In this document: positions 1 through 64,000 of the stretch, piece after piece
Numbering within the stretch: position 1 is the stretch's first letter
Layout of the letters: every line of letters begins with the position of its first letter
Origin: a virus
Strand: one strand, 5' to 3'
UHGV virus genome: UHGV-0211472
Length of the DNA stretch: 64,000 bases
Notes under the pieces: model-generated
Databases searched by the model: none
What the model was told of the DNA's origin: nothing
Seen by the model: only the letters and a program-made list of their open reading frames with translations
Program-made: the position numbers and the translations under genes

Positions 1-492
1 ATGGATAACGTCGCATTGCCACCTGTACATTTAAACTTAAGCCCAGCTGGAATGGAATTCATCATGAAGCATGAGGGTATGAGAACTAAGGCTTATAAGG
101 ATTCCGCAGGTATCTGGACGATATGTGTAGGGGCTACGCGCGATATGAATGGTTATCCGGTTAGGCAAGGATTAACATATTCTATAGAGGATTGTCTAGC
201 TCTGCTAGATAGAGACACACAAGACTCTGTTCGTGCTACTCAGAAAAACATAAAGGTTCCTTTGCTTGTTCATGAGTTCGATGCACTCACCTCTTTCAAC
301 TTCAATGTTGGCAGTGGGGCTTTGAGCACATCTAAGCTGAGGAAGGTTATCAATGGAGAAGTCAAAGGTGATATTTATTCCGAATTTCTTCGTTGGGATA
401 AAATCACGGTTAAAGGAGAGAAACGGAGAAGTCCGGGTCTTCATAACAGAAGGGTTGCAGAAGCTGATCTTTATACAGAAGCTAAATATTAA
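1..492 (+). CDS. Lysozyme (GH24 muramidase, T4 E / lambda R-like)
   Basis: 163 aa ORF; catalytic-type arrangement E-x8-D-x5-T (HEGmrtkaYKDsagiWT) near N-terminus as in phage GH24 lysozymes. Confidence 0.7.
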   Translation: MDNVALPPVHLNLSPAGMEFIMKHEGMRTKAYKDSAGIWTICVGATRDMNGYPVRQGLTYSIEDCLALLDRDTQDSVRATQKNIKVPLLVHEFDALTSFNFNVGSGALSTSKLRKVINGEVKGDIYSEFLRWDKITVKGEKRRSPGLHNRRVAEADLYTEAKY

Positions 493-504
493 TGGAGGTG
501 CCTC

Positions 505-1308
505 TTGGCTATTGAAACTAATGCGGTAGTAGTTACCGACTTAAACCCTCTCTATCCTCGTGATAGAGATTATATCTATGAAGGTGCAGCCCAGCTGCGC
601 CTAGTTAAACAGGTATTACAGAACACGTTCCCTAATTTGACAGAACCTATGACTGTTAATTCTGATACGCTAGCCGCTATCTCTGATAAGATTTCTTTTG
701 CTGGAGATTATATGGACGTTGGTGGTCTAATGATTAAGAATGGTACAGCAGGTACTGGAAATAATGATTTTACAACCAAAGCTCAAATGGAAGCTTTTAT
801 GCTTAACTGGATGCAAAACAAGATTTACAGGGTTGGGTCTTATTATATCACTGAGGAAGATATCAATCCGGGAGATTCTACATCTCTAGGGTTTGGTATC
901 TGGACAGCTGTTACTGGTGTTATTATGGGTGCCGGGGTTGTGAATCCTGATGGGACAGTCCCTAATGCTCAGCGTGTGGAGTTTACTGCTGGTGCTACTG
1001 GTGGTCGTGTCTACAACACGATTAAGACGGAGAATCTGCCATTGACCACAATCTCTGGTTCTAGTTTCTCTCTTTCTAATTATACACACACCCATACAAC
1101 AACGTTTGGACGAGGTGATGCCAGTGGTCACAACAGCTCTCCTAACTGGTACAGTCCGGGAAGCGGTTATTCTGCTGTAACAAGCTCTGATACCCACACC
1201 CACTCTATTACGGGCGAAGCAACATTTGGTTATGATGACGTATCTCGTCAACCCATAAATACGTTACCACCTTTCCGTGCAGCATATATTTGGAGACGTA
1301 TCAGCTAA
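505..1308 (+). CDS. Tail fibre protein (C-terminal His-x-His repeats)
   Basis: 267 aa; Thr/Ser/Gly-rich with repeated HTHTTTF / THTHSITG motifs typical of phage fibre tips; follows lysozyme in late block. Confidence 0.45.
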   Translation: MAIETNAVVVTDLNPLYPRDRDYIYEGAAQLRLVKQVLQNTFPNLTEPMTVNSDTLAAISDKISFAGDYMDVGGLMIKNGTAGTGNNDFTTKAQMEAFMLNWMQNKIYRVGSYYITEEDINPGDSTSLGFGIWTAVTGVIMGAGVVNPDGTVPNAQRVEFTAGATGGRVYNTIKTENLPLTTISGSSFSLSNYTHTHTTTFGRGDASGHNSSPNWYSPGSGYSAVTSSDTHTHSITGEATFGYDDVSRQPINTLPPFRAAYIWRRIS

Positions 1309-1317
1309 GGAGGAAGT

Positions 1318-4275
1318 ATGGCTCTCTACCCAATAAAATCTTTGGGTGCGGTTGGTGTTATTGCCGACCAATCTCCTACAGATCTGGCTCCTAATGCATT
1401 CACTAATGCAATCAATGCTCGGTTTGTAGAACAGCGTGTGTTTAAGACGGGGGGCTCTGCCCCTCTTTCTTACGTTGAGAGTGATAAAGGAATAAAACCA
1501 TTATCATTCACTTCAATGCCTTTTGACTACTTCAGTGCTAACAACAGTTTCTTGCTGGTAGGTACAGATAAGAGTATTTTTAGGCTAAATAATGAATCTA
1601 TGATTGATGTTAGTCGAAGAGTGGCCACAGTCACCAAAAAGGCTGTGTCTTACATTAAGATAAACCCTGTGCTAACAGAGATTGTCCCCAAAGAAACATC
1701 TGTCATTATGAGTTTTAATGAAAGCAAAGTTCTCGAGGTATCTCTTCTTCCAGAGGGTGTTACTACTCCATCTCTTGTGTGGGAAGTTAGCAATCCTTCT
1801 TATGGTTCAATACTAGTTGACCCTGACGATAACAAGAAGGCTACATTGAGCGTCTTGTCTAATGAGGGAAGCTTCACTGTCACCATCTCTAATGAAGAGG
1901 AATCTGTTACTGCCAGTATTTCCGTAAAAGTTGTTGATTCGGATTCTGGTATATTTCTTAACCGAGACTCTGTCCAACTCCGGAAAGGTGGGACAACTAC
2001 CCTTACAGCAACAACAAGTAAGACCCCTCTAACATGGACTTCTTCTAACCCAGCCATTATCTCTGTAGCGCCTAATGGTGACACTACTACCGCAGTGTTA
2101 ACCGCTCAAGGAGTAGGTAATGCACTGATAACTGTAAGCAACGGGTCTAAGACCTCAGAATGTTCTGTTAGCGTTATTAATCAGATTGACAGTATATCTT
2201 TGAGTCAAACAGACTTACAAATTAACCGTGGGACGTCTTATGTCTTATATGCTAGCTTGACCCCATCAAATGCTGCAAATCAGAAAATAACTTGGACCTC
2301 CTCTAATCCAAATGTTGCCACTGTTTCAGGAACTAGCCTTCAAGGAACTATCTCTGGACTCACAGCTGGGTTTACAGTTATAACAGCAACTACGGAAGAA
2401 GGCGAGAGGACAGCCACCTGTAATGTCAGGGTTGAGTTATCAAGCAGGACTCTTTTTGCTGCTGCATCGGCTCCTCCTGAAGAGTCTAGTTCTACGGATT
2501 CAGATATTGACACCTCAGCTATGTCAGAGGGGAACTCTTTTTATGACTACTCTATGGTTGATGGCGTTGAAGCCTATTCAATAAATGAAGTCATGTCTAG
2601 ATCAACTCAGCTTGAATCCTTAACTCTTGATATTGTGGATACTGAAATTGATGTTGGGGATGAGTTAGTAATAACTGCAACGGCAGCCCCTGAAGGGGAG
2701 TATCTTTATAGTTGGGTGGTAGACCAGCCGGGGTACATATCCTCTACTTCCACTACCGAGCCTTCCTTTACTTTAACTGCAATTAAGACTGGCAAAGTGA
2801 AGATAACCTGTACTGCTAGTCAAGTAGCTCGTAGAGATTATGAAGCGTTTGAAGAATACCCTTGGTATAATACCATCATCTCTAACTGTGCAGTGTTCAC
2901 TACTCACTATGAAACACCTCAAGTAAAAGAGTTTGCCTCTGAATACTTCACAGATCTTCCGGGGTGGGGAGAGCAGACGATAGTTGATGCTAATGGGAAC
3001 CCTTCTGTTGTAAAATATAACTGGAAGTGCGAAAGGATTCGTGCATTCAATAATCGCCTATTTGCTCTTAATATGCGAGAGTCTAATGCATCAGGGGTTA
3101 CTACTCACTACCCTCTTCGACTTCGCTGGTCTAACTATGCTAATGAGAACAAGGCACCTACCTTGTGGGATGACTTTGCTTATGACAGATATGTGACTTC
3201 AGATTTAGCAGCAAATGTTGTAGGTCAAACTGAGGCTCTAGAAAATGGATATGCCGGATACATAGATTTAGCTGACTCAAACGGTAGCTTAGTTGAGATT
3301 CTTCCTCTTAAGGATTATCTATTTATCTATACGGAGTTTGAGACTTACATTGGATCCCCAACTAACAACACATATCAACCTCTAATGTTCAAGAAGCTCT
3401 TCAATGATTCTGGAATCTTAGCACCTGAGTGTGTGGTTGAAGTTGAGAGTGGTCACTTTGTTGTTACTCAGAATGATGTTATTCTACACAATGGTGCAAC
3501 TAAGAAGTCTATTGCATCCAACAGGGTCAAGAATATGCTTATCAACGAGGTGTGTTTAGTAAACCCTTTAGCCACTAAGGTTCACCTACATCAAGATAAG
3601 AAGGAAGTGTGGATTCTCTATGTTGGACCCGGAGAACCCGCTGGGAGTTTTGCTTGTACAAAAGCTGCCGTATGGAACTACGAGTTTGATACATGGTCTT
3701 TCCGTACAATCCCATTCTCTCATTGCATTGGTTTGGTGGATCCTCCGACTTTAGAAAAAGGTCCTACTTGGGTTGATTTCCAAGAGTACACTTGGGATGA
3801 TCCCTCAATCAATGAACTTGTGTGGAGAAAGGATTCTACTAACTTCCGTCAGAGAGTCACTGTAGTAGGTTCTTGGATGAAAGGCTTTTACCAAGTAGAT
3901 GTAGGTCCTTATGACTACTCATATGATAGGTTGAATGACGTTGTTGTCAAGAAGCCATTAGAGATGAGATTGGAGAGAACTGGTATAGACTTTGACAATG
4001 TAACTAACGAGTGGAATCAGAAGCACATAAACAGGTTCCGCCCACAAGTAACAGGGTCAGGTACATACATATTCCAAGCGGGTGGTAGTCAGTATTCTGA
4101 CCAAGAAGATAGACACATTCATAGTGAAAAGTCTTATACGATCGGTGTTGACAGACATATAGGTGTCCGACTGAACCATCCGTATCTATTCTATAATGTT
4201 ATAGATAATGATGTTAACAGTAATGCAGCTATCAATGGACTAACTATTGAGTTTGCTGTTGGCGGGCGAAGATAA
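1318..4275 (+). CDS. Large structural protein with tandem Ig-like (Big_2-type) domains, putative tail fibre/spike
   Basis: 985 aa; repeated ~80 aa units of the form V..SP..V.L..G.T..L.AT..P..A..Q.ITWTSSNP..ATV; position in tail module. Confidence 0.45.
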   Translation: MALYPIKSLGAVGVIADQSPTDLAPNAFTNAINARFVEQRVFKTGGSAPLSYVESDKGIKPLSFTSMPFDYFSANNSFLLVGTDKSIFRLNNESMIDVSRRVATVTKKAVSYIKINPVLTEIVPKETSVIMSFNESKVLEVSLLPEGVTTPSLVWEVSNPSYGSILVDPDDNKKATLSVLSNEGSFTVTISNEEESVTASISVKVVDSDSGIFLNRDSVQLRKGGTTTLTATTSKTPLTWTSSNPAIISVAPNGDTTTAVLTAQGVGNALITVSNGSKTSECSVSVINQIDSISLSQTDLQINRGTSYVLYASLTPSNAANQKITWTSSNPNVATVSGTSLQGTISGLTAGFTVITATTEEGERTATCNVRVELSSRTLFAAASAPPEESSSTDSDIDTSAMSEGNSFYDYSMVDGVEAYSINEVMSRSTQLESLTLDIVDTEIDVGDELVITATAAPEGEYLYSWVVDQPGYISSTSTTEPSFTLTAIKTGKVKITCTASQVARRDYEAFEEYPWYNTIISNCAVFTTHYETPQVKEFASEYFTDLPGWGEQTIVDANGNPSVVKYNWKCERIRAFNNRLFALNMRESNASGVTTHYPLRLRWSNYANENKAPTLWDDFAYDRYVTSDLAANVVGQTEALENGYAGYIDLADSNGSLVEILPLKDYLFIYTEFETYIGSPTNNTYQPLMFKKLFNDSGILAPECVVEVESGHFVVTQNDVILHNGATKKSIASNRVKNMLINEVCLVNPLATKVHLHQDKKEVWILYVGPGEPAGSFACTKAAVWNYEFDTWSFRTIPFSHCIGLVDPPTLEKGPTWVDFQEYTWDDPSINELVWRKDSTNFRQRVTVVGSWMKGFYQVDVGPYDYSYDRLNDVVVKKPLEMRLERTGIDFDNVTNEWNQKHINRFRPQVTGSGTYIFQAGGSQYSDQEDRHIHSEKSYTIGVDRHIGVRLNHPYLFYNVIDNDVNSNAAINGLTIEFAVGGRR

Positions 4276-4280
4276 TAACA

Positions 4281-4310
4281 AGGGAGCTTCGTGCTCCCTT
4301 TTCTTGTTTA
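4281..4310 (+). terminator. Rho-independent terminator (intra-operon)
   Basis: AGGGAGC-ttcgt-GCTCCCT stem-loop followed by TTTCTTGTTT, directly after stop of 1318..4275. Confidence 0.4.
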
Positions 4311-4325
4311 TTATAAGGAGGGTCT

Positions 4326-5294
4326 ATGGGTGCTGGTGGCTTTCGTAAGAATACCGGAAGAAACAACACAACACAACCTTACAGTGTGGGCTTTCTAAAC
4401 ACCTCTGAGAGTGTAGAAACTAACAACGTTGCAATATATGATGAACTACAGAACATTAGCACTGCAACTAACCAAATGTTCCAAGCTATAGATGAAATCC
4501 ATGAGGAGATTGATGTTCGTATTAAAGCTCTTCATGCTATGAATTTACAATTTGATGAATTAGAGAATCGTGTTACGACAGAGATTGAGACTGCCATCGC
4601 AGATATTATAACACAAATGGGTAACCTATCCACCGATGATATTTGGGATAATTCAGTTAGTCCTCCTGTTAAGTTAGATTCAACTATGTCTGGTATTAAG
4701 ACTTCTATAGAAGGTAACACAGCATCTATACAGACTGTTGAAGGGATTGTTAATGATCAAGGACAAGAGATTGCCCTTATCCAATCTGACCTGACGAACG
4801 GAACAGGTAGTGCATCTCAGTATATGAAGCTCACTGAGTACGAGGCTACTTGGGGCGTTAACTCCACGGTGAATGGTAAGACAGCAGGGGTAAAACTGAC
4901 AAATAATGGTTCTACAAGCCAATTCCAAGTCACTGCTGATAAATTCCTTGTTTCCGATGGCACATCAGGGAGTACTCCTTTTAAAGTAGTTGGTGGAAGG
5001 GCAGTTATGGAGTTTGCTGATATTACTAACGTTGTGATAACAACTGCTCAGATAGCAACAGCTAGGATTCAGTGGGCACAAATTGATAACGTTAGCATAA
5101 CAAATGCACAGATTACAAGTTTGTCCGCTGATAAGATAACAGCTGGGTCAATGTCAGGAACTAATTGGCGTCTTACGGTTGGTGGTGATTTTGTTTTGGG
5201 TAGGACTTCTAGTTCTCAGCTTTGGATGAATGGTAGTCGTATCGACTTCTATGATGCAAGTGGTACTCTTCGTATTAGAATAGGGAGTTGGTAA
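4326..5294 (+). CDS. Tail fibre-like structural protein
   Basis: 322 aa; N-terminal coiled-coil-like region, C-terminal repeated ITxAQI/T motifs; tail module context. Confidence 0.35.
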   Translation: MGAGGFRKNTGRNNTTQPYSVGFLNTSESVETNNVAIYDELQNISTATNQMFQAIDEIHEEIDVRIKALHAMNLQFDELENRVTTEIETAIADIITQMGNLSTDDIWDNSVSPPVKLDSTMSGIKTSIEGNTASIQTVEGIVNDQGQEIALIQSDLTNGTGSASQYMKLTEYEATWGVNSTVNGKTAGVKLTNNGSTSQFQVTADKFLVSDGTSGSTPFKVVGGRAVMEFADITNVVITTAQIATARIQWAQIDNVSITNAQITSLSADKITAGSMSGTNWRLTVGGDFVLGRTSSSQLWMNGSRIDFYDASGTLRIRIGSW

Positions 5295-5295
5295 T

Positions 5296-6330
5296 ATGGC
5301 GTATGGAATATGGACAACGCCAGTCGGACCGGGACCAGCTTCTCCGGCTGAGCTTTTTATTGATAGTGATTCTACTTTCCCTCAATTCAAGAACAGGGTT
5401 AGTGGTAATTACAACTTTAATGGGGGTAGTAGAGATTTCCCTATTTCTGGATGGGATGGCTCAGGCCAAATCGTTGTAGTCCCCACCGGCTCTTTGTGTT
5501 GGCAATGGGAAGTCCCTCCTAATCTTGTCCCTGATGTGTATGTTGTAAACAATATCAGTATTGTAAATAACTCAACTTTCAGGGTTAGTATAAACATGAA
5601 TCCCGGAAGTAATCCACTGTTTGACGTGGCTTTCAATGTATACCAAATATGGCCTAGAGCCAATAGAAACTATGGTATAACCTTTTCAAACACAGCTGAT
5701 TACTTCTCTATATCAGATGCTGGAGTTGTTGGTCAATGTATTTGGGCTTGGGAAGGAAACATTAATGGCTCTATGCAAATACCAGCAATCAGTGGTTTTG
5801 ATATGTCTAGAGCTTCAGTGTTTGCTAACTGGTCTGGAGGACAAGGTTTACTCTATGATGCTGGGAGTCGTAATATCAGGGTTTACCAAAACAGAACCTA
5901 TGATAACGGAAACAACAACCAAACAGGAACAATTAATAATGTGAGAGTTGCAGTGTTCTGTAACGGGGCTGGTGTTCCTACTCACAATGGTGGATTAAAC
6001 ATATATTCACCTAATGGTTCTCAGTGTGTATTTTCTACTTACAGAACACCTTTTATGGTTGATCGTTTTATGGCTATGAGTGGAGGGAATACTGGACTTA
6101 CATATCCTATGATACCTCTGACGAACGGGGCAGGTTCTATTAGGGGTCAGGCGGGGAGTTGGTATTTCCAACATGCTAGATCTCATACGATGAACGGCTC
6201 TTCTTTTGGTACAGGGTATGGTCGATATATGTTCCAGTGGGATAGAAACTACGATATGGGTGGTGGTGGGGCTATCTCCCTTCAGATTCCAGTCCTAGAT
6301 GCTAGGAAGATTTTTAGAAGCATACAATAA
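5296..6330 (+). CDS. Hypothetical structural protein
   Basis: 344 aa ORF tightly packed (2 nt gap) in late operon; Gly/Asn-rich. Confidence 0.35.
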   Translation: MAYGIWTTPVGPGPASPAELFIDSDSTFPQFKNRVSGNYNFNGGSRDFPISGWDGSGQIVVVPTGSLCWQWEVPPNLVPDVYVVNNISIVNNSTFRVSINMNPGSNPLFDVAFNVYQIWPRANRNYGITFSNTADYFSISDAGVVGQCIWAWEGNINGSMQIPAISGFDMSRASVFANWSGGQGLLYDAGSRNIRVYQNRTYDNGNNNQTGTINNVRVAVFCNGAGVPTHNGGLNIYSPNGSQCVFSTYRTPFMVDRFMAMSGGNTGLTYPMIPLTNGAGSIRGQAGSWYFQHARSHTMNGSSFGTGYGRYMFQWDRNYDMGGGGAISLQIPVLDARKIFRSIQ

Positions 6331-6339
6331 GGAGAACTT

Positions 6340-7122
6340 ATGGCAATTAGAATGGGTATAGAAGAATTAGACCCGATGGTTCAACAGGCTTCAAAGAAGT
6401 ATGGTATACCAGCTGCTTTGATTCATGCTGTAATTCAAAGGGAGTCTAGTGGTCGTCCTAAGGTGGCTTCCGGAACTGGTCCTGTTGGTTTGATGCAGAT
6501 CAGTAAAGGGTTAGCTAAAGATTACGGTTATAAACTAGAAGATAGGCTTGACCCAGCTAAGAATATCGACATGGGTGCTCGCTATATCAGAGATAACCTT
6601 AAAGCTTTTAATGGTGATGTTAAGAAAGCAATGGTTGGTTATTCAGAAGGTATTGGTGGAGCTAAGCAGATGTTCGCTGGTAAAAGAGGGTTTACTCCTC
6701 AGGCTCTCGACTCTATGAATAATAAGCACTTCCTTCCTTTCTACGGTGATGCAGCTTCTCAGATTGCTAACCCTATTGGAGCTTTACAAGCTATCCAACC
6801 AGTCAACCAGTTTAATCCTGACTTACTAGACAGAGAGAAAGCTGCACAAGCTCCAACTCAGGCGGAGATTGCTGCTTCTAAGACAGGAGCTTTAGGAGGT
6901 AATCCGGTAGAGTTTTACTCTGATGAAGTGCAGGAAGGGGAAGATCAGAAGCCTCAACAGAACTTTGGTAATGCAGTATTAGGAGTAGCTGCTATGCTTG
7001 CTGGTAAACCTCCTACTTCTCAAACAGTTCAGAGGGCAAGTGCACCACATGCAGCAGGTTCTCAGTACAGTCCACAAACACAAGCAGTGCTTAGACGTTT
7101 GGCTAGCATTGGTGTAAAGTAA
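6340..7122 (+). CDS. Lytic transglycosylase (SLT domain), likely virion-associated
   Basis: SLT signature ...AVIQRESSGRP....GLMQIS... (catalytic Glu-Ser, GLMQ motif). Confidence 0.65.
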   Translation: MAIRMGIEELDPMVQQASKKYGIPAALIHAVIQRESSGRPKVASGTGPVGLMQISKGLAKDYGYKLEDRLDPAKNIDMGARYIRDNLKAFNGDVKKAMVGYSEGIGGAKQMFAGKRGFTPQALDSMNNKHFLPFYGDAASQIANPIGALQAIQPVNQFNPDLLDREKAAQAPTQAEIAASKTGALGGNPVEFYSDEVQEGEDQKPQQNFGNAVLGVAAMLAGKPPTSQTVQRASAPHAAGSQYSPQTQAVLRRLASIGVK

Positions 7123-7141
7123 TAATCTTTAAGGAGGACTT

Positions 7142-8194
7142 ATGTCTTTATTTGGAAAATCAGCTTCTAGCAAAACCACAGTGGCCCCTTCCTCTCAGGT
7201 TGATGCCCTGCTGAAGCAGATTGTTGCTAATGCTCAGAAGATGCAGAACAACGATCAGGGATTCATCTCCCAACAGCTGGCTGGGTTTAATAACAATCAA
7301 CAAGGTGCTCTGAACAACTTATCAGCTTCTACAACTCAGAAGCAACTGGCTGACATGTACACACCTCGTACACAGCAAGGGCTGGACCAACTTAACTCTC
7401 TTGCTCAACAGTATCAGAATATTGTCAATGGTGGTGGAGTGACAGCCGAGGGGGTTAATAACTTTAGTAAAGGGTTAAATAATTCTGCTCTTGCTCAAGC
7501 AACTAGTAAAGCAGCTTCTAATGTATCTCTCGGAAATGGTTCTGACTCAGGTTCTCTCCGTAGAGCTGCTGCTCAGGGTGCTGCTCTGAACGGTGCTAAT
7601 ACAAACTTAGCTCGTACTATCAGTGGTAAGAATATGGGAATCAGTGCCCTGCAACAAGACCAGAACTTCCAGAGAGGTTTGCTTGGTGCTCAGTCTGGTC
7701 TAGCTGGACAGAATCTCAATCTTGGTGCTCAAGGTGTTCAGGCAACTCAACAAGCTATTCAGAATCAACTTATGGCTGGCAATCTACAACAGCAACAGGC
7801 TCAAGCACAAGCTGATATCAATTGGCAGAACGCTATTGGTTCTCAGCAGTACGGATGGAATCAGCTTAACAACCAACTTAATGTATTAAATAGTGTAAGC
7901 CCAATGGCTGGATATACAATTAAGAATGCCGCTCCGGGCGTTAACGTAGGACAACAGCTCCTAGGTGCTGGTATCACTGGTTTAGGTATTGCGGGTCGTA
8001 TGGGTGCTTTCTCTCCTAACCAACAGACTCAGAATGCTTGGAGTTCATATAACAACTCGGGTGGGCAATCTGGAATGGCTGGTCCTATGATTGGAGGTTC
8101 TAATCTTTCTCAACAGAGGGGTCAGTCTAACTGGTTATCCACGGCAGGGAGTAATATCTTAGGTGGGGTCTTGGGGGCATTTGGAGCAAACTAA
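7142..8194 (+). CDS. Gln/Asn/Gly-rich internal virion protein
   Basis: 350 aa low-complexity Q/N/G/A-rich; begins MSLFG like the next gene (tandem paralogue). Confidence 0.4.
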   Translation: MSLFGKSASSKTTVAPSSQVDALLKQIVANAQKMQNNDQGFISQQLAGFNNNQQGALNNLSASTTQKQLADMYTPRTQQGLDQLNSLAQQYQNIVNGGGVTAEGVNNFSKGLNNSALAQATSKAASNVSLGNGSDSGSLRRAAAQGAALNGANTNLARTISGKNMGISALQQDQNFQRGLLGAQSGLAGQNLNLGAQGVQATQQAIQNQLMAGNLQQQQAQAQADINWQNAIGSQQYGWNQLNNQLNVLNSVSPMAGYTIKNAAPGVNVGQQLLGAGITGLGIAGRMGAFSPNQQTQNAWSSYNNSGGQSGMAGPMIGGSNLSQQRGQSNWLSTAGSNILGGVLGAFGAN

Positions 8195-8206
8195 AGGAGA
8201 ATATCT

Positions 8207-9175
8207 ATGTCACTTTTTGGTGGAGGCGGAAGTAAAACTACTTCCCAAATGATTCGCCCTGAATACATTCAACAGTATATTGACCAGCTTAATAAGCAGA
8301 TTGGTAATACTAGTTCAGGGGATTATGTTTATCGAGATAATGTAGGGTTTAATAACAATCAGACAGAGGCACTTAATAACCTAGCACAATCTGGCGCTTT
8401 AGGCACTCTCTCACAGCAATATATGGATGCAGCAGGTCAAGGCTTGGGTTATCTAGATAATGCCTATAAAGGCTATCAGAGCCTCTCTGGACAAGGTGGG
8501 ATTACTGGAGAACAAATTGGTGCTCTCGCTGGTCAACTGTATGATGATGATGCTGTGCAAGCAGCTATTACAGCTAATAACGAGCAGGTTCAACAGAACT
8601 TGGCACGTAATGCTCTTCCTCAATTAGCTCAACAGTATGCTGGTCAGCAAGGCTCAGGTGCTCGTATGGCTAAATCTTTTGCCCAAGGTGATGCTCTGAA
8701 TCAGATGCAAGGGCAAGCAACAGATATTACCAACAGTGCCTATAACTCTGCTATCAACCAAGCTGAAAGCATTCTCTCTGGTAATAGACAGAATCAGGCA
8801 GCTGCTCTCTCTGGTCTTTCTACTATTGGTTCTAACCTTTCTAACCTAGGTCAGCAGGGTGCTAATTTGTCTCAACAGCAAATAATGAATCAATGGAATG
8901 CAGGGTTGCAGCAACAACAGCAACAACAGAATGAATATGATAATGCCTACCAGAACGCTCAGAACGCAGCTAATTGGGGATGGCAAGATATCAACAACCA
9001 ACTCGGTGCAGCAGGTGTACTTAACGGTGCTCTCGGACAAACTACAACTACTAAAACATCTGGTGGTAGTGGTGGCTTCTTAGGTGGGGCCATGAGCGGT
9101 GCAGCAGCAGGCTCTGCGTTTGGGCCTTGGGGTGCATTAGCTGGGGGTGTAATCGGTGGGTTGGCTAGTACTTAA
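8207..9175 (+). CDS. Gln/Asn/Gly-rich internal virion protein (paralogue of 7142..8194)
   Basis: 322 aa; same MSLFG start, FNNNQ..ALNNL motif shared with preceding gene. Confidence 0.4.
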   Translation: MSLFGGGGSKTTSQMIRPEYIQQYIDQLNKQIGNTSSGDYVYRDNVGFNNNQTEALNNLAQSGALGTLSQQYMDAAGQGLGYLDNAYKGYQSLSGQGGITGEQIGALAGQLYDDDAVQAAITANNEQVQQNLARNALPQLAQQYAGQQGSGARMAKSFAQGDALNQMQGQATDITNSAYNSAINQAESILSGNRQNQAAALSGLSTIGSNLSNLGQQGANLSQQQIMNQWNAGLQQQQQQQNEYDNAYQNAQNAANWGWQDINNQLGAAGVLNGALGQTTTTKTSGGSGGFLGGAMSGAAAGSAFGPWGALAGGVIGGLAST

Positions 9176-9188
9176 TTAGGAGATAAAT

Positions 9189-10838
9189 ATGCAACAGACA
9201 ACTTACGCTCAGGTCAGAAGTCGTGACCCGAGAAATACTTTCTATGGTGTTAATCCGGGAGCGGCTTCGGCCTCTCCTTATATGGCTAGACCCGTTCAGA
9301 CAGCAGATATTTCTATGTATCAACGACCTGCTGTACCTGCTGGGTTATCTGCTCTAGTAGGTCAGGCTTCAGTTGATCATCAGAATATGTTAAATCCTGT
9401 TCAGAGTAATGGTCTTCCTTCTGACATTCCGAATGATGTACAACCTCAAGCACAACAGGCTGTAACTCTTCCTGAGTTTGAGAATCAAGAAACCATGCAA
9501 GCTGCTGGGCTTTCTCCTTCTTCTATTCCTCCAGAATCAGAACCTCTTCCGGTAACACCTCCTACTAAACCGTTAGAAGCTGGTCCTATGGAGTTTACTC
9601 CTTCTCAGGTGGAACAGGCACAAGGTGTGGTTAACACTCTTGCTCAAGGACAAGACACTGGTGATGGGATGGCTGCTGCTACTCGCGCTAAAGATCAAGA
9701 GCGTGTTAACAATGATATCTTGCAAGTTGCTAAAGCTAAAGACCCTTCAGAAGCTTGGAACAAGCTACAGAAAGAGCCATTCTATCAGAACTCTAGTTTC
9801 TATACAGGTTTGATGGGTGTAGGTCTTTCCATTATGTCAGGTAAATCCCCTATCGAAGCTTTCCAAATTGGTCAGGGAATGGCTAATCAAGATGAGACTA
9901 AGAAGCAATTGGAAGCTAACCGTGATGCATTGGTTGAGCAAGGTTTCTCTCAAGACTCTATTGCTGCTGCTATTGCAAGCGGTGACCCTTCTCTTCTGAA
10001 GATGAAAACTAAAGACCCACTCCAACAGGAGGCTCTGTATGCTGCTCGTGAAGAACGACAGAATGCTGAATGGGATAGACGTCAACGGATTCAAGAGCAG
10101 ACTATGCGTGAGCGTGCTGATGAGACTCGTCGTGCCGCTGAAGAAAGGGCTAACCTGAACTTTGAACGTCAGAAAGAGTTGATTGGCTTCCGTGATAAGG
10201 TTAAGGCTGAACGTGCTGAACAAGCTGCTCAGAGTTTTAACTTTAACCCGAAAGAAGTTCGTCTTGCTCAGAACACAGCTGAAGGTACAGTTGCTAAGCA
10301 GTGGGCGGAGAAAGGTGGTCTATTTAATCAATCCAACAAAGACTTGGATTTGGCTGACAAAGCAGTTAAAGATAAAGATTATCAGACAGCTCGTTCTGCT
10401 TACATGCAGGCTATCATGAACTCCGCAAGGGCTGAAATCGGTGCTACTCGTTCACTTACTGAAGAGGACTTGGGACACTTCGCAGAAGACCCGTCGGTCT
10501 TTGTTCGTGTTGGCAACAAGTTTGCACTGAAGTCTGGATGGCGTCCTACTGATGCTGCTCTTTCTTATGCTCGTAAGCAAGCTAACGTTGGTCACACCTC
10601 TGCAATGAAAGGTGTTGCTGATGCTAAGAAAGCGACAATTGAAGCTTACATCGGTTCTGGTATGGATAAGAAGAGAGCTACTGCATTGGTTAACCGTGCA
10701 ATTCCTTCTGGTGGTTTCTATGACCCTCTAGGTGTTTTCTCTGAGCAAGCGGAAGAATCTGTTGGGGGTGCAGCAACCAACCCTAAGCTTAATGGTGCTT
10801 TATCAGCTGTCGAAGACACTAGCTGGTTCACTCAATAA
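9189..10838 (+). CDS. Internal virion protein
   Basis: 549 aa; Pro/Gln-rich N-terminus, charged coiled-coil centre; position between internal proteins. Confidence 0.35.
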   Translation: MQQTTYAQVRSRDPRNTFYGVNPGAASASPYMARPVQTADISMYQRPAVPAGLSALVGQASVDHQNMLNPVQSNGLPSDIPNDVQPQAQQAVTLPEFENQETMQAAGLSPSSIPPESEPLPVTPPTKPLEAGPMEFTPSQVEQAQGVVNTLAQGQDTGDGMAAATRAKDQERVNNDILQVAKAKDPSEAWNKLQKEPFYQNSSFYTGLMGVGLSIMSGKSPIEAFQIGQGMANQDETKKQLEANRDALVEQGFSQDSIAAAIASGDPSLLKMKTKDPLQQEALYAAREERQNAEWDRRQRIQEQTMRERADETRRAAEERANLNFERQKELIGFRDKVKAERAEQAAQSFNFNPKEVRLAQNTAEGTVAKQWAEKGGLFNQSNKDLDLADKAVKDKDYQTARSAYMQAIMNSARAEIGATRSLTEEDLGHFAEDPSVFVRVGNKFALKSGWRPTDAALSYARKQANVGHTSAMKGVADAKKATIEAYIGSGMDKKRATALVNRAIPSGGFYDPLGVFSEQAEESVGGAATNPKLNGALSAVEDTSWFTQ

Positions 10839-10905
10839 GACCTAAGTCCTGCCTTCTATAATGTATATAGGGGGTAGGACATTTTTATTTATAAAAGGAG
10901 ACGTT

Positions 10906-13900
10906 ATGGCTAACATTAAACCGTGGGAAGAAGCTTCCAAAGCTCCTGCGTATCTGAATGCCTCTCCGGAGCAACAAGCTCAAATGAGAGAACAATATAA
11001 GGCAGCAGGTGGCTCTATTCCTGAGGAACAACCAGTAGCACAACCACAACAAGAAGAACGTGGTGCTATAGGTGAGTTTGCTCAAGGTGTGTCAAATGCT
11101 CTTCAGTCCGGCAGTGCTAACATCTCTGCTAATCTTGCTAGGGGTATTGGAGGCTTAGTTGAGATTGGTGAAGATCTAACTGGAGCACAAACCGGTTACG
11201 GGAAGCGTATGCAAGAGAACGCTCAAAATCTCTTGAAAGAACGTATGGATAAGATTGAGGATGGGATTGGTAAATCTGCTGGTCAGTATGCTGGGGTGGT
11301 TGCCGACATTGGTCTGACAGTTGCTAACCCATTAGTTGCCGCTGCTATCATCGCAGGTCGTGAGACAGGTCGTGCATATGCAGACCAAACCCCTGAAGAG
11401 GGGGAAGATAAGTCTGTTCTAGATGCAGCCCTAGTTGGTGGTGCTAACTATGCAGCTCAAAGAATCCTTCCGGGTGCTGTTGGGACAGCTGAATCAGCTC
11501 TTGGTCGTATCGGTCAGAACGTTGCTAGTAACGCAGTGGCTGGTGCTAAAGGTGGTGCTCTTGTTGGTGCTGCTGAGGTTCAGAACAAGTATGGTGATGA
11601 CAATGATCTAGCTAAGACATTGGAAGGTGTTATCGAAGAAGGTGCTATGGGTGCTGCATTCGGTGGTGCAGTTGGTGGGGTTCATGGTTTGATTAGCCGT
11701 CCGGATTCTGCTGTCTTCAGGAATACTCCAGAGTATGCGAAGACTGATATTGCTGCTGATGACGAACTGATTCGTAGTGCTAAGAATGTTGATGAATTGA
11801 AAGAGGCTTACTCTAAAGCTGAAACTGCTAACGCTGCTTCTGCTCTGAACCTTCTCGATGAGAATGGATTCCGTATTACAGATGCTGTTGCTGTAGATTC
11901 TCCTGCTGCTCAGCGTATTCTTAATACTGACCAAGCTCGTGCTGAGAAAGCTGCTTCCGTTCAGAAAGAGCATTCCAACATTCCGGGCCTTAATCCTTTA
12001 GCTTCTCCTGCTAAGACTCGTGGTAAAGCATTCGCTGATAATGAGCACAACCAGAAGCAGGCTGTTGCTATGAAGGATGCAATGGCTGACTACACCAAAG
12101 ACAACACGAAAGCTCTTACAGATGTTCTGGATAACCTAGATCGTGAATTAACTTCTCTCCGAGCTTCTGGTGATTTTACTGGTAGTCCGATTGATATTAA
12201 GAACCGTACACAAGCCGACCGTGATTTCATTGATGCTTACAAGACTTTCTACAATGAAGCAAATCGATTCAAAGCTCGTGATGGTGAAGACTTTAATAAC
12301 TTTGTAGAGAAAGCTGCTGAACTACAGAAGATGGCTGATAATGTTTCTCCAGAGATGAAGAAAGCTATTGGTGGGTTGAAGAAACTGAAAGGTATGCCTG
12401 AAGGTTTTAATCCTATCCAAGATGCTTACACTCTGAACAATACAGCTAAGTTCATGAGCAATCAAGATCGTGGTTGGACTTCCCTGACTGATGATGGCTT
12501 CCGTGAGGCTTCTTCACCTAGTCTGGTAATGAACACTCTTGGTGCTGCTAAGTATGCTCTGAATCGCTTCTCTTCTCAGCGTGCTCGTTCTCAGCGTGTT
12601 AAGCAACAAGAGTCTAACAGCGAAGCTATCCGCTCTCTGGCTCGTGGTGATTTGGAAGTTGCTCGTGCTAAATCTACTGCTGATGAAGCTCGCGCTAAGA
12701 TGGAAGAAGAACCAGTTGTTGATGACATTAAATTTAAGATGCAAAATGATGTAGAAACCGAACCGGTTCGGGAGCCTTCTTCTAGTACTGTGACGGAAGA
12801 AAATCTTCCTTCTTCTGTTCCTCAAGAAGCCCCTCTTACGGCTCGTGATTTAGTTGCTCAAAGACGTGCAGTTAAGCAGGTGGAACAGCGTCGTGCGCAA
12901 GAAGAGGCCGCACAGGCTCCAGAATCGACCGTAGAGGAACCAACCATCAAAGCTGAGCCATTACCTGCCCGTGCCCCTAAAGCTCCTAAGGAAGCTGTAC
13001 AGGATGTTAAACCATCAATTGGTGTAGAACGTTTAGCTGCCATGTCCAGTGCTGCTCGTCAAGCTACTAAAGATCGTGCAGAACGTTTTGCTCGTTCTCT
13101 GTACTCTAAGGCTGCTAAGGCTAAAGCAACTGCTGAGAACTTCTTATCTTACAAGGGTGATCCTAAGGAGTTGATGCGTCGTATTCGTCAGGAAGATAAT
13201 GCTATCAACACTGAACGTCATGAAGAAATGGCTCGTAACCAGCTGGCTTCTCAGCAAGGCATTGCTACTGCTAAGAACAACACGGTACGAACTAATTTTG
13301 CTGAATGGGTTAAGGAACGTGGTCTTCCAGAAGACATTGCTACTAAGGCATTACGTGCTGAAGAGAAAGGTTTAGGTGGGAACGTAACTAACTTGGATAG
13401 CCTGAAACGTCGTGCAGAAAGGTTATATCAGAAGCAGCGTGAGGATGAGTTTGATAGGCTGTATCAACAAGCTCTTGAAGAGAACAAAGCTTTCGATAAT
13501 AAGAATGCTCCTAAGCTGGTTGACCAGAAGAAAGAGCTTCAGTCTGAGATTGATGCTTTAATTGATTCAGAACCTTTACGTCCTGCTCAGAAAGATGCTA
13601 TGCGTAAGCTGATGAATGACTTTGTAGATGGGAAGTTTAAATCTTCAGAGAAGGCTGGTAGGGAAGAGGCTTTGGAAGTTGGTCAGATGAAGGATATTTG
13701 GGATGGGTTTATCAACACCTATAACAGAGAAGTGAATGCCTTCAACAGAGCTAATAAGAACTCTCAGTATGAAGCTTTTGCTAAACACATACAGGCTCGT
13801 GAAGAACGTCTTGCTACTCTGAAAAATAAAGCTCAGGCTCGTTCAGATGCCAAGGCTGCTGTTGAGAATGAACGTAAAACTCTAGAAGCTATTGCAGCTC

Positions 13901-15213
13901 AAAAGAGTGAGATTGAGAAGATGATGGAAGGTTTACCTAAACCTGTTCGTGAGGCTCAGGAATCTCGTACATTGAAACAGTTGGCTGCTCACCACGACAA
14001 GAACTCTCCAGTTCCTCCAGAGAAGTTCCGTAGTTACATTGAACGTATCCATAACGCCGAGTCAGATTACCTTGATCGTCAGCGTCGTTTAACTGATGCA
14101 GAGGAAGATGCTCGTCAGGCTAAATGGAATAGGATGTATGAGCAAGCGGAAGAGATGAATCGTAAGTTTGATGTGGACAAGAGAGTTAAGCGCAGTGAAG
14201 AGCTTAAAGCGGCCCAAGAGCGTGAGAATGACCTTATGGCAGTACAACGTCAACGTGATGACATCCATCGCCGCCTGATGCGTACTATGGAAGATAAGGG
14301 CATATCTAGAGAGGATGCTGAAGCATTTGCTGGTTCCTACATGGACAACCGTTATGCACTTCTTGAGAAGCCTATGACTCCTACTGAACATCAGAATGCT
14401 CGTTCTCGTATCGAAGCTGATGTTGAGAAATTCGCTAAGAAGTACGAATCAATGACTCCTATCGAGAAAGAGATTGTTAAGGTTACTGGAGATACTGAAG
14501 GTAAGCTTGATAACTTGGATGCGGATACTAGGAAGGCTATTGAGGAGGCTCAGAAGGTTGACTCCGATATTAAGAAACTGCAAGAGGAAGAATTGGAGAT
14601 GGAGAAGATTCGTTCTGCTCTGCCTGATGATGAAAAATCTCAAGCAAATTCTGATATCTTGGAAAGCATTAAACAGCAGGAAGAAGCCTTTGCTGATAAA
14701 GCAGAGAAAGCTTTCTTGAATGGGAAGAGCTTGGACGAATTAGTCAGTGTGGCTGAAGTTTTAGACAGAGTGCATGGTGCAGACAAGGCTGGTAACAACC
14801 GTCGCTTTGTACGTGCATTGCAGACTGCTGCTGAAAACAAGAAGAAGTATGGAGATAATCCGGTAGCTTGGTTTAGTGCTGATGATTATTCTGCCATTGC
14901 TAAACTTGGTGCTTCTTCCGCAGGTGGTAACAAATCCAGAGCACTGGAGAAGATTTTTGGTTCTACAGCTGAACAGGCTAAGAGTAAGTTGCTTGGTAGG
15001 GATGATGTAGCGAAGATGAGACGTGTGATTGAAGAGAACCCTGATATTAAGATTCCTTCTTACAAGACAACGAATCGTACTGAGTACTTGCAGTTCTTGG
15101 AGAAGTTTAATGACGAAGGGAAGCCGAAGATTAAACGTGGCTCATTGTCAGAGAAGCTTGAACGCAGTAAGCGTCAATCGAGACTCCGTGTAAGAGTTCG
15201 ACCTAAGGAGTGA
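10906..15213 (+). CDS. Large internal virion / DNA-ejection protein
   Basis: Track ORF 10861..15213; start moved to ATG at 10906 (MANIKPW) which has AAGGAG 6 nt upstream; ~1435 aa, long charged coiled-coil regions. Confidence 0.45.
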   Translation: MANIKPWEEASKAPAYLNASPEQQAQMREQYKAAGGSIPEEQPVAQPQQEERGAIGEFAQGVSNALQSGSANISANLARGIGGLVEIGEDLTGAQTGYGKRMQENAQNLLKERMDKIEDGIGKSAGQYAGVVADIGLTVANPLVAAAIIAGRETGRAYADQTPEEGEDKSVLDAALVGGANYAAQRILPGAVGTAESALGRIGQNVASNAVAGAKGGALVGAAEVQNKYGDDNDLAKTLEGVIEEGAMGAAFGGAVGGVHGLISRPDSAVFRNTPEYAKTDIAADDELIRSAKNVDELKEAYSKAETANAASALNLLDENGFRITDAVAVDSPAAQRILNTDQARAEKAASVQKEHSNIPGLNPLASPAKTRGKAFADNEHNQKQAVAMKDAMADYTKDNTKALTDVLDNLDRELTSLRASGDFTGSPIDIKNRTQADRDFIDAYKTFYNEANRFKARDGEDFNNFVEKAAELQKMADNVSPEMKKAIGGLKKLKGMPEGFNPIQDAYTLNNTAKFMSNQDRGWTSLTDDGFREASSPSLVMNTLGAAKYALNRFSSQRARSQRVKQQESNSEAIRSLARGDLEVARAKSTADEARAKMEEEPVVDDIKFKMQNDVETEPVREPSSSTVTEENLPSSVPQEAPLTARDLVAQRRAVKQVEQRRAQEEAAQAPESTVEEPTIKAEPLPARAPKAPKEAVQDVKPSIGVERLAAMSSAARQATKDRAERFARSLYSKAAKAKATAENFLSYKGDPKELMRRIRQEDNAINTERHEEMARNQLASQQGIATAKNNTVRTNFAEWVKERGLPEDIATKALRAEEKGLGGNVTNLDSLKRRAERLYQKQREDEFDRLYQQALEENKAFDNKNAPKLVDQKKELQSEIDALIDSEPLRPAQKDAMRKLMNDFVDGKFKSSEKAGREEALEVGQMKDIWDGFINTYNREVNAFNRANKNSQYEAFAKHIQAREERLATLKNKAQARSDAKAAVENERKTLEAIAAQKSEIEKMMEGLPKPVREAQESRTLKQLAAHHDKNSPVPPEKFRSYIERIHNAESDYLDRQRRLTDAEEDARQAKWNRMYEQAEEMNRKFDVDKRVKRSEELKAAQERENDLMAVQRQRDDIHRRLMRTMEDKGISREDAEAFAGSYMDNRYALLEKPMTPTEHQNARSRIEADVEKFAKKYESMTPIEKEIVKVTGDTEGKLDNLDADTRKAIEEAQKVDSDIKKLQEEELEMEKIRSALPDDEKSQANSDILESIKQQEEAFADKAEKAFLNGKSLDELVSVAEVLDRVHGADKAGNNRRFVRALQTAAENKKKYGDNPVAWFSADDYSAIAKLGASSAGGNKSRALEKIFGSTAEQAKSKLLGRDDVAKMRRVIEENPDIKIPSYKTTNRTEYLQFLEKFNDEGKPKIKRGSLSEKLERSKRQSRLRVRVRPKE

Positions 15214-15217
15214 TAAA

Positions 15218-15260
15218 AGAAAAGCCCTCAAGGTGAAATCCAAGAGGGCTTTATTTATTT
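15218..15260. terminator. Bidirectional rho-independent terminator between convergent blocks
   Basis: AGCCCTC ... GAGGGCT stem flanked by AAAAGAAAA on one side and TTTATTTATTT on the other; lies where plus and minus gene blocks converge. Confidence 0.5.
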
Positions 15261-15499
15261 CTAGATCTTCTTGTAGGTGATAGTTCCTTCTTTAACAGCT
15301 TTATCATAAGCTGCTTTGAATTTTTCTATCATAGCGATTTTACTCTGTTTTATCTTTTCAAAATCCATCAAATTCATCCTCATACATCCCAATTTTCCTC
15401 AGAAGTCTGGGTGTTCATCTTCAAAGCACCCTGAGACACCGCCATAGAACCAATCGGATTTACTGCCAAGAATAACAACTTCTTCATTCATATTTCCTC

Positions 15500-15727
15500 C
15501 TAGATCAAATCATAATATTGAATAATATCTGAGAGCTTGAACTCTCGAATCTCATCTTTCTCTATATCAATTGCTGTCATAATCCAACAAGGTTTGCCAC
15601 CGTTATGAAAACGGGAGCTAGCAACGGAGGTTCGGAGTGGAATAACGGACCGGTCAGCAACCTCGCCTCTCCAATTGCGATAGCGAAAGCGAAGCACTTG
15701 TTGCGTAGATTTTTGATCATTACTCAT
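15500..15727 (-). CDS. Hypothetical protein
   Basis: Track ORF 15500..15868 shortened to internal ATG (MSNDQK) that overlaps stop of upstream HNH gene (ATGAGTAA). Confidence 0.3.
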   Translation of the reverse strand: MSNDQKSTQQVLRFRYRNWRGEVADRSVIPLRTSVASSRFHNGGKPCWIMTAIDIEKDEIREFKLSDIIQYYDLI

Positions 15728-16121
15728 TTCCTTTTTTGAATTGTTTTCTTGCATCATTCTCTTCTTTTGTTTTAATCTTATGACAAGGGTCTTTACACAG
15801 AACCTGAAAACCTTCTTTCTCACACAGAGCACGAGAGATGATCTCATCCCAAGTTGCTTCATGGTCAAGAGGGACTATAGGCTCTATGTGGTCAATAGCC
15901 ATATCCTTTACAGGGTGGTCAGAACCACACATGGCACACTTAAAGTGCATTGCCAGTCTACCTGTCTTCGGGTTAATCTTCTGCTCTGTCTTGGAGTCTG
16001 CTAGTGCATCAAACATGGGCTTCCACTTTCTAGTCAGAGAACGAATCCCTGACTTGATGAATGAGTTGTAACGAGCTTCAGTCCACGTTCCACTACAGCG
16101 TGTCTTCTCAGACTTCGCCAT
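15720..16121 (-). CDS. HNH endonuclease-like protein
   Basis: CxxC ... DHIxP ... CxxCH arrangement (CAMCGSDHPVKDMAIDHIEP...CKDPCH). Confidence 0.45.
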   Translation of the reverse strand: MAKSEKTRCSGTWTEARYNSFIKSGIRSLTRKWKPMFDALADSKTEQKINPKTGRLAMHFKCAMCGSDHPVKDMAIDHIEPIVPLDHEATWDEIISRALCEKEGFQVLCKDPCHKIKTKEENDARKQFKKGNE

Positions 16122-16297
16122 AATCAGCTTCTTCCCAAACTCGTTTGTTTACACGATGACTTACTTTACCCTCACGAGGAATACGACCAGTCCGCTGATC
16201 AAATAGTTGATGTTTAATTTTTTGGTCTTTACGGGATTCACGATTGGAGGAGTTTTCATCATATGAACGATAATCAAATTTACCCATTATAATATCC

Positions 16298-17119
16298 TTA
16301 TTTCCAAGTTTTTTCGAGCCATGACCAATCAAATAGGTCTTCCGGAGTCTGACCAACAAATAGAAGCCGAGCATTCTCAAGCATCTTCTCTTCATCTTCA
16401 GTATCGAACTTCTTATAATATTCCATTCGTACTATATGATACATGGTCCACTTATCTGTAACATCAGCCAGTAATTTAGCTGCTGCCCTCTTCCCTATGC
16501 CTTGACGTCGAAGCTGAAGCTTACCACCCCACATAACCTCTTTACGTTCCCCACATCCGGGAATATTATCCGTACCATCCCCAATCAACATTTGATAGAA
16601 GAAGTTTTGCCATGAGACTAAATCAGATACGTAGTGAGGGGGTACCTCTTTCTGCCTTTCTCCACAAGCCCAGCGATAGTGCCATCCGGGGGTTATTAAT
16701 AAATCTTTGTCTCTAGTACAAATGATAGTGTTCTTGTCTCTACGTTGCCTTTCAGCTAGTGCATCATCAGCCTCTCTCCCAAATACATCTATGTATTCAT
16801 ATTTACCTTTAATATAATCACCAACATTTTGCCAGTGAAAAGGTCTTTCTCCGGGAGGTCTATTTGCTTTGTAGTCTTGCTGCTTAGCGACATCGAAACG
16901 GAAGTTACCACCTTCGCTGAAGTAGAACACAACCTTACTACAACCTGAGCGAGCAATGATAGTATCTATCTTGTACTGAAGTCGTTCAATCATGAAATTA
17001 TAGTCAACTGGAACACGTCCTGTGTCAAGAAAGGGATGCTCCTGAGTAAGAGCACCTACTTCATAACGAAGAACATCCGCGTCCACAATTGCTACTTCAG
17101 GGAGCTTAACATCTCCCAT
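16298..17119 (-). CDS. 5'-3' exonuclease / flap endonuclease (T7 gene 6 / T5 D15-like)
   Basis: PIN-like acidic clusters (FGREADDA, TRDKDLL) and H3TH motif IGDGTDNIPG. Confidence 0.7.
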   Translation of the reverse strand: MGDVKLPEVAIVDADVLRYEVGALTQEHPFLDTGRVPVDYNFMIERLQYKIDTIIARSGCSKVVFYFSEGGNFRFDVAKQQDYKANRPPGERPFHWQNVGDYIKGKYEYIDVFGREADDALAERQRRDKNTIICTRDKDLLITPGWHYRWACGERQKEVPPHYVSDLVSWQNFFYQMLIGDGTDNIPGCGERKEVMWGGKLQLRRQGIGKRAAAKLLADVTDKWTMYHIVRMEYYKKFDTEDEEKMLENARLLFVGQTPEDLFDWSWLEKTWK

Positions 17120-17120
17120 A

Positions 17121-18291
<1,171 letters not shown>

Positions 18292-18535
18292 AATGCATCT
18301 CTTTATAAACCGTTTCTGTATTCTTCTTCCAGTCGGATAAACCGGTAAGAACTCTCTGAGCAACTTCATCAGCTGCCTTACTTCTTTCAATCTCTAACTC
18401 TTGTTGATGCTTCTCTCTATCAAGATTGTTACTATCTGTTCGGTATTCATTGAACTTCATACCTCCAAAGAACACGAGAGCAGAGAAGATGATAAAACCT
18501 ACATTATCACTTAATGTACTTTTCATATTGTCTCC

Positions 18536-18562
18536 AACGAAAAAAGCCACCCGAAGATGGCT
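18536..18562 (-). terminator. Rho-independent terminator
   Basis: Minus-strand AGCCA-tcttcggg-TGGCT followed by TTTTTT, just downstream of SSB stop. Confidence 0.4.
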
Positions 18563-18583
18563 AAGCTATAACAAGGAGAGTTA

Positions 18584-19330
18584 TTAGAATGGGCTATCGT
18601 TGTCGTCTTCGTAAGTAGAAGCAGGTTCTTTATCAATCGTAGGGATTGAAGGAGTAGCTTCTTTCTGTTCTGTTTCAGAAGCACGAGTAATTTCACGACC
18701 AGCCAGAGGCATGTTCTTAGCGTCAATAGCTTGGGTAAGCAGGTTGCGCTGGAACGGGAACATCAGTTGATAGGATGCTACGTTCTCATCGGTTTCAGCA
18801 TACGGTTCGAAGAATACCAGAGGACTACGAGCTTCACCAACTGCTGCACGATATTTGGTTGGGATTGGAGAAATGGTCTTGATGGAGTTTTTAACTTCAC
18901 CAGCTTTGTTAGTGTAAGAATTAACCAGAATGTTAACAGGCTGACCTAACAACACATCCTTAAACCAAGACAGATCACCTTTCAGTGCTTGGATGCTTGG
19001 GTCAATCATCTTGCAGAGATCAAGGATACCAGAGTTCTTGGCTCGTGGGTTTACATCATAGCTCTTGAACTGGCAAGCCGGACGCGGTTCTAATGCCTTA
19101 CCATCGGAATCTTTACCAGTAGCATCAACACCAATCAGCTCGAAAGCCAAATCCATACGGAAAGCCGGATTCTTAGGGGTTACTGCTTTGGTCTTCGGGT
19201 CAATCCAAGGGTCACGATTGTGAACACCCAAACCTACTACACGAACGATACGTGCTTCGTATTCACCATCAGGGATTACATCGTAGTTGGATTTACGGGA
19301 AGCAGTTGCGATAGTTGGGATCATGCTCAT
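18584..19330 (-). CDS. Single-stranded DNA-binding protein (T7 gp2.5-like)
   Basis: 248 aa with acidic C-terminal tail ending in aromatic residue (...YEDDNDSPF), hallmark of gp2.5-type SSBs; replication module context. Confidence 0.5.
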   Translation of the reverse strand: MSMIPTIATASRKSNYDVIPDGEYEARIVRVVGLGVHNRDPWIDPKTKAVTPKNPAFRMDLAFELIGVDATGKDSDGKALEPRPACQFKSYDVNPRAKNSGILDLCKMIDPSIQALKGDLSWFKDVLLGQPVNILVNSYTNKAGEVKNSIKTISPIPTKYRAAVGEARSPLVFFEPYAETDENVASYQLMFPFQRNLLTQAIDAKNMPLAGREITRASETEQKEATPSIPTIDKEPASTYEDDNDSPF

Positions 19331-19896
19331 TATTAATTTCCTTATTTAATTTGAAAGATTGTTGCTCTCTTTGAGCGGTTATGTATAATATACATTACAT
19401 ATATAGTGTAGGAACTACCGGAAGGTAGTAGGTTTTGTCCAAACAAAAGTCTCTTTAGAGTTATTTGTTGGGGACTGTCTCTTATAAACCCGAGACTGTC
19501 TAGCAGTTACATAAGCTCTAGCTTTTTCTGTAGCTGCATACTTATGATTAAATTTCATGGTAGTATATCTCTAAGTGCTATAATATATATAAGTTATAGC
19601 TGATAAAGTTATTGCACGGGACTGACGACGATAAGGCGCAGACGACAACCTCTCATAAGTTTGTAAGAAATTGAGAGACTACCGGAAGGGCAGGAGCCAC
19701 CTGCGAGATAAAAATAGAGAATTAAGGAATCCTTGATTTAGGTTGTAGGGACTCCTAGGGACTTTGATTCTCTATTTAAAAGAATAAATAATTATTACAT
19801 CTAACACTAAACAAACTGAAACAAAGATAAGAAACTTCTTATAAATACTCATTACTTATCACTTAAACAGTTAACTAGCCTCTGATATAAAGAAGT

Positions 19897-20085
19897 TTAA
19901 ATCAAGCATCCATCACAAACATAATCTCCACTAAGAGATTCTTGTAGCAAGCGATTTTGTTCCTCTGAATATAGAGAATCTACTAATTCTTTTAACTCTG
20001 AAAGAGTAATGAAATCAATAGTATTTCCATTATCTAAAATAGAAGAGTTGAGTATATATTCATTATCTTTAATTTTATTGATCAT
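19897..20085 (-). CDS. Hypothetical protein
   Basis: 62 aa ORF. Confidence 0.3.
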   Translation of the reverse strand: MINKIKDNEYILNSSILDNGNTIDFITLSELKELVDSLYSEEQNRLLQESLSGDYVCDGCLI

Positions 20086-20643
20086 TTTTCTATTCCTTTT
20101 ACTTCAGCGTATACTTTAACTTCTCCCTTAAGGATTACCTTGGAAGCATTAGCGCTTTCTTCGGAGTGGTGTACAACGGTCATCTCTTTCTTTCCAATCT
20201 TATATGTGTGAATCCAAATCATTATTTCTTAATCCTTTTAGACAAGAAAAGCCGCCCTAAGGCAGCTTCTTATTTAACTGTTCACTTTAGCTTCAAGTGT
20301 TTCGTTTTCAATACTCAAGTCAATCACTACACCAGTAAGCTCAACGACTGCTTGGCGAAGGGCATCTTTACCCATAGAGTGTACTTGAGATAAGAAGAAA
20401 GCTTTCCCTTCTTCAGTGGATAGGGTTTCTTTCAGTTCAGTTGCAGTCATTCTTTTCCTCTCTCTCTTTCCATAGTTCAGCTAATTCTAAATAGTATTGT
20501 GCTTCATCAGCACGTCCTTGTTCATTACAGATGGCGCTTTGACGATAACACCAATCCGATGGCATCTCTTCCACTTCAATCTCCTTATGATGAACTAATC
20601 AATAAGACTAGTTCATTTGTGTTCCTGTCTTTCAGTTCTGCCT

Positions 20644-22488
20644 TTAGTGCGTATGCATCCAATTTAATCCAATCTGACAATCAGAAGCCAGAGGACATTC
20701 CATGTTCAAGTACTCACCAGCCTTCTTAACACAAAGCTCAGTGTGCTCTTTGAGTTTCTGTACATCATTACGATTTACTGAGAATTGGCCCTCATCGTGC
20801 ATATCAATTACCTTAGCACAACGAACCCCATCCTTCTCAATCCACTTGTTAAGGAACATCATAGCATATTTCATAACAACAGCACCAGCACATTGCAGGA
20901 GTGTGTTAAGGGCTTTATGAACCATAACTTTACCAGTGGCATCTCTTCTCATTGTAATCTTACGACCATCAACTCCAATCAAGTATCCTTGAGCAGCTTT
21001 CTCTGTCATACGATCAATGAGGATTGCAATACACGGGTTCTCTGCTAAGAAACGCGCTCGCATCACTGAACCTTCGTCAGCCCCACCACCTACAATTGAA
21101 CCAAGCTTAGCATCACCAGCACCGTAGTTGAATGCATAGATAAATGTCTTAGCGTTGTCACGAGTAGGAAGACCAGCAAGTTTCTGGTTGTGGGAGTGGA
21201 TATCACCTTCAAGGAGAATATCACGATACATAACAGCAGAAGCTAAACCGCGTTCTGCCAGAGCTTTCTTAGCTGGGTTATTCTCTTCGATTGCTTCAGC
21301 AAGCATATCTCTACACTCTTTGATGAGGTAGTGAGCGAGCATACGAAGTTCAAGTCCAGAACCATCATACCCTAAGAATATTTCTTTACCAGCGGGTATG
21401 TAATATTTGTAAGCACCTACAGGTTTGTCTTTCTTCCCCGGCTTACCTTTCTCGTAAATTACGTTAGTACCTTTTCGTATATAACAATCATCAGGAACAA
21501 CGTTAGTAATAACGAAAGGACGAGAGTGATCACTGTCTGAGTTATAGTCAGACTCAAACAAACTGCGACACTCATGACCAAACAAACCACGGGAGGGAAT
21601 ATTAACCACGATACGATGTTTGAATCGAAAAGTCGGCGTAGCACAGCTGTTAGCTTCTGCCGAAAGTTTACCATCTTTGCGTTCCTTTGCTATGAGTCCG
21701 CTGATAAGGCCTAGCCTGTGAGCCGCTACAACACGTCTCTTAAGCAAACTTCCGACACTCCCTAGCTCACCCCCTAATCCTTCTTCAAGGGTCTCCTCGA
21801 GGTTTGTAGGAGCTGTAGGCCACTTGTTTGAGGTAGCTAGTGCTATCTTAATCTCGTCAAAAGTGATAGGCCTACGTCGGTTAGGATTTAAACCTAAACC
21901 AAATACATAAGCCTTCATGTAGTTCTTAGTCTTAAACCTAAAATGCTTCTCTAAGAACTTCCTGATATCAGCGTCAACCATCTCGGCTGTCTGCTTCTGT
22001 TTAGCATTACCTCGCATCCAAGCTGAATACCATGCTTGGTATGTTCCATACTTTCTCATATCTTTCTTAATTTCAAAAGTATTCCAAGGCTTCTTAGATA
22101 CGTTAAACTCTGGAGGAAGAAAGCCCTCATCCATAAGAGCTTCTTTAACTCGTGCATCCTTCGATGGGTCAAAGTCTACGTATTCGACACAGGTAAAAGC
22201 TCCACCAATGTCTTCTCTCTTCAGCCCAACCCTATCGCAATAAGCTTGAGGCCACTTCTGCAAAGCCCCAGACTTCTTAAATGGCTTCATATAAGTAGAG
22301 CCATCTAATCTCATCTTAGGTAAGAGAGGAATTAGTTCTTTATCAATATTAACAATAATCTCTTTAAGGAGGTGAACATACCACCGAGCATTTCTTCGGT
22401 TGAAACTCACTCCGTGCTTTGCTTGCTTAGAGATTATATCAGCGACAGTCATCTCTGTCAAAAATGGGAGAGCGTCCGGGTTGCTCAC
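20644..22488 (-). CDS. DNA polymerase, family A, polymerase domain only
   Basis: Motif A LGYDGSGLELRMLAHY (DxSxxExR); colinear with T7 gp5 from the thumb onward; no exonuclease motifs in this ORF. Confidence 0.85.
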   Translation of the reverse strand: MSNPDALPFLTEMTVADIISKQAKHGVSFNRRNARWYVHLLKEIIVNIDKELIPLLPKMRLDGSTYMKPFKKSGALQKWPQAYCDRVGLKREDIGGAFTCVEYVDFDPSKDARVKEALMDEGFLPPEFNVSKKPWNTFEIKKDMRKYGTYQAWYSAWMRGNAKQKQTAEMVDADIRKFLEKHFRFKTKNYMKAYVFGLGLNPNRRRPITFDEIKIALATSNKWPTAPTNLEETLEEGLGGELGSVGSLLKRRVVAAHRLGLISGLIAKERKDGKLSAEANSCATPTFRFKHRIVVNIPSRGLFGHECRSLFESDYNSDSDHSRPFVITNVVPDDCYIRKGTNVIYEKGKPGKKDKPVGAYKYYIPAGKEIFLGYDGSGLELRMLAHYLIKECRDMLAEAIEENNPAKKALAERGLASAVMYRDILLEGDIHSHNQKLAGLPTRDNAKTFIYAFNYGAGDAKLGSIVGGGADEGSVMRARFLAENPCIAILIDRMTEKAAQGYLIGVDGRKITMRRDATGKVMVHKALNTLLQCAGAVVMKYAMMFLNKWIEKDGVRCAKVIDMHDEGQFSVNRNDVQKLKEHTELCVKKAGEYLNMECPLASDCQIGLNWMHTH

Positions 22489-22504
22489 TTTATACTCCTT
22501 TAAA

Positions 22505-22909
22505 TTATTGGTAAAGTAAATCTGTAAATGCTTGATTGTCAGCTATTGCATCTAGGTCATTAGGAGATACTCGGATAGTGTTACCTTCAACTCTCCACGG
22601 AGTTGGCGTAGGTGAAGACCTAACTTCAAGAGGCTGCTCTCTGACTAGATGGGCCATGACCTCCTGATCGGCAACTTCCTCTCTTTCTCGAATATCTCTC
22701 TGGATGTAGGCCAGCTTCATGCCCCAAGCTTCTTCAAACTCTTGAGGGTGTTTATCACTGATCACTACATATCGACGATTGACGGAAAACCTTCTTGCTT
22801 TCAAAATAAGATTGCAAAGATCTTCTACTTCATCTTCTTCTAGGTTGTTATAAATATCATCCCACTTCACTACACAGAAGCGGTTTTGGTGTCTAGTTGG
22901 TAGTGGCAT
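22505..22909 (-). CDS. Hypothetical protein
   Basis: 134 aa ORF. Confidence 0.4.
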   Translation of the reverse strand: MPLPTRHQNRFCVVKWDDIYNNLEEDEVEDLCNLILKARRFSVNRRYVVISDKHPQEFEEAWGMKLAYIQRDIREREEVADQEVMAHLVREQPLEVRSSPTPTPWRVEGNTIRVSPNDLDAIADNQAFTDLLYQ

Positions 22910-22912
22910 AGC

Positions 22913-23197
22913 TTAACCTTTCGGGAATGGCATTAAAGATTCCATAGCAGATTTAATTTCGCTATTGATTCGAGCATCACGATAAGAGATAAATTTACCT
23001 TTGCTATCACGTAACATTACATGGGTTCTGGCTGTTTCGTGAGGAAGCAGTGTGATACTGGTTGGGATAGTATCAATCCCTACAGGTAGTTTGTAAATAG
23101 TCTTACTCTCAGCTAGTAGGTAAGACCAAGTACATGGTTTCTTCTCCGGATGGTTAGGGTATGTATCTCTAATCTGAACCATAGCTAATTTATTCAT
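22913..23197 (-). CDS. Hypothetical small protein (tandem paralogue A)
   Basis: Shares TARTxVxLR..GKFISY....L.PFPKG with adjacent 23199..23450. Confidence 0.4.
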   Translation of the reverse strand: MNKLAMVQIRDTYPNHPEKKPCTWSYLLAESKTIYKLPVGIDTIPTSITLLPHETARTHVMLRDSKGKFISYRDARINSEIKSAMESLMPFPKG

Positions 23198-23198
23198 A

Positions 23199-23450
23199 TT
23201 AAACTCCTTTAGGAAATGGGATGAGGTTTTCTATTGCAACACGGAAAGGTTTTTCTACATTCTTATTTTTATAAGAGATGAACTTCCCATCAGCCCCACG
23301 AAGGATTACGTTAGTGCGAGCTGTATTGGGATCTAGATTGATCATAGAGGTGATGTTCTTTTTTGAGTTGTTGTAGTTGTTATCGAAAGTCCACTTATCC
23401 AGATGATTAGCTATTACATCAATAATAGTTACAGTTTTTACAATAGACAT
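23199..23450 (-). CDS. Hypothetical small protein (tandem paralogue B)
   Basis: See paralogue at 22913..23197. Confidence 0.4.
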   Translation of the reverse strand: MSIVKTVTIIDVIANHLDKWTFDNNYNNSKKNITSMINLDPNTARTNVILRGADGKFISYKNKNVEKPFRVAIENLIPFPKGV

Positions 23451-23487
23451 ATTTGTTACCTAAGAAATTTAATTTAGTTTATATAAA

Positions 23488-23514
23488 AGAAAAGGCCACC
23501 CGATTGGGTAGCCT
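23488..23514 (-). terminator. Rho-independent terminator (conserved GGCCACCCGATTGGG hairpin)
   Basis: AAAGGCCACCCGATTGGGTAGCC with flanking A/T runs; near-identical copy at 46162..46184. Confidence 0.4.
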
Positions 23515-23518
23515 CATA

Positions 23519-23836
23519 TTACGATGAGCTTAAAGCTCCTTTGCGAGATCCAGCTGCTTTTCCAGCTCGATCACCACTTTTGCCGCCGTTTGAACGGTTT
23601 GAGCTGACTGATTCAACACGTAAGTTGCTTGACGCATTAGAGCCTCCAGACTTGATAGCTCGTTTGTGTCCAACATCTTTACCTCTGACAGCAGCTTTTC
23701 CATCGCGCTTTTCAACGATGCGACGTGCACGGTGGCGCTGAGCATCTCCGCTCTTGCTCCCAATGCCTGTCTCACCACGGGCAATTGCGGTACGTCTTTC
23801 TTGTGCATAATCTCTCTTTCCTACATGGTCTGCCAT
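23519..23836 (-). CDS. Basic Gly/Ser/Arg/Lys-rich protein (KGG-repeat-like)
   Basis: 105 aa; alternative overlapping frame 23530..23808 encodes a helical 92 aa protein, so the frame choice is unresolved. Confidence 0.3.
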   Translation of the reverse strand: MADHVGKRDYAQERRTAIARGETGIGSKSGDAQRHRARRIVEKRDGKAAVRGKDVGHKRAIKSGGSNASSNLRVESVSSNRSNGGKSGDRAGKAAGSRKGALSSS

Positions 23837-23892
23837 TTAGAACTCCTTAATATATCAGTGTACACTAAGGAGTATACATTATAAGTTACTGT

Positions 23893-24630
23893 TTAAGCTT
23901 TCTTTTCCATTGCTTTAACAATCGCCTTACAGAAACCAGAACGAACAATGTCATCCGATTCGCCGTCTACAATCTCAGCAAACTCATACAGATCGTGTTC
24001 ATCAATAAAGTTAGTAGCCCAAGTTAGACCACTCTCGCGACCACGCATATCATGCTGGTTTGTATCACCCATGCAGAACAATTGAGAGGTTTCTCCCAAT
24101 CGAGTCATGATAGAGAAGGCTTCATCTTTAGTGGTGTTCTGGAACTCATCCACGATAACAATGGCATCATTGAAGGAACGACCACGGAGATATTCCAGAG
24201 GTACAAATTCAATGTTACCATTTCCGATCTGGCATTCATAGAATCCCTTACCATATCGCTGAGTGATAACATCAATGATAGGCATCAGGTAAGGTTCAAA
24301 TTTCTCACGCATTCCTCCCGGAAGTAATCCAAGAGAATTACCCATACCAACTGAAGGACGACTAAGAATGATCTTTTGAATCTTACCGCTCTTCAGTGCA
24401 TCGATAACTGTGGAGGTAATTACAAAGGTCTTACCACAGCCCGCAGGAGCGTCTGTGAACACAACTTGCTTAGTCTTGATAGCATTGAGTAGCTCAGACT
24501 GAAACTGGTTCTGAGGGACTACAGGCTTTGCTAAAACCACCTCTTCATACTCTCGCTTACCCTTACGAGTAACGAGTGCTTCCCGACGAAGGTCTTTCCG
24601 TGATTCTTTCCGTGATTGACGACGACTCAT
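23893..24630 (-). CDS. PhoH-like ATPase
   Basis: Walker A DAPAGCGKTF and PhoH-type downstream motifs. Confidence 0.75.
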   Translation of the reverse strand: MSRRQSRKESRKDLRREALVTRKGKREYEEVVLAKPVVPQNQFQSELLNAIKTKQVVFTDAPAGCGKTFVITSTVIDALKSGKIQKIILSRPSVGMGNSLGLLPGGMREKFEPYLMPIIDVITQRYGKGFYECQIGNGNIEFVPLEYLRGRSFNDAIVIVDEFQNTTKDEAFSIMTRLGETSQLFCMGDTNQHDMRGRESGLTWATNFIDEHDLYEFAEIVDGESDDIVRSGFCKAIVKAMEKKA

Positions 24631-24812
24631 TTACGCTCTCCAATTTCTTCGTAATGACACTCAGTAGTTAAGCAGTCTTTACAGATTGCTGTATAAACCC
24701 TGACGTTAGTAAATCGTTTGTTCTTCCCTTTGGTTGGAGAGTCTTTGGCAAGCTCTCTGATAACCTTGTTACTTAAATGAAGGTTTGTTCCTTCACATCT
24801 AGAGCACTTCAT
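24627..24812 (-). CDS. Small zinc-ribbon protein
   Basis: CxxC ... CxxC spacing (CSRC ... CKDC). Confidence 0.4.
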   Translation of the reverse strand: MKCSRCEGTNLHLSNKVIRELAKDSPTKGKNKRFTNVRVYTAICKDCLTTECHYEEIGERK

Positions 24813-25128
24813 GGTTCATATCTTTATGAATCCTGTAAACAGCTGTCGCCATACAAGCAACAGCCTCATTGTGTGGGAGGTGCATCCCTGTAGAACCATC
24901 CCAATCTTTGAACTCATTGTCAAAGACTCCAGTAGGTTCTGGATACAGAGCTTGCAGCTCAACCAAATCATTAGCAACTTGTTGCCATTTATCATCAGAC
25001 CAGATAGGGTCATCCAACCAGTAATACAAATAGGAATGGATGATCAATTGCCTTCTGTGCCGATTAATTATTTCAGCGGGACTTATCTCACTTCCGTTTG
25101 AAGTCCTAAATGTATTACTGTCAATCAT
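24799..25128 (-). CDS. Hypothetical protein
   Basis: 109 aa ORF. Confidence 0.4.
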   Translation of the reverse strand: MIDSNTFRTSNGSEISPAEIINRHRRQLIIHSYLYYWLDDPIWSDDKWQQVANDLVELQALYPEPTGVFDNEFKDWDGSTGMHLPHNEAVACMATAVYRIHKDMNHEVL

Positions 25129-25130
25129 GA

Positions 25131-25787
25131 TTACTTATTCCAAGTAGTTGATAAGGCTTTCCAAGAGATTGGATAGAGCTTCTTCATCTCTTCATCAATA
25201 GTTTGTGCAAATAGTCGGACCTCATACTGAGCGTGTTCTGACAGACGTTGACGGCATACTTCTGACCAGCCATATAAGGAGCCAGTCCAGATCCACTCCG
25301 TCGTCATTCCCTGAGGTAGGACAAACCGAGCTTGCTCAGGGGCAATCAGGTCAATCAGTTTTTCATAATTACTAACAGCTACTTCATATGCCTCGTTAAT
25401 CAGTGTGAGAGCTTCTGCACGGGCTTCGTCTTGTAATAGGATACCAGAACCTTTGTGAAGGTCTTCAGGTCGGGAGAAGATCTCTTGTGGAATGAATACA
25501 TCAACGTCTCCATCTTTATATCGACGGCTCATCTCATTCCAGCTAAACCCCGTCTGATGTTTTCCTAGCTGGCGAGCAATAGCAATAGGTGCTACACATC
25601 GGAAGGTTACTTGTGGGTGCCTAAAAGGAGTCACATGTTTTTCACGAGCGAGGAAGTTGATGAGACGTTCATCACGTTCATTTAAATCACCTTCACGGGT
25701 TACTCCAAAGGATACACGAGCTGCATTTACTACAGTTTTATCCGAGCCTAAAAACTCTACCAGTTCTGCTTTAAGCTGATCATTCAT
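25131..25787 (-). CDS. Flavin-dependent thymidylate synthase (ThyX)-like
   Basis: ThyX-like N-terminus (GSDKTVVNAARVSFGV) and ...SRRY core; canonical RHR triad appears as KHQ. Confidence 0.55.
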   Translation of the reverse strand: MNDQLKAELVEFLGSDKTVVNAARVSFGVTREGDLNERDERLINFLAREKHVTPFRHPQVTFRCVAPIAIARQLGKHQTGFSWNEMSRRYKDGDVDVFIPQEIFSRPEDLHKGSGILLQDEARAEALTLINEAYEVAVSNYEKLIDLIAPEQARFVLPQGMTTEWIWTGSLYGWSEVCRQRLSEHAQYEVRLFAQTIDEEMKKLYPISWKALSTTWNK

Positions 25788-25818
25788 TACTTTTTCTCTC
25801 CATCCATGAATTTCCTTA

Positions 25819-26028
25819 TTAATATTCTTTTACATAATAAACCACTAAGGTTCCCATCTCTGACAATGTTGATTTATGTAAGCTTACTTTACTATAAATC
25901 TTTGGAGACATCTTAAGAGCCTTCTTAAAACGGCGAGCGTCTTTACGAGTAGCAAAGTGCTCTGTAACAGGTATAGCCGGGTCTTGGTAGAGGTAGTATA
26001 CCACCGTCCAATATTTTTTCATAATCAA
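25819..26028 (-). CDS. Small protein (paralogue of 27504..27731)
   Basis: MKKYW... start and AR.FKK...S.HK pattern shared with 27504..27731. Confidence 0.35.
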   Translation of the reverse strand: MIMKKYWTVVYYLYQDPAIPVTEHFATRKDARRFKKALKMSPKIYSKVSLHKSTLSEMGTLVVYYVKEY

Positions 26029-26297
26029 ACACCTAGGGCAGTAGTTAAGAATGCTTTCAGGTTTGCTTCGGTTTGCATACCAGAGAGGCTGTAATGTGCA
26101 CCACTGTTACGGTCAGGTACAACGAAAGCAGGGATGCTACGAACTCCGTACTTAACAGCTTGTTCACGACCATCACCTTCAAGGATGTTAATCTCTTCCA
26201 CTTCTACATCGAACTCCTTAACAACCTTCTCAAAGATAGGAGCCATTGCTTTACATGGAGCACACTGATCACTATAAAACTTAATCACTTTAGACAT
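26025..26297 (-). CDS. Thioredoxin-like protein
   Basis: 90 aa with CAPC redox motif in Trx-like context (FYSDQCAPCKAM). Confidence 0.6.
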   Translation of the reverse strand: MSKVIKFYSDQCAPCKAMAPIFEKVVKEFDVEVEEINILEGDGREQAVKYGVRSIPAFVVPDRNSGAHYSLSGMQTEANLKAFLTTALGV

Positions 26298-26303
26298 GTA
26301 AAC

Positions 26304-26483
26304 CCTTATGCAGTCAGGAGGTGAAGCAGGAATGGGATAACAACAGCTACAATAACCATGATGGTTGATGCTGTTTGAAGCTCACCTTTCTTGTCAGGGG
26401 TTTCTTCAATAAGCTTACCAGAAGCCCAATAAACACCACCACCAATAAAGATAGCCCAAATACCCCATACGATTGCTGATAAC
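26304..26483 (-). CDS. Small two-helix membrane protein
   Basis: 59 aa ORF (MLSAIVWGIWAIFIGGGVYW...) with AAGGA upstream; below the track's 60 aa cutoff; competes with track ORF 26347..26646. Confidence 0.3.
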
Positions 26484-26545
26484 ATATATCTATATCCTTA
26501 TAAATAAGTTCGCCCCACCTCGGGTTAGGAGACAGGGCGTAGGTT

Positions 26546-27109
26546 TTAGTAAGACACATCACCACTTGAATGGGACATGTTGCTCTTGACAAAGTAACAA
26601 TACTTGCCAAGACCTTCATTAATTTCTTGAAGCATACTCTGATCAACTGGATAAGTAGCTAAATCGCCATCAAACTCATCCATCTTCTCAATAATACACA
26701 TCAAGGTCATGCACATATCAGAGAGCATACCATCCATGTCTAGATCAGCATTACCCTCTGAGAACCAAGCATGAGAGAGGTAGTTAGCTGCTGTAGCATC
26801 CACTTTAACACAGTGGTAGCGCATACGTTCAGCAATACGATCTCCTACTTGTCGTGCGTAATCTTCCAGCTCGTCAAACATACCATGAACACCCTGAAAC
26901 CCTGCACCAGAGACGTTCCAGTGGTAGTTCTTAGCTTTGATATGCAAGAGTTCCATGTTAGCTTGTAAGCAGCTCAGGATGTGTTCTAGGCTGTTTCCGC
27001 TAATCATGCCTTGCATCGTTTCAAGGCGAGAGATTGAAAGCTCAGACCGGTCTAACACACTATAGCTGTCACGACCAATCTCAGGTAAATCAAAAACATT
27101 CTTATGCAT
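26546..27109 (-). CDS. Dps/ferritin-like protein
   Basis: Dps-type motifs YHWNVSGAGFQGVHGMFDE and VGDRIAERM; start set to ATG (MHKNVF) with GGAGA upstream. Confidence 0.5.
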   Translation of the reverse strand: MHKNVFDLPEIGRDSYSVLDRSELSISRLETMQGMISGNSLEHILSCLQANMELLHIKAKNYHWNVSGAGFQGVHGMFDELEDYARQVGDRIAERMRYHCVKVDATAANYLSHAWFSEGNADLDMDGMLSDMCMTLMCIIEKMDEFDGDLATYPVDQSMLQEINEGLGKYCYFVKSNMSHSSGDVSY

Positions 27110-27431
27110 TTGGCTTTTCTCCATCAAGTTCAACTGAATTAGCAACGTTACGTTCCAGATTGTCAATTACCTGCTGGGTAATTACGATGCAGTTCTGTGG
27201 ATCTACTGACTTAGAACGCCCCATTTCAGGGTCATACACCTTAACACGCTTAGCAGTTGAACCTGTAACCTGAAGAACCTTCAACAGATATCCCTGATTA
27301 CCAATAGACCAAGCAACAACATCACGATTCTTGATAAAGCGACCAAGCATATCACGATGATAAAACTGTTGCATCACCTTGGATTTTGTAATCTCTTCAG
27401 TGGGCGGGGCCACTTTACTCAAATCTAACAT
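27102..27431 (-). CDS. Hypothetical protein
   Basis: 109 aa ORF. Confidence 0.4.
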   Translation of the reverse strand: MLDLSKVAPPTEEITKSKVMQQFYHRDMLGRFIKNRDVVAWSIGNQGYLLKVLQVTGSTAKRVKVYDPEMGRSKSVDPQNCIVITQQVIDNLERNVANSVELDGEKPNA

Positions 27432-27503
27432 AACTCTCTCCTGTAAAATACAAATTCTTATTGTACTCTATATACATTTGAGAGTTACCATATCTACTAC
27501 CAA

Positions 27504-27731
27504 TTAGTAGTGTACTTTTCCACTGAGATAAACACGACCAGAGGAATATTCTCTGGCCTTATGGATGCTAACGCTCTTAGTTAAGTCCCCATGAAACATA
27601 GACTTTTTAAAATCTCGAGCCCGTTGACGAGTAGGTAATGAGGTCATAGTCGTACAACCAGATGACCACTTAATCTTCACTAACCAGAACTTTTTCATAA
27701 TGATATCACACACCTTTAGACGCAACCACAC
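27504..27731 (-). CDS. Small protein (paralogue of 25819..26028)
   Basis: MKKFW... start; see 25819..26028. Confidence 0.35.
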   Translation of the reverse strand: MWLRLKVCDIIMKKFWLVKIKWSSGCTTMTSLPTRQRARDFKKSMFHGDLTKSVSIHKAREYSSGRVYLSGKVHY

Positions 27732-28239
27732 CTTCAGAGTTATTATAACGACCCTTCACTGCATAAGAATGCTCTCCTGCATGAGAGTGCTCAAACATAA
27801 CCATCTGACCAACACGCATACCAGAACGGATTCTTAAGCTGTGATGTTTGGTCACATTATGAAATTCAAACGTCAATTTACTGTTATTAAACCCCCCATC
27901 TGCCCACCCGGCGTGAAGATGGTTCAAACCACAACGAGCCATAGATGAACGAAGAACAAACAAGCTTGAGATGTTATCTGGAAGGTTAAACTCTTCCATA
28001 GAGTGAGCCAAGAAGAACTGACCCGGAGTAATAACCAAACCCTCTTCAGGAATCTTTACTTCCTTCCACTGAAGATTCTCTTTCGCATCAATATCAACGA
28101 TGCCATCAGCCTGTTCTTCAACAAGGATAGTATCACCAATACGGATATCCACACTAGCAGCGTTAACATACTTATGCTCCGCATCCAAATAGCCATTGTC
28201 AATTACATCGTGCAGTTCAACACTTCCTAGTAAACTCAT
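27706..28239 (-). CDS. dCTP deaminase / dUTPase-family protein
   Basis: 177 aa; Dcd-like core ...GWADGGFNNSKLTFEFHN... Confidence 0.7.
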   Translation of the reverse strand: MSLLGSVELHDVIDNGYLDAEHKYVNAASVDIRIGDTILVEEQADGIVDIDAKENLQWKEVKIPEEGLVITPGQFFLAHSMEEFNLPDNISSLFVLRSSMARCGLNHLHAGWADGGFNNSKLTFEFHNVTKHHSLRIRSGMRVGQMVMFEHSHAGEHSYAVKGRYNNSEGVVASKGV

Positions 28240-28260
28240 TCTTATTCCTTAGTTATTTGT

Positions 28261-29562
28261 TCACACTTCAAAAGAGAAACCGCGACCCGATTCATCGGCA
28301 AACCGAACTGTACGGGTTTGAGGTTCTAATACTTCAGGGTTGTTGGCAACAAATCTATCAGCGAGGCTATCTCCTAAATCCTCTATCACATCTTCATCAG
28401 TCCACACAGTCCTAACCGGTACATCAAAGTCACCAGCAACAAAACCCTGACCGGAGAATTGACGTGCGCTGACAGTAAAGTCATTTGACCGACCACGAGA
28501 AGAACCAGTCATCCACCGCTCTGTAGAACCGTTCGTAATACCAAGAGCCTCTTCAAAAGATGTTCTAGGATCGGGGCTTTCACTTCGTGACTCTTGTGCT
28601 CGACGCATTTCAGGGACTGCAAACACCCCTTCCATTGTGTTGTGATGATTAGTCTCATCTTCCCGACCAAGTAGATCTCCACTTGTATTGGTTGTTAAGT
28701 TTGTCAACCCTTCAGACCAATACGCACTAATCTGACTAGATCCATGAACACTTGACATTAACTGGATTTCTTCATAAGGGATTCCAAAGAATCGACTCAT
28801 GTCACGATTAACACAATACTGAGCACTTGTTGTATCCTCAACAAGAGCAACCTGACCCCATTCATTGATCAGATGACTGACCGGTTGAGGTGTGGGAAGA
28901 TATCGAGATTGTGCCATATATTGGTATGCAACAGATGGAGCGGAGAATCTTAATACCTGTGAATTAGGCCACTTCTTGTGAACATACTTGATTTCACGAC
29001 CAGAAACAACTACTGGACAGGGGGAGGTCATAGCCAAATATCCATGAGGGGTCATGAATAGATTGTCAAGAGTAATCGCACCACGGCACATCATAGGAAA
29101 GCTGTCCAACACCTCTTCAATAGAAGTAGGATAGTTAAACATGAATTGGATACGAACCCCACTCCACTGGAACTCAATAATATCGGTAAATGTTAACAGA
29201 GATCCTTCAGCGTAGGCTTCATTCGTAGCTTCAGCAAGAAGGGAAGAGTACTCAATATCTTGAGACTCGAGCCACTCTTTCACGTTACTTTCAACCTCTC
29301 GTCCGAGATCTTGCCACTGGTCATGGTGGATAAAGGTGTTTCGAGTTCTTGGGGCCTGTCCTCTGACAATAAAGATATCAATGTCATGAGGTGCTCTGTT
29401 ATTAAGAACAGCATCACGAACAGCCCCACCAGTGATGATGGGACAAATACAGTCTGGAATCAAGTTGTTGTTAATCAGCTGTTCAATGAAGTGACGACCA
29501 ACAGCGATATCAGGTTGTTGAGCAACCTTATCTGCAATTCGGTTAATCGGGATAACAATCAT
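28261..29562 (-). CDS. Nucleotidyltransferase (CCA-adding / poly(A) polymerase head-domain type)
   Basis: IITGGAVRDAVLN-x9-DIDIFI matches the GGxVRD...DxD head motif; start moved to ATG MIVIPINR to avoid 56 nt overlap. Confidence 0.5.
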   Translation of the reverse strand: MIVIPINRIADKVAQQPDIAVGRHFIEQLINNNLIPDCICPIITGGAVRDAVLNNRAPHDIDIFIVRGQAPRTRNTFIHHDQWQDLGREVESNVKEWLESQDIEYSSLLAEATNEAYAEGSLLTFTDIIEFQWSGVRIQFMFNYPTSIEEVLDSFPMMCRGAITLDNLFMTPHGYLAMTSPCPVVVSGREIKYVHKKWPNSQVLRFSAPSVAYQYMAQSRYLPTPQPVSHLINEWGQVALVEDTTSAQYCVNRDMSRFFGIPYEEIQLMSSVHGSSQISAYWSEGLTNLTTNTSGDLLGREDETNHHNTMEGVFAVPEMRRAQESRSESPDPRTSFEEALGITNGSTERWMTGSSRGRSNDFTVSARQFSGQGFVAGDFDVPVRTVWTDEDVIEDLGDSLADRFVANNPEVLEPQTRTVRFADESGRGFSFEV

Positions 29563-29563
29563 T

Positions 29564-30121
29564 TTACATTTTCCAATATAATGAAGGTGGGTCGTAAGGG
29601 TCAAATCCTGTGAGTTCACACAAGTATTTATAAACCTTAACAGTTAAATTAACGTCCTGTTCACAATAAGTAAACATATCCTCAGTGAAAGCATCCCATG
29701 CTTCCTCTTGCTCACCGTAATCACCTTTAAGTTCCCCTAAGAACTCACCCCATTGCTTCAAGCCATGACCTCTTGGGCCATGTCTAGGGTCGCCTTTCGG
29801 GTACTCAGGACTGTCACCAATACGGTCAGGTTTAAGATATCGACTAAGACATAAAGTGTCAAAGACGTTAAAACGATAGTTAATCAGATTGGGATACATC
29901 TTCTTCAGAGCACAAAGGTCGAAGTCAATAATATTGTGACCCACGAGCACATCTGCTTCTGTAAGTTTATGAATCCCATCTTCAATTTGGTGAGGCCGAT
30001 AGCCCCACCTTTCACCAGTTTCAACATCGAAAACATAAATACACCATACTTTGGTTATATCATCGTATAGTGCATTACTCTCAATATCGAATGCAAACAC
30101 TTTCTTCTTTTTCTTTACCAC
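29564..30121 (-). CDS. 3'-5' proofreading exonuclease (T7 gp5 N-terminal domain-like), stand-alone
   Basis: Exo I FDIES, Exo [11 protein letters not shown], Exo III YCEQDV; colinear with T7 DNA polymerase residues ~1-190. Confidence 0.75.
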
Positions 30122-30660
30122 GGTGAAGCTCCATCTGCTTGGCTGACGAGAGAAGCTGCATCCTCTCCGTTAGTTAAAACGAATGGATTATCTTCATCAA
30201 CTTCAAAGTCTTCCCTTTCTACAAGTCTACCGGTTTCACTGATATACTTAGTATAACAGACACCTGTCTGACCGTAGTTACGTTCTTTCAGTAATCGAAT
30301 GACTGAGAGGTTCTTAGCTAAGCCGTCAGCTTGCTTGTCACGCTCAAAGCCAATGATACACTGACACCAACGCATAAGAGAACGAGAGCCAGTGAACTGT
30401 ACTTCACGTACCTGTCCACCTTCTTCATGAGGAGCACCACCTGCCGGAGCATTAAGGTGAGATAGCACGAAAGCGGTAAAGTCTAACTCTTTACACATAC
30501 CAGCAAGCTCGGAAGCGATCTTACTGATTTCAGTGTTAATCTCTGAAGGTGTTAAATGAGATACCAGAGCGGTAATGTTATCAAGGATGATAAATTTACA
30601 CTGGTTTTCAACTACCCAGAAACGAATACACTGTTTAATGTCTTCCCATTCGTTTTGCAA
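30115..30660 (-). CDS. Primase-helicase, 3' exon (helicase motifs H2-H4)
   Basis: [10 protein letters not shown] and QFTGSRS helicase motifs; no Walker A; frame is open upstream to a TGA with no ATG/GTG; true exon start likely at 30675 or 30690. Confidence 0.7.
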
Positions 30661-30910
30661 TAATTCAATGAAGGACGCAACTCCTTCACCCGTAGCATTA
30701 TATCTACTGCCCGTGGTTTCCCACGGGATTGGACTATATCATCACTCCTATTAAGGAGGCTAGGCGCTTCCACTAGCATTAGCTTCTAGTGTACTCCTTT
30801 CGGATAGTCTCTGCACTTTCTAGGATGTATCCTAGCTTAGCTCAGGATTGGCATATCTTTCGACTTAGCTTTCCCTGAATTCACCTAGTTTTACTTCGGC
30901 CATTGTGTTA
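30661..30910 (-). ncRNA. Group I self-splicing intron (subgroup IA-like) in primase-helicase gene
   Basis: Minus-strand P/Q/R/S cores GAATTCAGGGAAAGC, CAATCCTGAGC, GCAGAGACTATCC, GATATAGTCCAA; P9 CCCGTGG-GAAA-CCACGGG; guide GGCCGAAG pairs with exon end ACTTCGGT; 3' boundary uncertain (30676 or 30691). Confidence 0.6.
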
Positions 30911-40204: not shown

Positions 40205-41168
40205 TGTAATACTCCACTAGTTCAGAAAAGAGAGATGAGATTGTGTTACCAACTTCTTCAAGAGTAAGACCAGAACTTGGGCCAGTACGCTGAATCAGTC
40301 GGGCTGTAAAGTTTTGTACTGTAATGCTTTCCAACTTATTGTCTATTGTTTCACGTTTGTGACCATGACAGTTGGACCAGAGTCTTAACCACCCTGACAT
40401 TGTTTCATACTCGTCTGGGTCTTGATCTTTATCAAGAGCAAATCCTCGTAAGGCCTCTGGGTTATGGTTACGAACATAACCATTCTCATTGTAACCAACA
40501 CCGAAGGGGTTTTGAACCCATACTTGCTTCGTGTACTCATCAGAGTCTACAACCAAAGGAAGGAATGCTGCTGCTGACATACCATTTTCGATAACAATGG
40601 CTGTGTTCTCACCACTCCCATTGGAGGTTCCTCGTTGAGACCATCTACCGAAGAAGTCACGGCCCAATCCAGCTAACACTAGAGCGATGCCGATGCGTTT
40701 ACGCTTCAGCCACTCTTCCCTGTCTTCAATTCCTTCTGCTAGGAAATCCATTCCACGATACTGCCCTTCCAGAATACTACGGAAGAGCATAAGTCCTGTG
40801 AAGATCTGATCTGCTGGATGCTCACGAAGGTTGACAGCAACACTATTCGCTGAAGTGATTGTAAATACGTCACGATAGCAAGACATGGAGTTCATAATGT
40901 CTGCTGTTTCAACCAAGTTCTTTTCAATCTCAGATGCAGGGTGATTGTGAAAAGAGTGAGTCCAGTAATTCAACATCTCCAATTGCAAGTTAATACCACG
41001 GTTGAAGCGTCTATAACGCCCATCTTCCGTGATAACTTCGCCATCAATATCATTTACGCATTGGCCTTGCATGTAGTTGTGGACACCGAAGCACCCACGA
41101 CCTAAGAACTTCTGTTCCCCTAAATCCTGTTGAAGATTCAGAGGTACGATCGTTGTGGAGATTGACAT
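40197..41168 (-). CDS. Hypothetical protein
   Basis: 323 aa ORF, overlapping operon arrangement. Confidence 0.4.
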   Translation of the reverse strand: MSISTTIVPLNLQQDLGEQKFLGRGCFGVHNYMQGQCVNDIDGEVITEDGRYRRFNRGINLQLEMLNYWTHSFHNHPASEIEKNLVETADIMNSMSCYRDVFTITSANSVAVNLREHPADQIFTGLMLFRSILEGQYRGMDFLAEGIEDREEWLKRKRIGIALVLAGLGRDFFGRWSQRGTSNGSGENTAIVIENGMSAAAFLPLVVDSDEYTKQVWVQNPFGVGYNENGYVRNHNPEALRGFALDKDQDPDEYETMSGWLRLWSNCHGHKRETIDNKLESITVQNFTARLIQRTGPSSGLTLEEVGNTISSLFSELVEYYND

Positions 41169-41170
41169 AA

Positions 41171-42376
41171 CTAACCTTTTATTTTCCTAAAAAATAATCC
41201 GCTCATAACACCATCCCATTCAGAAGATGGAACCACTGAATACTCCGAACTTCGGTCCAGAGTTCCACTACTAAATCGCTGAACAATGTTATAGATGTTG
41301 AACATATCTTTAGTCTCAATACGATTACCGTAGATTAACTTTTCAGCTGTTCTTTCATTTTTAGACACGCGACGGGTAAAGTTAACCAAAAGGTTATCAC
41401 CTTTAAGTATCTCTGACCCATCTTTTACTAGATCGGGATGCATCACTGGCAAGAACATTGAGTTGTTCACTCGTAATTCTGCTGTTTCATCATTCTCATA
41501 ATGAATCCACTTAAAATCTTCATCACGAAAGTGACCGCATCCATCTCTGTATGACTGTTGACGCCAAGGCACTTGAAATGCTTCAGCGTATTTATCAGCC
41601 ATACCAACTGTAAATAGCGACGCTGGGAAGATACAAGCATCCCAATCATTACCAACCAGAGTTGCTTTCGTTTCACCCAAGAGGTTAGTGTAAGTGCTAA
41701 CCATTCGTGAGTAAACATAAGCCTGAAGGATTGTCCAGCCTTCAACCAACCATTTATGGAGGAAGGTTTCAACTTGACTCTCTTCATCTTCACAATAGAA
41801 GGTTCGATCTAACATCAAATAGAACAGACAGCGATCAGCAGGAACATTTTCAGTTGCTACACCCATAAAACCTTTCTCGTGCCAGCGTAAACAGGAGGGA
41901 CGATCTTTGTCCACAAATGCTTCCATAGCTTCCAGTACAGCACGAGGTGTGGTTCGATGCTCAGGGTTTTTGTCATTCCAACGTTCAATGTTGTTTTTAA
42001 GCTCGCCTTCGTAATCAATAGCACCCCAACCCAAAGCTGCGGATACAGGTTTTTCATCACGCCAACGTATAAAACCTAACATCTTCATGTGAGTTCCGGA
42101 GTTCCAGATATGCTTAATTTTACACATATCCATTTCTTTACTTAACAGGAACTCTTCCCCATCAGAACTACGAACGTTATCTTTTTCATGCCACACTCGA
42201 ACGTGCATATTCCACCCATGAGTTGCCTCATACATGTTAAGGTCGAAGTAGTCACCATCTTCGTCATCGTTTTCATCAACGCCACCGTTATAGTTGCGAA
42301 GCTGAAGGAACCCATAACAAGGAGGGTTGACCGTTAAAACATTACCTTCAGTATCTTCTAATGTTACTGGAAACAT
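41171..42376 (-). CDS. Hypothetical protein
   Basis: 401 aa ORF. Confidence 0.4.
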   Translation of the reverse strand: MFPVTLEDTEGNVLTVNPPCYGFLQLRNYNGGVDENDDEDGDYFDLNMYEATHGWNMHVRVWHEKDNVRSSDGEEFLLSKEMDMCKIKHIWNSGTHMKMLGFIRWRDEKPVSAALGWGAIDYEGELKNNIERWNDKNPEHRTTPRAVLEAMEAFVDKDRPSCLRWHEKGFMGVATENVPADRCLFYLMLDRTFYCEDEESQVETFLHKWLVEGWTILQAYVYSRMVSTYTNLLGETKATLVGNDWDACIFPASLFTVGMADKYAEAFQVPWRQQSYRDGCGHFRDEDFKWIHYENDETAELRVNNSMFLPVMHPDLVKDGSEILKGDNLLVNFTRRVSKNERTAEKLIYGNRIETKDMFNIYNIVQRFSSGTLDRSSEYSVVPSSEWDGVMSGLFFRKIKG

Positions 42377-42387
42377 TATACCAACCT

Positions 42388-42750
42388 CTATTGGTTTTTA
42401 ATCAACTCAATCGACTTACGGATATAAAGAATATCTCGGAAGTTTCGATAGTTGTTCATAAATTGGTGCTTCTGGAAAGTAGCTTCTTCCAGAGCTTTCT
42501 TTGCTTCTTCGTAGTTTTTACGGGCAAGATGTACAACCCGCTCTGGTAACACATTTGCACGACGGATGATATACTTGTGAGCTTTCATGTTGCTTTGCTC
42601 ACGAGCAATCTTACTTTTAGCAACTTTGATACCATTTGCAATCCAAGCAAGTTCTTGCTCAAGCTCATCGTTGGACATACCACCGAGGTTTGATGCAACC
42701 TTGTTCAGAGTTTCAATATTAACGTTGCCCTTAATGGGACGTGTATTCAT
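42388..42750 (-). CDS. Hypothetical protein
   Basis: 120 aa ORF. Confidence 0.4.
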   Translation of the reverse strand: MNTRPIKGNVNIETLNKVASNLGGMSNDELEQELAWIANGIKVAKSKIAREQSNMKAHKYIIRRANVLPERVVHLARKNYEEAKKALEEATFQKHQFMNNYRNFRDILYIRKSIELIKNQ

Positions 42751-42752
42751 AC

Positions 42753-42905
42753 TTACTCCTGTTGTTTACACTCGTCAGTAACCCACTGATAAGTGGATTG
42801 CCCAGAAAAGAAACACTGAATAAATCCAGATGTTCTCTGCGTTACCAGTGCTAGTGCACAAATCACTACCGCTGCTGCTAGCAGTTTTAAACCTAATTTA
42901 GACAT
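42753..42905 (-). CDS. Small signal-peptide/membrane protein
   Basis: 50 aa (MSKLGLKLLAAAVVICALALVTQ...), below track cutoff. Confidence 0.25.
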   Translation of the reverse strand: MSKLGLKLLAAAVVICALALVTQRTSGFIQCFFSGQSTYQWVTDECKQQE

Positions 42906-43171
42906 ATTTCCTCTCATTGAATTTAAAAAAGGACTCTCCGAAAAGAGCCAAGCTTTAAATCCAAAAAAAAGATATTACCCAATATCTGTGGATAACCTGC
43001 TCTTAAAATATCTATCCGACGGATGTTTGAGGAACACTCCTCGCCCTAGCATCGGCCCCATACGGGAAATATATTAAGATTAGGTTAGTTGAGTTAGAAT
43101 AACTCACATAGCCCTCCGAAGAAGGCTATAGGCGTTACTACAACTAAAAATCACCTGATTTTACAAAATCA

Positions 43172-43405
43172 TCACTCGCCTTTCTTAGCACGATCTTTGG
43201 CAGTTTTGCCAGTGCGGATGCGATAGGAAACGTTAACCAGAGTGCCACCATCAACTACGGTAACGCTCTTGTTTTTAGCCAGATCAAATACAGTCTTCTC
43301 TGTGCCACCCAAGCGAATCTGCTTAGGCTCGCTGAAGGTTTGGGTTGATTTGGATTGGAACTGGAACGGTTGACGGATTGCATCGATTGCGCTTACTTTA
43401 GACAT
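43172..43405 (-). CDS. Hypothetical protein
   Basis: 77 aa ORF with AAGGAA upstream. Confidence 0.4.
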   Translation of the reverse strand: MSKVSAIDAIRQPFQFQSKSTQTFSEPKQIRLGGTEKTVFDLAKNKSVTVVDGGTLVNVSYRIRTGKTAKDRAKKGE

Positions 43406-43636
43406 AGGGGAAATTCCTTAAAAAGTTATGGCTGCGTAGAGGGAATTCCCTACGCAAATTGGGCCGCCTACAGAGAGGCGTCATAGTACTAAAAGGAGGA
43501 GAGAAGAAGGCTTATTTAGCTACCTTTTTCTGTCCATTTACGAACCAGATAATTGAACCGTCAGGCTGTCGTTGACCGAAGCCTTTCTGGGTAATCATAT
43601 CGTCATAAGAATATGCTTTACGTCTCATTTGTTTTC

Positions 43637-43885
43637 CTATGGAGTTAAGATAATTTCAGCCTTACTAAACTTCTCACCAACAACCATATCTCCAGAGATG
43701 ACACGTAGTTCTCCAGTACCCAAATTAACAGCTCCAGCAGGTTGGCAACCTCTGCTCTTAGCTGTCATCATGTAAATCTTTTTATTCTGGCACTCTTGAA
43801 GTGTGAACACATCAGACATGTTTAGATCTTTAACACGAAGAACTATCTTTTCTATGGAATCAACCTTGATACTGATAGTGCTCAT
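43637..43885 (-). CDS. Hypothetical protein
   Basis: 82 aa ORF. Confidence 0.35.
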   Translation of the reverse strand: MSTISIKVDSIEKIVLRVKDLNMSDVFTLQECQNKKIYMMTAKSRGCQPAGAVNLGTGELRVISGDMVVGEKFSKAEIILTP

Positions 43886-43890
43886 TGGTA

Positions 43891-44136
43891 TTACTCCTGA
43901 ACCACTGACATGCGAATCATTTCCACCTGAGTATCAGCACCTTTAGCACATAAGACCCCTGTGAGAAGATTTACCACAGTAATCCAACCGTTAACTACAC
44001 TAATATTGCTAGAAGTGTTTTCAACTCTCATGTAATATTGAGGAGATGCTGAGCCACGTTGAATTACGAATGGGTTTCCGGGAATGATAGTAGACAAGGA
44101 AACAGTATTATCTTTAATCTTGGGAATGATCTTCAC
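43891..44136 (-). CDS. Hypothetical protein
   Basis: 81 aa ORF. Confidence 0.35.
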   Translation of the reverse strand: MKIIPKIKDNTVSLSTIIPGNPFVIQRGSASPQYYMRVENTSSNISVVNGWITVVNLLTGVLCAKGADTQVEMIRMSVVQE

Positions 44137-44144
44137 ATTGATTC

Positions 44145-44456
44145 CTATTTAAGTTTGAGGCTAATATTAAGGTGCATACATGCCCTGTTCTGTACAGCAG
44201 CATAACTTCTACCGAGCATGTCAGCCATTCTCTGAATAGACATGAACCCGGCATTACGGATAACAAACTGATCTTCTTCTTCAGACCACTTTAATCGAGC
44301 TTTAGCGCGAGAGATTTTAAAACGAGAGCACGCAGCATTAATAATCTGTGCTGTTGTTCCCATCATCTCTGCTACTTCTTCAACTGTGTGATCTTTAATC
44401 AGAGTCTTTAGCAAATCAATTTGCCAAGGAGTCCATTGAATCTGTGCAGGTTTCAT
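44145..44456 (-). CDS. Helix-turn-helix DNA-binding protein
   Basis: HTH-like segment VEEVAEMMGTTAQIINAACSR and second MADMLGRSYAAVQNR. Confidence 0.35.
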   Translation of the reverse strand: MKPAQIQWTPWQIDLLKTLIKDHTVEEVAEMMGTTAQIINAACSRFKISRAKARLKWSEEEDQFVIRNAGFMSIQRMADMLGRSYAAVQNRACMHLNISLKLK

Positions 44457-44750
44457 ATACCCTCCAATTAAACATTTATATAAGACTTGCTTAGATAAAG
44501 ATTCAATAAATAGGGGGAGGGGACGAATCCTCCCTTATCCTATTAGTTACTATTGCATGTAAGATCTAACAATCGGTTGCCTTTGTAGGAATAAGCGTTA
44601 TGCTAATCCAGCACTAAACTCCCGCCCCCTTAGTGGGCTGGGTTATTAAAGGGTAACGCCCTTATGGGCTAGTTACATGAATGTTAGTTTGATAGGAGAT
44701 CTGAAGTCCTATCTCAAAGGACTCTCGTAAGAATCCTTCACGATAAGTTC

Positions 44751-44948
44751 TTAATACACTAAGCCGTGTAAAAGAAACACCCTCTTTGTAAGCTCTGCTT
44801 TAGCTCTGTAATAAGCCCTAGAACCTAACAGACGGCTCTTAACAAAGAACTTAATGTCATTGCTAACATCTTGTATTAAACGCTCCTGTACAGCTTCTGA
44901 GGAGCTATTAATCGAATCAATTAACACCTTTGTAGATGTGTAATTCAT
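44751..44948 (-). CDS. Hypothetical protein
   Basis: 65 aa ORF. Confidence 0.3.
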   Translation of the reverse strand: MNYTSTKVLIDSINSSSEAVQERLIQDVSNDIKFFVKSRLLGSRAYYRAKAELTKRVFLLHGLVY

Positions 44949-45047
44949 GTCACTACTCCCTACTAATTACAGCCTGTAAGGGCCACACAGACGATGAAGA
45001 TACAGATTAAGGATATTACACCACCCCAACTCATAACACACCTCATT

Positions 45048-45563
45048 CTATTTAGTTAACCAAAAACCTTTCGGCTTTTTAACAACACCAAGAATCCTAC
45101 ATCTCTTATGGACAGCCGAATCACTAACACTCAGTAACCTCCCTACTACGTACACGGGGTAAATGTCTATTAAAGACTGAAGAGATTCTTTTGTTATTTC
45201 AAACCGTCTGCTATCTAATTTGGCACAAAGCTGTGAGCAAAACCTTTGGTTGCTATTCTCTGAAACAAGGTAAATCTCTCCACAAAAAGAACATAATCTT
45301 TCTTCCATAACAGCCCCATGATGATGCCTGCTATGCTCCTCATAAGTCATGATTTCTAAATTAGATGGTTCGTTGTTTAACTTATTCTCATCCTTGTGAT
45401 GAACCACTAGGTCAGAGTTCAGTTCGACACCGTAGAAATTTTGAGCAACATACCTATGAACATACACCTTTCCAGCTTTATTGGCCATAGGGTGTGTTGG
45501 TTGGTACACATACAAATAACCAACACCTTTATCAACAACTGCTTTACTTAGATCTAGCTTCAT
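45048..45563 (-). CDS. HNH homing endonuclease
   Basis: HNH core VHHKDENKLNNEPSNLEIMTYEEHSRHHH plus C-terminal CxxC...C zinc motif. Confidence 0.6.
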   Translation of the reverse strand: MKLDLSKAVVDKGVGYLYVYQPTHPMANKAGKVYVHRYVAQNFYGVELNSDLVVHHKDENKLNNEPSNLEIMTYEEHSRHHHGAVMEERLCSFCGEIYLVSENSNQRFCSQLCAKLDSRRFEITKESLQSLIDIYPVYVVGRLLSVSDSAVHKRCRILGVVKKPKGFWLTK

Positions 45564-45583
45564 AATACCTCAAGAACTCTTAG

Positions 45584-45662
45584 CGAGGGTGACAGGACTC
45601 GAACCTGCATACTCCATTTACTTCTTTAACGACCACTTAGAAGGCGGGGAAGATACACCCTC
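45584..45662 (-). ncRNA. tRNA-like element (non-canonical, 79 nt)
   Basis: Minus strand has 7 bp acceptor-like stem GAGGGTG/CACCCTC and T-arm GCAGG-TTCGAGT-CCTGT, no encoded CCA; no canonical D-arm or 7 nt anticodon loop found by eye. Confidence 0.35.
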
Positions 45663-45683
45663 ACTAAGAGCTCTCGTTAATCC

Positions 45684-45935
45684 TCAAGCACAAGCAGGGA
45701 GTGTGATGATCTTATACTTACCTTCAAACTCTCCAAACAAACCCAAGAATGTAGGACTGTAGGTTCCAGTACAAACAAACTCATCAAACAATTCGTTATA
45801 GCTAGGCTTAATCTTCCAAGCCCATACATAACCCATCCTATCAATCGCAATGTAACGAGTGTTCAGAGGAACAGTCATCATCACACCATCAACTTCAATC
45901 ACTTTAGTTATTGGTGCAGCTTGAAAGTTTTTCAT
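45684..45935 (-). CDS. Hypothetical protein
   Basis: 83 aa ORF. Confidence 0.4.
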   Translation of the reverse strand: MKNFQAAPITKVIEVDGVMMTVPLNTRYIAIDRMGYVWAWKIKPSYNELFDEFVCTGTYSPTFLGLFGEFEGKYKIITLPACA

Positions 45936-46108
45936 ACTTTACCTTTGATAAAAATATCATTACCACAGACACAGCATGAACGAACAACAGTAGCGCCACG
46001 CTGAACGATACGAACCTCTTCCTTAACCAGATTAATACGAGCACCGCAGCAAGGAGAATTGACATAAGAGTAACCAGCTTGTGTATTCTTGATTGTTTGC
46101 TTAGACAT
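45932..46108 (-). CDS. Small zinc-ribbon protein
   Basis: 58 aa, below track cutoff; CC-x16-CC spacing; stop overlaps downstream start (ATGA). Confidence 0.3.
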   Translation of the reverse strand: MSKQTIKNTQAGYSYVNSPCCGARINLVKEEVRIVQRGATVVRSCCVCGNDIFIKGKV

Positions 46109-46157
46109 TTTTAGCTTCCTCTTGTTAGTTTAAGTAAGAGTTGTCCCTTAATTAAAA

Positions 46158-46194
46158 CAACAAAGGCCACCCGATTGGGCAGCCTTTTTATTTG
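46158..46194. terminator. Terminator hairpin (conserved GGCCACCCGATTGGG element)
   Basis: AAAGGCCACCCGATTGGGCAGCC followed by TTTTTATTT on plus strand and T-rich on minus; copy of 23490..23512. Confidence 0.4.
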
Positions 46195-46634
46195 TTAGCT
46201 GTTATAAGTCCAACCACCTTGCTTGTTACGAATGGCAGACATTGCATGAAGCCAGAAGTCTTCCAGTTTCAGAGCACCGTTAGCTACTGCATCCATACGT
46301 TCAGGGCGGTTCATACGTTTGGTTGATACTTTCATACCTATCTCTCTTTGTTAGTGGAGGCATTATTGCCAGTTGATATAGCGGATAGCTCTCACTATAG
46401 AGCCAACTACTCTACAAACTGGTGAAGACTCCCTACCCCTAGGAAGTCTCCTGAATCCCAAACCAATACGTACCCCTACATATCGGAAAGTCTTTCGAAA
46501 ATTAACAGGTTTTAGTCTAGCACCGGATGTTCGAGCAAGCTCTCCCTAGCGGTGTGGCATATGCCTGAATTAATAAGTTAATGAGGAACACCCTCACATA
46601 GCCCTCTGATGAATACAAGGGCTATAAGTCGGTG

Positions 46635-46931
46635 TTACTTATCAGCTTCAATCTCTTGATGCTTAGCAATAGCTACTCGCAAGTCTTCATTAGCACGAGC
46701 AAGGCGTAAGACTTCGTGGTTGAGATTCTGAAGACGGTTGTTTCTGTCTTCAACTTGCATAACAAGATCATTAAGAGTTACTTTAACTTTCTCGCTATAC
46801 ATTTCATCTACTTGAATCAGAGATTTATACTTTCTCTCCCAGCTTGCTGCTTTGTTTCTAAGAATAATAAATCCTATAACACTGATAGTTAAACAGCTTA
46901 CAAAAAGGAATTTATATACTTCTAAAGTCAT
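46635..46931 (-). CDS. Membrane-anchored coiled-coil protein (possible i-spanin)
   Basis: N-terminal TM FLFVSCLTISVIGFIIL then heptad-like charged helix; immediately downstream of a cell-wall hydrolase gene. Confidence 0.4.
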   Translation of the reverse strand: MTLEVYKFLFVSCLTISVIGFIILRNKAASWERKYKSLIQVDEMYSEKVKVTLNDLVMQVEDRNNRLQNLNHEVLRLARANEDLRVAIAKHQEIEADK

Positions 46932-47130
46932 ATTATTTACCCTTTATCAGAGATTAAAAGTAATATTATTTAAGTAAGTTATATTTAGTAAACTTATTTT
47001 CTAAGAAATTTTCAAAGGGTCTATATACAGAGCATTACTCATAGTCCCAGAATACTACCATCTTTTTCAATAAATTTACTAAGTGGTTGGTTTATAAAGG
47101 AATTTAGTTTGTCAAATCTGGCACTAGTGA

Positions 47131-47520
47131 TTATTCCCTAGAGCTATTATCGAATACTAAATCACCACAATACATAGGATTGGCATACCATTTTGGCACC
47201 CCTTCGCTCTTACTCTGAAAGTAAGTCCCACTGTACAGCGGAACATAATTCTTCTTAAGGGCACGTTTAGCTAGCTGCTCACTTTCTCCAATGGCTTGCT
47301 TAGTCATCGGATTTTTATCACGAATCAGCTTCACATAACGTTTATAAGGTTTCTCCTGTTTTAATAGTACCGGAATCCACTCAAACTGGTTCTTTTGTCT
47401 TATCACCTGTTCAGCGGTCAGTTTTCGTTGAGCCATTCTATTTATTACGGTATCCGCAACCATAGCTTTACATGCGGTTGGCTGATTCCCTGCCTCATAA
47501 TAAATAGTCAATGTCAACAT
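47131..47520 (-). CDS. Cell wall hydrolase (SleB / Hydrolase_2-like)
   Basis: IYYEAGNQP...AMVADTVINRM and QFEWIP motifs resemble SleB-type hydrolases. Confidence 0.5.
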   Translation of the reverse strand: MLTLTIYYEAGNQPTACKAMVADTVINRMAQRKLTAEQVIRQKNQFEWIPVLLKQEKPYKRYVKLIRDKNPMTKQAIGESEQLAKRALKKNYVPLYSGTYFQSKSEGVPKWYANPMYCGDLVFDNSSRE

Positions 47521-47594
47521 TAGCTGGGCCGTTGTTATCAGAACTTGCTACCTCCTTTGTTTATAGGCCCCCAATTGTGGGGGCCTTCAGTCTG

Positions 47595-48098
47595 TCATTC
47601 AATAACTTTGTAAGATATTACGTCGCCACCGTTTTTGTGTATGTTCCAGTTCACATCTTCGGACTTTATGACCTCTTTTCCGCCATCCCGATATATAACA
47701 CTAACAATTTTACCGGTGGCTGGGTTTTCTCCGCCTCCCCAATAGCTCCACCATTTAGAGGACTCTTCATTTTCATCGGTTGTGACAGACTCTATTGCTT
47801 TGTATTTTCCGACTGTGGACCCTGAAGAGTTCATAGCGTAGACTACGCTATACACTAAAGCGTCGCCTACTTCCTTTAAGTGTAAAGTGAACGGTCCATC
47901 AGAATCAACCGCATCTATTTTATTGCTTTTAGCGTGGTAGGAGAAAGTTTTAACCTCATATAGAGATTCTGACCCATCGTTACGCATAGCTTTTAATGTA
48001 AACATATTATTCTCCTTCTTCGTAGTTAAGAAATAATCTCGTTTTACAGGCATAAAAAAGCCCCAGCCGTAGCCGGGGCAAACCTGAAAGCAACACAT
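47595..48098 (-). CDS. Hypothetical protein
   Basis: 167 aa track ORF; likely starts at internal Met (MFTLKAMR). Confidence 0.35.
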   Translation of the reverse strand: MCCFQVCPGYGWGFFMPVKRDYFLTTKKENNMFTLKAMRNDGSESLYEVKTFSYHAKSNKIDAVDSDGPFTLHLKEVGDALVYSVVYAMNSSGSTVGKYKAIESVTTDENEESSKWWSYWGGGENPATGKIVSVIYRDGGKEVIKSEDVNWNIHKNGGDVISYKVIE

Positions 48099-48244
48099 GA
48101 CCGTTGCTATAAATACACTCGCAAATGCACTTACAGCAACGCAAAAAGCCGCTCAAAGGCGGCTATGCGGAAGCTTCAAATGGGGAGAGGGCACGACGCT
48201 ACAGAAAGAGCGTCACAGTACTAAAAGAGGGGGCTATATTCCTA

Positions 48245-48688
48245 CTACTTAACCCTTGCTTCTTTGATGGGGTCGATGTATTTCTCAACTCCCCACTTGT
48301 GTTTACTATCTGCGTAGAATACATCAGGTGCACACTGGCTAGTCTTAGGAAAAGCCTGCGGGTCTTTCGTGCTACCCTTAAACTTCTGTTTACCACGGGT
48401 GCGACCATTACAGAAGATTTCTAACTTCTTCTCCTCTTCTGTTTTAGCTCCCCCGCTCTGTAATAAAGAGCGTTTATGATCGGCTAACAATAACGCATCA
48501 GCACGATGGACACGATGGCCTACACGTTTTGTCACACTGGAAGGAACATGGGATTCAGCCTCAACCTTTGCAGCACGACGTTTTAAACTACGCTTACTAA
48601 CGTGATTGGTTGCCTTTGGTTTCTCTTTCTCCAGTTCAGAGATAGAAAAACAACGACCGCCCTTCATGCTGATTTTAGATTTAGCCAC
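48245..48688 (-). CDS. Hypothetical basic protein
   Basis: 147 aa Lys/Arg-rich ORF. Confidence 0.35.
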   Translation of the reverse strand: MAKSKISMKGGRCFSISELEKEKPKATNHVSKRSLKRRAAKVEAESHVPSSVTKRVGHRVHRADALLLADHKRSLLQSGGAKTEEEKKLEIFCNGRTRGKQKFKGSTKDPQAFPKTSQCAPDVFYADSKHKWGVEKYIDPIKEARVK

Positions 48689-48757
48689 AATCTTATTCCT
48701 TTTAGTGATAAGTTATATCGGGCAAGCCCATCAAGGCGATAGGCTTGAACAAACAAC

Positions 48758-48964
48758 TTAATTAAGTAAACCGAACGACTTCCAACTACGTGTTAAAACT
48801 GTACCATCATCCATCTTAACGGACATATTGAGAAATTTCTTTCCTTGTGTACTAATCGTTGCAACTACTCCCGTCATTGCCTTACCTTTATTTAAGTATC
48901 GGTATGAAACACGACGCCCAAGAAGGGCTATAGGAGTCTTACTAAAAGGTTTAATATTAATCAT
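48758..48964 (-). CDS. Hypothetical protein
   Basis: 68 aa ORF. Confidence 0.3.
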   Translation of the reverse strand: MINIKPFSKTPIALLGRRVSYRYLNKGKAMTGVVATISTQGKKFLNMSVKMDDGTVLTRSWKSFGLLN

Positions 48965-49185
48965 GCTGCTTGATACCTTTTCATATATTCGATGCGGTGG
49001 GAATGTGTGTATGACGCTTTAATTGCCATTGCTCTGACTTCTTCTAAGCGTTGGTTTTCGTAAACCTTCTTTGCTTCTTCATGGTTATGTCGTTTCTGGA
49101 GAATCTTACTACATTTACGATGGTTTCCCGTGCTGCGATGTTTCTCACAAATAGGACACTTACCAAAGCCTTCACTAATGATCAT
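48961..49185 (-). CDS. Small zinc-finger protein
   Basis: CPICEKH ... HRKC pattern. Confidence 0.35.
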   Translation of the reverse strand: MIISEGFGKCPICEKHRSTGNHRKCSKILQKRHNHEEAKKVYENQRLEEVRAMAIKASYTHSHRIEYMKRYQAA

Positions 49186-49445
49186 TTTCTCAATCCTACC
49201 TTACGTAGTACACGGCCTAACGTTGTTTCTTGCGTGATGGTATAACTAATCGCTTCACGTTCTAACGTCTCAATCTTCATTGGCGACGGATACCATTCAC
49301 CGGTAAGCATACATTTATATTCAATGCCATACTTCTTAGATAGGCGGTAATGTTGACCGTTTCGAAGGTTTCTGTAGATCGTGGTATGTGTAGTTAACAT
49401 AGTCATCACCTTTGATTGGATTCTTTGATTAATGCACTGAATCAA
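49182..49445 (-). CDS. Hypothetical protein
   Basis: 87 aa ORF. Confidence 0.35.
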   Translation of the reverse strand: MIQCINQRIQSKVMTMLTTHTTIYRNLRNGQHYRLSKKYGIEYKCMLTGEWYPSPMKIETLEREAISYTITQETTLGRVLRKVGLRK

Positions 49446-49454
49446 TGCACTGAT

Positions 49455-49500
49455 AAAAGAAAAGGCGCTACCCGTTAAGATAGCGCCTTATGTTTATTTA
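49455..49500. terminator. Rho-independent terminator
   Basis: AGGCGCTA-cccgttaaga-TAGCGCCT stem flanked by AAAAGAAAA and TATGTTTATTT, downstream of 49512..50420 stop. Confidence 0.45.
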
Positions 49501-49511
49501 AATTGTCTTAC

Positions 49512-50420
49512 TTATGCTGCCTGACGTGCTGCCATAATTTCAGCCGCTTTGCGCAGTACTTCTTCCTCTTCTGCTTTCGCAGCTTGCTCGGTACGAGTAG
49601 CAACCGTTGAAGAGATACGACCGCGCAGACTTTCTAACTTCTCCTGCATAGCTGCAACAGCCTTTTCCATTTCATCAGCGTATGAATCAAGTGATTCCAA
49701 TTCCTTGCTTGATGCGTTCATCAGGTAGTCATCAGAGATTGCTACCGTTGAGGCCGTGACTTTCTTGATGAGTGAATCAAAGGACTTTTTAACTTTGCCG
49801 ACTTCTTCGCTCAGGGCAATAGTGTTATCACTAGTTGCGCCGTTGCGCTCATCAGCTAGTAATTTAGCTTCAATACGGATTGCATTCAAGCGTTCAACCA
49901 AAGCGTAAATATCTTGGTTAAAATCTTCCTTGTTTTTCGCCGGGATTTGCAGGTGTGCCGCTACGTTGTCGTTGCAACCTTTGTAGAAGTTAGGATTATC
50001 AACTTCAATTTCACGACCTAAAGCAAAGTTTTCGAAAGCGTTTGACCAGCGAGCGCGGTTTTGTTCCATTTTGGTCTTAATCTGCGCTTCTTTCGCATCT
50101 TCTTTCGCTTTCGCTTCACCTTCCAGATTAATCCACTTTTTACGACCATTTGCCGCATCGGTGTTAAACTTGATAGGGGTTAAGAAAGTGATTGCGGTAG
50201 CAATAACATCCATATCGCGGAAGCGTTCAGTTAACAGGAAATCAACCGCCGTCTGTAATACGTCCAGTTTCTTACCGTTGCTGCGGAAGTGCTGCAAATG
50301 ACCTAACAGGAAGTTAGAAACATCTTGTTTGATCGCCGCGTTATTGCTACGAATGTTGTTAGCCAGAGCATTAAAACCGGATTCGTTAACCAGAGTAAAG
50401 ATTTTAGCCATGATATTCAC
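49512..50420 (-). CDS. Hypothetical early protein
   Basis: 302 aa; first ORF downstream of the 1.6 kb ORF-free region; Ala/Lys/Glu-rich helical C-terminus. Confidence 0.45.
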   Translation of the reverse strand: MNIMAKIFTLVNESGFNALANNIRSNNAAIKQDVSNFLLGHLQHFRSNGKKLDVLQTAVDFLLTERFRDMDVIATAITFLTPIKFNTDAANGRKKWINLEGEAKAKEDAKEAQIKTKMEQNRARWSNAFENFALGREIEVDNPNFYKGCNDNVAAHLQIPAKNKEDFNQDIYALVERLNAIRIEAKLLADERNGATSDNTIALSEEVGKVKKSFDSLIKKVTASTVAISDDYLMNASSKELESLDSYADEMEKAVAAMQEKLESLRGRISSTVATRTEQAAKAEEEEVLRKAAEIMAARQAA

Positions 50421-51227
50421 CTTTCAATTGTAAGGGCACTTTGCCCCGCTCTCTATGAGCTTGCTTAAGTCACTATTAACTTAACTCTAACCACTCACTA
50501 TTAAGTAGTTATAGGTAAGTGGAGCGGTCTTATCAGGAATTAACCTTGCCGCTCCCTTATCCGTGATGTTTCATCTGGTATCTTTAATTAGTCGCTATAA
50601 ACAAAGCCGACCTGATAGCGATGATCAATCATCACAATAAGGCAGTGCGTCCGACTCTAATTAGTTACGTTATTGTAACCGTCGGCAATATCGTCTACTT
50701 TGCTTTCGCTCTCGCCTATCCTTTTGTATCAACTCTCAATCGCTAGTCATCGCCCACTACGGGATACTATTGCGAAAGAGTCATTGACCGTCTAATATTC
50801 CGACGTTTTATATCTTTCAGCGAGTTTACTACATAAACCGACTATGTACTTTCATCATGAGATGAATCTCAAGCCGTTCACATTGTAAACGTTCACACTA
50901 AACCTTATTGTTAAATAGCAATTTGCCACTTTTTAACCACTCCCCGCCGCTCTCAATTGAGCGTTAATTCGTCGGACTTATCTACCCTGATTAACTTCTT
51001 TCACCGTAGCGCCTTGTTAGCGATGACCGCCGCTACCCTTAACCGTGGGCGATTAGCTTAAGTCGATGCGTGCACTCGATGAATCTGCTTATCAGTGGTG
51101 ATGTTTCCAGTAAGGGATTGTAAGGCTGTTTTCTCTGATAGTTTAGAGAGTCTTACACCGTTTTATCTGGTATGCTTTCCGATGGTTATTATCATCAAGC
51201 ATATTCAACCGATATAGGAGAACGTTT

Positions 51228-51610
51228 AAATTGTTAAAGAGCGGTAAATCTATCAGCGCGCTTTCTCACGCTATGCAACTGTTAGCCGTTGTTACGCTAT
51301 TCACTGAAGCGGTGATTTGCTTAAGTGATGCTCATTATGAATCATGTTGTTTTAGCTGTCAACCACTTTTTTAATCTTTTTCGTCGTTCCCGTTATTGGG
51401 AGGATATACCAATCAGCTTTATTCGATTGGAGATTAAGCGGTAAGGCTTAACTTATGATTCATATTTTTAAAGAGCGGTTACTACATTCACAGCTTAACA
51501 CATCGTGTTAGCTTGTCAACTCTTTTTATCATCTTCTTTGAATTCCTTTCCCTTATCTCGCGTGAATCTCTGCGAAAGGGCAAGATGATAAGTTTTTAAA
51601 GAGCAATTGC
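51228..51610. repeat. Three dispersed copies of TTTAAAGAGC(G/A) with nearby TTGTCAA and TTACTACAT motifs
   Basis: TTTAAAGAGC at ~51231, ~51468, ~51594; TTACTACAT at ~50826, ~51478, ~51641; TTGTCAA at ~51357, ~51514, ~51661. Confidence 0.35.
51334..51362 (-). promoter_or_regulatory. Candidate sigma70-type promoter (minus strand)
   Basis: Minus strand TTGACA - 17 nt - CATAAT. Confidence 0.3.
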
Positions 51611-51919
51611 AAGTTTCCTTGCTTTGTTTCTGATACCCATCTTACTACATTTGGGCATCTTGTCAATCTTTTTATTTCTTATCGATTACCTGTTTTTCGT
51701 ACGACTTATCAGGTTGTCTACTTGGCACTGCTTAACCGATGAATAGATAATAGTGGAAGTGAGGGAGGAAAGCAACACTTATTTTGATTATTTTCAGGGA
51801 AGGAAGATATAAAAGAACGCGCACGCGAATAACATACTAAAACAGGCTTGTAAAGCACTAGTTGACGCTCTCAGACGCATCACAACGAGCTAAAAGGAAG
51901 TAAGGCATACAATCACCTT

Positions 51920-51950
51920 ATAAAAGAGAAAAGCCTCACTAGGAGGCTTA
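51920..51950 (-). terminator. Rho-independent terminator
   Basis: Minus strand AAGCCTC-ctagt-GAGGCTT followed by TTCTCTTTTAT, downstream of 52025..52390 stop. Confidence 0.4.
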
Positions 51951-52024
51951 CAGGAAGGATTAGAGAATCAGATAGATTATGACCATAGGCATGACTACGG
52001 CACAATACAGGAGAAAGATTAAGC

Positions 52025-52390
52025 CTATGGATTTACACATTGACCGTTGCCGGATTTTATTTCGTTCATAGACTCGTCAAAGAGCGTCAACGACGAGCGC
52101 AACAAGTGATCGACCGTAATTTGTTTGCCAGTGGTTTCGTTAGTCATATAGATAGACTTGTCATAGACTACAACACTCTCAAAATCTTCTACATGTAAAA
52201 TAATAACTTTAGGTGACTGTTTACCAGTTTCATAATCTTCTATCAAATAGGTGCACTGTAGACCTTCGATAGTATCAGGTGTGAACGTTGCAGCCTTCAC
52301 ACTACCCATAGACGATAGCAGGACACCTAACAGGAGAACAACAAGGAAGAAGCCTACAACCGTTTTAACGACGAATTTAATAAACCACAT
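52025..52390 (-). CDS. Signal-peptide / membrane-anchored protein
   Basis: N-terminal hydrophobic segment VVGFFLVVLLLGVLLSSMGSVKAA. Confidence 0.4.
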   Translation of the reverse strand: MWFIKFVVKTVVGFFLVVLLLGVLLSSMGSVKAATFTPDTIEGLQCTYLIEDYETGKQSPKVIILHVEDFESVVVYDKSIYMTNETTGKQITVDHLLRSSLTLFDESMNEIKSGNGQCVNP

Positions 52391-52484
52391 AGCAGTAAAC
52401 CTTTTTAGTCAGAGAATGTAAGAATACAGCATATCAGCGACGAACAACGCTACCGTAACGACGAACAAGCAACGCCAAAAATAA

Positions 52485-52748
52485 TCATGAAGCATCATTG
52501 CTACCCTCGACAAAAAATACTATACTGATTTGTTCCACTTCTTCCAGCGACAGGAGAATCCCACGTTGAGCTAAATACTTCCCAATAGCGAGATAATCTT
52601 GCACTAAATAGACCGCAGGAAAGCTAACGGTTTTTATCTTACCCTTCGTAAGAAAAGACAAATAAGCATAGTCGATTGACTCATCAAAGGAGAGCGTAAC
52701 GCCACCGTAATTATGCGTATCAATCAGCGCAATAGTTTCATTACCCAT
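52485..52748 (-). CDS. Hypothetical protein
   Basis: Track ORF 52485..53015 overlaps lipoprotein gene by 160 nt; shortened to internal ATG; start uncertain. Confidence 0.25.
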   Translation of the reverse strand: MGNETIALIDTHNYGGVTLSFDESIDYAYLSFLTKGKIKTVSFPAVYLVQDYLAIGKYLAQRGILLSLEEVEQISIVFFVEGSNDAS

Positions 52749-52854
52749 TGGTATCACACTCCCAAAACAACTAACAGATAGTAAGCGATTGCAGTAGCAA
52801 TCACCGTGAAAATTAAAGATAAAATGGTTGAGCTGGTATTGCAAACCATTCTTT

Positions 52855-53184
52855 TTAAATGTCCCATTCTTTACCTTTAGTGGAAGTGTTGCCACCGCAA
52901 TGAGTTGCTCGGGAGATAAAGTCTGACTTCTTCCAATCAGCTTGTGTTTCCATATCACGCTCACGATAGGCTTTCTCATCAACAGATCCACCATTAGAGC
53001 AGCTAGCACCTTCATACTTCATATCAATTTCACCAGAAGGAACCTTAACCCCATCTTTCCAACGCATTACACAAGTACCCTCAACTCCCAGAGCACACCA
53101 ACCGTTGGGACGCGGAGAAGAAGAACATCCAACAGTTGAGAGAACAGCTACAGATAAAAGAGCAGATGCAATCAGAGTTTTCAT
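52855..53184 (-). CDS. Lipoprotein
   Basis: MKTLIASALLSVAVLSTVGCSS: signal peptide with lipobox L-S-T-V-G-C; start moved to this ATG. Confidence 0.45.
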   Translation of the reverse strand: MKTLIASALLSVAVLSTVGCSSSPRPNGWCALGVEGTCVMRWKDGVKVPSGEIDMKYEGASCSNGGSVDEKAYRERDMETQADWKKSDFISRATHCGGNTSTKGKEWDI

Positions 53185-53253
53185 TGTCTTGATTCCTTTA
53201 GTGTTGTCTTGATGAGGTAATAATACTGCCAATCAATAACCGTGTCAACAACT

Positions 53254-53730
53254 TTATTTTGCTTTAACACAATCACCCATCTGGAAGCGGAACGTCCAGA
53301 TACTATTATCAGCAGCATAGACGGAAGTGGCTAACATGGTTTCTTGCATTGTGCCATACGTTACCAGATTAGTCACAACTTTAGAGCCTTTGATAGTCTG
53401 CACATCGCCAAAGGTAATCAACTCAGGGTCATTGTCTTTGCGAGAAAGGAGAATATCCTCATTGTTCTGATTGTCAAGTGTATGAGTAGACAGCACCATA
53501 CCACGATTGGTTACGTTAGATAACTTAACCTTCATCAACGTAGTGACATTATCTGAATCCAACCCTTTACAAACCATCCAACCTTTAGGAGCGTTGCTAA
53601 CGAATGTATCAGCAGCATCATTCACAACTACAGCAGCTTGAGCAACTGGAGCACTAGCAATCTTGTCAGCGATAGCCATGCTACCGAAGGTTAATATCAG
53701 AGCACCGATTACAAAGTTTGACTTAGTCAT
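53254..53730 (-). CDS. Secreted protein
   Basis: N-terminal signal peptide MTKSNFVIGALILTFGSMAIA; first gene downstream of a strong promoter. Confidence 0.45.
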   Translation of the reverse strand: MTKSNFVIGALILTFGSMAIADKIASAPVAQAAVVVNDAADTFVSNAPKGWMVCKGLDSDNVTTLMKVKLSNVTNRGMVLSTHTLDNQNNEDILLSRKDNDPELITFGDVQTIKGSKVVTNLVTYGTMQETMLATSVYAADNSIWTFRFQMGDCVKAK

Positions 53731-53771
53731 GATTGATTCCTTTAGTTGGTATGCTTCGTTTCAATGAGATA

Positions 53772-53800
53772 ACTATACTTCTTACTACACAACAAGTCAA
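53772..53800 (-). promoter_or_regulatory. Sigma70-type early promoter (minus strand)
   Basis: Minus strand TTGACT - 17 nt - TATAGT, ~40 nt upstream of AAGGAA RBS and ATG at 53730. Confidence 0.45.
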
Positions 53801-54090
53801 CAACTAATTTTAATTCTTTTATGATTCACGATGTAGCCTGAGCAACCGCAGTTCTCAGAGAGCCATTACTCACTTGGCTTCTCCAGTGACCCGATAGTGT
53901 TCCAGCCTTAGCCAGTCAATCGCGGAGTCCTTACATCTAATCACTTTCCACTACTTAGGACGATTATCCTTCATGGAACCTACTACTATCTAGCTACTTG
54001 GTATCGCTACTTCGCTTCGATGAATACAATTTACTACTTCTTACTAAGGAAAGCAAGCGCTACGGGTAAAATATTTCTACTATCTATATA

Positions 54091-54539
54091 GGACGGGGAG
54101 ATAACAACCGCAGGACAGACCACGGGGAAGGGTAGCCAGATAGTGCGGTAATAATATACCACTTAAATAATTGTATAACTCAAACATCAAAGACCGTTCG
54201 TACTACGTACTCACCATTCGCTACGCTCATGTACGCTGAAAAAGAAAGTAATAAAAGAATATAATAAACATCAAACATAATCTTTCCACTTAATTAATAC
54301 ATACATCATTATTGCACTCATAATAACAACTATTGAAACTATTATCAACGTAACTATGGGGGCTTGTGACTGTTACTCATGGGCATTATATCGCCTTAAT
54401 CTATTGGTACAGTGGAAGACCATTATCAGTGCTAGCCTTTCATCCATTCAGTAAAGGGGAACTAAATAAACGGGTAGGTAATGAATAGGATGGTATACAC
54501 GGGGAAAGAATAACGGGGAGTAGGCACGGGGAAGGTTGG
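54091..54539. repeat. Dispersed ACGGGGA(A/G) repeats in divergent regulatory region
   Basis: GGACGGGGAGATAAC (~54091), CACGGGGAAGGGTAG (~54121), ACACGGGGAAAGAATAACGGGGAGTAGGCACGGGGAAGG (~54497-54535). Confidence 0.4.
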
Positions 54540-54962
54540 AACGTTGAAAGGGAAGGTAAAGGCATTCCCATATGAGCTTTTTTAAATGAGGACTCCCCTT
54601 TTTTAGGAAACGCGCGGAAGCTGCCTAGCCCCACTCGGTCAAATTGAAATTTTAAACTGTTATATATAAGCTTGATAACTTTATTACGGGGTTGGATACT
54701 ACACATGAAGTAGTTCACTACGTTCAAGTAGCCTTAACGTGACATAGCCTTTATGGGAGTGCCTTAATGTGAGGTCCCCTTTATGTCTTAACTTTATCAG
54801 AGGGATTTATGACTGAAGATGAATATGGTAGCTTCTCTGAAGAAGACTACGAAAATGAATACAGGTATGCTCACGGGTATTAATGTGAGGAGGCCTTTAC
54901 GGGTAGGTAGTCATCAGAGAAGATGATGTGCCCTTTATACTTTCTACTCAGAGGAAAATAAT

Positions 54963-55073
54963 ATGGGATGGTTCCTGTTGGGTTTAATTCTTTTTGCCAC
55001 TGTTCCTATTGTTGCTGTGTTTGGTTGCATAGCCGCTGACTTATTGGGAATAAAGAAAGGAGATGAATTATGA
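54963..55073 (+). CDS. Small hydrophobic membrane peptide
   Basis: 36 aa MGWFLLGLILFATVPIVAVFGCIAADLLGIKKGDEL; GAGGAAA upstream; stop overlaps next start (ATGA). Confidence 0.3.
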   Translation: MGWFLLGLILFATVPIVAVFGCIAADLLGIKKGDEL

Positions 55074-55426
55074 GATTGGATTTAAGAGGTTGTACTAGGT
55101 CAGTTATATTGTTCAGAGGTTATGCTATCAAGATTCCTACTTTTAAATCTTGGAAGCTTTTCTTAAAAGGGATTCTTGCTAACCTACAAGAGAGACATTT
55201 CTCTGAGATGAAAGACCCCAACCTTTGTCCTGTAGTCTTCTCTGATAAGTTTGGTTTCTTAGTAATAATGAAGAGGTGTAAGGTGGTTAAGCACAAAGGA
55301 TTGTGGATGGCAGAGCTTCACACCTTGAAAGGCTCCCTTCCTAAAGAATTTTACCTGTCAGACCTTAAGCCAGAAAATTATGGATACCTAGGCGGACGGT
55401 TGGTTAAATTAGATTATGGAGATTGA
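55070..55426 (+). CDS. Hypothetical protein
   Basis: 118 aa ORF, first substantial gene of the rightward block. Confidence 0.4.
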   Translation: MRLDLRGCTRSVILFRGYAIKIPTFKSWKLFLKGILANLQERHFSEMKDPNLCPVVFSDKFGFLVIMKRCKVVKHKGLWMAELHTLKGSLPKEFYLSDLKPENYGYLGGRLVKLDYGD

Positions 55427-55650
55427 TCATGAATTTAATACTAGACTTTTTATCAGAGGTGATTCCACGGTTCAGAACAGAGACTTGCGCCTTTGTTAAG
55501 ATATCCCCTGAAGAATTAGAATGCATCGGTCGTCTGGTTGACTTGGATGACGATGAAGAATTTGATGCAACGATGGAAGTTAGTAGCCTAGGATGGTTAT
55601 TCTTCCGAGCGTTCACCACTATCAAACCACACACTTATAAGGAATATTAA
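55423..55650 (+). CDS. Hypothetical protein
   Basis: 75 aa ORF overlapping by 4 nt. Confidence 0.35.
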   Translation: MIMNLILDFLSEVIPRFRTETCAFVKISPEELECIGRLVDLDDDEEFDATMEVSSLGWLFFRAFTTIKPHTYKEY

Positions 55651-55653
55651 TTT

Positions 55654-56055
55654 ATGCTAGACTTAATCCACACTACTCGCCCTGATTCTAAAACTAAAAC
55701 ACAACCATCTACTCTGGAAGTAGTTGAATACGAATCTACTAAATATGATCACCTCCCTGACTATGCTCGTGCAATGATTGAGATGATTGAAGAAGCTGAA
55801 TATGAAATGCTCCATGATTACATTACCTCCAAAGATGAATGGCATCGTGATGTTCGCATCGAAGAAGATGGTACAGAAACAATTACGTGGATTCACAAGA
55901 GTGAGTTAGTAGACGACGCACTGCGAGACTACGAAAAATTTTTGGTCGACGGCTCTATTCTTTTAGAGGAAGAGAAGGGTGCAGAACTTCCGTGGGAAGG
56001 CGAGACGATTGCTCTTGGTAAGATGTTTAACCTGTCCGTTGGTGATTGTAAGTAA
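55654..56055 (+). CDS. Hypothetical acidic protein
   Basis: 133 aa ORF. Confidence 0.4.
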   Translation: MLDLIHTTRPDSKTKTQPSTLEVVEYESTKYDHLPDYARAMIEMIEEAEYEMLHDYITSKDEWHRDVRIEEDGTETITWIHKSELVDDALRDYEKFLVDGSILLEEEKGAELPWEGETIALGKMFNLSVGDCK

Positions 56056-56111
56056 TGTTTGCCTCCTTTGGGAGGCTTTTTGTGTTGTTGATAATGTAGA
56101 AGGAGTATAAA

Positions 56112-56585
56112 ATGTTTGGAGAAAACGGAGAACTCACACCTGCACAGGTAGCTGAGATTACAGGAAGATTACCCGGAGTAACGGAAGAACTTGAAGTCCG
56201 TGGTATGAACCCAAGCAATGGGAAGTTTCAAAAGGGAAATAAATTCGGACGACCCAAAGGTAGTAGAGGTAAACTGACACAATTAATGTTGGACCGTGTT
56301 GCTGCAAGTCATTTGTCTCCTGATGAAGTGTTAATTCAAATTTACGAAGATCCTAATATTCCACCTGATCTTAGATTCAAGGCTGCATCAAAAGTTGCAG
56401 ATCTGGTATATCCTAAGGCGGCCTCTGTTGAAGTTAAGATTGAGGAAGAGAATGTAATCAACGAAGAATCATTGAATGCACAAATCAAGGACTTCTTGAC
56501 TGGAGCACTTGGTATCGATGTTATGCCTCCAGAAGAAGATAACTCTGAGGACGCTGAAAAGGGGGAGGAAGCGGACGAGAGTTAA
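56112..56585 (+). CDS. Putative terminase small subunit
   Basis: 157 aa immediately upstream of terminase large subunit; basic GRPKGSRGK segment and acidic C-terminus; positional inference. Confidence 0.3.
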   Translation: MFGENGELTPAQVAEITGRLPGVTEELEVRGMNPSNGKFQKGNKFGRPKGSRGKLTQLMLDRVAASHLSPDEVLIQIYEDPNIPPDLRFKAASKVADLVYPKAASVEVKIEEENVINEESLNAQIKDFLTGALGIDVMPPEEDNSEDAEKGEEADES

Positions 56586-56654
56586 GTAAAGGAAAGAAGG
56601 GGAGGTTCTTTGACGAAGGGACTTTCCCTTTTCTATTTTTAAACTGGAGGAAGT

Positions 56655-58196
56655 ATGTCATTAGATAAACAAATTTATGAAGCTCTAACTGGTAACAACC
56701 TTAGTGTAGATGAAAAGAAAGCACTATTGAATATGTTGAAAGAGCGTGACCAATGGAGGAAGTATAATAGGATTTTGTCTTTCAAGGCGTATGACTTCCA
56801 AAAGAAATTTTATGCAGCAGGATTGAAGCATCGCTTTAGATTCTTGTGTGCAGCGAACCGTGTTGGTAAATCTTATAGTGAGGCATACGAGTTTGCTTGT
56901 CATGTCACAGGTCGCTACCCAACTTGGTGGACAGGATATAAATTTAAAAGACCTATCTTAGCATGGGCAGTTGGTATTACAGGGGATTCCACAAGGAAAG
57001 TATTGCAAAAGGAATTGTTTGGTACACCTATCGGAAAGGATACAAATTTATTAGGGACAGGTGTCATTCCTCGTGATGCTATCGTCATTGATACGATAGA
57101 ACGAGATGGTAACAAACTTCAAATCGTACAAATCAAACATCAAAATGAGAGAGGAGAGTTTGACGGTTTAAGTACATTAGAATTCCGTTCAACCCAACAG
57201 GGTGAACATACATTGATGGGTGCAACAGTTGACTACATTTGGTTAGACGAAGAAGATCCATACGAGTCTATGGCTATATTCGCACAGTGTGTCACACGTA
57301 CACTCACAACTAAAGGTCTAGTTACAATTACAGCTACACCAGAGAACGGTTTAACTGAACTGGTAGATAAATTTATGAAAGGTGAAGGAGATGAGAACAC
57401 GGGTTCTCTATATTTCCAGAATGCTTCTTGGTGGGATGCTCATGCAGACCTAGGTGGACATATCACTGACCAAGATATAAAAGATATGACTGAAGGTATT
57501 CCAGCGTGGCAATTAGAGATGCGTTCAAAAGGTATGCCATTGTTAGGAAGTGGTTTGATTTATGATGTATCGGATGACACAATTAAATGTGAACCATTCG
57601 AAATTCCTGATACGTGGAAACGTGTCTGTGCAATTGATATTGGTATTGATCACCCAACTGCTGCTGTTTGGACAGCTTACGACGCAAACACGGATACTAT
57701 CTATGTTTACGACTCATATAAAGAAGGTGGCTTTACTCCAGTGTATCATGCTCCAGCTATTAATGGTCGTGGTCAGTGGATTCCTGTCATCCTACCGCAT
57801 GACGCGGACAATATTGAGAAAGGTAGTGGTTCATCTGTTGCTCAATTCTATAAGAATGCAGGAGTTAATGTACAGAGTGATACCTTCTACAACAAAATTG
57901 GAATGGATGGTAAAAAGAACTTCTTTGTAGAACCGGGAATCACAGATATCCGAGAAAGAATGATGAGTGGACGCTTTAAAATCTTTAACACAGCCGCTAA
58001 CGCTAAGCTATTCGAAGAGAAAGCTAGATATCACCGTAAGGTTGGTAAGATTATTAAAGAACATGATGACTTAATGGATGCAATGCGCTATTCAGCGTGC
58101 TCTGTTACACATCGTGGTCGCTCTAAGCATGATGTTAGCTACGGAAGCGCTTCTTTGTATGAGGCAAACGTAAGCAGATGGAATCAGAGTTACTAA
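56655..58196 (+). CDS. Terminase large subunit
   Basis: 513 aa; N-terminal ATPase with deviant Walker A LCAANRVGKS and Walker B-like DYIWLDEED; acidic C-terminal nuclease-like motifs; directly upstream of portal. Confidence 0.8.
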   Translation: MSLDKQIYEALTGNNLSVDEKKALLNMLKERDQWRKYNRILSFKAYDFQKKFYAAGLKHRFRFLCAANRVGKSYSEAYEFACHVTGRYPTWWTGYKFKRPILAWAVGITGDSTRKVLQKELFGTPIGKDTNLLGTGVIPRDAIVIDTIERDGNKLQIVQIKHQNERGEFDGLSTLEFRSTQQGEHTLMGATVDYIWLDEEDPYESMAIFAQCVTRTLTTKGLVTITATPENGLTELVDKFMKGEGDENTGSLYFQNASWWDAHADLGGHITDQDIKDMTEGIPAWQLEMRSKGMPLLGSGLIYDVSDDTIKCEPFEIPDTWKRVCAIDIGIDHPTAAVWTAYDANTDTIYVYDSYKEGGFTPVYHAPAINGRGQWIPVILPHDADNIEKGSGSSVAQFYKNAGVNVQSDTFYNKIGMDGKKNFFVEPGITDIRERMMSGRFKIFNTAANAKLFEEKARYHRKVGKIIKEHDDLMDAMRYSACSVTHRGRSKHDVSYGSASLYEANVSRWNQSY

Positions 58197-58257
58197 AGTA
58201 AGGGGGAGGTTTATCCTCCCTTCTTTTATTTAAGCTATCAACCGAGGGAGAGAATCG

Positions 58258-60501
58258 ATGGCTAAGCAAAAATATAGTGAAGAGGTGTTGGACGAGTTAC
58301 GTGTTGACCTTCAACGTCGTTTTAATTATGCTCAAGGCTACGTAGACACAGCTGTTAAGGGCTATGCTCGTGAAGCTTGGGAATATTTCTATGGTAACTT
58401 ACCTGCACCAGTAACTGCTGGCAGCTCTAGTTGGGTAGATCGTACTGTTTGGGAATCTGTTAACGGTACATTGCAAGATATTATTAACGTATTCTGTTCT
58501 GGTGACGAAGCGGTTACTTTCGTAGCTGACAACCAACAGGATTCTGATGCTGCTGATGTAGCAACTAAACTAGTTAACCAAATTCTTCTGCGTGATAATC
58601 CGGGATATAATATTATCTCTTCTGCTGCACAAGAATGTCTGGTTACTCGTAACTCTTTTATCAAATATTATTGGGATGAGCAAACTTCTACTCAAACTGA
58701 AGAGGCTGAAGGTGTACCACCGGAAGCATTGGCTGCATATGTTCAGGGATTAGAAGCTGGTGGACTCAAGAATCTGGAAATCTTCACTGAAGAAAATGAA
58801 GATGGTACAGTAGATGTTAAAGTTACTTACGAACAAACTGTTAAACGTGTGAAAGTTGAATATGTTCCTTCAGAGCAAATCTTTGTTGATGAACATGCTA
58901 CCTCTTTTGCAGATGCACAATACTTCTGTCATCGTGTACGTCGTTCTAAAGAAGATCTGGTTGCTATGGGCTTCCCTAAAGATGAGATTGAAGCATTCAA
59001 CGACTGGACAGATACGATGGATACCACTCAATCTACAGTTGCTTGGTCTCGTACTGACTGGCGTCAGGATATTGATGCTGATATTGGCACAGATACCGAA
59101 GATATTGCTTCTATGGTTTGGGTTTATGAGCACTACATTCGTACAGGTGTTCTAGATAAGAATAAAGAGTCTAAACTCTATCAGGTTATTCAAGCTGGTG
59201 AGCATATCCTTCACACTGAAGAAGTAACTCACATTCCGTTTGTAACCTTCTGCCCATATCCTATTCCGGGTTCCTTCTATGGTCAATCGGTCTATGACAT
59301 TACGAAAGATATTCAAGATTTACGTACCGCGTTAGTTCGTGGTTATATCGATAACGTCAACAATGCTAACTATGGTCGATACAAAGCTCTTGTTGGTGCA
59401 TATGATCGTCGCTCTCTGCTTGATAACCGTCCCGGTGGAGTGGTTGAAATGGAACGTCAGGACGCTATTGACCTGTTCCCATACCATAACCTACCTCAAG
59501 GTATTGATGGCCTCCTAGGTATGTCTGAGGAGCTTAAAGAGACACGTACAGGTGTAACCAAACTAGGTATGGGTATCAACCCTGATGTGTTTAAGAATGA
59601 TAACGCTTATGCAACCGTAGGCTTGATGATGAATGCTGCACAGAACCGTCTCCGTATGGTATGTCGTAACATTGCTCACAATGGTATGGTTGAATTGATG
59701 CGTGGTATTTACAGCCTTATCAGAGAAAATGGTGAAGTTCCTATCGAGGTACAAACCCCTCGTGGTATGGTTCAGGTTAATCCGAAACAATTACCAGCTC
59801 GTCACAATCTTCAAGTTGTTGTAGCTATCTCCCCTAATGAGAAAGCAGAACGTGCACAGAAACTGATTAGCTTGAAACAGCTGATTGCAGCAGATGCACA
59901 GTTAGCACCTCTCTTTGGTTTGGAGCAAGACCGTTACATGACTGCACAGATCTTTGAGTTGATGGGTATTAAAGATACACATAAATACCTTCTGCCTCTG
60001 GAACAATATCAGCCTCCAGAACCTTCTCCGATGGAAATCCTCCAGCTCGAGATGACTAAAGCACAGGTTGAGAACGTACAGGCTTCTTCTCAGAAGATGA
60101 TTGCTGATGCATTCGACCAACGTGAACGTACTACATTCGAACAGCAGAAAGCTGCGGATGAATTAAGTCTGCGTCAGGAAGAGTTGCAGTTCAAGCAAGA
60201 AAATGCAGCAGATGCAATGACTCTGGAAAACCGTAAAGAAGATAACAATGCTACTCTGGAACAAGCTAAGCACAAGTTAGCTCTTATGCAACAGCAGGTC
60301 CGTCAGTATGAATCTGTACTAAAAGAGTTGCAGATGGTTATGTCTCATCAGGTTGACCAAGAGAAGCTTAATGAACAATCACGCATTCAAAACAAGACTT
60401 TGGAACTCCAAAAGAAAGAAGCTAATGTAACTAAGAAAGAGCAACAAACTTCTCTCAAAGATTCACGGATTCAAGGCAAACGTCTTGGAAGTAAAAAGTA
60501 A
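58258..60501 (+). CDS. Portal protein
   Basis: 747 aa directly after terminase; long C-terminal coiled-coil region. Confidence 0.65.
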   Translation: MAKQKYSEEVLDELRVDLQRRFNYAQGYVDTAVKGYAREAWEYFYGNLPAPVTAGSSSWVDRTVWESVNGTLQDIINVFCSGDEAVTFVADNQQDSDAADVATKLVNQILLRDNPGYNIISSAAQECLVTRNSFIKYYWDEQTSTQTEEAEGVPPEALAAYVQGLEAGGLKNLEIFTEENEDGTVDVKVTYEQTVKRVKVEYVPSEQIFVDEHATSFADAQYFCHRVRRSKEDLVAMGFPKDEIEAFNDWTDTMDTTQSTVAWSRTDWRQDIDADIGTDTEDIASMVWVYEHYIRTGVLDKNKESKLYQVIQAGEHILHTEEVTHIPFVTFCPYPIPGSFYGQSVYDITKDIQDLRTALVRGYIDNVNNANYGRYKALVGAYDRRSLLDNRPGGVVEMERQDAIDLFPYHNLPQGIDGLLGMSEELKETRTGVTKLGMGINPDVFKNDNAYATVGLMMNAAQNRLRMVCRNIAHNGMVELMRGIYSLIRENGEVPIEVQTPRGMVQVNPKQLPARHNLQVVVAISPNEKAERAQKLISLKQLIAADAQLAPLFGLEQDRYMTAQIFELMGIKDTHKYLLPLEQYQPPEPSPMEILQLEMTKAQVENVQASSQKMIADAFDQRERTTFEQQKAADELSLRQEELQFKQENAADAMTLENRKEDNNATLEQAKHKLALMQQQVRQYESVLKELQMVMSHQVDQEKLNEQSRIQNKTLELQKKEANVTKKEQQTSLKDSRIQGKRLGSKK

Positions 60502-60510
60502 GGACGTCGA

Positions 60511-60747
60511 ATGAACATTAGGCATCAATTCAATAAAGAGCACGCCGCCGCTTTGGCGGCTCTCAATCTTAACGGCAGTCTTGACGCAGCATTAGAGGCA
60601 TTGAAAGAAAGACTCATGACCGAGATAGTTCAAACTGAACCTCATGAGAATAAGAAACGCGAAGATTGTTATCAAAAGTATAAAATGGTGGGTAGCTTAA
60701 AAGAGGTCATAAAAGCTGCTATCAATAGTGCAGGAGATGTTTCATAA
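60511..60747 (+). CDS. Hypothetical protein
   Basis: 78 aa ORF between portal and scaffold. Confidence 0.35.
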   Translation: MNIRHQFNKEHAAALAALNLNGSLDAALEALKERLMTEIVQTEPHENKKREDCYQKYKMVGSLKEVIKAAINSAGDVS

Positions 60748-61823
60748 TGCCACAAGATAATTATATTGACCCGAACGATTTTAAATCTTTCCTCCAACTG
60801 GATGACCTGAAAGGTTCTTTCAAAGAAGAACTCGGTCGATTAGAATCTGAACAAGAGCCAGAAGTGGACATTGACGATGAGTTCCCGGAAAAAGACGGTG
60901 ACGATTTCGACTTTGATACCGACCTTCTCGGTGAAAGCGATGAGCTTAAGTTCGAAGATGAAGATGGTTGGGAAGATCATGATGAGGAAGGCGAAGTCGA
61001 AGAAGATGAAGATGAATCCTCTGAAGCAGAAGAGCAAGAGGAAGAAGATTCAAGTGATGCAGGGTATGAAGATGATTCTGCTGACGGTGAAGGTGAAGTC
61101 TTTGATGTAGACTACGAAACCGTTATCACCCTTCCTGATGGACGTGAGATGACTATTGAAGAACTTTCTAATGGCTATCTTACTGGTGCTGATATGACAG
61201 AACGAGAATCAACTCTTCAGCGTCATATGGAAGCATTTGAGGAACGTGTAGTAGGTTTGAAGGATGTATTAGAATTAGCGTCTTTAGAAGCAGACCGAGT
61301 AATTGAAGATTACAATGGTTTTGATTGGGACAAGCTTGCAGTAGAAGATCCTCAAGCATATGTTGAAAACAAACGTTTCCTAGAGAAGTACACAGCTCGT
61401 CGTAACCAGCTTGAACAGGCTCAAGTCCGTATTAAGCAGGAAGCAGCAGCTAAAGAGCAGGAAGCTTTCCAAGCCAAGAGTGTTGAGTGCGTTAATATTC
61501 TGAAACGTGAGATTCCAAATTGGGATGAAAACTTATATCAAAACTTAATGCAATATGCAATTGACTTAGGTGCTACTGAAGAAGAAATATTGAAGGAAAA
61601 CCGTCCGTCTATTTTCCTAGCTCTCCACAAAGCATACCAATTTGATAAAGGTAAGCAGCAGGTGATGGCTAAGATTAAACGTCCCGGTGCTCCACGCAAG
61701 GTTGTGAAGTCTGATGCTGCAAAGTCTCGTACTTCCAATAAGCCCGACAACGCTAAGGTTGCCAAGGCATTCGCAGAGGGTCGCGTTAGTCACGAAGACG
61801 CATTCAAATTCCTCGTAGATTAA
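60747..61823 (+). CDS. Scaffolding protein
   Basis: 358 aa, highly acidic Glu/Asp-rich N-terminus and helical C-terminus; between portal and capsid genes. Confidence 0.5.
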   Translation: MPQDNYIDPNDFKSFLQLDDLKGSFKEELGRLESEQEPEVDIDDEFPEKDGDDFDFDTDLLGESDELKFEDEDGWEDHDEEGEVEEDEDESSEAEEQEEEDSSDAGYEDDSADGEGEVFDVDYETVITLPDGREMTIEELSNGYLTGADMTERESTLQRHMEAFEERVVGLKDVLELASLEADRVIEDYNGFDWDKLAVEDPQAYVENKRFLEKYTARRNQLEQAQVRIKQEAAAKEQEAFQAKSVECVNILKREIPNWDENLYQNLMQYAIDLGATEEEILKENRPSIFLALHKAYQFDKGKQQVMAKIKRPGAPRKVVKSDAAKSRTSNKPDNAKVAKAFAEGRVSHEDAFKFLVD

Positions 61824-61863
61824 TCGACAAATTAATTATTAATAGTATAGGAGCTAATATAAC

Positions 61864-62925
61864 ATGGCTAGTCCAACTTTATTTGTATCGTATGACCAGA
61901 ATGGTAAAAAACTTTCTTTTGCTAACTGGATTTCTGTTCTGTCCCCTCAGGATACCCCGTTCGTATCTATGACCGGTAAAGAGTCTATCAACCAGACTAT
62001 CTTTAGCTGGCAGACCGATGCACTGGCAAGCGTTGACGGTAATAACGCACACGTCGAAGGCTCTCGTGCTGAAGACGGCGAAATGAAACCGACTGTTATC
62101 AAATCTAACGTTACTCAGATTCTGCGTAAGGTTGTTCGTGTTTCTGATACTGCTAACACCACCGCTAACTACGGTCGTGGTCGTGAACTGATGTATCAGC
62201 TGGAGAAGAAAGGTAAAGAGATCAAGCGTGACCTCGAGAAAATCCTTCTGTCCGGTCAGGCTCGTACCGACGTTCTGGCTGACCAGTACCTGACTAACTC
62301 TGCAACTGATCCTGCTGTTGTTGGTCTGAATGACACCCATACAGCTCGTAAGACTGGTGCATTCCAGTTCCTGTGTGCTCACGGTGGTCTGGCTGGTGGT
62401 GTTGTTGACAAGACCAAGAATGGTCCTGCTGACCCGGATACTGGTGCAATCACTGTTAAAGTTGCACAGAATGCTTCTAACCCGACCACTAACATTGGTT
62501 TCGACGAAGCTGATATCTTTGATATGACTCTGCAACTGTATACCGCTGGTTCTGAAGCAGATATCATCATGATTAACCCGGCTCATGCTAAGATCTTCGC
62601 TGGTCTGCAAGAAAATACTCAGGGTTCACGTAAGCGTATCTTTGAGAACACCAAGCAGTTCATCTACGAAGTTAACAGCATCACTGACCCGCTGGGCCAG
62701 AGCTACAAAATCATCGTTAACCGTTGGATGCCTACCGATGCAGTTTACTTCTTCCGTAGCGCTGACTGGACTCAGATGGTTCTGCGTGCTCCGAAACGTA
62801 CTGAACTGGCTAAAGATGGTTCTTATGAGAAATGGATGATTGAAATGGAAGTTGGTCTGCGTCACCGCAACCCGTATGCTTCCGGCGTTCTGTTCACTGC
62901 TGCGGGAAAGGTAGCGGCGGCGTAA
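61864..62925 (+). CDS. Major capsid protein (frame-0 product)
   Basis: 353 aa; position after scaffold; strongly biased codon choice (cgt, ctg, ggt, act) suggesting high expression. Confidence 0.65.
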   Translation: MASPTLFVSYDQNGKKLSFANWISVLSPQDTPFVSMTGKESINQTIFSWQTDALASVDGNNAHVEGSRAEDGEMKPTVIKSNVTQILRKVVRVSDTANTTANYGRGRELMYQLEKKGKEIKRDLEKILLSGQARTDVLADQYLTNSATDPAVVGLNDTHTARKTGAFQFLCAHGGLAGGVVDKTKNGPADPDTGAITVKVAQNASNPTTNIGFDEADIFDMTLQLYTAGSEADIIMINPAHAKIFAGLQENTQGSRKRIFENTKQFIYEVNSITDPLGQSYKIIVNRWMPTDAVYFFRSADWTQMVLRAPKRTELAKDGSYEKWMIEMEVGLRHRNPYASGVLFTAAGKVAAA

Positions 62926-64000
62926 CAGTAGATTCCGTAACTGTTAGTCCTTCGTCGGTTGCAAGCCTTCCGACGGGGGCTACTCAGCAGTTTACAGCTA
63001 CAGCAGAAATGAGTGACGGCTCCACAAGCACAACTGGATTTAATTGGTCCGTTGAAGGCGGTGGGGCTATTTCTGTTTCTGGGCTATACACTGCACCGAG
63101 TGCGTCGCAAGAAACCCCAGCAATTATTACGGCAACGAAGTCATCCAAGAAAGGGACGGCTACTGTTAATTCTATCTACGAACCAGCGACTATTGTATCA
63201 AAAGGTCCTATTACTGGTAAGATTGGTGGCAGCACTACAGCATTCACCACAATGTTTACAGCAACCAACTCAGCATTCTCTGATTATGAGTTTGAAATCA
63301 CTCCTCCGTCAGCAGGTTCTTTTAACCTGTCGGGTGTATTTGGTTTAGATGACAATGCATCTGGAACAGTGACTGTAAAAGCAACGCATAAAACTCAAAC
63401 CTCAGTTACTGCAACAGGGACAATCAGTGGTGTAATTCCTAAAGCTACTATCACAGGTAAGTCTCTTACCGGTAAGGTTGGTGGTGATGTGATTCCTTTT
63501 ACTGACATGTTTACTAGTAACAAACCAGCATCGGAATTTACTTACGCACTGACTCCTGATGGTGAAGTTGGTTCAATCAACACTACTACTGGTGCACTGA
63601 CTTTAGCACTGGCTCCTACAGATGAACTTATGAGTGTTAAAGCAACCCATAAAACACAAACTTCTGTAACAGCTACTGCTACAATTACAGCAACACCGAA
63701 GTTGACAGGTCTTGTCCTTTCTTCTGTGACTAACACCACGGTTACTGGAAGCCCTGCGGTTCCGGCTGAATCTGATACAATTACTATCACTGATTCAGGT
63801 GTTGCAGGTGTTGCTCGTGTAGATGGGGTTCCTCAAGGAGCTTTAACTGGAGCTTTGGCCTATGATGTAGAAGGTACAGATTCTTCATTGATGACAGTGG
63901 ATTTAACCAGCAATGTGTTAACTATCACCCTGTCAGCACCGATTACCAGTGAAGATACAAAAATTACCATCCGAACTAATCCGGGTTCTGATGTTTTCCG
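62904..64000 (+). CDS. Capsid protein C-terminal extension with Ig-like (Big_2-type) domains, reached by -1 frameshift; partial at window end
   Basis: Slippery heptamer G_GGA_AAG at 62904..62910; the -1 frame is open from 62844 to 64000 with no start codon before 63008 and encodes repeated VTV..S...L..G.T..FTAT units. Confidence 0.55.

What the first reader, a model, noticed from the sequence alone, without database searches (positions are those of the whole stretch)
50421..52024. 1.6 kb ORF-free region with repeated motifs, hairpins and one sigma70-like promoter
No ORF of 60 aa or more occurs on either strand in 1.6 kb, in a genome otherwise ~90% coding. Recurring motifs: TTTAAAGAGC(G/A) three times, TTACTACAT three times, TTGTCAA three times, and hairpins such as GGAGCGG-20nt-CCGCTCC (50521..50555) and GCAAG-tttc-CTTGC (~51610). 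One TTGTCAA copy forms a good minus-strand promoter (TTGACA-17-CATAAT, 51334..51362) about 900 nt upstream of the next gene. A minus-strand terminator (51920..51950) bounds the region. Candidate roles: long structured leader or phage ncRNA, replication origin with iterons, or binding-site array for a phage regulator. The T7-promoter-like string CCACTCACTATTAAG at ~50501 is noted, but no single-subunit RNA polymerase is present in the window.
Basis: seen in the sequence. Interest (0 to 1): 0.55.

Follow-up and report, generated by a model that had tools for sequence, protein, structure and literature searches.

The report
Phage early promoters, boxA, structured leader
The gene-free 1.6 kb of this phiEco32-like coliphage is its early transcription control region: a terminator, three host-type promoters that are each followed by a ribosomal-RNA-style antitermination signal (boxA), and a conserved, tightly folded 0.9-kb non-coding leader RNA whose own job is still unknown.

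Summary
The window is a Kuravirus (phiEco32-like) genome. The finding is the spacer between the homologues of phiEco32 genes 125 and 124, and it is read on the minus strand.

It is the longest stretch in the window without an ORF of at least 60 aa.

- **Already published:** the SU10 paper describes three sigma70 early promoters and the upstream terminator in this spacer.
- **boxA sites (not in any paper I could search):** One copy follows each promoter. One copy is identical over 16 nt to the E. coli rrn leader. All 25 related genomes carry 3-5 perfect copies, in at least 19 unrelated sequence contexts.
- **Structured leader:** the about 900 nt between the last promoter and gene 124 is conserved as strongly as codon positions 1-2 of gene 124. 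It has no coding periodicity and no conserved ORF. It folds into two domains with 30 and 21 compensatory base pairs, against 2-7 in gene-124 controls. Rfam has no match.

An iteron origin, a binding-site array, small ORFs and a T7-type promoter are not supported. The function of the leader RNA remains inferred.

The parts
51921..51949 (-). Intrinsic terminator that ends the upstream early operon (gene 125 homologue and the genes before it)
   Evidence: 7-bp GC-rich stem, 5-nt loop and T-tract. It is homologous to the terminator annotated in SU10.
51687..51723 (-). 37-mer that is 35/37 identical to T7 nt 552-588, the sequence just upstream of the -35 of T7 promoter A2. It contains CTGATAAG.
51639..51666 (-). 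Early promoter P1: TTGACA-16-TAAGAT, with an A-rich upstream tract. It resembles T7 A2. Inferred start near 51632.
   Evidence: 10 of 12 matches; T7 comparison
51609..51622 (-). Hairpin GCAAG-GAAA-CTTGC, 4 nt 5' of boxA-1. Hairpin followed by boxA is the order found in rrn leaders.
   Evidence: Relatives carry hairpins of different sequence in the same place, for example GGCAAGAAATTGCC and GGCACTTAGTGCC.
51594..51604 (-). boxA-1, GCTCTTTAAAA, about +29 from the inferred P1 start
   Evidence: Perfect match to GYTCTTTAANA; consensus from PMC5725501
51526..51591 (-). Conserved long imperfect hairpin between cassette 1 and P2 (UUAUCAUCUUGCCCUUUCGC...GCGAGAUAAGGG...AAGAUGAUAA)
   Evidence: Present in 24 of the 25 genomes compared (window plus 24 relatives). 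Two pairs show compensatory change: A-U to G-C six times and C-G to U-A once. Inverted repeat I17.
51492..51519 (-). Early promoter P2: TTGACA-16-TAAGCT with an extended -10 TG. Inferred start near 51485.
   Evidence: Same sequence as the SU10 promoter listed at 73668. It falls below the threshold of the consensus scan.
51466..51476 (-). boxA-2, GCTCTTTAAAA, about +10 from the inferred P2 start
51334..51362 (-). It is present in all relatives. Inferred start near 51327.
51254..51273 (-). Hairpin 10 nt 5' of boxA-3, with three covarying pairs and up to four pair types at one position
   Evidence: A1 helix 4
51227..51242 (-). boxA-3 plus linker, GCTCTTTAACAATTTA. It is identical over 16 nt to the leader of the E. 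coli rrn operons.
   Evidence: The rrn leader sequence was found at 100% identity, with a median of 7 places per genome, in all 5,426 E. coli genomes.
50932..51230 (-). Structured RNA domain 1: about 300 nt closed by a long-range helix (51230..51217 with 50945..50932) that encloses at least 10 helices
   Evidence: 110 pairs in alignment A1, 30 of them with compensatory change, against 14.1 in shuffles (0 of 500 shuffles reach the observed value) and 1-6 with partners slid. z = -3.1.
50908..50931 (-). Nearly invariant hairpin that carries a boxA-like sequence, GCTATTTAACA (50919..50909). This differs from the consensus at position 4.
   Evidence: (A1 helix 18)
50741..50902 (-). Variable, indel-rich patch between the two domains. 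It contains a decayed copy of a T7-A2-like promoter cassette, including the third ATGTAGTAA at 50834..50826.
50425..50740 (-). Structured RNA domain 2.
   Evidence: 86 pairs in alignment A2, 21 of them compensatory, against 9.6 in shuffles (0 of 500). z = -4.6.
51160..51173 (-). Conserved 14-mer AUACCAGAUAAAAC, the copy in domain 1
   Evidence: (D14)
50568..50581 (-). Conserved 14-mer AUACCAGAUGAAAC, the copy in domain 2
   Evidence: (D14)
50409..50424 (-). Shine-Dalgarno sequence AAAGGUG and the ATG of gene 124 (299 aa, PHROG 13018, function unknown)

Best explanation
The spacer is the main early transcription control region of a phiEco32-like podophage. It is read leftwards, on the minus strand.

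An intrinsic terminator closes the small operon at the genome end. Three tandem sigma70 promoters with A-rich upstream tracts follow, and host RNA polymerase fires them right after infection.

Each promoter is followed within 10-90 nt by an rrn-type boxA, usually next to a small hairpin. I infer that the nascent boxA RNA loads NusB-NusE(S10). With NusA, NusG and SuhB this turns the polymerase into a fast, Rho-resistant, rrn-like antitermination complex. Such a complex could carry the polymerase through about 0.9 kb of untranslated RNA and on into the long early and middle gene cluster.

The untranslated stretch is itself a selected product. It is a two-domain structured RNA, either a leader or an excised ncRNA, that sits in front of gene 124.

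Shown here: the promoters by consensus and homology, the boxA matches and their conservation, the absence of coding signal, and the RNA structure with covariation on the transcribed strand.

Inferred: Nus-factor binding, Rho resistance, the transcription start sites, and what the folded RNA does.
For: Identity of the region: about 92% identical to phiEco32, between genes 124 and 125. [quoted passage not shown] The window carries matching sequences.

boxA:
- The consensus GYTCTTTAANA comes from Baniulyte et al..
- There are 4 hits in 64 kb against 0.58 expected. Three of them lie in 372 nt here, all on the transcribed strand, one after each promoter.
- There are 102 perfect copies in the spacers of 25 genomes, 3-5 per genome, in at least 19 unrelated upstream contexts. 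66 of them have a strong sigma70 promoter within 130 nt upstream.
- boxA-3 plus linker is identical over 16 nt to the host rrn leader.
- T7 has the same element after its A1-A3 promoters.

Leader:
- It has 1.65-2.0 changes per column, against 5.7 at third codon positions of gene 124.
- It has no 3-base periodicity (117/116/111, against 537/349/1710 in gene 124) and no conserved ORF.
- In Suseptimavirus genomes it is more conserved than gene 124: 88-91.5% against 76-80%.
- It has 30 and 21 compensatory pairs, and 0 of 500 shuffles reach either value. Equal-sized gene-124 controls give 2-7.
- The sense strand folds better than the antisense strand: -101 against -91 and -84 against -51 kcal/mol.
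- z-scores are -3.1 and -4.6.
Against: - No transcript ends were mapped here. The primary phiEco32 papers (PMC3275717, PMC2587145) could not be read, so start sites are inferred and some of this may already be in print.
- The rrn boxC (UGUGUGGG) is absent. Full rrn-type architecture is therefore not met.
- P2 has a weak -10 (TAAGCT) and fails the consensus scan.
- boxA-2 lies only about 10 nt from the inferred start.
- The structures came from RNAalifold on the same alignments. This inflates pairing percentages, although not the gene-124 control comparison.
- The genomes are closely related (76-95% identical), so compensatory 'cells' are not independent events.
- The transcript is G-rich rather than C-rich, so it may be a poor Rho substrate even without antitermination.
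- The distant relative 7-11 has a 1-kb leader but no boxA.
Confidence: 0.65

Rival explanations
1. The folded RNA is mainly a cis-acting 5' UTR that sets the translation or stability of gene 124 mRNA. It could do this by sequestering the Shine-Dalgarno sequence and start codon in long-range helices, or by providing RNase III or RNase E processing sites as in T7 early mRNA. On this reading it has no trans function.
For: The RNAalifold consensus pairs GCCUU (50643..50639) with the Shine-Dalgarno AAGGU (50423..50419). It also pairs two further upstream segments with the SD-AUG spacer and with the AUG. The leader always directly precedes gene 124. T7 has an RNase III site in the equivalent position (established knowledge; sequence).
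Against: The SD-sequestering helices show almost no compensatory change and several broken cells (A2 helices 1, 3 and 6). 900 nt with two multi-helix domains and invariant unpaired stretches is far more than SD masking needs. Domain 1 lies 500-800 nt from the start codon.
Confidence: 0.2
2. The region is, or contains, the phage replication origin. Either it uses iterons and host initiator boxes, or it is a transcription-primed origin in which the structured early transcript forms an R-loop primer, as for ColE1 RNA II or the T7 primary origin.
For: It is the largest non-coding stretch in the window. It is heavily transcribed from strong promoters, is conserved, and contains repeats. A structured primer RNA would also show covariation, so searches do not exclude the R-loop version.
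Against: No DnaA box within 1 mismatch lies anywhere in 49015..53368. The direct repeats are promoter/boxA cassettes whose number (3-5) and flanks vary, not regularly spaced iterons. There is no skew inflection specific to the spacer. G-U-tolerant variation favours selection on RNA of one strand.
Confidence: 0.1
3. The repeats are DNA binding sites for a phage or host regulator, that is, an operator array controlling the early promoters.
For: The recurring short motifs overlap or flank the promoters. CTGATAAG is over-represented in the window, 12 against 3.1 expected, with 3 copies here.
Against: The commonest repeat equals the RNA element boxA and always lies on the transcribed strand downstream of promoters. 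The known phiEco32 switch factor gp79 acts on RNA polymerase, not on DNA (PMC12276001). None of these motifs has dyad symmetry.
Confidence: 0.05
4. The region encodes several very small proteins, as annotated in CHD5UKE1 and 101114UKE3.
For: Some GenBank records fill the spacer with 10 or more ORFs of 30-50 codons.
Against: There is no 3-base periodicity of substitutions. No ORF of 30 aa or more is shared by all genomes, and almost none lies on the transcribed strand. Most annotators leave the spacer empty.
Confidence: 0.03

Closest known systems
E. coli rrn operon leader nut-like site (boxB-boxA-boxC) and the rrn antitermination complex (NusA, NusB, NusE, NusG, SuhB, S4)
   Same: - Perfect boxA, with 16 nt (GCTCTTTAACAATTTA) identical to the host rrn leader.
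- A hairpin directly 5' of boxA, which is the rrn order.
- Strong promoters with A-rich upstream tracts.
- A long, untranslated, highly structured transcript follows, whose first domain is closed by a long-range helix.
   Different: - No boxC.
- One boxA per promoter, 3-5 in tandem, rather than one per leader.
- The downstream RNA is not rRNA and matches no Rfam family.
- Protein-coding genes follow.
- Nus dependence is untested.
Early region of phage T7 (promoters A1, A2, A3; boxA; RNase III site R0.3; gene 0.3)
   Same: - Three tandem host-RNAP early promoters near a genome end, followed by boxA and a structured leader before the first gene.
- Real sequence homology: 35/37 nt with T7 552-588; an A2-like promoter with -10 TAAGAT; the upstream AAAAAGAGTATTGAC of A1 shared by relatives; and T7 GCTCTTTAACA at about nt 812-822.
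   Different: - T7 has a single boxA after all three promoters and a leader of about 180-430 nt, depending on the promoter. Here there is one boxA per promoter and about 900 nt of leader.
- This phage has no single-subunit RNA polymerase. It switches with a phage sigma factor (gp36) and gp79.
Lambda nutL and nutR (boxA-boxB) with N protein
   Same: boxA lies on the nascent RNA just downstream of early promoters. Cassettes 1 and 2 have a hairpin 3' of boxA, as in lambda.
   Different: - The boxA is rrn-type (GCTCTTTAA), not lambda's CGCTCTTA.
- No N-like arginine-rich protein is evident among the upstream early ORFs, which look like secreted or membrane proteins.
- The hairpins do not resemble boxB.
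RNA-only processive antiterminators: HK022 put, B. subtilis EAR, E. coli RARE
   Same: These are structured RNA elements in leaders that make polymerase resistant to termination (reviewed in PMC8632103).
   Different: Those elements are about 70-130 nt and act without boxA. Here boxA is present and the RNA is about 900 nt. No sequence or Rfam similarity was found.

Membership tests
boxA (Nus-factor loading site; rrn-type nut-like element) | Match to the gamma-proteobacterial boxA consensus GYTCTTTAANA on the transcribed strand | tested here: met
   Three perfect matches at 51604..51594, 51476..51466 and 51242..51232, all on the minus strand. The window has 4 in total against 0.58 expected. The consensus is from PMC5725501.
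boxA (Nus-factor loading site; rrn-type nut-like element) | Located in the transcript, shortly downstream of a promoter | tested here: met
   Each copy is about 10-90 nt downstream of a sigma70 promoter by consensus and by homology to the published SU10 promoters. Start sites are inferred, not mapped.
boxA (Nus-factor loading site; rrn-type nut-like element) | Conserved in relatives independently of flanking sequence | tested here: met
   102 perfect copies in 25 genomes, in at least 19 unrelated upstream contexts.
boxA (Nus-factor loading site; rrn-type nut-like element) | Binds NusB-NusE, and antitermination depends on Nus factors | not testable with these tools
   Needs binding assays, ChIP or nus mutants.
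Complete rrn leader architecture (boxB-boxA-boxC) | boxC (UGUGUGGG) 3' of boxA | tested here: not met
   No TGTGTGGG within 1 mismatch anywhere in the spacer.
Complete rrn leader architecture (boxB-boxA-boxC) | Hairpin immediately 5' of boxA | tested here: met
   Hairpin 51622..51609 lies before boxA-1. The covarying hairpin 51273..51254 lies before boxA-3. No obvious hairpin fits in the short distance between the P2 start and boxA-2.
Sigma70 early promoters | -35 and -10 hexamers with 16-18 nt spacing | tested here: met
   P3 scores 11 of 12 and P1 10 of 12. P2 is TTGACA-16-TAAGCT with an extended -10 TG; it falls below the scan threshold but is identical to an SU10-listed promoter.
Sigma70 early promoters | Mapped start sites and early kinetics | not testable with these tools
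   The primary phiEco32 transcription paper is not held. The SU10 paper says 'like phage phiEco32'.
Intrinsic terminator | GC-rich stem-loop followed by a U-tract | tested here: met
   Stem 51949..51931 followed by TTCTCTTTTA. It is annotated as a terminator in SU10 and SU7.
Any described RNA family (Rfam 15) | Covariance-model match at the gathering score or at E up to 10 | tested here: not met
   Nothing reaches the gathering score in the spacer. Only chance-level hits, each far below its family's threshold, appear at E up to 10. No tRNA or tmRNA was found.
Iteron or DnaA-type replication origin | Cluster of DnaA boxes or regularly spaced iterons | tested here: not met
   No TTATNCACA within 1 mismatch in 49015..53368. 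The repeats are promoter/boxA cassettes with irregular spacing of 128, 234 and 419 nt.
gp36 (phage sigma) promoter tAATGTAtA | 9-mer consensus within 1 mismatch | tested here: not met
   None in the spacer of this window. Ten relatives do carry TAATGTATA plus a hairpin plus boxA in their spacers.
T7-type single-subunit RNAP promoter | 23-bp consensus | tested here: not met
   No match within 3 mismatches in the window. The look-alike string is one arm of covarying hairpin A2 helix 12.

The most novel reading that the evidence does not exclude
The 0.9-kb leader is a previously undescribed class of large structured phage RNA, confined so far to Gordonclarkvirinae. It would be made in bulk in the first minutes of infection by rrn-style antiterminated polymerases. 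Domain 1, with its long-range closing helix, would be released and act in trans. Candidate roles are a decoy or sponge for host factors (Nus factors, ribosomal proteins, RNases) or for RNA-sensing defence systems, in a phage group noted for unusual resistance to host defences. The tandem boxA copies might also drain NusB/NusE from host rrn operons.
Probability: 0.25. Interest if true: 0.8.

Novelty: new variant of a known kind. Interest (0 to 1): 0.6.

Why it matters
Kuraviruses are common, broad-host-range coliphages used in therapy work, and their molecular biology is little studied (PMC11990801). The transcription papers I could read describe how sigma70, gp36 and gp79 switch initiation, but none explains how early transcripts stay processive. 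For the relative 7-11 the authors state that an antitermination strategy 'remains to be defined'.

A boxA after every early promoter gives a simple, testable answer: the phage borrows the host's ribosomal-RNA antitermination machinery without an N protein. It also points to exchange of early-promoter cassettes between T7-like and phiEco32-like phages.

Separately, a 900-nt non-coding RNA under selection as strong as on protein-coding positions, with about 50 covarying pairs and no Rfam family, is a concrete candidate for a new large phage ncRNA.

On the practical side, annotators should stop filling this spacer with tiny ORFs.

Tried and rejected
- **Rfam and ARAGORN:** Rfam at the gathering score on the whole window and at E up to 10 on the spacer found no family. 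ARAGORN found no tRNA or tmRNA.
- **E. coli genomes:** BLAST of the spacer against 5,426 genomes gave no match.
- **Wider relatives:** distant BLAST against 50,697 phage records finds the leader only in 98 Gordonclarkvirinae-type records. Pattern scans of IMG/VR, metagenome and bacterial-genome collections with invariant leader strings returned only kuravirus-like contigs plus four chance hits in unrelated AT-rich contigs.
- **gene 124 neighbours:** The search for related loci with gp124 gave only 5 loci.
- **Sequence motifs:** DnaA boxes, boxC, the gp36 promoter and the T7 promoter are all absent from the spacer.
- **Phage 7-11:** its right end has about 1 kb of non-coding DNA before its first early gene, but no boxA. 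Its gp151 is not detectably related to gp124.
- **gp124 itself:** only PHROG 13018, of unknown function. There is no Pfam hit above the cut-off and no solved relative.
- **N-like antiterminator:** none is evident among the upstream early ORFs.
- **Literature:** the two primary phiEco32 papers are not held. One literature search was wasted on over-broad terms. No paper in the library combines boxA with phiEco32 or documents the T7 boxA.
- **Not done:** I built no covariance model, because it could only have searched sequence already fetched.
Full report
**Identity and context.**
The region 50300..52100 matches 98 phage records at 76-95% identity, all phiEco32-like podophages (Kuravirus, Suseptimavirus, Nieuwekanaalvirus; subfamily Gordonclarkvirinae). 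In phiEco32 it is the spacer between genes 124 and 125.

In the window, gene 124 is 50411..49512 on the minus strand. It encodes 299 aa in PHROG 13018, of unknown function. Gene 125 is 52390..52025 on the minus strand. Everything from about 15 kb to 54 kb is transcribed leftwards, so I read the spacer on the minus strand.

**Check of the observation.**
There is no ORF of 60 aa or more in 50421..52024. This is the longest such gap in the window, 1604 nt against 709 nt for the next. The promoter at 51362..51334, the terminator at 51949..51921 and both hairpins are present.

The motif counts need small corrections. TTAAAGAGCR occurs three times, and only here in 64 kb. TTACTACAT occurs three times here. 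TTGTCAA occurs only twice here, with a third copy reading CTGTCAA, and that 7-mer is not enriched overall.

**What was already known.**
[quoted passage not shown] Its Table S2 lists them.

Two of the listed sequences are the window's P2 (TTGACAagctaacacgatgtgtTAAGCT) and P3 (TTGACAgc.aaaacaacatgattCATAAT). The listed terminator is the window's 51949..51921. All three TGTCAA copies are therefore -35 hexamers of tandem early promoters.

The window's P1 (TTGACA-16-TAAGAT, 51666..51639) replaces the third SU10 promoter with a different cassette.

**boxA.**
This is boxA, the RNA site that binds NusB-NusE in rrn operons and in lambda nut sites (reviewed in PMC8632103).

- **Enrichment:** with the published gamma-proteobacterial consensus GYTCTTTAANA (PMC5725501), the window has 4 matches against 0.58 expected. 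Three lie within 372 nt of the spacer, all on the minus strand.
- **Position:** the copies sit about +29, +10 and +86 from the inferred starts of P1, P2 and P3.
- **Identity to the host:** boxA-3 with its 3' flank, GCTCTTTAACAATTTA, is identical over 16 nt to the E. coli rrn leader. I confirmed that leader sequence at 100% identity, with a median of 7 places per genome, in all 5,426 E. coli genomes.
- **Adjacent hairpins:** hairpins lie directly 5' of boxA-1 (51622..51609) and boxA-3 (51273..51254). The latter has three covarying pairs. Hairpin then boxA is the rrn order. Relatives carry hairpins of other sequences in the same place.
- **Conservation:** every one of the 25 fetched relatives carries 3-5 perfect boxA copies on the transcribed strand of its spacer. 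That makes 102 copies in at least 19 unrelated upstream contexts, and 66 of them have a strong sigma70 promoter within 130 nt. Ten genomes also have a gp36-type TAATGTATA element followed by a hairpin and boxA.
- **T7:** T7 carries GCTCTTTAACA after its A1-A3 promoters.
- **What is missing:** boxC is absent. No N-like protein is evident upstream.
- **Literature:** no paper in the searchable library mentions boxA together with phiEco32. The 2022 paper from the laboratory that studies these phages leaves antitermination in the relative 7-11 'to be defined'.

**Kinship with T7.**
Window 51723..51687 is 35/37 identical to T7 552-588, just upstream of the -35 of T7 A2. P1 shares with A2 the -35 TTGACAA and the -10 context GTAAGAT. 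Relatives share AAAAAGAGTATTGAC with T7 A1. The variable patch of the leader contains a decayed A2-like cassette, which accounts for the third ATGTAGTAA.

**The leader is non-coding but under selection.**
I aligned 25 genomes from P3 to the end of gene 124.

- The leader blocks 51296..50903 and 50740..50412 are as conserved as the gene (majority fraction about 0.9). A 160-nt indel-rich patch (50902..50741) separates them.
- Substitutions per column are 1.65-2.0 in the leader. In gene 124 they are 5.7 at third codon positions and about 1.5 at positions 1-2.
- Gene 124 shows strong 3-base periodicity (537/349/1710). The leader shows none (117/116/111; 98/121/89). No ORF is conserved, and hardly any ORF of 30 aa or more lies on the transcribed strand.
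- Against Suseptimavirus genomes the leader is 88-91.5% identical, while gene 124 is only 76-80%.

**The leader is a structured RNA.**
- **Block 1 (51327..50900):** RNAalifold gives 110 pairs, 30 of them with compensatory change. Shuffles give 14.1 ± 1.9 and 0 of 500 reach 30. Sliding the partners gives 1-6.
- **Block 2 (50745..50400):** 86 pairs, 21 compensatory, against 9.6 ± 1.7 in shuffles (0 of 500).
- **Control:** equal-length pieces of gene 124 from the same genomes give 2-7 compensatory pairs and consensus energies of -22 to -45 kcal/mol. The leader gives -101 and -84.
- **Strand:** the antisense strand folds worse (-91 and -51), as expected if G-U pairs matter.
- **Single sequence:** z-scores are -3.1 and -4.6.
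- **Domain 1:** it is closed by a long-range helix (51230..51217 with 50945..50932, three covarying pairs) that starts right after boxA-3.
The 'T7-promoter-like' string is one arm of a hairpin with six covarying pairs (50514..50485).
- **Twin motif:** two near-invariant copies of AUACCAGAURAAAC occur, one per domain.
- **Between cassettes:** a conserved long hairpin also sits between cassette 1 and P2.
- **Rfam:** it has no matching family.

**Mechanism.**
Shown here:
- the terminator and the promoter/boxA cassettes;
- the conservation of the boxA copies;
- a selected, folded, non-coding transcript region on the early strand.

Inferred from established knowledge of boxA:
- the nascent boxA recruits NusB-NusE;
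- together with NusA, NusG and SuhB this makes host polymerase Rho-resistant and fast;
- that would let it cross 0.9 kb of untranslated RNA and continue into the roughly 35-kb leftward gene cluster.

What the folded RNA does is unknown. Options are cis control or processing of gene 124 mRNA, a released trans-acting RNA, or a primer for replication. The helices that would mask the Shine-Dalgarno sequence lack covariation.

**Alternatives.**
- **Iteron or DnaA-type origin:** no DnaA boxes, and the repeats are cassettes with irregular spacing. A transcription-primed origin cannot be excluded.
- **Operator array:** the main repeat is an RNA element restricted to one strand.
- **Small ORFs:** no coding signal.
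- **T7-type promoter:** no match.

**Limits.**
- No expression data were available.
- The primary phiEco32 papers were not readable.
- The genomes compared are closely related.
- The structures were derived from the same alignments that were scored.
- The element was found only in Gordonclarkvirinae.

**Verdict.**
The promoters and the terminator are already published. The boxA cassettes and the covariation-supported 0.9-kb structured leader appear to be undescribed and are experimentally tractable.

Noticed in passing
window 30710..30920 (minus): A group I intron (Rfam RF00028, 86 bits, E = 1.4e-20) lies between ORFs 32158..30908 (416 aa) and 30660..30115 (181 aa, weak DnaB_C match). It therefore probably splits the phage primase/helicase gene. 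A DNA polymerase A 3'-5' exonuclease ORF follows.
   Followed up: partly
window 51687..51723 and 51639..51666; L026 (T7 380-1000); L001: The early-promoter cassettes of kuraviruses share real sequence with the T7 early region. There are 35/37 nt upstream of A2, an A2-like -10 context, the A1 upstream tract AAAAAGAGTATTGAC in relatives, and boxA with flanks (ACGCTCTTTAAaAATCaGG). This suggests exchange of promoter modules between Autographiviridae and Gordonclarkvirinae.
   Followed up: partly
whole window; spacer copies at 50529..50536, 51088..51095 and 51705..51712 (minus): CTGATAAG occurs 12 times in 64 kb against 3.07 expected, and none of 100 shuffles reaches 12. All three spacer copies are on the transcribed strand, and one lies inside the T7-homologous 37-mer. 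What reads this motif is unknown.
   Followed up: no
window 50568..50581 and 51160..51173 (minus): Two near-invariant copies of AUACCAGAURAAAC occur, one in each RNA domain, 592 nt apart. Most relatives keep both copies. This could be a paired protein-binding site.
   Followed up: partly
L002, L006, L007, L014, L024 and others (spacers of relatives): Ten related genomes carry a perfect gp36 (phage sigma) promoter element TAATGTATA followed by a hairpin and boxA inside the same spacer. boxA is therefore not tied to sigma70 promoters, and the region may also be transcribed in the middle or late phase in those phages.
   Followed up: partly
L002 (MZ234028) and L017 (MZ234017) spacers: These GenBank records annotate 10 or more 'hypothetical proteins' of 30-50 codons across the spacer. 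They lack any coding signal and are almost certainly spurious. The 'terminase' label on the 121-aa gene 125 homologue (PHROG 13168) also looks doubtful, because the protein starts with a hydrophobic signal-like or transmembrane segment.
   Followed up: partly
window 52025..53730 (minus): The small early operon upstream of the spacer encodes proteins with N-terminal signal or lipoprotein-like sequences: MWFIKFVVKTVVGFFLVVLLLG..., ...LSVAVLSTVGCSSS..., MTKSNFVIGALILTFGSMAIA.... It differs from phiEco32 genes 126-128. These may be envelope or superinfection-exclusion functions.
   Followed up: no
L027 8865..9917 (Salmonella phage 7-11, right end): The distant relative 7-11 also has about 1 kb without annotated genes upstream of its first early gene, but it has no boxA. 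A long early leader may be a wider trait of C3-morphotype podophages.
   Followed up: partly
window 53731..54439 and 45936..46634: These are the two next-largest stretches without an ORF of 60 aa or more, at 709 and 699 nt. The first lies at the divergence point of the two transcription directions, near the genome ends of phiEco32.
   Followed up: no

What the first reader, a model, noticed from the sequence alone, without database searches (positions are those of the whole stretch)
52025..53730. Early cluster of envelope-targeted proteins right behind the strong early promoter
The first genes transcribed from the sigma70-like promoter at 53772..53800 encode a signal-peptide protein (53254..53730), a lipoprotein with lipobox LSTVGC (52855..53184) and a signal-anchored protein (52025..52390). 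Early phage lipoproteins are known to block the phage's own receptor (T5 Llp is the classic case), so these are candidates for superinfection exclusion or receptor masking.
Basis: inference. Interest (0 to 1): 0.4.

Follow-up and report, generated by a model that had tools for sequence, protein, structure and literature searches.

The report
Early phage operon exporting an LptD-blocking lipoprotein
A phiEco32-like E. coli phage switches on, right at the start of infection, a small operon of proteins sent to the cell envelope. One of them belongs to a known family of phage lipoproteins that plug the essential LPS exporter LptDE from inside so that other phages cannot dock on it.

Summary
On the minus strand, a sigma70-like promoter (53800..53772) is followed by gpA with a signal peptide (53254..53730), a lipoprotein (52855..53184) and gpC with a signal peptide (52025..52390). 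The unit ends at an intrinsic terminator (51949..51931).

The window is a Kuravirus, a phiEco32/SU10-like podophage. The lipoprotein is not Llp-like. It belongs to Pfam PF24052 (E 1e-30) and is 48% identical to Rtp45, whose cryo-EM structure shows it bound to the periplasmic side of LptDE, blocking phage receptor-binding proteins.

So "receptor-masking lipoprotein" is supported by homology, with LptD rather than FhuA as the target.

gpA (predicted eight-stranded beta-barrel) and gpC each have two invariant cysteines. Both families occur only in this phage subfamily, and their functions remain unknown.

The same phage also encodes, beside its tail-needle gene, a DUF6453 protein (5296..6330) of the LptD-binding receptor-protein family. 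This hints that LptD is the unidentified terminal receptor of these podophages. However, SU10 gp19 was not detected in virions.

Verdict: a new member of a known kind, in an unusual position, with a testable lead.

The parts
53772..53800 (-). Sigma70-type early promoter P1 (TTGACT-17-TATAGT) driving gpA and the genes downstream
   Evidence: Consensus scan 10/12. The -35 element and its context are conserved upstream of the first right-end gene in phiEco32, Paul, EP335 and L012. Literature: one sigma70 promoter upstream of SU10 CDS125 / phiEco32 gene 128.
53254..53730 (-). gpA: exported protein of 158 aa, with a signal peptide and a periplasmic eight-stranded beta-barrel domain carrying invariant Cys54/Cys154. 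It is the short form of the phi32_128 family.
53220..53248 (-). Second sigma70-type promoter P2 (TTGACA-17-TATTAT), dedicated to the lipoprotein. Its promoter and leader are a paralogue of P1 and its leader.
   Evidence: 11/12 match, joint best in the 6 kb scanned. Exact 14-nt repeat ACTAAAGGAATCAA covering both ribosome-binding sites. 52 of 75 aligned bases identical between the two promoter-leader segments, including GTTGTTGAC.
52855..53184 (-). Outer-membrane lipoprotein of the Rtp45 / PF24052 family (109 aa): predicted LptDE-binding superinfection-exclusion factor
   Evidence: PF24052 E 1.3e-30, 105.6 bits against a cut-off of 27. PDB 9rps_D (Rtp45) E 5.2e-20. BLASTP 48% identity over 69 aa. 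Lipobox, Cys20 and Ser+2. Cys30/Cys38 and the C-terminal (K/R)EW motif conserved. 16 synonymous against 5 non-synonymous codon changes versus L012.
52754..52867 (-). s37: 37-aa single-pass membrane peptide overlapping the lipoprotein stop codon; it travels with the lipoprotein
   Evidence: ORF. Conserved directly after the lipoprotein in L012 with third-position-biased differences (4/3/13; 9 synonymous, 6 non-synonymous codons). No homologue in the phage collection or in any HMM library.
52485..52748 (-). o87: 87-aa acidic protein without an export signal (phrog_16976), conserved in the cluster across the subfamily
   Evidence: phrog_16976 E 3e-51. Orthologues phi32_126, MN03_07, EP335 ORF124, Bas87_0123 and SU7_116. 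No hydrophobic N-terminus.
52409..52498 (-). s29: 29-aa hydrophobic peptide, probably a small membrane protein
   Evidence: ORF with GAGG upstream. Similar to the annotated 30-aa Bas87_0122 at the same position. Weak evidence only.
52025..52390 (-). gpC: exported protein of 121 aa (phi32_125 family) with invariant Cys46/Cys118; function unknown
   Evidence: phrog_13168 E 9e-72; the 'terminase' label is spurious. 26 close homologues, all Kuravirus-like. Only two 50%-identity clusters among 1.84 billion representatives. Cleavable signal peptide in Bas87/SU7 orthologues. AF2 model unusable, pLDDT 53. Deleted in the related contig L012.
51931..51949 (-). Intrinsic terminator closing the early unit (AAGCCTCCTAGTGAGGCTT followed by a T-run)
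   Evidence: Terminator scan. Same hairpin present in L012. The literature places a putative terminator after SU10 CDS121.
5296..6330 (+). gp19-like DUF6453 protein (344 aa) between the tail-needle and ejection-protein genes: candidate LptD-binding partner of the lipoprotein (inferred)
   Evidence: PF20051 E 1.4e-25, 90.7 bits against a cut-off of 25, the same family as Rtp44 and the Oekolampad RBP. PDB 9rpt_C E 4e-9 over residues 77-334. Rtp44 23% identity over 301 aa. Flanked by the SU10-type tail needle and a transglycosylase. Present in Gordonclarkvirinae of several genera. Against: SU10 gp19 is listed as not in the virion and not detected by MS.
45048..45563 (-). HNH endonuclease ORF occupying the site where other Gordonclarkvirinae carry the lipoprotein gene and tRNA-Arg (context for the relocation)
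   Evidence: PF13392 E 1.6e-12. Synteny break at 44963..45677 relative to phiEc_1. No tRNA in the window. Canonical lipoprotein loci are phi32_106, ECBP2_0100 and phiEc1_0340, next to tRNA-Arg.

Best explanation
This is the first early transcription unit of a Kuravirus (phiEco32/SU10-like podophage). Host sigma70 RNA polymerase starts at P1 and at a duplicated promoter P2, and stops at the terminator at 51.9 kb. Most of its products leave the cytoplasm.

The lipoprotein is processed at Cys20, acylated and sorted by Lol to the inner leaflet of the outer membrane (Ser at +2). By homology with Rtp45 it docks on the periplasmic side of the LPS translocon LptDE, pushes a beta-hairpin up the LptD lumen and forces extracellular loop 4 outwards. 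LptD-specific receptor-binding proteins then can no longer bind. The infected cell and its debris thus become refractory to LptD-dependent phages, and probably to this phage itself, if its DUF6453 protein gp19 is its terminal receptor-binding protein.

gpA and gpC are periplasmic proteins, each with two invariant cysteines (probably disulfide-bonded), with unknown envelope partners.

Shown: gene anatomy, export signals, family membership and conservation. Taken from the literature: early timing in relatives and the Rtp45 mechanism. Inferred: binding to LptDE by this protein, exclusion, and self-exclusion.
For: Anatomy: ORFs, ribosome-binding sites, two promoters and a terminator, with the same layout in relatives and in the SU10 paper. 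The right-end leftward genes are the early class in phiEco32.

Lipoprotein: PF24052 at 105.6 bits. Its only significant PDB match is Rtp45, E 5e-20, at 48% identity, with Cys20, Cys30/Cys38, the hairpin segment and the C-terminal (K/R)EW motif conserved. It is under purifying selection. The Rtp45-LptDE structure and exclusion mechanism are described in PMC12685063 and restated in a 2026 preprint.

Partner: the genome also encodes a DUF6453 protein of the LptD-binding family in the tail module. In small siphophages this RBP type and LptD dependence go together without exception. A homologous lipoprotein occurs in at least about 74 phage records that cover 80% or more of the query, nearly all Gordonclarkvirinae. 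DUF6453 occurs across the genera of that subfamily.

Periplasmic location of gpA and gpC: signal peptides plus exactly two invariant cysteines each.
Against: No experiment exists for this protein or for any Kuravirus homologue. It carries a roughly 30-residue insertion with two extra cysteines that Rtp45 lacks, so its fit in LptDE could differ.

The lipoprotein and the DUF6453 gene are 47 kb apart, not a cassette as in siphophages. SU10 gp19 was reported as absent from virions and undetected by MS. Kuravirus resistance mutants reported so far lose O-antigen, and the literature assumes an LPS-core terminal receptor.

gpA and gpC have no functional homologues, and gpC is deleted in a related contig.
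Confidence: 0.6

Rival explanations
1. Competitor exclusion only. The lipoprotein blocks LptD against the abundant LptD-dependent siphophages (Rtpvirus, Dhillonvirus, Queuovirinae and others), but the Kuravirus itself does not use LptD. gp19 is then a non-virion protein with another role.
For: SU10 gp19 is listed as 'in virion: no, detected by MS: no'. Published Kuravirus host-recognition models use long and short tail fibres and glycans. The lipoprotein gene is unlinked to the DUF6453 gene.
Against: DUF6453 is kept in the tail module, between the needle and ejection-protein genes, in Gordonclarkvirinae of several genera. That is hard to explain for a protein with no part in entry. A single copy at a flexible needle tip, resolved only to 10-15 A with C3 symmetry imposed, could escape gel-band MS.
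Confidence: 0.25
2. Host-envelope manipulation rather than exclusion. By sitting in LptDE the lipoprotein throttles or alters LPS/O-antigen export, for example to change the primary glycan receptor layer or to weaken the outer membrane before lysis. gpA and gpC act on other envelope machines.
For: Rtp45 occupies part of the LptD lumen and contacts LptE and LptM. O-antigen is the essential primary receptor of these phages. The operon exports several proteins at once.
Against: LptM stays bound and no LPS-transport defect is reported for Rtp45. The family sits beside receptor-binding genes in siphophages, which argues for an adsorption-related role. There are no data on LPS export.
Confidence: 0.08
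3. Lysis function. The lipoprotein is an outer-membrane spanin subunit, and gpC or the small TM peptides are its inner-membrane partner.
For: It is a small outer-membrane lipoprotein with neighbouring small membrane-protein genes.
Against: It lies behind sigma70 early promoters in the early region, far from the holin and lysin genes of the late module, which are SU10 gp14/15. It is homologous to a protein seen bound to LptDE. gpC is predicted beta-rich, not coiled-coil, and is dispensable in L012. The lipoprotein has no C-terminal TM segment.
Confidence: 0.03

Closest known systems
Rtp45, superinfection-exclusion lipoprotein of siphophage Rtp (Pfam PF24052; PDB 9RPS chain D)
   Same: Same Pfam family. 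48% identity over the signal peptide and the first 50 mature residues. Same VGC-SS lipobox, Cys30-Cys38 pair, hairpin segment and C-terminal (K/R)EW. Described as an early phage product (my recollection of Wietzorrek et al. 2006, not verified here).
   Different: Podophage rather than siphophage. About 30 extra residues with a second cysteine pair before the C-terminus. Not adjacent to the receptor-binding gene, but in the first early operon behind its own promoter. Binding to LptDE has not been shown.
phi32_106 / ECBP2_0100 / phiEc1_0340, the canonical Gordonclarkvirinae copies of the same lipoprotein
   Same: Orthologous mature domain, 45-59% identity across the whole alignment and 70-72% over the mature part in the closest group, NC-B/ECBP2. 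Same extra cysteine pair and early-region location.
   Different: They lie about 10 kb further into the early region, next to tRNA-Arg, with a different signal peptide (MSWGGVI...TGC). In the window that site holds an HNH endonuclease and there is no tRNA. Here the gene sits behind a duplicated early promoter and leader.
T5 Llp (FhuA-blocking lipoprotein) and Cor of phi80/N15
   Same: Same logic: a small early lipoprotein anchored in the outer membrane binds the periplasmic face of the receptor and prevents phage docking.
   Different: No sequence similarity found. Only PF24052 and Rtp45 matched. The target is LptDE, not FhuA, and the mechanism is steric loop displacement, not long-range allostery.
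Rtp44 / Oekolampad RBP (DUF6453), LptD-binding receptor-binding proteins of small siphophages, compared with window gp19
   Same: gp19 scores 90.7 bits on PF20051 over profile positions 31-288 of 291 and matches PDB 9rpt_C at E 4e-9.
   Different: Only 23-27% identity. The gene follows a podophage tail-needle gene rather than a J-like tip gene. It was not detected in SU10 virions.

Membership tests
PF24052 / Rtp45-type superinfection-exclusion lipoproteins | Score above the Pfam gathering threshold over the full profile | tested here: met
   105.6 bits against a cut-off of 27, profile positions 1-80 of 80. Also phrog_4281, E 3e-28.
PF24052 / Rtp45-type superinfection-exclusion lipoproteins | Lipoprotein signal peptide with lipobox cysteine and an outer-membrane sorting residue at +2 | tested here: met
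   LSVAVLSTVGC matches the PS51257 pattern. Cys20 is followed by Ser-Ser, as in Rtp45. This is a rule-based test; no LipoP/SignalP was available.
PF24052 / Rtp45-type superinfection-exclusion lipoproteins | Cys30-Cys38 disulfide pair and the following beta-hairpin segment that enters the LptD lumen | tested here: met
   Both cysteines are invariant in the six-sequence alignment. CV.RWKDGVKVPSGEIDMKY aligns with [20 protein letters not shown]. The structural role is taken from PMC12685063.
PF24052 / Rtp45-type superinfection-exclusion lipoproteins | [quoted passage not shown] | not testable with these tools
   Needs co-purification or cryo-EM and adsorption assays. The source paper notes that AF3 mis-predicts these complexes.
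PF24052 / Rtp45-type superinfection-exclusion lipoproteins | Encoded next to the cognate DUF6453 receptor-binding gene (cassette arrangement of small siphophages) | tested here: not met
   Lipoprotein at 52.9-53.2 kb, DUF6453 gene at 5.3-6.3 kb. Both are in the same genome but unlinked. Adjacency is seen in Rtp, Oekolampad and TR1.
T5 Llp family | Sequence similarity to Llp | tested here: not met
   phmmer against all PDB chains at E up to 10 returned only Rtp45 plus two chance hits. The Pfam scan returned only PF24052.
Two-component spanin (outer-membrane subunit) | Located in the lysis cassette, expressed late, with an embedded, overlapping or adjacent coiled-coil inner-membrane partner | tested here: not met
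   The gene is in the early region behind sigma70 promoters. Holin and lysin are SU10 gp14/15 in the late module. The neighbouring genes are a 37-aa peptide and a cytoplasmic protein.
DUF6453 (PF20051) LptD-binding receptor-binding proteins (for window gp19, 5296..6330) | Score above the Pfam gathering threshold and homology to the solved Oekolampad RBP | tested here: met
   90.7 bits against a cut-off of 25. PDB 9rpt_C at E 4e-9 over residues 77-334 versus 72-315.
DUF6453 (PF20051) LptD-binding receptor-binding proteins (for window gp19, 5296..6330) | Component of the virion tail tip | tested here: inconclusive
   The gene lies between the tail-needle and ejection-protein genes. However, SU10 gp19 is listed as not in the virion and not detected by MS. 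A single-copy protein may have been missed.
DUF6453 (PF20051) LptD-binding receptor-binding proteins (for window gp19, 5296..6330) | Infection depends on LptD | not testable with these tools
   No paper in the searched library links Kuravirus or Gordonclarkvirinae to LptD.

The most novel reading that the evidence does not exclude
Kuraviruses, and Gordonclarkvirinae in general, use the essential LPS translocon LptD as their so far unidentified terminal receptor. A single DUF6453 protein (gp19) carried at the tail-needle tip would do the binding. The early Rtp45-type lipoprotein would then be its cognate self-exclusion factor. On this reading the siphophage RBP and exclusion-protein pair was taken up by a podophage and split between the late tail module and the earliest operon. 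gpA and gpC would be further, entirely new periplasmic exclusion or takeover factors.
Probability: 0.35. Interest if true: 0.65.

Novelty: new member of a known kind. Interest (0 to 1): 0.45.

Why it matters
The terminal receptor of the phiEco32/SU10 group is unknown, although its virion structure and entry intermediates have been solved and the phages are used therapeutically. These genomes carry both halves of the LptD recognition and exclusion pair of small siphophages. That gives a concrete, cheap test: plating on lptD loop mutants in an O-antigen-positive host, and expression of the lipoprotein.

LptD is essential and conserved, so phages that target it, and proteins that plug it from the periplasm, matter for phage-cocktail design. 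Kuraviruses could exclude, or be excluded by, LptD-dependent siphophages. They also matter as leads for LptDE inhibitors.

The two subfamily-restricted periplasmic proteins are candidates for unknown envelope-level takeover or exclusion functions.

Tried and rejected
- T5 Llp-like identity for the lipoprotein: rejected, no similarity.
- Spanin role: rejected on position, timing and homology.
- gpC structure: the AF2 model was unusable (pLDDT 53), so no fold search was run. An exhaustive profile search of 1.84 billion representatives found only two real clusters, both from this phage subfamily.
- The 'terminase' label of phrog_13168, copied into GenBank records for gpC orthologues, is spurious: this is a 121-aa exported protein.
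- The afdb50 fold library was unavailable.
- NCBIfam and PADLOC gave nothing for any of the six proteins.
- The 37-aa peptide has no tblastn match in the phage collection.
- Rfam found nothing in or near the cluster.
- The Wietzorrek 2006 Rtp paper could not be retrieved. The statement that cloned rtp45 confers resistance to Rtp therefore rests on my memory and on how later papers cite it.
- Co-variation of lipoprotein and gp19 alleles across genomes was considered but not run. The two proteins bind opposite faces of LptD, so it would not be decisive.
Full report
**What is there.** A sigma70-type promoter, TTGACT-17-TATAGT, sits at 53800..53772. It is followed by six genes with Shine-Dalgarno-like sequences:
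- gpA, 53254..53730, 158 aa
- a lipoprotein, 52855..53184, 109 aa
- a 37-aa membrane peptide that overlaps the lipoprotein stop codon, 52754..52867
- an 87-aa protein without an export signal, 52485..52748
- a 29-aa hydrophobic peptide, 52409..52498
- gpC, 52025..52390, 121 aa

A GC-rich hairpin with a T-run at 51949..51931 closes the unit. At 11/12 it is one of the two best matches in the 6 kb scanned.

Rule-based checks agree with export. gpA has a hydrophobic core followed by AIA|D and AQA|A sites. The lipoprotein's LSVAVLSTVGC fits the PROSITE lipobox rule, with Ser at +2, which implies outer-membrane sorting. gpC has a long hydrophobic segment followed by VKA|A. Three of the five ORFs of at least 100 aa with such N-termini in the whole window lie in this 1.7 kb (crude hypergeometric P about 9e-4).

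**Context.** The window is a Kuravirus, a phiEco32/SU10-like podophage of the Gordonclarkvirinae. Its backbone is about 93% identical to known members, but this cluster matches only in patches of about 85%.

In phiEco32 the right-end, leftward-transcribed genes are the experimentally defined early class. For SU10 the literature describes exactly this layout: one sigma70 promoter upstream of the first gene, a putative terminator after the fourth or fifth gene, then a spacer with three more promoters.

Relatives have the same operon skeleton:
- a gp128-like first gene
- one to three small genes, including the phrog_16976 protein
- a gp125-like last gene

**The lipoprotein.** It scores 105.6 bits on Pfam PF24052, 'Phage_lipoprotein', against a cut-off of 27. 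Its only significant solved relative is chain D of PDB 9RPS (E 5e-20). That chain is Rtp45 of siphophage Rtp, at 48% identity over 69 residues.

The source paper (PMC12685063) shows the following:
- Rtp45 is bound to the periplasmic side of the LPS translocon LptDE, sandwiched between LptE and LptM.
- It has a Cys30-Cys38 disulfide and a hairpin that rises through the LptD lumen.
- The hairpin displaces extracellular loop 4 by up to 20 A, so the phage receptor-binding protein can no longer bind.

A 2026 preprint restates this role. The window protein keeps the lipid cysteine, both disulfide cysteines, the hairpin segment and the C-terminal (K/R)EW motif. It adds about 30 residues with two further cysteines, a feature shared by all Gordonclarkvirinae copies. 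Against a related metagenomic phage it shows 16 synonymous and 5 non-synonymous codon changes, so it is under purifying selection.

The precedent is Rtp45 and LptD, not Llp and FhuA. No similarity to any other solved protein or Pfam family was found.

**An unusual position.** Other Gordonclarkvirinae carry this gene about 10 kb further into the early region, beside a tRNA-Arg gene. Examples are phi32_106 (annotated 'putative phage lipoprotein'), ECBP2_0100 and phiEc1_0340.

In the window that site (44963..45677) holds an HNH endonuclease ORF, and there is no tRNA anywhere in the window. Instead the lipoprotein, together with the 37-aa peptide, replaces the phi32_127-type gene of the first operon.

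Its promoter and leader are a paralogue of the gpA promoter and leader. The two share GTTGTTGAC at the -35 region and an exact 14-nt ACTAAAGGAATCAA over the ribosome-binding site, with 52 of 75 aligned bases identical.

The arrangement recurs in at least five metagenomic contigs of about 68 kb. In one related contig the operon is reduced to gpA, lipoprotein, the 37-aa peptide and the terminator. The 37-aa ORF differs there mainly at third codon positions (4/3/13), so it is a real gene.

**gpA and gpC.** gpA is the short form of the phi32_128 family. Its conserved part is the region after the hydrophobic segment. Some phages add a 130-residue N-terminal, presumably cytoplasmic, domain, which would make a bitopic membrane protein. 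The family has 157 members, all from this phage group. Cys54 and Cys154 are invariant.

gpC is the phi32_125 family and also has two invariant cysteines. Its Bas87 and SU7 orthologues have a textbook cleavable signal peptide. An exhaustive profile search of 1.84 billion representatives found only two real clusters. The AF2 model was unusable.

Both proteins are best described as periplasmic proteins, probably disulfide-bonded, restricted to this subfamily and of unknown function. The 'terminase' label attached to gpC orthologues through phrog_13168 is wrong.

**The lead outside the given coordinates.** A search of the window with Rtp44, the LptD-specific receptor-binding protein encoded next to Rtp45, hit ORF 5296..6330 (23% identity over 301 residues). 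The evidence that this ORF belongs to the same family is:
- It scores 90.7 bits on Pfam DUF6453 (cut-off 25), the family of Rtp44 and the Oekolampad RBP.
- It matches the solved Oekolampad RBP bound to LptDE, PDB 9RPT chain C, at E 4e-9.
- It lies between the SU10-type tail-needle gene and the transglycosylase ejection protein, so it corresponds to SU10 gp19.
- It is present in Gordonclarkvirinae of several genera.

In small siphophages the DUF6453 type of RBP locus predicts LptD dependence without exception. The terminal receptor of Gordonclarkvirinae is unknown and is assumed to be LPS core. No paper in the searched library links these phages to LptD. A Pseudomonas N4-like podophage, DEV, has recently been reported to use LptD (title and abstract).

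Against this reading, the SU10 structural study lists gp19 as not in the virion and not detected by MS, and never discusses it. A single copy on a flexible needle, resolved only to 10-15 A with threefold symmetry imposed, could have been missed. This remains the main weakness.

**Mechanism and rivals.** The best-supported account is an early, self-contained operon that loads the envelope with phage proteins. Its lipoprotein plugs LptDE from the periplasm and makes the cell refractory to LptD-dependent phages, probably including the phage itself (confidence 0.6 for the LptDE-blocking role).

The main rival is exclusion of competitors only, with gp19 not acting as a virion receptor-binding protein (0.25). 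Manipulation of LPS export (0.08) and a spanin role (0.03) are less likely, for the reasons given under the rival explanations.

**Verdict.** The lipoprotein is a new member of a known kind. Its relocation behind a duplicated early promoter is a modest novelty. The interesting part is the testable inference that a structurally well-studied podophage group may use LptD.

Noticed in passing
window 5296..6330 (+): ORF between the tail-needle and transglycosylase genes is a DUF6453 protein. It is homologous to the LptD-binding receptor proteins Rtp44 and Oekolampad RBP (PDB 9RPT_C). It corresponds to SU10 gp19, which was reported as not detected in virions.
   Followed up: partly
window 44963..45677 (HNH ORF 45048..45563, -): An HNH endonuclease gene occupies the site where related phages carry tRNA-Arg and the canonical copy of the lipoprotein gene. 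The window has no tRNA at all.
   Followed up: partly
window about 50100..51930: A stretch of about 1.9 kb without credible ORFs, downstream of the cluster's terminator, is 91-94% identical to phiEco32, MN03 and phiEc_1 over most of its length. That is better conserved than the flanking coding cluster. It carries strong sigma70-like sites (51362..51334, 11/12; 51666..51639). SU10 is said to have three promoters here, but why the whole spacer is so conserved is unexplained.
   Followed up: no
window 30710..30920 (-): Rfam group I intron match (RF00028, 86 bits, full-length model) inside the middle-gene region.
   Followed up: no
window 54734..54899 (+): Three copies of a 20-nt motif, TTAATGTGAGG..CCTTTA, upstream of the rightward genes. 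It partly resembles the phiEco32 gp36-sigma promoter consensus tAATGTAtA.
   Followed up: no
L012 3978..4110 (metagenomic relative): In a related 68.7-kb contig a deletion truncates the o87-type gene and removes the 29-aa peptide and gpC, so the operon ends right after the 37-aa peptide. gpC therefore appears dispensable.
   Followed up: partly
L001 739..1611 (phi32_128) versus window 53254..53730: The first gene of the operon exists in a long form (290 aa, with an extra conserved N-terminal domain before the hydrophobic segment) and a short form (158-167 aa), scattered across the subfamily.
   Followed up: partly
gpC orthologues in GenBank (for example phage 4E8 and Bas87_0121): The 121-aa exported protein is annotated 'terminase' through phrog_13168. 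This is a propagated mis-annotation.
   Followed up: yes

What the first reader, a model, noticed from the sequence alone, without database searches (positions are those of the whole stretch)
53731..54962. Divergent 1.2 kb control region with a near-consensus sigma70 promoter and ACGGGGAAG / TACTAC / TTAATGTGAGG repeats
This region separates the leftward early block (first gene starts at 53730) from the rightward block starting at 54963. A strong minus-strand promoter TTGACT-17-TATAGT lies at 53772..53800. The region holds at least five ACGGGGA(A/G) copies (54091..54539), many (C/T)TACTAC copies (53781..54240) and two copies of TTAATGTGAGG-N5-CCTTTA(T/C)G (~54768 and ~54879). These may be promoters for the phage sigma-like factor, regulator binding sites, or the packaging-recognition region next to the terminase module.
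Basis: seen in the sequence. Interest (0 to 1): 0.45.

Follow-up and report, generated by a model that had tools for sequence, protein, structure and literature searches.

The report
Phage genome ends, joined by assembly
The 1.2 kb "control region" is the place where the two physical ends of a phiEco32-like coliphage genome were joined by the assembly: it holds one collapsed copy of the known 193-bp terminal repeat plus the gene-free leaders of both ends. This is ordinary for this phage group, apart from uncharacterised arrays of same-direction short repeats.

Summary
The TTGACT-17-TATAGT promoter, five ACGGGGA copies, the clustered YTACTW copies and the TTAAYGTGA-N5-CCTTTAYG units are all present and far above chance.

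The region is not a classical divergent control region. The window is a permuted assembly of a Kuravirus (phiEco32-like) phage. Window 54434-54626 is the homologue, base for base at both boundaries, of the 193-bp direct terminal repeat (DTR) mapped in phiEco32, SU10, Paul and YF01.
- 53731-54433 is the gene-free right-end leader, with the early sigma70 promoter pointing inward.
- 54627-54962 is the left-end leader.
- Both DTR boundaries lie in CT|AGCC.

Four AYGGGKA copies lie inside the DTR. Eleven AYGGGK copies lie within 921 nt, all on one strand. They are more conserved than their neighbours, and the array is kept (7-12 copies on + against 0-1 on -) across three phage clades even where the motif drifts to ATGGGTA. 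The closest analogue is T7's CCTAAAG heptamer arrays in and beside its terminal repeat.

The best reading is a concatemer-junction (packaging and end-formation) region flanked by inward early promoters. That the repeats bind terminase is an inference. The TTAATGTGAGG units do not fit the gp36 promoter motif. The DTR itself is already known in relatives, so interest is low to moderate.

The parts
53731..54433 (.). Right-end unique, gene-free leader of the linear genome, lying between the first leftward early gene and the terminal repeat.
   Evidence: No ORF longer than 42 aa. The stretch 54093-54433 aligns at 75-84% to the non-coding stretch just before the right DTR of phiEco32, YF01 and other Kuraviruses.
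53772..53800 (-). Sigma70-type early promoter, TTGACT-17-TATAGT, pointing inward (leftward) to the gene that starts at 53730.
   Evidence: The consensus scan gives 10 of 12 matches. SU10 has a positional counterpart, TTGACA-17-TATAGT, upstream of CDS125. No transcription start has been mapped here.
53951..54082 (+). Cluster of 9 YTACTW copies, all on the + strand (a tenth lies at 53782).
   Evidence: The same strand-biased enrichment (2-10 on + against 0-1 on -) is seen in the equivalent part of 14 E. coli-phage relatives, even where the sequence is not alignable; it is absent in two of the three distant contigs. Function unknown.
54062..54128 (+). Three upstream AYGGGKA (R1) copies at 54062, 54093 and 54122, spaced 31 and 29 nt apart.
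   Evidence: They are conserved in all 10 aligned Kuraviruses. R1 columns have pairwise identity 0.97 against 0.67 for neighbouring columns.
54150..54345 (.). AT-rich stretch (GC 0.28 against 0.42 for the window). It is bounded by conserved boxes CCACTTAAATAAT (54159-54171) and CCACTTAATTAAT followed by TACATACATCATTATTGCACTCATAAT (54286-54324). A possible DNA-unwinding or origin element.
   Evidence: The boxes are nearly invariant in all clades, while the A-rich spacer between them is indel-rich.
54434..54626 (+). Single (collapsed) copy of the 193-bp direct terminal repeat. 54434 is the left physical end and 54626 is the right physical end.
   Evidence: In phiEco32 the first 193 nt equal the last 193 nt. 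Position 1 of the Paul record (DTR 1..193 by PhageTerm) aligns to 54434. The annotated DTR of YF01 and the right end of phiEco32 align to 54626. The window holds only one copy. The T-run repeat ends 21 nt from the repeat end, as described for SU10.
54432..54437 (+). Left cutting position, CT|AGCC.
   Evidence: CT|AGCC precedes the DTR in most relatives (AT|AGCC in YF01, CT|GGCC in MN03), as seen.
54625..54630 (+). Right cutting position, CT|AGCC, the same hexamer as at the left boundary.
   Evidence: Relatives have CT|AGSY here.
54470..54532 (+). Four R1 copies inside the DTR: ACGGGTA at 54470 and ACGGGGA at 54499, 54513 and 54526 (spacings 29, 14 and 13 nt).
   Evidence: Pairwise identity is 0.99 against 0.82 for other DTR columns; 9 of 5000 random heptamer sets do as well. 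In a distant clade the copies read ATGGGTA(GG) instead.
54576..54605 (+). Most conserved block of the DTR: GCTTTTTTA-N11-CCCTTTTTTA, containing AAATGAGGACTCCCC (54584-54598). This is the candidate core recognition site for end formation.
   Evidence: It is near-invariant in all clades. An 18-nt exact match is kept in a relative whose TerS-like protein is only 68% identical. It is the same repeat whose T-run length varies among SU10 reads.
54633..54670 (+). Near-invariant left-end block, ACTCGGTCAAAT...ATTTTAAAC..TTATATATAAG. A putative early promoter that reads rightward (inward).
   Evidence: Conserved in every clade. The SU10 authors list the same block as a 'potential sigma-70 promoter' upstream of CDS1. 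The hexamer match is poor, so it may instead belong to the cleavage signal.
54731..54785 (+). Two tandem R2 units, GCCTTAAYGTGA-N5-CCTTTATG.
   Evidence: They are kept in nearly all relatives, including distant clades. In phiEco32 they lie inside the annotated ORF phi32_1, which the window lacks, so they behave as cis elements.
54877..54940 (+). Third R2 unit (54877-54901) fused to an R1 copy (CCTTTACGGGTAGG), plus a partial unit GCCCTTTATAC (54930-54940).
54809..54883 (+). 24-codon acidic ORF MTEDEYGSFSEEDYENEYRYAHGY with a GAGGGA ribosome-binding site. Its stop codon overlaps the third R2 unit.
   Evidence: It is homologous to the C-terminal half of phiEco32 phi32_2, and the differences are mostly synonymous.

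Best explanation
The region is the concatemer junction of a phiEco32-like (Kuravirus) phage with a linear genome and a 193-bp direct terminal repeat (DTR). The assembly is permuted and has collapsed the two repeat copies into one. In the virion, 53731-54626 is the last ~900 bp of the right end and 54434 onward is the left end.

Shown (by homology to mapped ends):
- The DTR is 54434-54626.
- Both boundaries lie in the same hexamer, CT|AGCC.

Inferred:
- During packaging, terminase recognises conserved sequences in and next to the single repeat copy of the concatemer. The candidates are the near-invariant AAATGAGGACTCCCC/T-run block 21-50 nt before the right cut and the first 12 nt, AGCCTTTCATCC.
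- Terminase then cuts or nicks at the two CT|AGCC sites, and the repeat is duplicated by strand-displacement synthesis as in T7.
- The same-direction AYGGGKA copies (4 in the repeat, 3 upstream, 3-4 downstream), probably together with the GCCTTWAYR units, are docking sites that load the small terminase subunit (ORF 56112-56585) or another end-binding protein in a defined orientation.
- Separately, each end carries an inward-pointing early promoter: a strong sigma70 promoter at 53800-53772 and a conserved block at 54633-54670. Host RNA polymerase can therefore start early transcription from whichever end enters the cell.
For: Identity of the phage:
- 97-100 Kuravirus-like coliphage records match the region.
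- Window GC is 0.422 against 42.3% reported for phiEco32.

DTR:
- The phiEco32 ends are identical over 193 nt.
- The window is 83-87% identical to DTRs of relatives across the full repeat, and both boundaries coincide with phiEco32, Paul (PhageTerm), YF01 (nanopore full-length reads, PMC9965538) and LAMP.
- A clade with a 250-nt repeat (NC-B) starts at the same AGCCTTTCATCC.
- The internal T-run repeat ends 21 nt from the repeat end, exactly as in SU10.
- The window has only one copy. Collapse of DTRs in assemblies is a known artefact (PMC10438801).

Synteny:
- Large terminase lies 2 kb to the right (phrog_2).
- A profile of the ORF just upstream of it has two PaP3-group small terminases as its best PDB hits: 7JOQ at E = 0.0015 and 6W7T at E = 0.14. 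This agrees with PMC9965538.

Repeats:
- The enrichment is extreme and confined to one strand.
- R1 columns are more conserved than their neighbours.
- The array is kept in all 14 E. coli-phage relatives with a detectable core (7-12 on + against 0-1 on -), although the motif drifts to ATGGGTA in one clade.
- T7 shows the same design: CYTAAAG heptamers number 3 in its 160-bp repeat, 9 just after it and 2-3 before the right copy, all on one strand and many at 13-nt spacing.
Against: - No reads or virion-end data exist for this phage, so the ends rest on homology alone.
- Terminase binding to the repeats is untested.
- The TerS-like protein is about 93% identical between the ACGGGGA clade and the ATGGGTA clade. 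A simple co-variation of protein and site is therefore not evident; the few differences cluster at residues 28-40.
- The AlphaFold model of the TerS-like ORF was poor (pLDDT 66) and found no structural match.
- In three more distant relatives the AYGGGK array is weak, with 2 copies near the core.
- The function of T7's analogous repeats is itself not established (own knowledge).
- The left-end 'promoter' block matches the sigma70 hexamers poorly.
Confidence: 0.85

Rival explanations
1. A true divergent transcription-control region. The repeats would be operator or activator sites for a phage or host regulator, or promoters for the phage sigma factor gp36, that set the timing of the leftward early block and the rightward block.
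For: Promoter-like sites are in excess: 13 against 4.8 +/- 2.2 in shuffles. A strong sigma70 promoter lies at 53800-53772. The TTAATGT part of the R2 units resembles tAATGTAtA. The DTR carries TAATGAAT here (54479-54486), and that position reads TAATGTAT in PGN6866, XT18, SGF2 and Paul.
Against: The two blocks are not contiguous in virion DNA. The R2 units vary (AAYGTG, AACATG, AATATG) at the positions that are fixed in gp36 promoters (PMC12276001). The late promoters reported for SU10 lie elsewhere. The AATGTA/AATGAA position in the DTR is dimorphic and is absent in the distant clade. Most repeats lie within or distal to the terminal repeat, not between a promoter and a gene.
Confidence: 0.12
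2. A replication origin at the right end. The AYGGGKA and CCACTTAAWTAAT copies would act as iterons for an initiator or primase-helicase, and the 28%-GC stretch 54150-54345 would be the unwinding element.
For: There are oriented repeats plus an AT-rich, indel-rich spacer bounded by near-invariant boxes. The cumulative GC-skew minimum falls at about 54200-54400.
Against: The GC-skew switch is equally explained by the change of gene orientation. No initiator gene lies nearby. Most AYGGGKA copies are inside or beyond the terminal repeat rather than beside the AT-rich stretch. This reading is compatible with the main explanation rather than exclusive of it.
Confidence: 0.2
3. A structured non-coding RNA gene, or a run of small genes that the ORF list missed.
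For: The region holds about 600 nt of non-coding sequence conserved at about 80%. Some records annotate CDSs across it.
Against: There is no Rfam match at E <= 1 apart from a chance lncRNA hit outside the region, and no tRNA or tmRNA. Folding of the DTR is no better than shuffles, with z = +0.86 as RNA and +0.83 as DNA. The annotated CDSs have no conserved frame, and in virion DNA they would be split between the genome ends.
Confidence: 0.04

Closest known systems
Direct terminal repeat (193 bp) and terminal non-coding regions of phiEco32 and other Kuraviruses (SU10, Paul, YF01)
   Same: The sequence is homologous (83-87% identity) with identical boundaries. It has the same internal T-run repeat 21 nt from the end, the same flanking synteny and the same early promoter position.
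   Different: This phage lacks the phi32_1 ORF. It has a different first leftward gene (158 aa against 290 aa). It carries extra small ORFs (24 aa and 36 aa) at the left end. The repeat appears once and internally because the assembly is permuted.
T7 terminal repetition with its flanking arrays of CCTAAAG heptamers (the SRL/SRR repeats of Dunn and Studier 1983, recalled from memory; the sequence was checked here)
   Same: Both have a short DTR (160 bp against 193 bp). Both have short same-strand repeats inside the repeat and on both flanks, several of them at 13-14-nt spacing. Both have inward early promoters in a gene-free leader, and both use packaging from concatemers that hold one repeat copy (PMC10438801).
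   Different: There is no sequence similarity and the motif differs. T7 uses its own RNA polymerase and couples junction processing to it, whereas this group uses host polymerase with a phage sigma factor. In T7 the long leader is at the left end; here the long (~700 nt) leader is at the right end.
cos or pac recognition by PaP3-type small terminase
   Same: The ORF upstream of large terminase is weakly profile-related to PaP3-group TerS. The PaP3 cos sequence GCCGGCCCCTTTCCGCGTTA (PMC7672466) loosely resembles the conserved CCCCTTTTTTAGGAAACGCGCGG here.
   Different: PaP3 is described as a cos phage with 20-nt cohesive ends, not a DTR phage. The resemblance is a C-run/T-run/CGCG pattern only and was not tested statistically.

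Membership tests
Kuravirus 193-bp direct terminal repeat / concatemer junction | Full-length homology to an experimentally defined DTR | tested here: met
   The 193 nt at 54434-54626 align end to end with the DTRs of phiEco32, Paul and YF01 at 83-87% identity.
Kuravirus 193-bp direct terminal repeat / concatemer junction | The same left and right boundaries as the mapped ends | tested here: met
   Position 1 of the Paul and LAMP records aligns to 54434. The last base of phiEco32 and YF01 aligns to 54626. CT|AGCC is present at both boundaries.
Kuravirus 193-bp direct terminal repeat / concatemer junction | The sequence is physically present at both ends of this phage's virion DNA | not testable with these tools
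   No reads or end-mapping data are available. The window holds only one copy.
Kuravirus 193-bp direct terminal repeat / concatemer junction | Flanking synteny: leftward early genes on one side, small genes then TerS and TerL on the other | tested here: met
   PHROG matches and the annotations of relatives.
T7-type terminal repeat with oriented short-repeat arrays | Short same-strand repeats inside and flanking the DTR | tested here: met
   AYGGGK gives 11 on + and 0 on - here. T7 has 14 CYTAAAG on + and 0 on - at its left end.
T7-type terminal repeat with oriented short-repeat arrays | Homology of sequence or of the packaging and transcription machinery to T7 | not tested
   No DNA similarity was seen, and the proteins were not compared. 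The relation claimed is analogy, not membership.
gp36 (phiEco32 sigma) middle/late promoter | AATGTA (tAATGTAtA) core about 8 nt upstream of the start | tested here: not met
   The units read TTAACGTGA or TTAATGTGA here and AACATG or AATATG in relatives. The consensus comes from PMC12276001 and PMC4281155.
Sigma70 early promoter | -35 and -10 hexamers with a 17-nt spacer upstream of an early gene | tested here: met
   TTGACT-17-TATAGT at 53800-53772 matches 10 of 12 positions. SU10 has a counterpart. The transcription start is not testable here.
Iteron-type replication origin | Repeated sites next to an AT-rich unwinding element, bound by an initiator | tested here: inconclusive
   Repeats and a 28%-GC stretch are present. 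An initiator and origin activity are not testable.
Rfam RNA families | Covariance-model match | tested here: not met
   No relevant hit at E <= 1 in 53000-56000.

The most novel reading that the evidence does not exclude
The three families of same-strand short repeats form a polar, multi-site loading signal. The families are AYGGGKA, GCCTTWAYR and YTACTW, spread over about 1.1 kb around the terminal repeat. The signal would orient terminase (or another end-binding protein) on the concatemer and define which CT|AGCC is cut first. This would be a functional counterpart of T7's still unexplained heptamer arrays, but in a phage that uses host RNA polymerase, and so a tractable system for asking what such arrays do.
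Probability: 0.3. Interest if true: 0.5.

Novelty: new member of a known kind. Interest (0 to 1): 0.3.

Why it matters
Annotation. The finding shows that this contig is permuted and that its true ends are at 54434 and 54626. ORFs called across the repeat in some database records are therefore probably spurious. The apparent 'divergent promoter region' is an assembly artefact of a linear genome.

Biology. The terminal repeat of this phage group has been known since 2008. The strictly oriented, selectively conserved AYGGGKA array, the shared CT|AGCC cut hexamer and the near-invariant AAATGAGGACTCCCC block are concrete, testable candidates for the packaging signal of C3-morphotype coliphages, which are being developed for therapy. 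I found no description of them in the searchable literature, but the two primary phiEco32 papers could not be read.

Tried and rejected
- Rfam scan and tRNA scan: nothing relevant.
- RNA and DNA folding of the repeat: no better than shuffles. The inverted match ACGGGGAGT/ACTCCCC is not kept in the clade with ATGGGTA repeats, so a hairpin requirement was dropped.
- TerS-like ORF against PDB by single sequence: nothing. Pfam: only sub-threshold DUF5681. AlphaFold model pLDDT 66 and Foldseek against PDB: nothing. Only the profile search gave weak small-terminase hits.
- Co-variation of TerS with repeat type: the protein is nearly identical between clades, so the test has no power.
- KOPS-like (GGGNAGGG) reading of the repeats: inconsistent, because phiEco32 has none. 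Chi-like reading: no resemblance to GCTGGTGG.
- IMG/VR scan with the 15-mer core: 31 loci. Most are an unrelated coding sequence or chance matches. Only phiEco32 itself, one 76.6-kb Kuravirus contig and two distant contigs are related.
- Savalia 2008 and Pavlova 2012, the primary phiEco32 papers, are not held in the library. What they say about these repeats or about promoters mapped here could not be checked.
- Literature search for T7 SRL/SRR: nothing. T7 was checked from its sequence instead.
- Searches for the repeat strings in papers found nothing phage-related.

Full report
**What is in the sequence**

The region 53731-54962 lies between a leftward ORF (53254-53730) and a rightward ORF (54963-55073).
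- The minus-strand promoter TTGACT-17-TATAGT at 53800-53772 matches 10 of 12 consensus positions.
- ACGGGGA occurs five times (54093, 54122, 54499, 54513, 54526), always on the + strand. The whole 64-kb window has only seven copies.
- Widened to ACGGGKA, nine of 15 window matches fall in 54062-54905. The expectation is 6.4 for the whole window, and no shuffle reaches 15.
- AYGGGK gives 11 on + and 0 on - in 921 nt, against 0.7 expected per strand.
- YTACTW has nine + strand copies within 132 nt (53951-54082). This is the densest spot in the window, although the motif is not enriched window-wide. Exact YTACTAC occurs only three times.
- TTAAYGTGA-N5-CCTTTAYG occurs three times (54734, 54764, 54880) against 0.08 expected.

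**What the region is**

BLAST against phage records finds about 100 Kuravirus-like (phiEco32-like) coliphages, at most 84% identical. The most conserved part is 54093-54673, and it is non-coding in nearly all records.

These phages have linear genomes with short direct terminal repeats (DTRs). The repeat is 193 bp in phiEco32, where it was mapped by restriction analysis, primer walking and sub-cloning. It is also 193 bp in SU10 (read drop-off), Paul (PhageTerm) and YF01 (full-length nanopore reads) (PMC9965538, PMC4281155).

I read both ends of the phiEco32 record. The first and last 193 nt are identical. Window 54434-54626 aligns to that repeat over its full length.
- Position 1 of the Paul record, whose DTR is annotated 1..193, aligns to 54434.
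- The last base of phiEco32 and of the annotated YF01 DTR aligns to 54626.
- A clade with a 250-nt repeat (NC-B) starts at the same AGCCTTTCATCC.
- The internal repeat GCTTTTTTA-N11-CCCTTTTTTA ends 21 nt before 54626, the distance reported for SU10.

The window is therefore a permuted assembly in which the two repeat copies were merged, a common outcome for DTR phages (PMC10438801). In virion DNA, 53731-54626 is the right end and 54434 onward is the left end. The 'divergent' arrangement exists only in concatemers or on paper.

**Anatomy**

*Right-end leader (53731-54433).* From left to right it holds:
- the early sigma70 promoter pointing inward; SU10 and phiEco32 have a counterpart upstream of their last gene;
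- the YTACTW cluster;
- three AYGGGKA copies;
- a 28%-GC, indel-rich stretch bounded by near-invariant boxes (CCACTTAAWTAAT twice, and TACATACATCATTATTGCACTCATAAT).

*The DTR (54434-54626).*
- It starts and ends beside the same hexamer, CT|AGCC (54432-54437 and 54625-54630). Relatives have CT|AGSY, with two exceptions at the left boundary.
- It carries four AYGGGKA copies, at spacings of 29, 14 and 13 nt.
- It also carries the most conserved block of the whole region, AAATGAGGACTCCCC with its flanking T-runs. That block survives as an 18-nt exact match in a relative whose TerS-like protein is only 68% identical.

*Left-end leader (54627-54962).*
- It begins with a near-invariant block (54633-54670) that the SU10 authors list as a potential sigma70 promoter.
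- An array of GCCTTWAYR units interleaved with AYGGGT copies follows. This array is kept in all clades.
- In phiEco32 two of these units lie inside the annotated ORF phi32_1. The window has lost that ORF but kept the units. They therefore behave as cis elements, not as coding sequence.
- A 24-codon acidic ORF (54809-54883) lies in this leader. It is homologous to the C-terminal half of phi32_2.

**Are the repeats functional?**

In the alignment of ten Kuraviruses, the AYGGGKA columns are more conserved than their neighbours.
- In the right-end leader, pairwise identity is 0.97 against 0.67; 88 of 5000 random heptamer sets do as well.
- In the DTR it is 0.99 against 0.82; 9 of 5000 random sets do as well.

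Across the window and 14 E. coli-phage relatives in which the core was found, from three clades, the 940 nt around the core hold 7-12 AYGGGK on the + strand and 0-1 on the - strand. Background is 0.2-1.7 per kb per strand. In one clade the DTR copies read ATGGGTA(GG) instead of ACGGGGA, but their number and orientation are kept. That pattern is what protein-binding sites show. In three more distant contigs the core block is retained but the array is weak.

**Mechanism**

The ends are shown by homology. The rest is inference.

These phages are thought to replicate and package like T7: the concatemer holds one repeat copy per junction, and the second copy is synthesised during processing (PMC4281155, PMC7881722, PMC10438801). 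I propose the following.
- Terminase recognises the invariant block near the right boundary, and possibly the first 12 nt of the repeat.
- It cuts at the two CT|AGCC sites.
- The oriented AYGGGKA and GCCTTWAYR arrays load the small subunit, or another end-binding protein, directionally.

Supporting context: large terminase lies at 56655-58196. A profile of the ORF just upstream (56112-56585) has small terminases of PaP3-group phages as its two best PDB hits, at E = 0.0015 and 0.14. This agrees with the HHpred assignment in PMC9965538.

Weaknesses:
- The single-sequence PDB search, Pfam and an AlphaFold/Foldseek attempt gave nothing.
- The protein is about 93% identical between the two repeat-variant clades, so no co-variation test is possible.

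**Comparison with known systems**

The repeat is a member of the Kuravirus DTR family by sequence, boundaries and synteny.

The repeat arrays work most like T7's terminal region. I checked this on the T7 sequence.
- CYTAAAG heptamers occur 3 times in the 160-bp repeat.
- They occur 9 times just after it, many at 13-nt spacing.
- They occur 2-3 times before the right copy.
- All are on one strand.

This is analogy, not homology, and the role of T7's arrays is itself unsettled (own knowledge).

The gp36 promoter family is rejected for the TTAATGTGAGG units. The gp36 core AATGTA (PMC12276001) is not matched here, and the units vary at those positions in relatives. The window's good matches to tAATGTAtA lie elsewhere.

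An origin of replication in the AT-rich part of the right-end leader cannot be excluded and would be compatible with the main reading. A structured RNA is unlikely.

**Verdict**

The main feature, the DTR and its terminal leaders, is already known for this phage group, so this is a new member of a known kind. The strictly oriented, selectively conserved repeat arrays and the shared cut hexamer are undescribed in the literature I could search. However, the two primary phiEco32 papers could not be read. Interest is low to moderate.

Noticed in passing
window 54809-54883 (+): A 24-codon, very acidic, Tyr/Glu-rich ORF (MTEDEYGSFSEEDYENEYRYAHGY) with a good ribosome-binding site. It corresponds to the C-terminal half of phiEco32 phi32_2. 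It is present in the window, phiEco32, MN03 and Bas89 with mostly synonymous differences, and is deleted in NJ01, PGN6866, O18-011, SR02 and Paul. It would be the first ORF on the left-end early transcript. A host-takeover or DNA-mimic role is pure speculation.
   Followed up: partly
window 54963-55073 (+): A 36-aa hydrophobic ORF (MGWFLLGLILFATVPIVAVFGCIAADLLGIKKGDEL). Among the fetched relatives it is shared only with phage O18-011 (94% nt identity over 54930-55073). It is an accessory small membrane peptide at the left end.
   Followed up: no
window 54479-54486; relatives in the alignment: The DTR is dimorphic at one spot. The window, phiEco32, MN03, NJ01, SR02 and YF01 have TAATGAAT. PGN6866, XT18, SGF2 and Paul have TAATGTAT. 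The second form equals the gp36 promoter core, so some relatives may have a late promoter inside the terminal repeat that reads across the junction. The site is absent in the distant clade.
   Followed up: partly
window 54594-54605; relatives: The C-run/T-run in the conserved DTR block changes by substitution at constant total length: C4T6 here, C5T5 in most relatives, C6T4 in SGF2, Paul and MLP3. The exception is NC-B, with 11 nt. SU10 reads show T-run length heterogeneity at the same spot (PMC4281155).
   Followed up: no
L009 (XT18) 1515-1934; L004 (Paul) 104-415: Database records annotate protein-coding genes that run across the terminal repeat. The window has no equivalent open frame, and in virion DNA the XT18 gene would be split between the genome ends. 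These annotations are probably spurious.
   Followed up: partly
L021 2090-4713; L022 1595-5065; L023 1848-4920: More distant relatives (TerS-like protein 68-75% identical, 57-100 kb metagenomic contigs) have much larger gene-poor junction regions, 2.6-3.5 kb. They keep the AAATGAGGACTCCCC core and carry other repeats such as GATTGTTAAAGAGC (3 copies).
   Followed up: partly
L023 8137-11192: The SU10-type portal gene of a 100-kb metagenomic contig is split into two ORFs by a GIY-YIG endonuclease ORF (9722-10243). This suggests a mobile intron or a homing-endonuclease insertion.
   Followed up: no
window 55654-56055 (+): The homologue of the phi32_5 gene, annotated 'ABC transporter', matches only positions 88-210 of its 210-position PHROG profile (133 aa). 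In this phage it is either N-terminally shortened or its upstream part has been replaced. Two extra ORFs (54963-55426) lie further upstream, before the phi32_4-like ORF.
   Followed up: no
window 53400-55300: Sigma70-like promoter matches are in excess: 13 against 4.8 +/- 2.2 in shuffles. They include leftward candidates at 54348-54320 (with TG), 54288-54261 and 53992-53963 in the right-end leader. Their distances from the right end loosely recall T7's A1-A3 cluster. The -35 of the best candidate is not conserved in most relatives.
   Followed up: partly

What the first reader, a model, noticed from the sequence alone, without database searches (positions are those of the whole stretch)
62904..64000. 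Canonical -1 frameshift site at the capsid gene end fuses the capsid protein to an Ig-like domain array
The capsid ORF ends ...GCG GGA AAG GTA GCG GCG GCG TAA. The heptamer G_GGA_AAG at 62904..62910 is a classic X_XXY_YYZ slippery site of the efficient XXXAAAG class. The -1 frame is open from 62844 to the window end (385 codons), contains no ATG/GTG/TTG before 63008, and encodes Ig-like repeats (VTVSPSSVASLPTGATQQFTATAE...) with capsid-like codon bias. Without frameshifting, the first ~30 residues of the first Ig domain could not be translated. A possible downstream stem CCTTCGTCGG/CCGACGGGGG lies ~35 nt 3' of the site. This parallels T7 10A/10B, but the extension here is at least 365 aa.
Basis: partly seen in the sequence, partly recalled or inferred. 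Interest (0 to 1): 0.75.

Follow-up and report, generated by a model that had tools for sequence, protein, structure and literature searches.

The report
Known capsid–Ig frameshift of Kuraviruses
The window comes from a phiEco32-like (Kuravirus) E. coli phage, and the site is the -1 ribosomal frameshift signal GGGAAAG already described for this genus, which makes a minority of capsid subunits carry a C-terminal string of Ig-like domains; the reading is correct but not new.

Summary
G_GGA_AAG lies at 62904-62910 in the slip-prone register, six codons before the capsid stop. The -1 frame is open from 62844 to the window end, and its first start codon is ATG 63009, inside the first Ig (Big_2) domain. 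The extension models as four Ig-like beta-sandwich domains.

The interpretation (-1 programmed frameshift fusing capsid protein to an Ig array) is supported. The heptamer is invariant in about 30 related loci, no start codon is conserved in the -1 frame, and the linker and first domain are conserved as protein.

It is already known. The window is a Kuravirus whose capsid protein is near-identical to SU10 gp9. The same GGGAAAG fusion is described for SU10 (2014), where it is attributed to phiEco32 (2008), and for Privateer (2021) and YF01 (2023). Phages Paul and YF01 annotate it as a joined CDS in GenBank.

Two sub-claims need correcting. The extension has genome-average codon usage, not capsid-like bias. 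The downstream stem exists and covaries, but it begins 26-39 nt past the slip site, too far for a classical stimulator.

By collinearity with relatives, the window cuts the ORF about 9 codons short (predicted 721-aa, ~76-kDa fusion).

Seen in passing: a group I intron in the primase/helicase gene.

The parts
61864..62925 (+). Major capsid protein gene (353 aa, 38.7 kDa), zero frame, stop TAA at 62923-62925
   Evidence: ORF list. Pfam PF17236 SU10_MCP, E 3e-77. PDB 7z45_A, SU10 major head protein, E 2e-234 over residues 1-352. Molecular weight.
62904..62910 (+). Slippery heptamer G_GGA_AAG. tRNA-Gly re-pairs from GGA to GGG and tRNA-Lys from AAG to AAA. Junction peptide ...FTAAGK|GSGGVTVDSV
   Evidence: Sequence. 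Invariant in all Kuravirus-like loci examined. Contains the only GGA codon of the gene. G_GG.A_AA.G is among the three most efficient motifs in E. coli (PMC4066793).
62910..64000 (+). -1 frame extension: 363 codons inside the window, cut by the window end. About 9 more codons (...RTYTVKSGA) and a stop are predicted, giving a 372-aa extension and a 721-aa, ~75.7-kDa fusion protein
   Evidence: Translation. 93% identical to P0003, which continues 9 residues beyond the window end. Collinear with EP335 (372 aa after the shift) and, allowing for the 519-nt segment that the window lacks, with L016. Molecular weight.
62928..63158 (+). Ig-like domain 1 (Big_2), starting right after a GSGG linker
   Evidence: Pfam PF02368 Big_2, 25.2 bits against a cut-off of 22.8, residues 7-83. 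AF2 strands E7-E86, pLDDT about 90.
63189..63437 (+). Ig-like domain 2 (residues 94-176 after the shift)
   Evidence: AF2 model, pLDDT 95-97. Foldseek matches to tandem Ig and cadherin arrays. PHROG 13745. No Pfam family reaches its cut-off.
63450..63695 (+). Ig-like domain 3 (residues 181-262), a sequence-related repeat of domain 2 (both end ...VKATHKTQTSVTAT)
   Evidence: Translation. AF2 model.
63708..63977 (+). Beta-sandwich domain 4 (residues 267-356), modelled with lower confidence
   Evidence: AF2 model, pLDDT 55-89 per 10-residue block.
62937..62995 (+). Compensatory changes are seen at three pairs. Function unknown
   Evidence: RNAalifold consensus. Pair counts: 99% of cells paired. 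Pair 62957/62971 occurs as G-C in 8, U-A in 5 and A-U in 2 sequences, with none broken. 0 of 500 shuffles reach the observed covariation score. Against this, folding z-score is only -1.8, there is no clear conservation peak, and it starts 23-26 nt after the heptamer.
62897..62920 (+). Small hairpin CUGCUGC / GCGGCGG with the heptamer in its loop, noted for SU10 by Mirzaei et al. 2014
   Evidence: -11 kcal/mol, z -1.5. Essentially invariant, so there is no covariation evidence. It cannot be folded while a ribosome sits on the heptamer.
63009..63011 (+). First ATG of the -1 frame, inside Ig domain 1. Automatic gene callers in several related records start a separate 'Ig domain protein' at this codon
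   Evidence: Annotations of relatives. Database proteins start MSDGSTS.... The codon is AAA (Lys) or CTA (Leu) in other relatives. No Shine-Dalgarno sequence lies upstream.

Best explanation
This is the -1 programmed ribosomal frameshift site of the major capsid gene of a phiEco32-like (Kuravirus) podophage.

Most ribosomes read GCG GGA AAG GTA GCG GCG GCG TAA and release the 353-aa capsid protein. A minority slip back one base on G_GGA_AAG: P-site tRNA-Gly re-pairs from GGA to GGG and A-site tRNA-Lys from AAG to AAA. These ribosomes continue in the -1 frame through a GSGG linker into four tandem Ig-like domains. The product is a roughly 721-aa capsid protein with the array attached to its C-terminus. 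This long form presumably co-assembles into the prolate head as a minor species and displays the Ig array on the outside.

Shown here:
- the motif, its register and its invariance;
- an open and conserved -1 coding frame;
- the absence of a conserved start codon;
- the Ig folds.

Taken from the literature on close relatives: detection of the long capsid species in virions.

Inferred: the slip frequency, which is probably low because no structure lies at the canonical 5-9 nt spacing; the surface display; and the weak adhesion role proposed for phage Ig domains.
For: - Motif, register and frames.
- Only functional-looking copy of the heptamer in the window, and off-frame open runs are at most 42 codons elsewhere.
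- Heptamer invariant in about 30 loci, while the extension after the shift varies from 169 to 545 aa.
- No conserved start codon, and conserved peptide upstream of every candidate start.
- Rare codons (GGA, GCG) confined to the slip and overlap region of a codon-optimised gene.
- The switch to genome-average codon usage exactly at the site fits a low-abundance product.
- Big_2 domain begins 6 residues after the junction.
- Four beta-sandwich domains.
- Capsid protein almost identical to SU10 gp9.
- Papers: SU10, GGGAAAG fusion 'as in phiEco32' (PMC4281155). Privateer, two capsid bands and the minor capsid protein detected in whole virions by mass spectrometry (PMC7881722). YF01, 892-aa isoform (PMC9965538).
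- General rule that phage Ig-like domains are often appended by frameshifting: PMC5009743.
- G_GG.A_AA.G among the three best E. coli motifs: PMC4066793.
Against: - There is no direct protein evidence for this particular phage.
- No stimulatory structure lies at the canonical spacing. Folding of the 40 nt after the site gives z -0.2. Without a stimulator the best V_VVA_AAG motifs gave only about 0.3% slippage in a reporter (PMC4066793), which would be a handful of copies per roughly 715-subunit head.
- The cryo-EM structure of SU10 shows no density for an Ig protein or long isoform (PMC9509320). The YF01 authors attribute this to a premature -1 frame stop unique to SU10, so the extension is dispensable in at least one relative.
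- The primary phiEco32 paper (Savalia 2008) could not be read. Its result is cited second-hand.
Confidence: 0.9

Rival explanations
1. The Ig-domain protein is a separate gene, translated independently from ATG 63009 (or another internal start) and binding the capsid as a free decoration protein. Many GenBank records annotate it this way.
For: Separate CDS annotations in phiEco32, EP335, Bas89, HC-25922, SR02 and Ptacy1479. All database gene calls of window-type phages start at MSDGSTS. The SU10 cryo-EM paper discusses gp10 as a possible loosely bound minor capsid protein.
Against: - ATG 63009 lies inside the Big_2 domain (residues 7-83) and has no Shine-Dalgarno sequence.
- The codon is not conserved: Lys in phiEco32 and ECBP2, Leu in L027 and L040.
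- The alternative starts used by annotators differ between clades, and Proteus phage J3S has none in the first 50 codons.
- The 33 codons upstream of the ATG are conserved as protein, and the frame is open back through the heptamer in every relative.
- Low-level internal initiation in addition to frameshifting is not excluded.
Confidence: 0.05
2. The extension is a decaying remnant that is no longer expressed in this phage, as in SU10 where the -1 frame closes after 39 nt.
For: SU10 lacks the long isoform. Extension length is very variable among relatives.
Against: - The frame is open for at least 363 codons in the window and 169-545 codons in about 30 relatives. Off-frame open runs elsewhere in the window never exceed 42 codons.
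- The domains model with high confidence (pLDDT 86).
- The sequence is 93% identical at protein level to a relative over the whole array.
Confidence: 0.03
3. The frame change is made at the RNA or DNA level rather than by the ribosome, through transcriptional slippage or an assembly indel.
For: None specific. The site contains short G3 and A3 runs.
Against: - Runs of 3 are far below the 7-9 identical bases that RNA polymerase slippage needs (established knowledge, reviewed in PMC5009743).
- The same two-frame arrangement appears in about 30 independently sequenced genomes and metagenome contigs, which excludes a sequencing artefact.
Confidence: 0.01

Closest known systems
phiEco32 gp11/gp12, SU10 CDS9/CDS10, Paul CPT_Paul_009/010 and YF01 gp8: the Kuravirus major capsid protein -1 frameshift
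   Same: - Same genus-level gene: capsid protein 92-99% identical.
- Same heptamer GGGAAAG at the same codon, same G-rich linker, and the same first Big_2 domain.
- Already annotated as a joined CDS in Paul and YF01 and described in PMC4281155, PMC9965538 and PMC7881722.
   Different: Only the length and make-up of the Ig array differ. There are four domains (predicted 372 aa) here, against 178 aa in phiEco32 and 545 aa in Paul. Relative to L016 the window lacks a 519-nt (173-codon) segment, and the Paul alignment shows the same break. In SU10 the -1 frame is closed after 39 nt.
Proteus phage Privateer / J3S capsid frameshift (Grimontviridae)
   Same: GGGAAAG lies at the very end of a homologous capsid gene (57% identity), followed by a 169-aa -1 extension. 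The Privateer paper reports two capsid bands on SDS-PAGE and the minor capsid protein in whole virions by mass spectrometry.
   Different: The heptamer abuts the stop codon (GGA AAG TAA). The extension is shorter and has a different sequence.
T7 gene 10A/10B and T3 gene 10 capsid frameshifts
   Same: A -1 slip near the end of the major capsid gene gives a minor, longer capsid protein that co-assembles, at about 10% according to PMC9965538. In T3 the extension is Ig-like (PMC5009743).
   Different: The capsid protein lineage and slip sites are unrelated. The T7 extension is about 50 aa and not Ig-like (own knowledge). Here the extension is about as long as the capsid protein itself.
Ig-like domains appended to phage structural proteins by frameshifting (Fraser et al. 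2006, reviewed by Atkins et al. 2016)
   Same: A C-terminal Big_2-type domain is added to a structural protein through programmed frameshifting. Weak surface adhesion is the proposed role.
   Different: None in kind. This is one instance of that class.
Salmonella phage 7-11 tandem capsid paralogues
   Same: A homologous capsid protein (56% identity) comes in a short form (312 aa) and a long form (585 aa) with a C-terminal extension.
   Different: The long form is a second gene with the extension in frame, preceded by an annotated terminator. There is no frameshift. It looks like an alternative genetic route to the same short and long pair.

Membership tests
-1 programmed ribosomal frameshift signal (bacterial X_XXY_YYZ type) | Heptamer X_XXY_YYZ in the correct register of the upstream (zero) frame | tested here: met
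   G_GGA_AAG at 62904-62910, and the only in-frame heptamer in the capsid ORF.
-1 programmed ribosomal frameshift signal (bacterial X_XXY_YYZ type) | -1 frame open across the site and encoding a real protein that lacks its own start | tested here: met
   385 open codons. Big_2 and PHROG hits. AF2 Ig domains. First start codon is inside domain 1, and no start is conserved among relatives.
-1 programmed ribosomal frameshift signal (bacterial X_XXY_YYZ type) | Conservation of the motif among relatives despite synonymous alternatives | tested here: met
   Invariant in about 30 loci. It uses the only GGA codon of a codon-optimised gene.
-1 programmed ribosomal frameshift signal (bacterial X_XXY_YYZ type) | Stimulatory element: a hairpin or pseudoknot 5-9 nt downstream, or a Shine-Dalgarno-like sequence about 10 nt upstream. 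This is common but not obligatory. | tested here: not met
   - No SD-like sequence upstream.
- The nearest stem (TAACAGT / ACTGTTA) starts 12 nt downstream and has z -0.2.
- The covarying hairpin starts 23-26 nt downstream.
- No Rfam match.
-1 programmed ribosomal frameshift signal (bacterial X_XXY_YYZ type) | Trans-frame protein product actually made | not testable with these tools
   Only literature on relatives: Privateer mass spectrometry and gel; phiEco32 and SU10 as cited there and. The primary phiEco32 paper is not held.
Kuravirus major capsid protein / Ig fusion | Upstream gene is the SU10/phiEco32-type HK97-fold capsid protein in the terminase - portal - scaffold - capsid module | tested here: met
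   PF17236. PDB 7z45, E 2e-234. Gene order matches Paul and phiEco32.
Kuravirus major capsid protein / Ig fusion | Same slip site and homologous junction and first domain | tested here: met
   The alignment of 15 distinct sequences is 90% identical per column on average, with an identical heptamer. The junction peptide GK-G(S)GG-VTVDSVTVSP is shared.
Bacterial Ig-like domain group 2 (Pfam Big_2) | Score at or above Pfam's gathering threshold | tested here: met
   Domain 1 scores 25.2 bits against 22.8. Domains 2-4 match no Pfam family above cut-off and are Ig-like only at the fold level.

The most novel reading that the evidence does not exclude
The long hairpin at 62937-62995 keeps its pairing through compensatory changes. 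At pair 62957/62971, a synonymous Ser third position covaries with the second position of a Pro/Glu/Gln/Leu codon, giving G-C, U-A and A-U. This hairpin could be an unconventional distal element that sets the capsid to capsid-Ig ratio, for example by stalling the leading ribosome so that the following ribosome pauses on the heptamer. Alternatively it could suppress internal initiation at the downstream ATG. Together with the cassette-like gain and loss of Ig domains (169-545 aa on nearly identical capsid proteins), this would make the site a tunable display system rather than a plain slip site.
Probability: 0.12. Interest if true: 0.35.

Novelty: already known. Interest (0 to 1): 0.1.

Why it matters
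The finding has limited scientific news value. It re-discovers from raw sequence a recoding event already published for this phage genus.

Its practical value is for annotation. Of the related GenBank records inspected, most call a truncated, stand-alone 'Ig domain protein' starting at an internal codon. Only Paul and YF01 annotate the joined CDS. The capsid gene of this phage should be annotated as two products: 353 aa, and about 721 aa by -1 slippage at GGGAAAG.

The variable Ig array on an otherwise near-identical capsid could be relevant to adhesion, for example to mucus or host surfaces, and to phage display engineering. That idea is also already in the literature.

Tried and rejected
- Pfam on the whole 363-aa extension returned nothing, even at E 10. 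Splitting it into domains recovered Big_2 for domain 1, so the first null was a filter effect.
- A classical downstream stimulator was not found. I folded 40, 66, 88 and 90 nt after the site and the heptamer-enclosing hairpin. All z-scores fell between -0.2 and -1.8, none significant. Rfam found nothing in 62500-63400.
- There is no terminator between the capsid stop and the Ig array. The scan found nothing convincing, so transcriptional uncoupling was rejected.
- A nucleotide conservation profile across the first Ig domain shows only mildly higher identity over the hairpin (0.83-0.93, against 0.80-0.91 over the next ~100 nt) and no clear peak.
- I tried to recover the missing 3' end of the ORF from metagenome contigs. 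L015 and L016 are 97% identical over the first 1552 nt of the query but are not the source. The end was inferred from P0003, L016 and EP335.
- Savalia et al. 2008 could not be opened by PubMed id or PMC id.
- The 'capsid-like codon bias' claim was tested and rejected.
- Four more divergent contigs fetched to add power to the covariation test gave only the three pair types already seen.
Full report
**What the window is**

The 2.1 kb from 61864 to the window end matches 126 phage records. The best matches are Escherichia phages of the genus Kuravirus and its subfamily Gordonclarkvirinae: Paul at 96%, phiEco32 at 95% and EP335 at 86%. The gene order terminase, portal, small ORF, scaffold, capsid at 56655-62925 is that of phiEco32 and Paul. 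The 353-aa product of 61864..62925 matches Pfam SU10_MCP at E 3e-77. It is essentially identical to the solved SU10 major head protein, PDB 7z45, at E 2e-234.

**Check of the observation**

- The capsid ORF ends GCT GCG GGA AAG GTA GCG GCG GCG TAA.
- GGGAAAG is at 62904-62910 in the register G_GGA_AAG and is the only in-frame X_XXY_YYZ heptamer of the gene.
- The -1 frame is open from 62844 to 64000, 385 codons. Its first ATG/GTG/TTG is ATG 63009.
- The bare heptamer is not unusual, with 8 copies on the two strands of the window. Only this copy sits in the slip register of a long gene followed by a long -1 frame.
- Off-frame open runs in seven + strand genes of the window average 6.8 codons and never exceed 42.
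- The single GGA codon and all four GCG codons of this otherwise strongly codon-optimised gene lie at 62902-62922. This points to selection on the nucleotide sequence of the slip and overlap region.

**What the extension is**

- Read after the slip, the product is ...FTAAGK-GSGG-VTVDSVTVSP....
- Residues 7-83 after the junction reach the Pfam Big_2 threshold, 25.2 bits against 22.8.
- The whole extension matches PHROG 13745, 'Ig domain containing protein', at E 7e-66.
- An AlphaFold2 model built on 27 homologues (mean pLDDT 86.4) shows four all-beta domains: residues 1-90, 94-176, 181-262 and 267-356.
- Foldseek matches these to Leptospira LigA Big_2 domains, titin Ig domains, cadherin ectodomains and the Ig-like nozzle domains of SU10.
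- The closest database protein, P0003 (93% identical), runs 9 residues past the window end. Collinearity with EP335, and with metagenome contig L016 once its extra 519-nt segment is allowed for, gives the same end point.
- The full extension is therefore predicted to be 372 aa, and the fusion protein 721 aa and about 75.7 kDa.
The capsid gene uses CTG for 19 of 23 Leu and CGT for 15 of 16 Arg. The extension has genome-average usage, with a score of -0.25 against +0.26 for the capsid gene. This fits a rarely translated region.

**Comparative test of the frameshift reading**

- In every Kuravirus-like locus fetched, about 30 in all, the heptamer is identical and at the same codon. The loci came from GenBank phages, IMG/VR, metagenomes and Logan assemblies.
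- The -1 ORF beyond the heptamer varies from 178 to 545 aa.
- No start codon is conserved in the -1 frame. It is ATG at codon 36 in the window type, where the equivalent codon is Lys or Leu in others. It is GTG at codon 11 in phiEco32, where the window has GTA. It is GTG at codon 18 or 19 in some, and nothing before codon 49 in ECBP2.
- The peptide upstream of all these candidate starts is conserved, including a TCC to AGT serine switch.
- Proteus phage J3S, whose capsid protein is 57% identical, has GCG GGA AAG TAA followed by a 169-aa -1 extension with no start codon in its first 50 codons.
- Aeromonas-type relatives have G_GUA_AAG, which re-pairs at the A site only, with a -1 ORF of 88-190 codons. 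In three of them a GC-rich hairpin lies 6 nt downstream.
- Salmonella phage 7-11 encodes a short capsid paralogue and a long in-frame one instead.
- Together these results support a conserved need for a short and a long capsid protein, met in this lineage by -1 slippage.

**Mechanism**

- G_GG.A_AA.G is one of the three most efficient -1 motifs in E. coli. The tRNA-Lys(UUU) re-pairs from AAG to AAA. Without a stimulator these motifs gave only about 0.3% slippage in reporters (PMC4066793).
- I found no stimulator at the canonical spacing. There is no upstream Shine-Dalgarno-like sequence. A 7-bp stem starts 12 nt downstream but is no better than shuffled sequence.
- The hairpin that encloses the heptamer, described for SU10 (PMC4281155), cannot be folded when a ribosome occupies the site.
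It is the top of a longer hairpin, 62937-62995, which stays 99% paired across 15 distinct sequences. Three pairs show compensatory changes. One links a synonymous Ser third position to a Pro/Glu/Gln/Leu second position, as G-C in 8, U-A in 5 and A-U in 2 sequences, with none broken.
- Against a stimulatory role, the hairpin starts 23-26 nt after the heptamer at variable spacing, its folding z-score is only -1.8, and the region shows no marked conservation peak. I regard it as probably a real RNA structure of unknown role, not an established frameshift stimulator.
- The slip frequency in this phage therefore remains unknown. If it is low, a head of about 715 subunits (SU10 count, PMC9509320) would carry only a few Ig arrays.

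**What is already known**

- YF01 also has a joined CDS. Its paper describes the 353-aa and 892-aa isoforms, the heptamer, the size variation among group members, and the SU10 exception (PMC9965538).
- The SU10 genome paper identified GGGAAAG and the fusion with the Ig-like CDS 'as in phage phiEco32' (PMC4281155).
- The Privateer paper reports two capsid bands, detects the minor capsid protein in whole virions by mass spectrometry, and states that the frameshift product was observed in phiEco32 and SU10 (PMC7881722).
- Reviews treat Ig-like domains appended by frameshifting as a recurrent phage theme (PMC5009743).
- The primary phiEco32 paper could not be opened.
- The SU10 cryo-EM study saw no Ig density (PMC9509320). 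The YF01 authors explain this by a premature -1 stop specific to SU10.

**Verdict**

The phenomenon is already known for this exact genus and heptamer.

What is specific to this window is a four-domain version of the array, lacking a 173-codon segment present in L016 and Paul. In addition, the downstream hairpin covaries, and I did not find this described in the papers read here.

Interest is low. The main practical use is correct annotation, because several related database records call a truncated stand-alone Ig gene.

**Side observations**

- A group I intron (Rfam RF00028, 86 bits) interrupts the primase/helicase gene at about 30911-30658 on the - strand. It is absent from 97 of 98 matching phage records.
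- A 1.6-kb ORF-poor stretch at 50420-52025 carries three near-consensus sigma-70 promoters in tandem.

Noticed in passing
window 30920..30658, - strand (Rfam hit 30920..30710): A group I intron (RF00028, 86.3 bits against a gathering score of 50, E 1e-20) interrupts the DNA primase/helicase gene. Relative to the uninterrupted YF01 gene the window has a ~254-nt insertion, leaving exon ORFs 32158..~30912 and ~30657..30115. Of 98 matching phage records, 97 lack it. Only phage VTCCBPA_211 has it, there with an extra ~500-nt insert carrying a 177-aa ORF (possibly a homing endonuclease, not tested), and its gene is annotated as three separate CDS. No paper in the held library links group I introns to phiEco32-like phages.
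   Followed up: partly
window 50420..52025, - strand: A 1.6-kb stretch has no ORF of 50 aa or more. It holds three near-consensus sigma-70 promoters in tandem (TTGACA-type -35 boxes at about 51665, 51520 and 51362), each followed by a CGCTCTTTAA box. About 0.9 kb of apparently non-coding leader follows before the next gene. This is probably the early promoter cluster of the phage.
   Followed up: no
L035 (Salmonella phage 7-11) 1482-4258; L037 (GAP52) 2492-4629; L013 5033-5945: More distant relatives encode two tandem capsid paralogues instead of a frameshift. Phage 7-11 has a 312-aa gene, an annotated terminator, then a 585-aa gene with an in-frame C-terminal extension. GAP52 has 318-aa and 366-aa genes. 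This is an alternative genetic route to a short and long capsid pair.
   Followed up: partly
L009-L012 near 4905-4960; L036 3412; L014 4897: Aeromonas-type relatives carry G_GUA_AAG (A-site re-pairing only) before the capsid stop, with a -1 ORF of 88-190 codons. L009-L011 also have a GC-rich 6-bp hairpin exactly 6 nt downstream. L014 has A_AAA_AAG but only a 44-codon -1 frame. The slip motif and its helper differ between lineages.
   Followed up: partly
L014 (IMGVR_UViG_3300033688_000038), whole 6.3-kb locus: blastn of the capsid gene hits at least seven separate places within 4.4 kb of this 125-kb viral contig. This suggests several tandem capsid-like gene copies or fragments upstream of the main capsid gene.
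   Followed up: no
window 63355..63415 relative to L016 4052-4510 and Paul (L001) 4552-5025: The window's Ig array lacks a 519-nt (173-codon, about two domains) segment present in L016, and the Paul alignment shows the same break. The breakpoint lies in the repeated ...VKATHKTQTSVTAT... motif, suggesting domain gain or loss by recombination between repeats. Extension lengths among near-identical capsid genes are 178, 179, 180, 217, 264, 271, 370, 372, 437, 443, 455, 457, 459, 542, 543 and 545 aa.
   Followed up: partly
GenBank records EU330206, NC_070979, PQ850613, OQ555404, OQ870566, PQ863256 (loci L002, L003, L029-L032): These records annotate the Ig array as a stand-alone CDS starting at a non-conserved internal ATG or GTG. 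This drops up to 33 conserved codons and the fusion itself. Among the Kuravirus-like records inspected, only Paul and YF01 annotate the joined product.
   Followed up: yes
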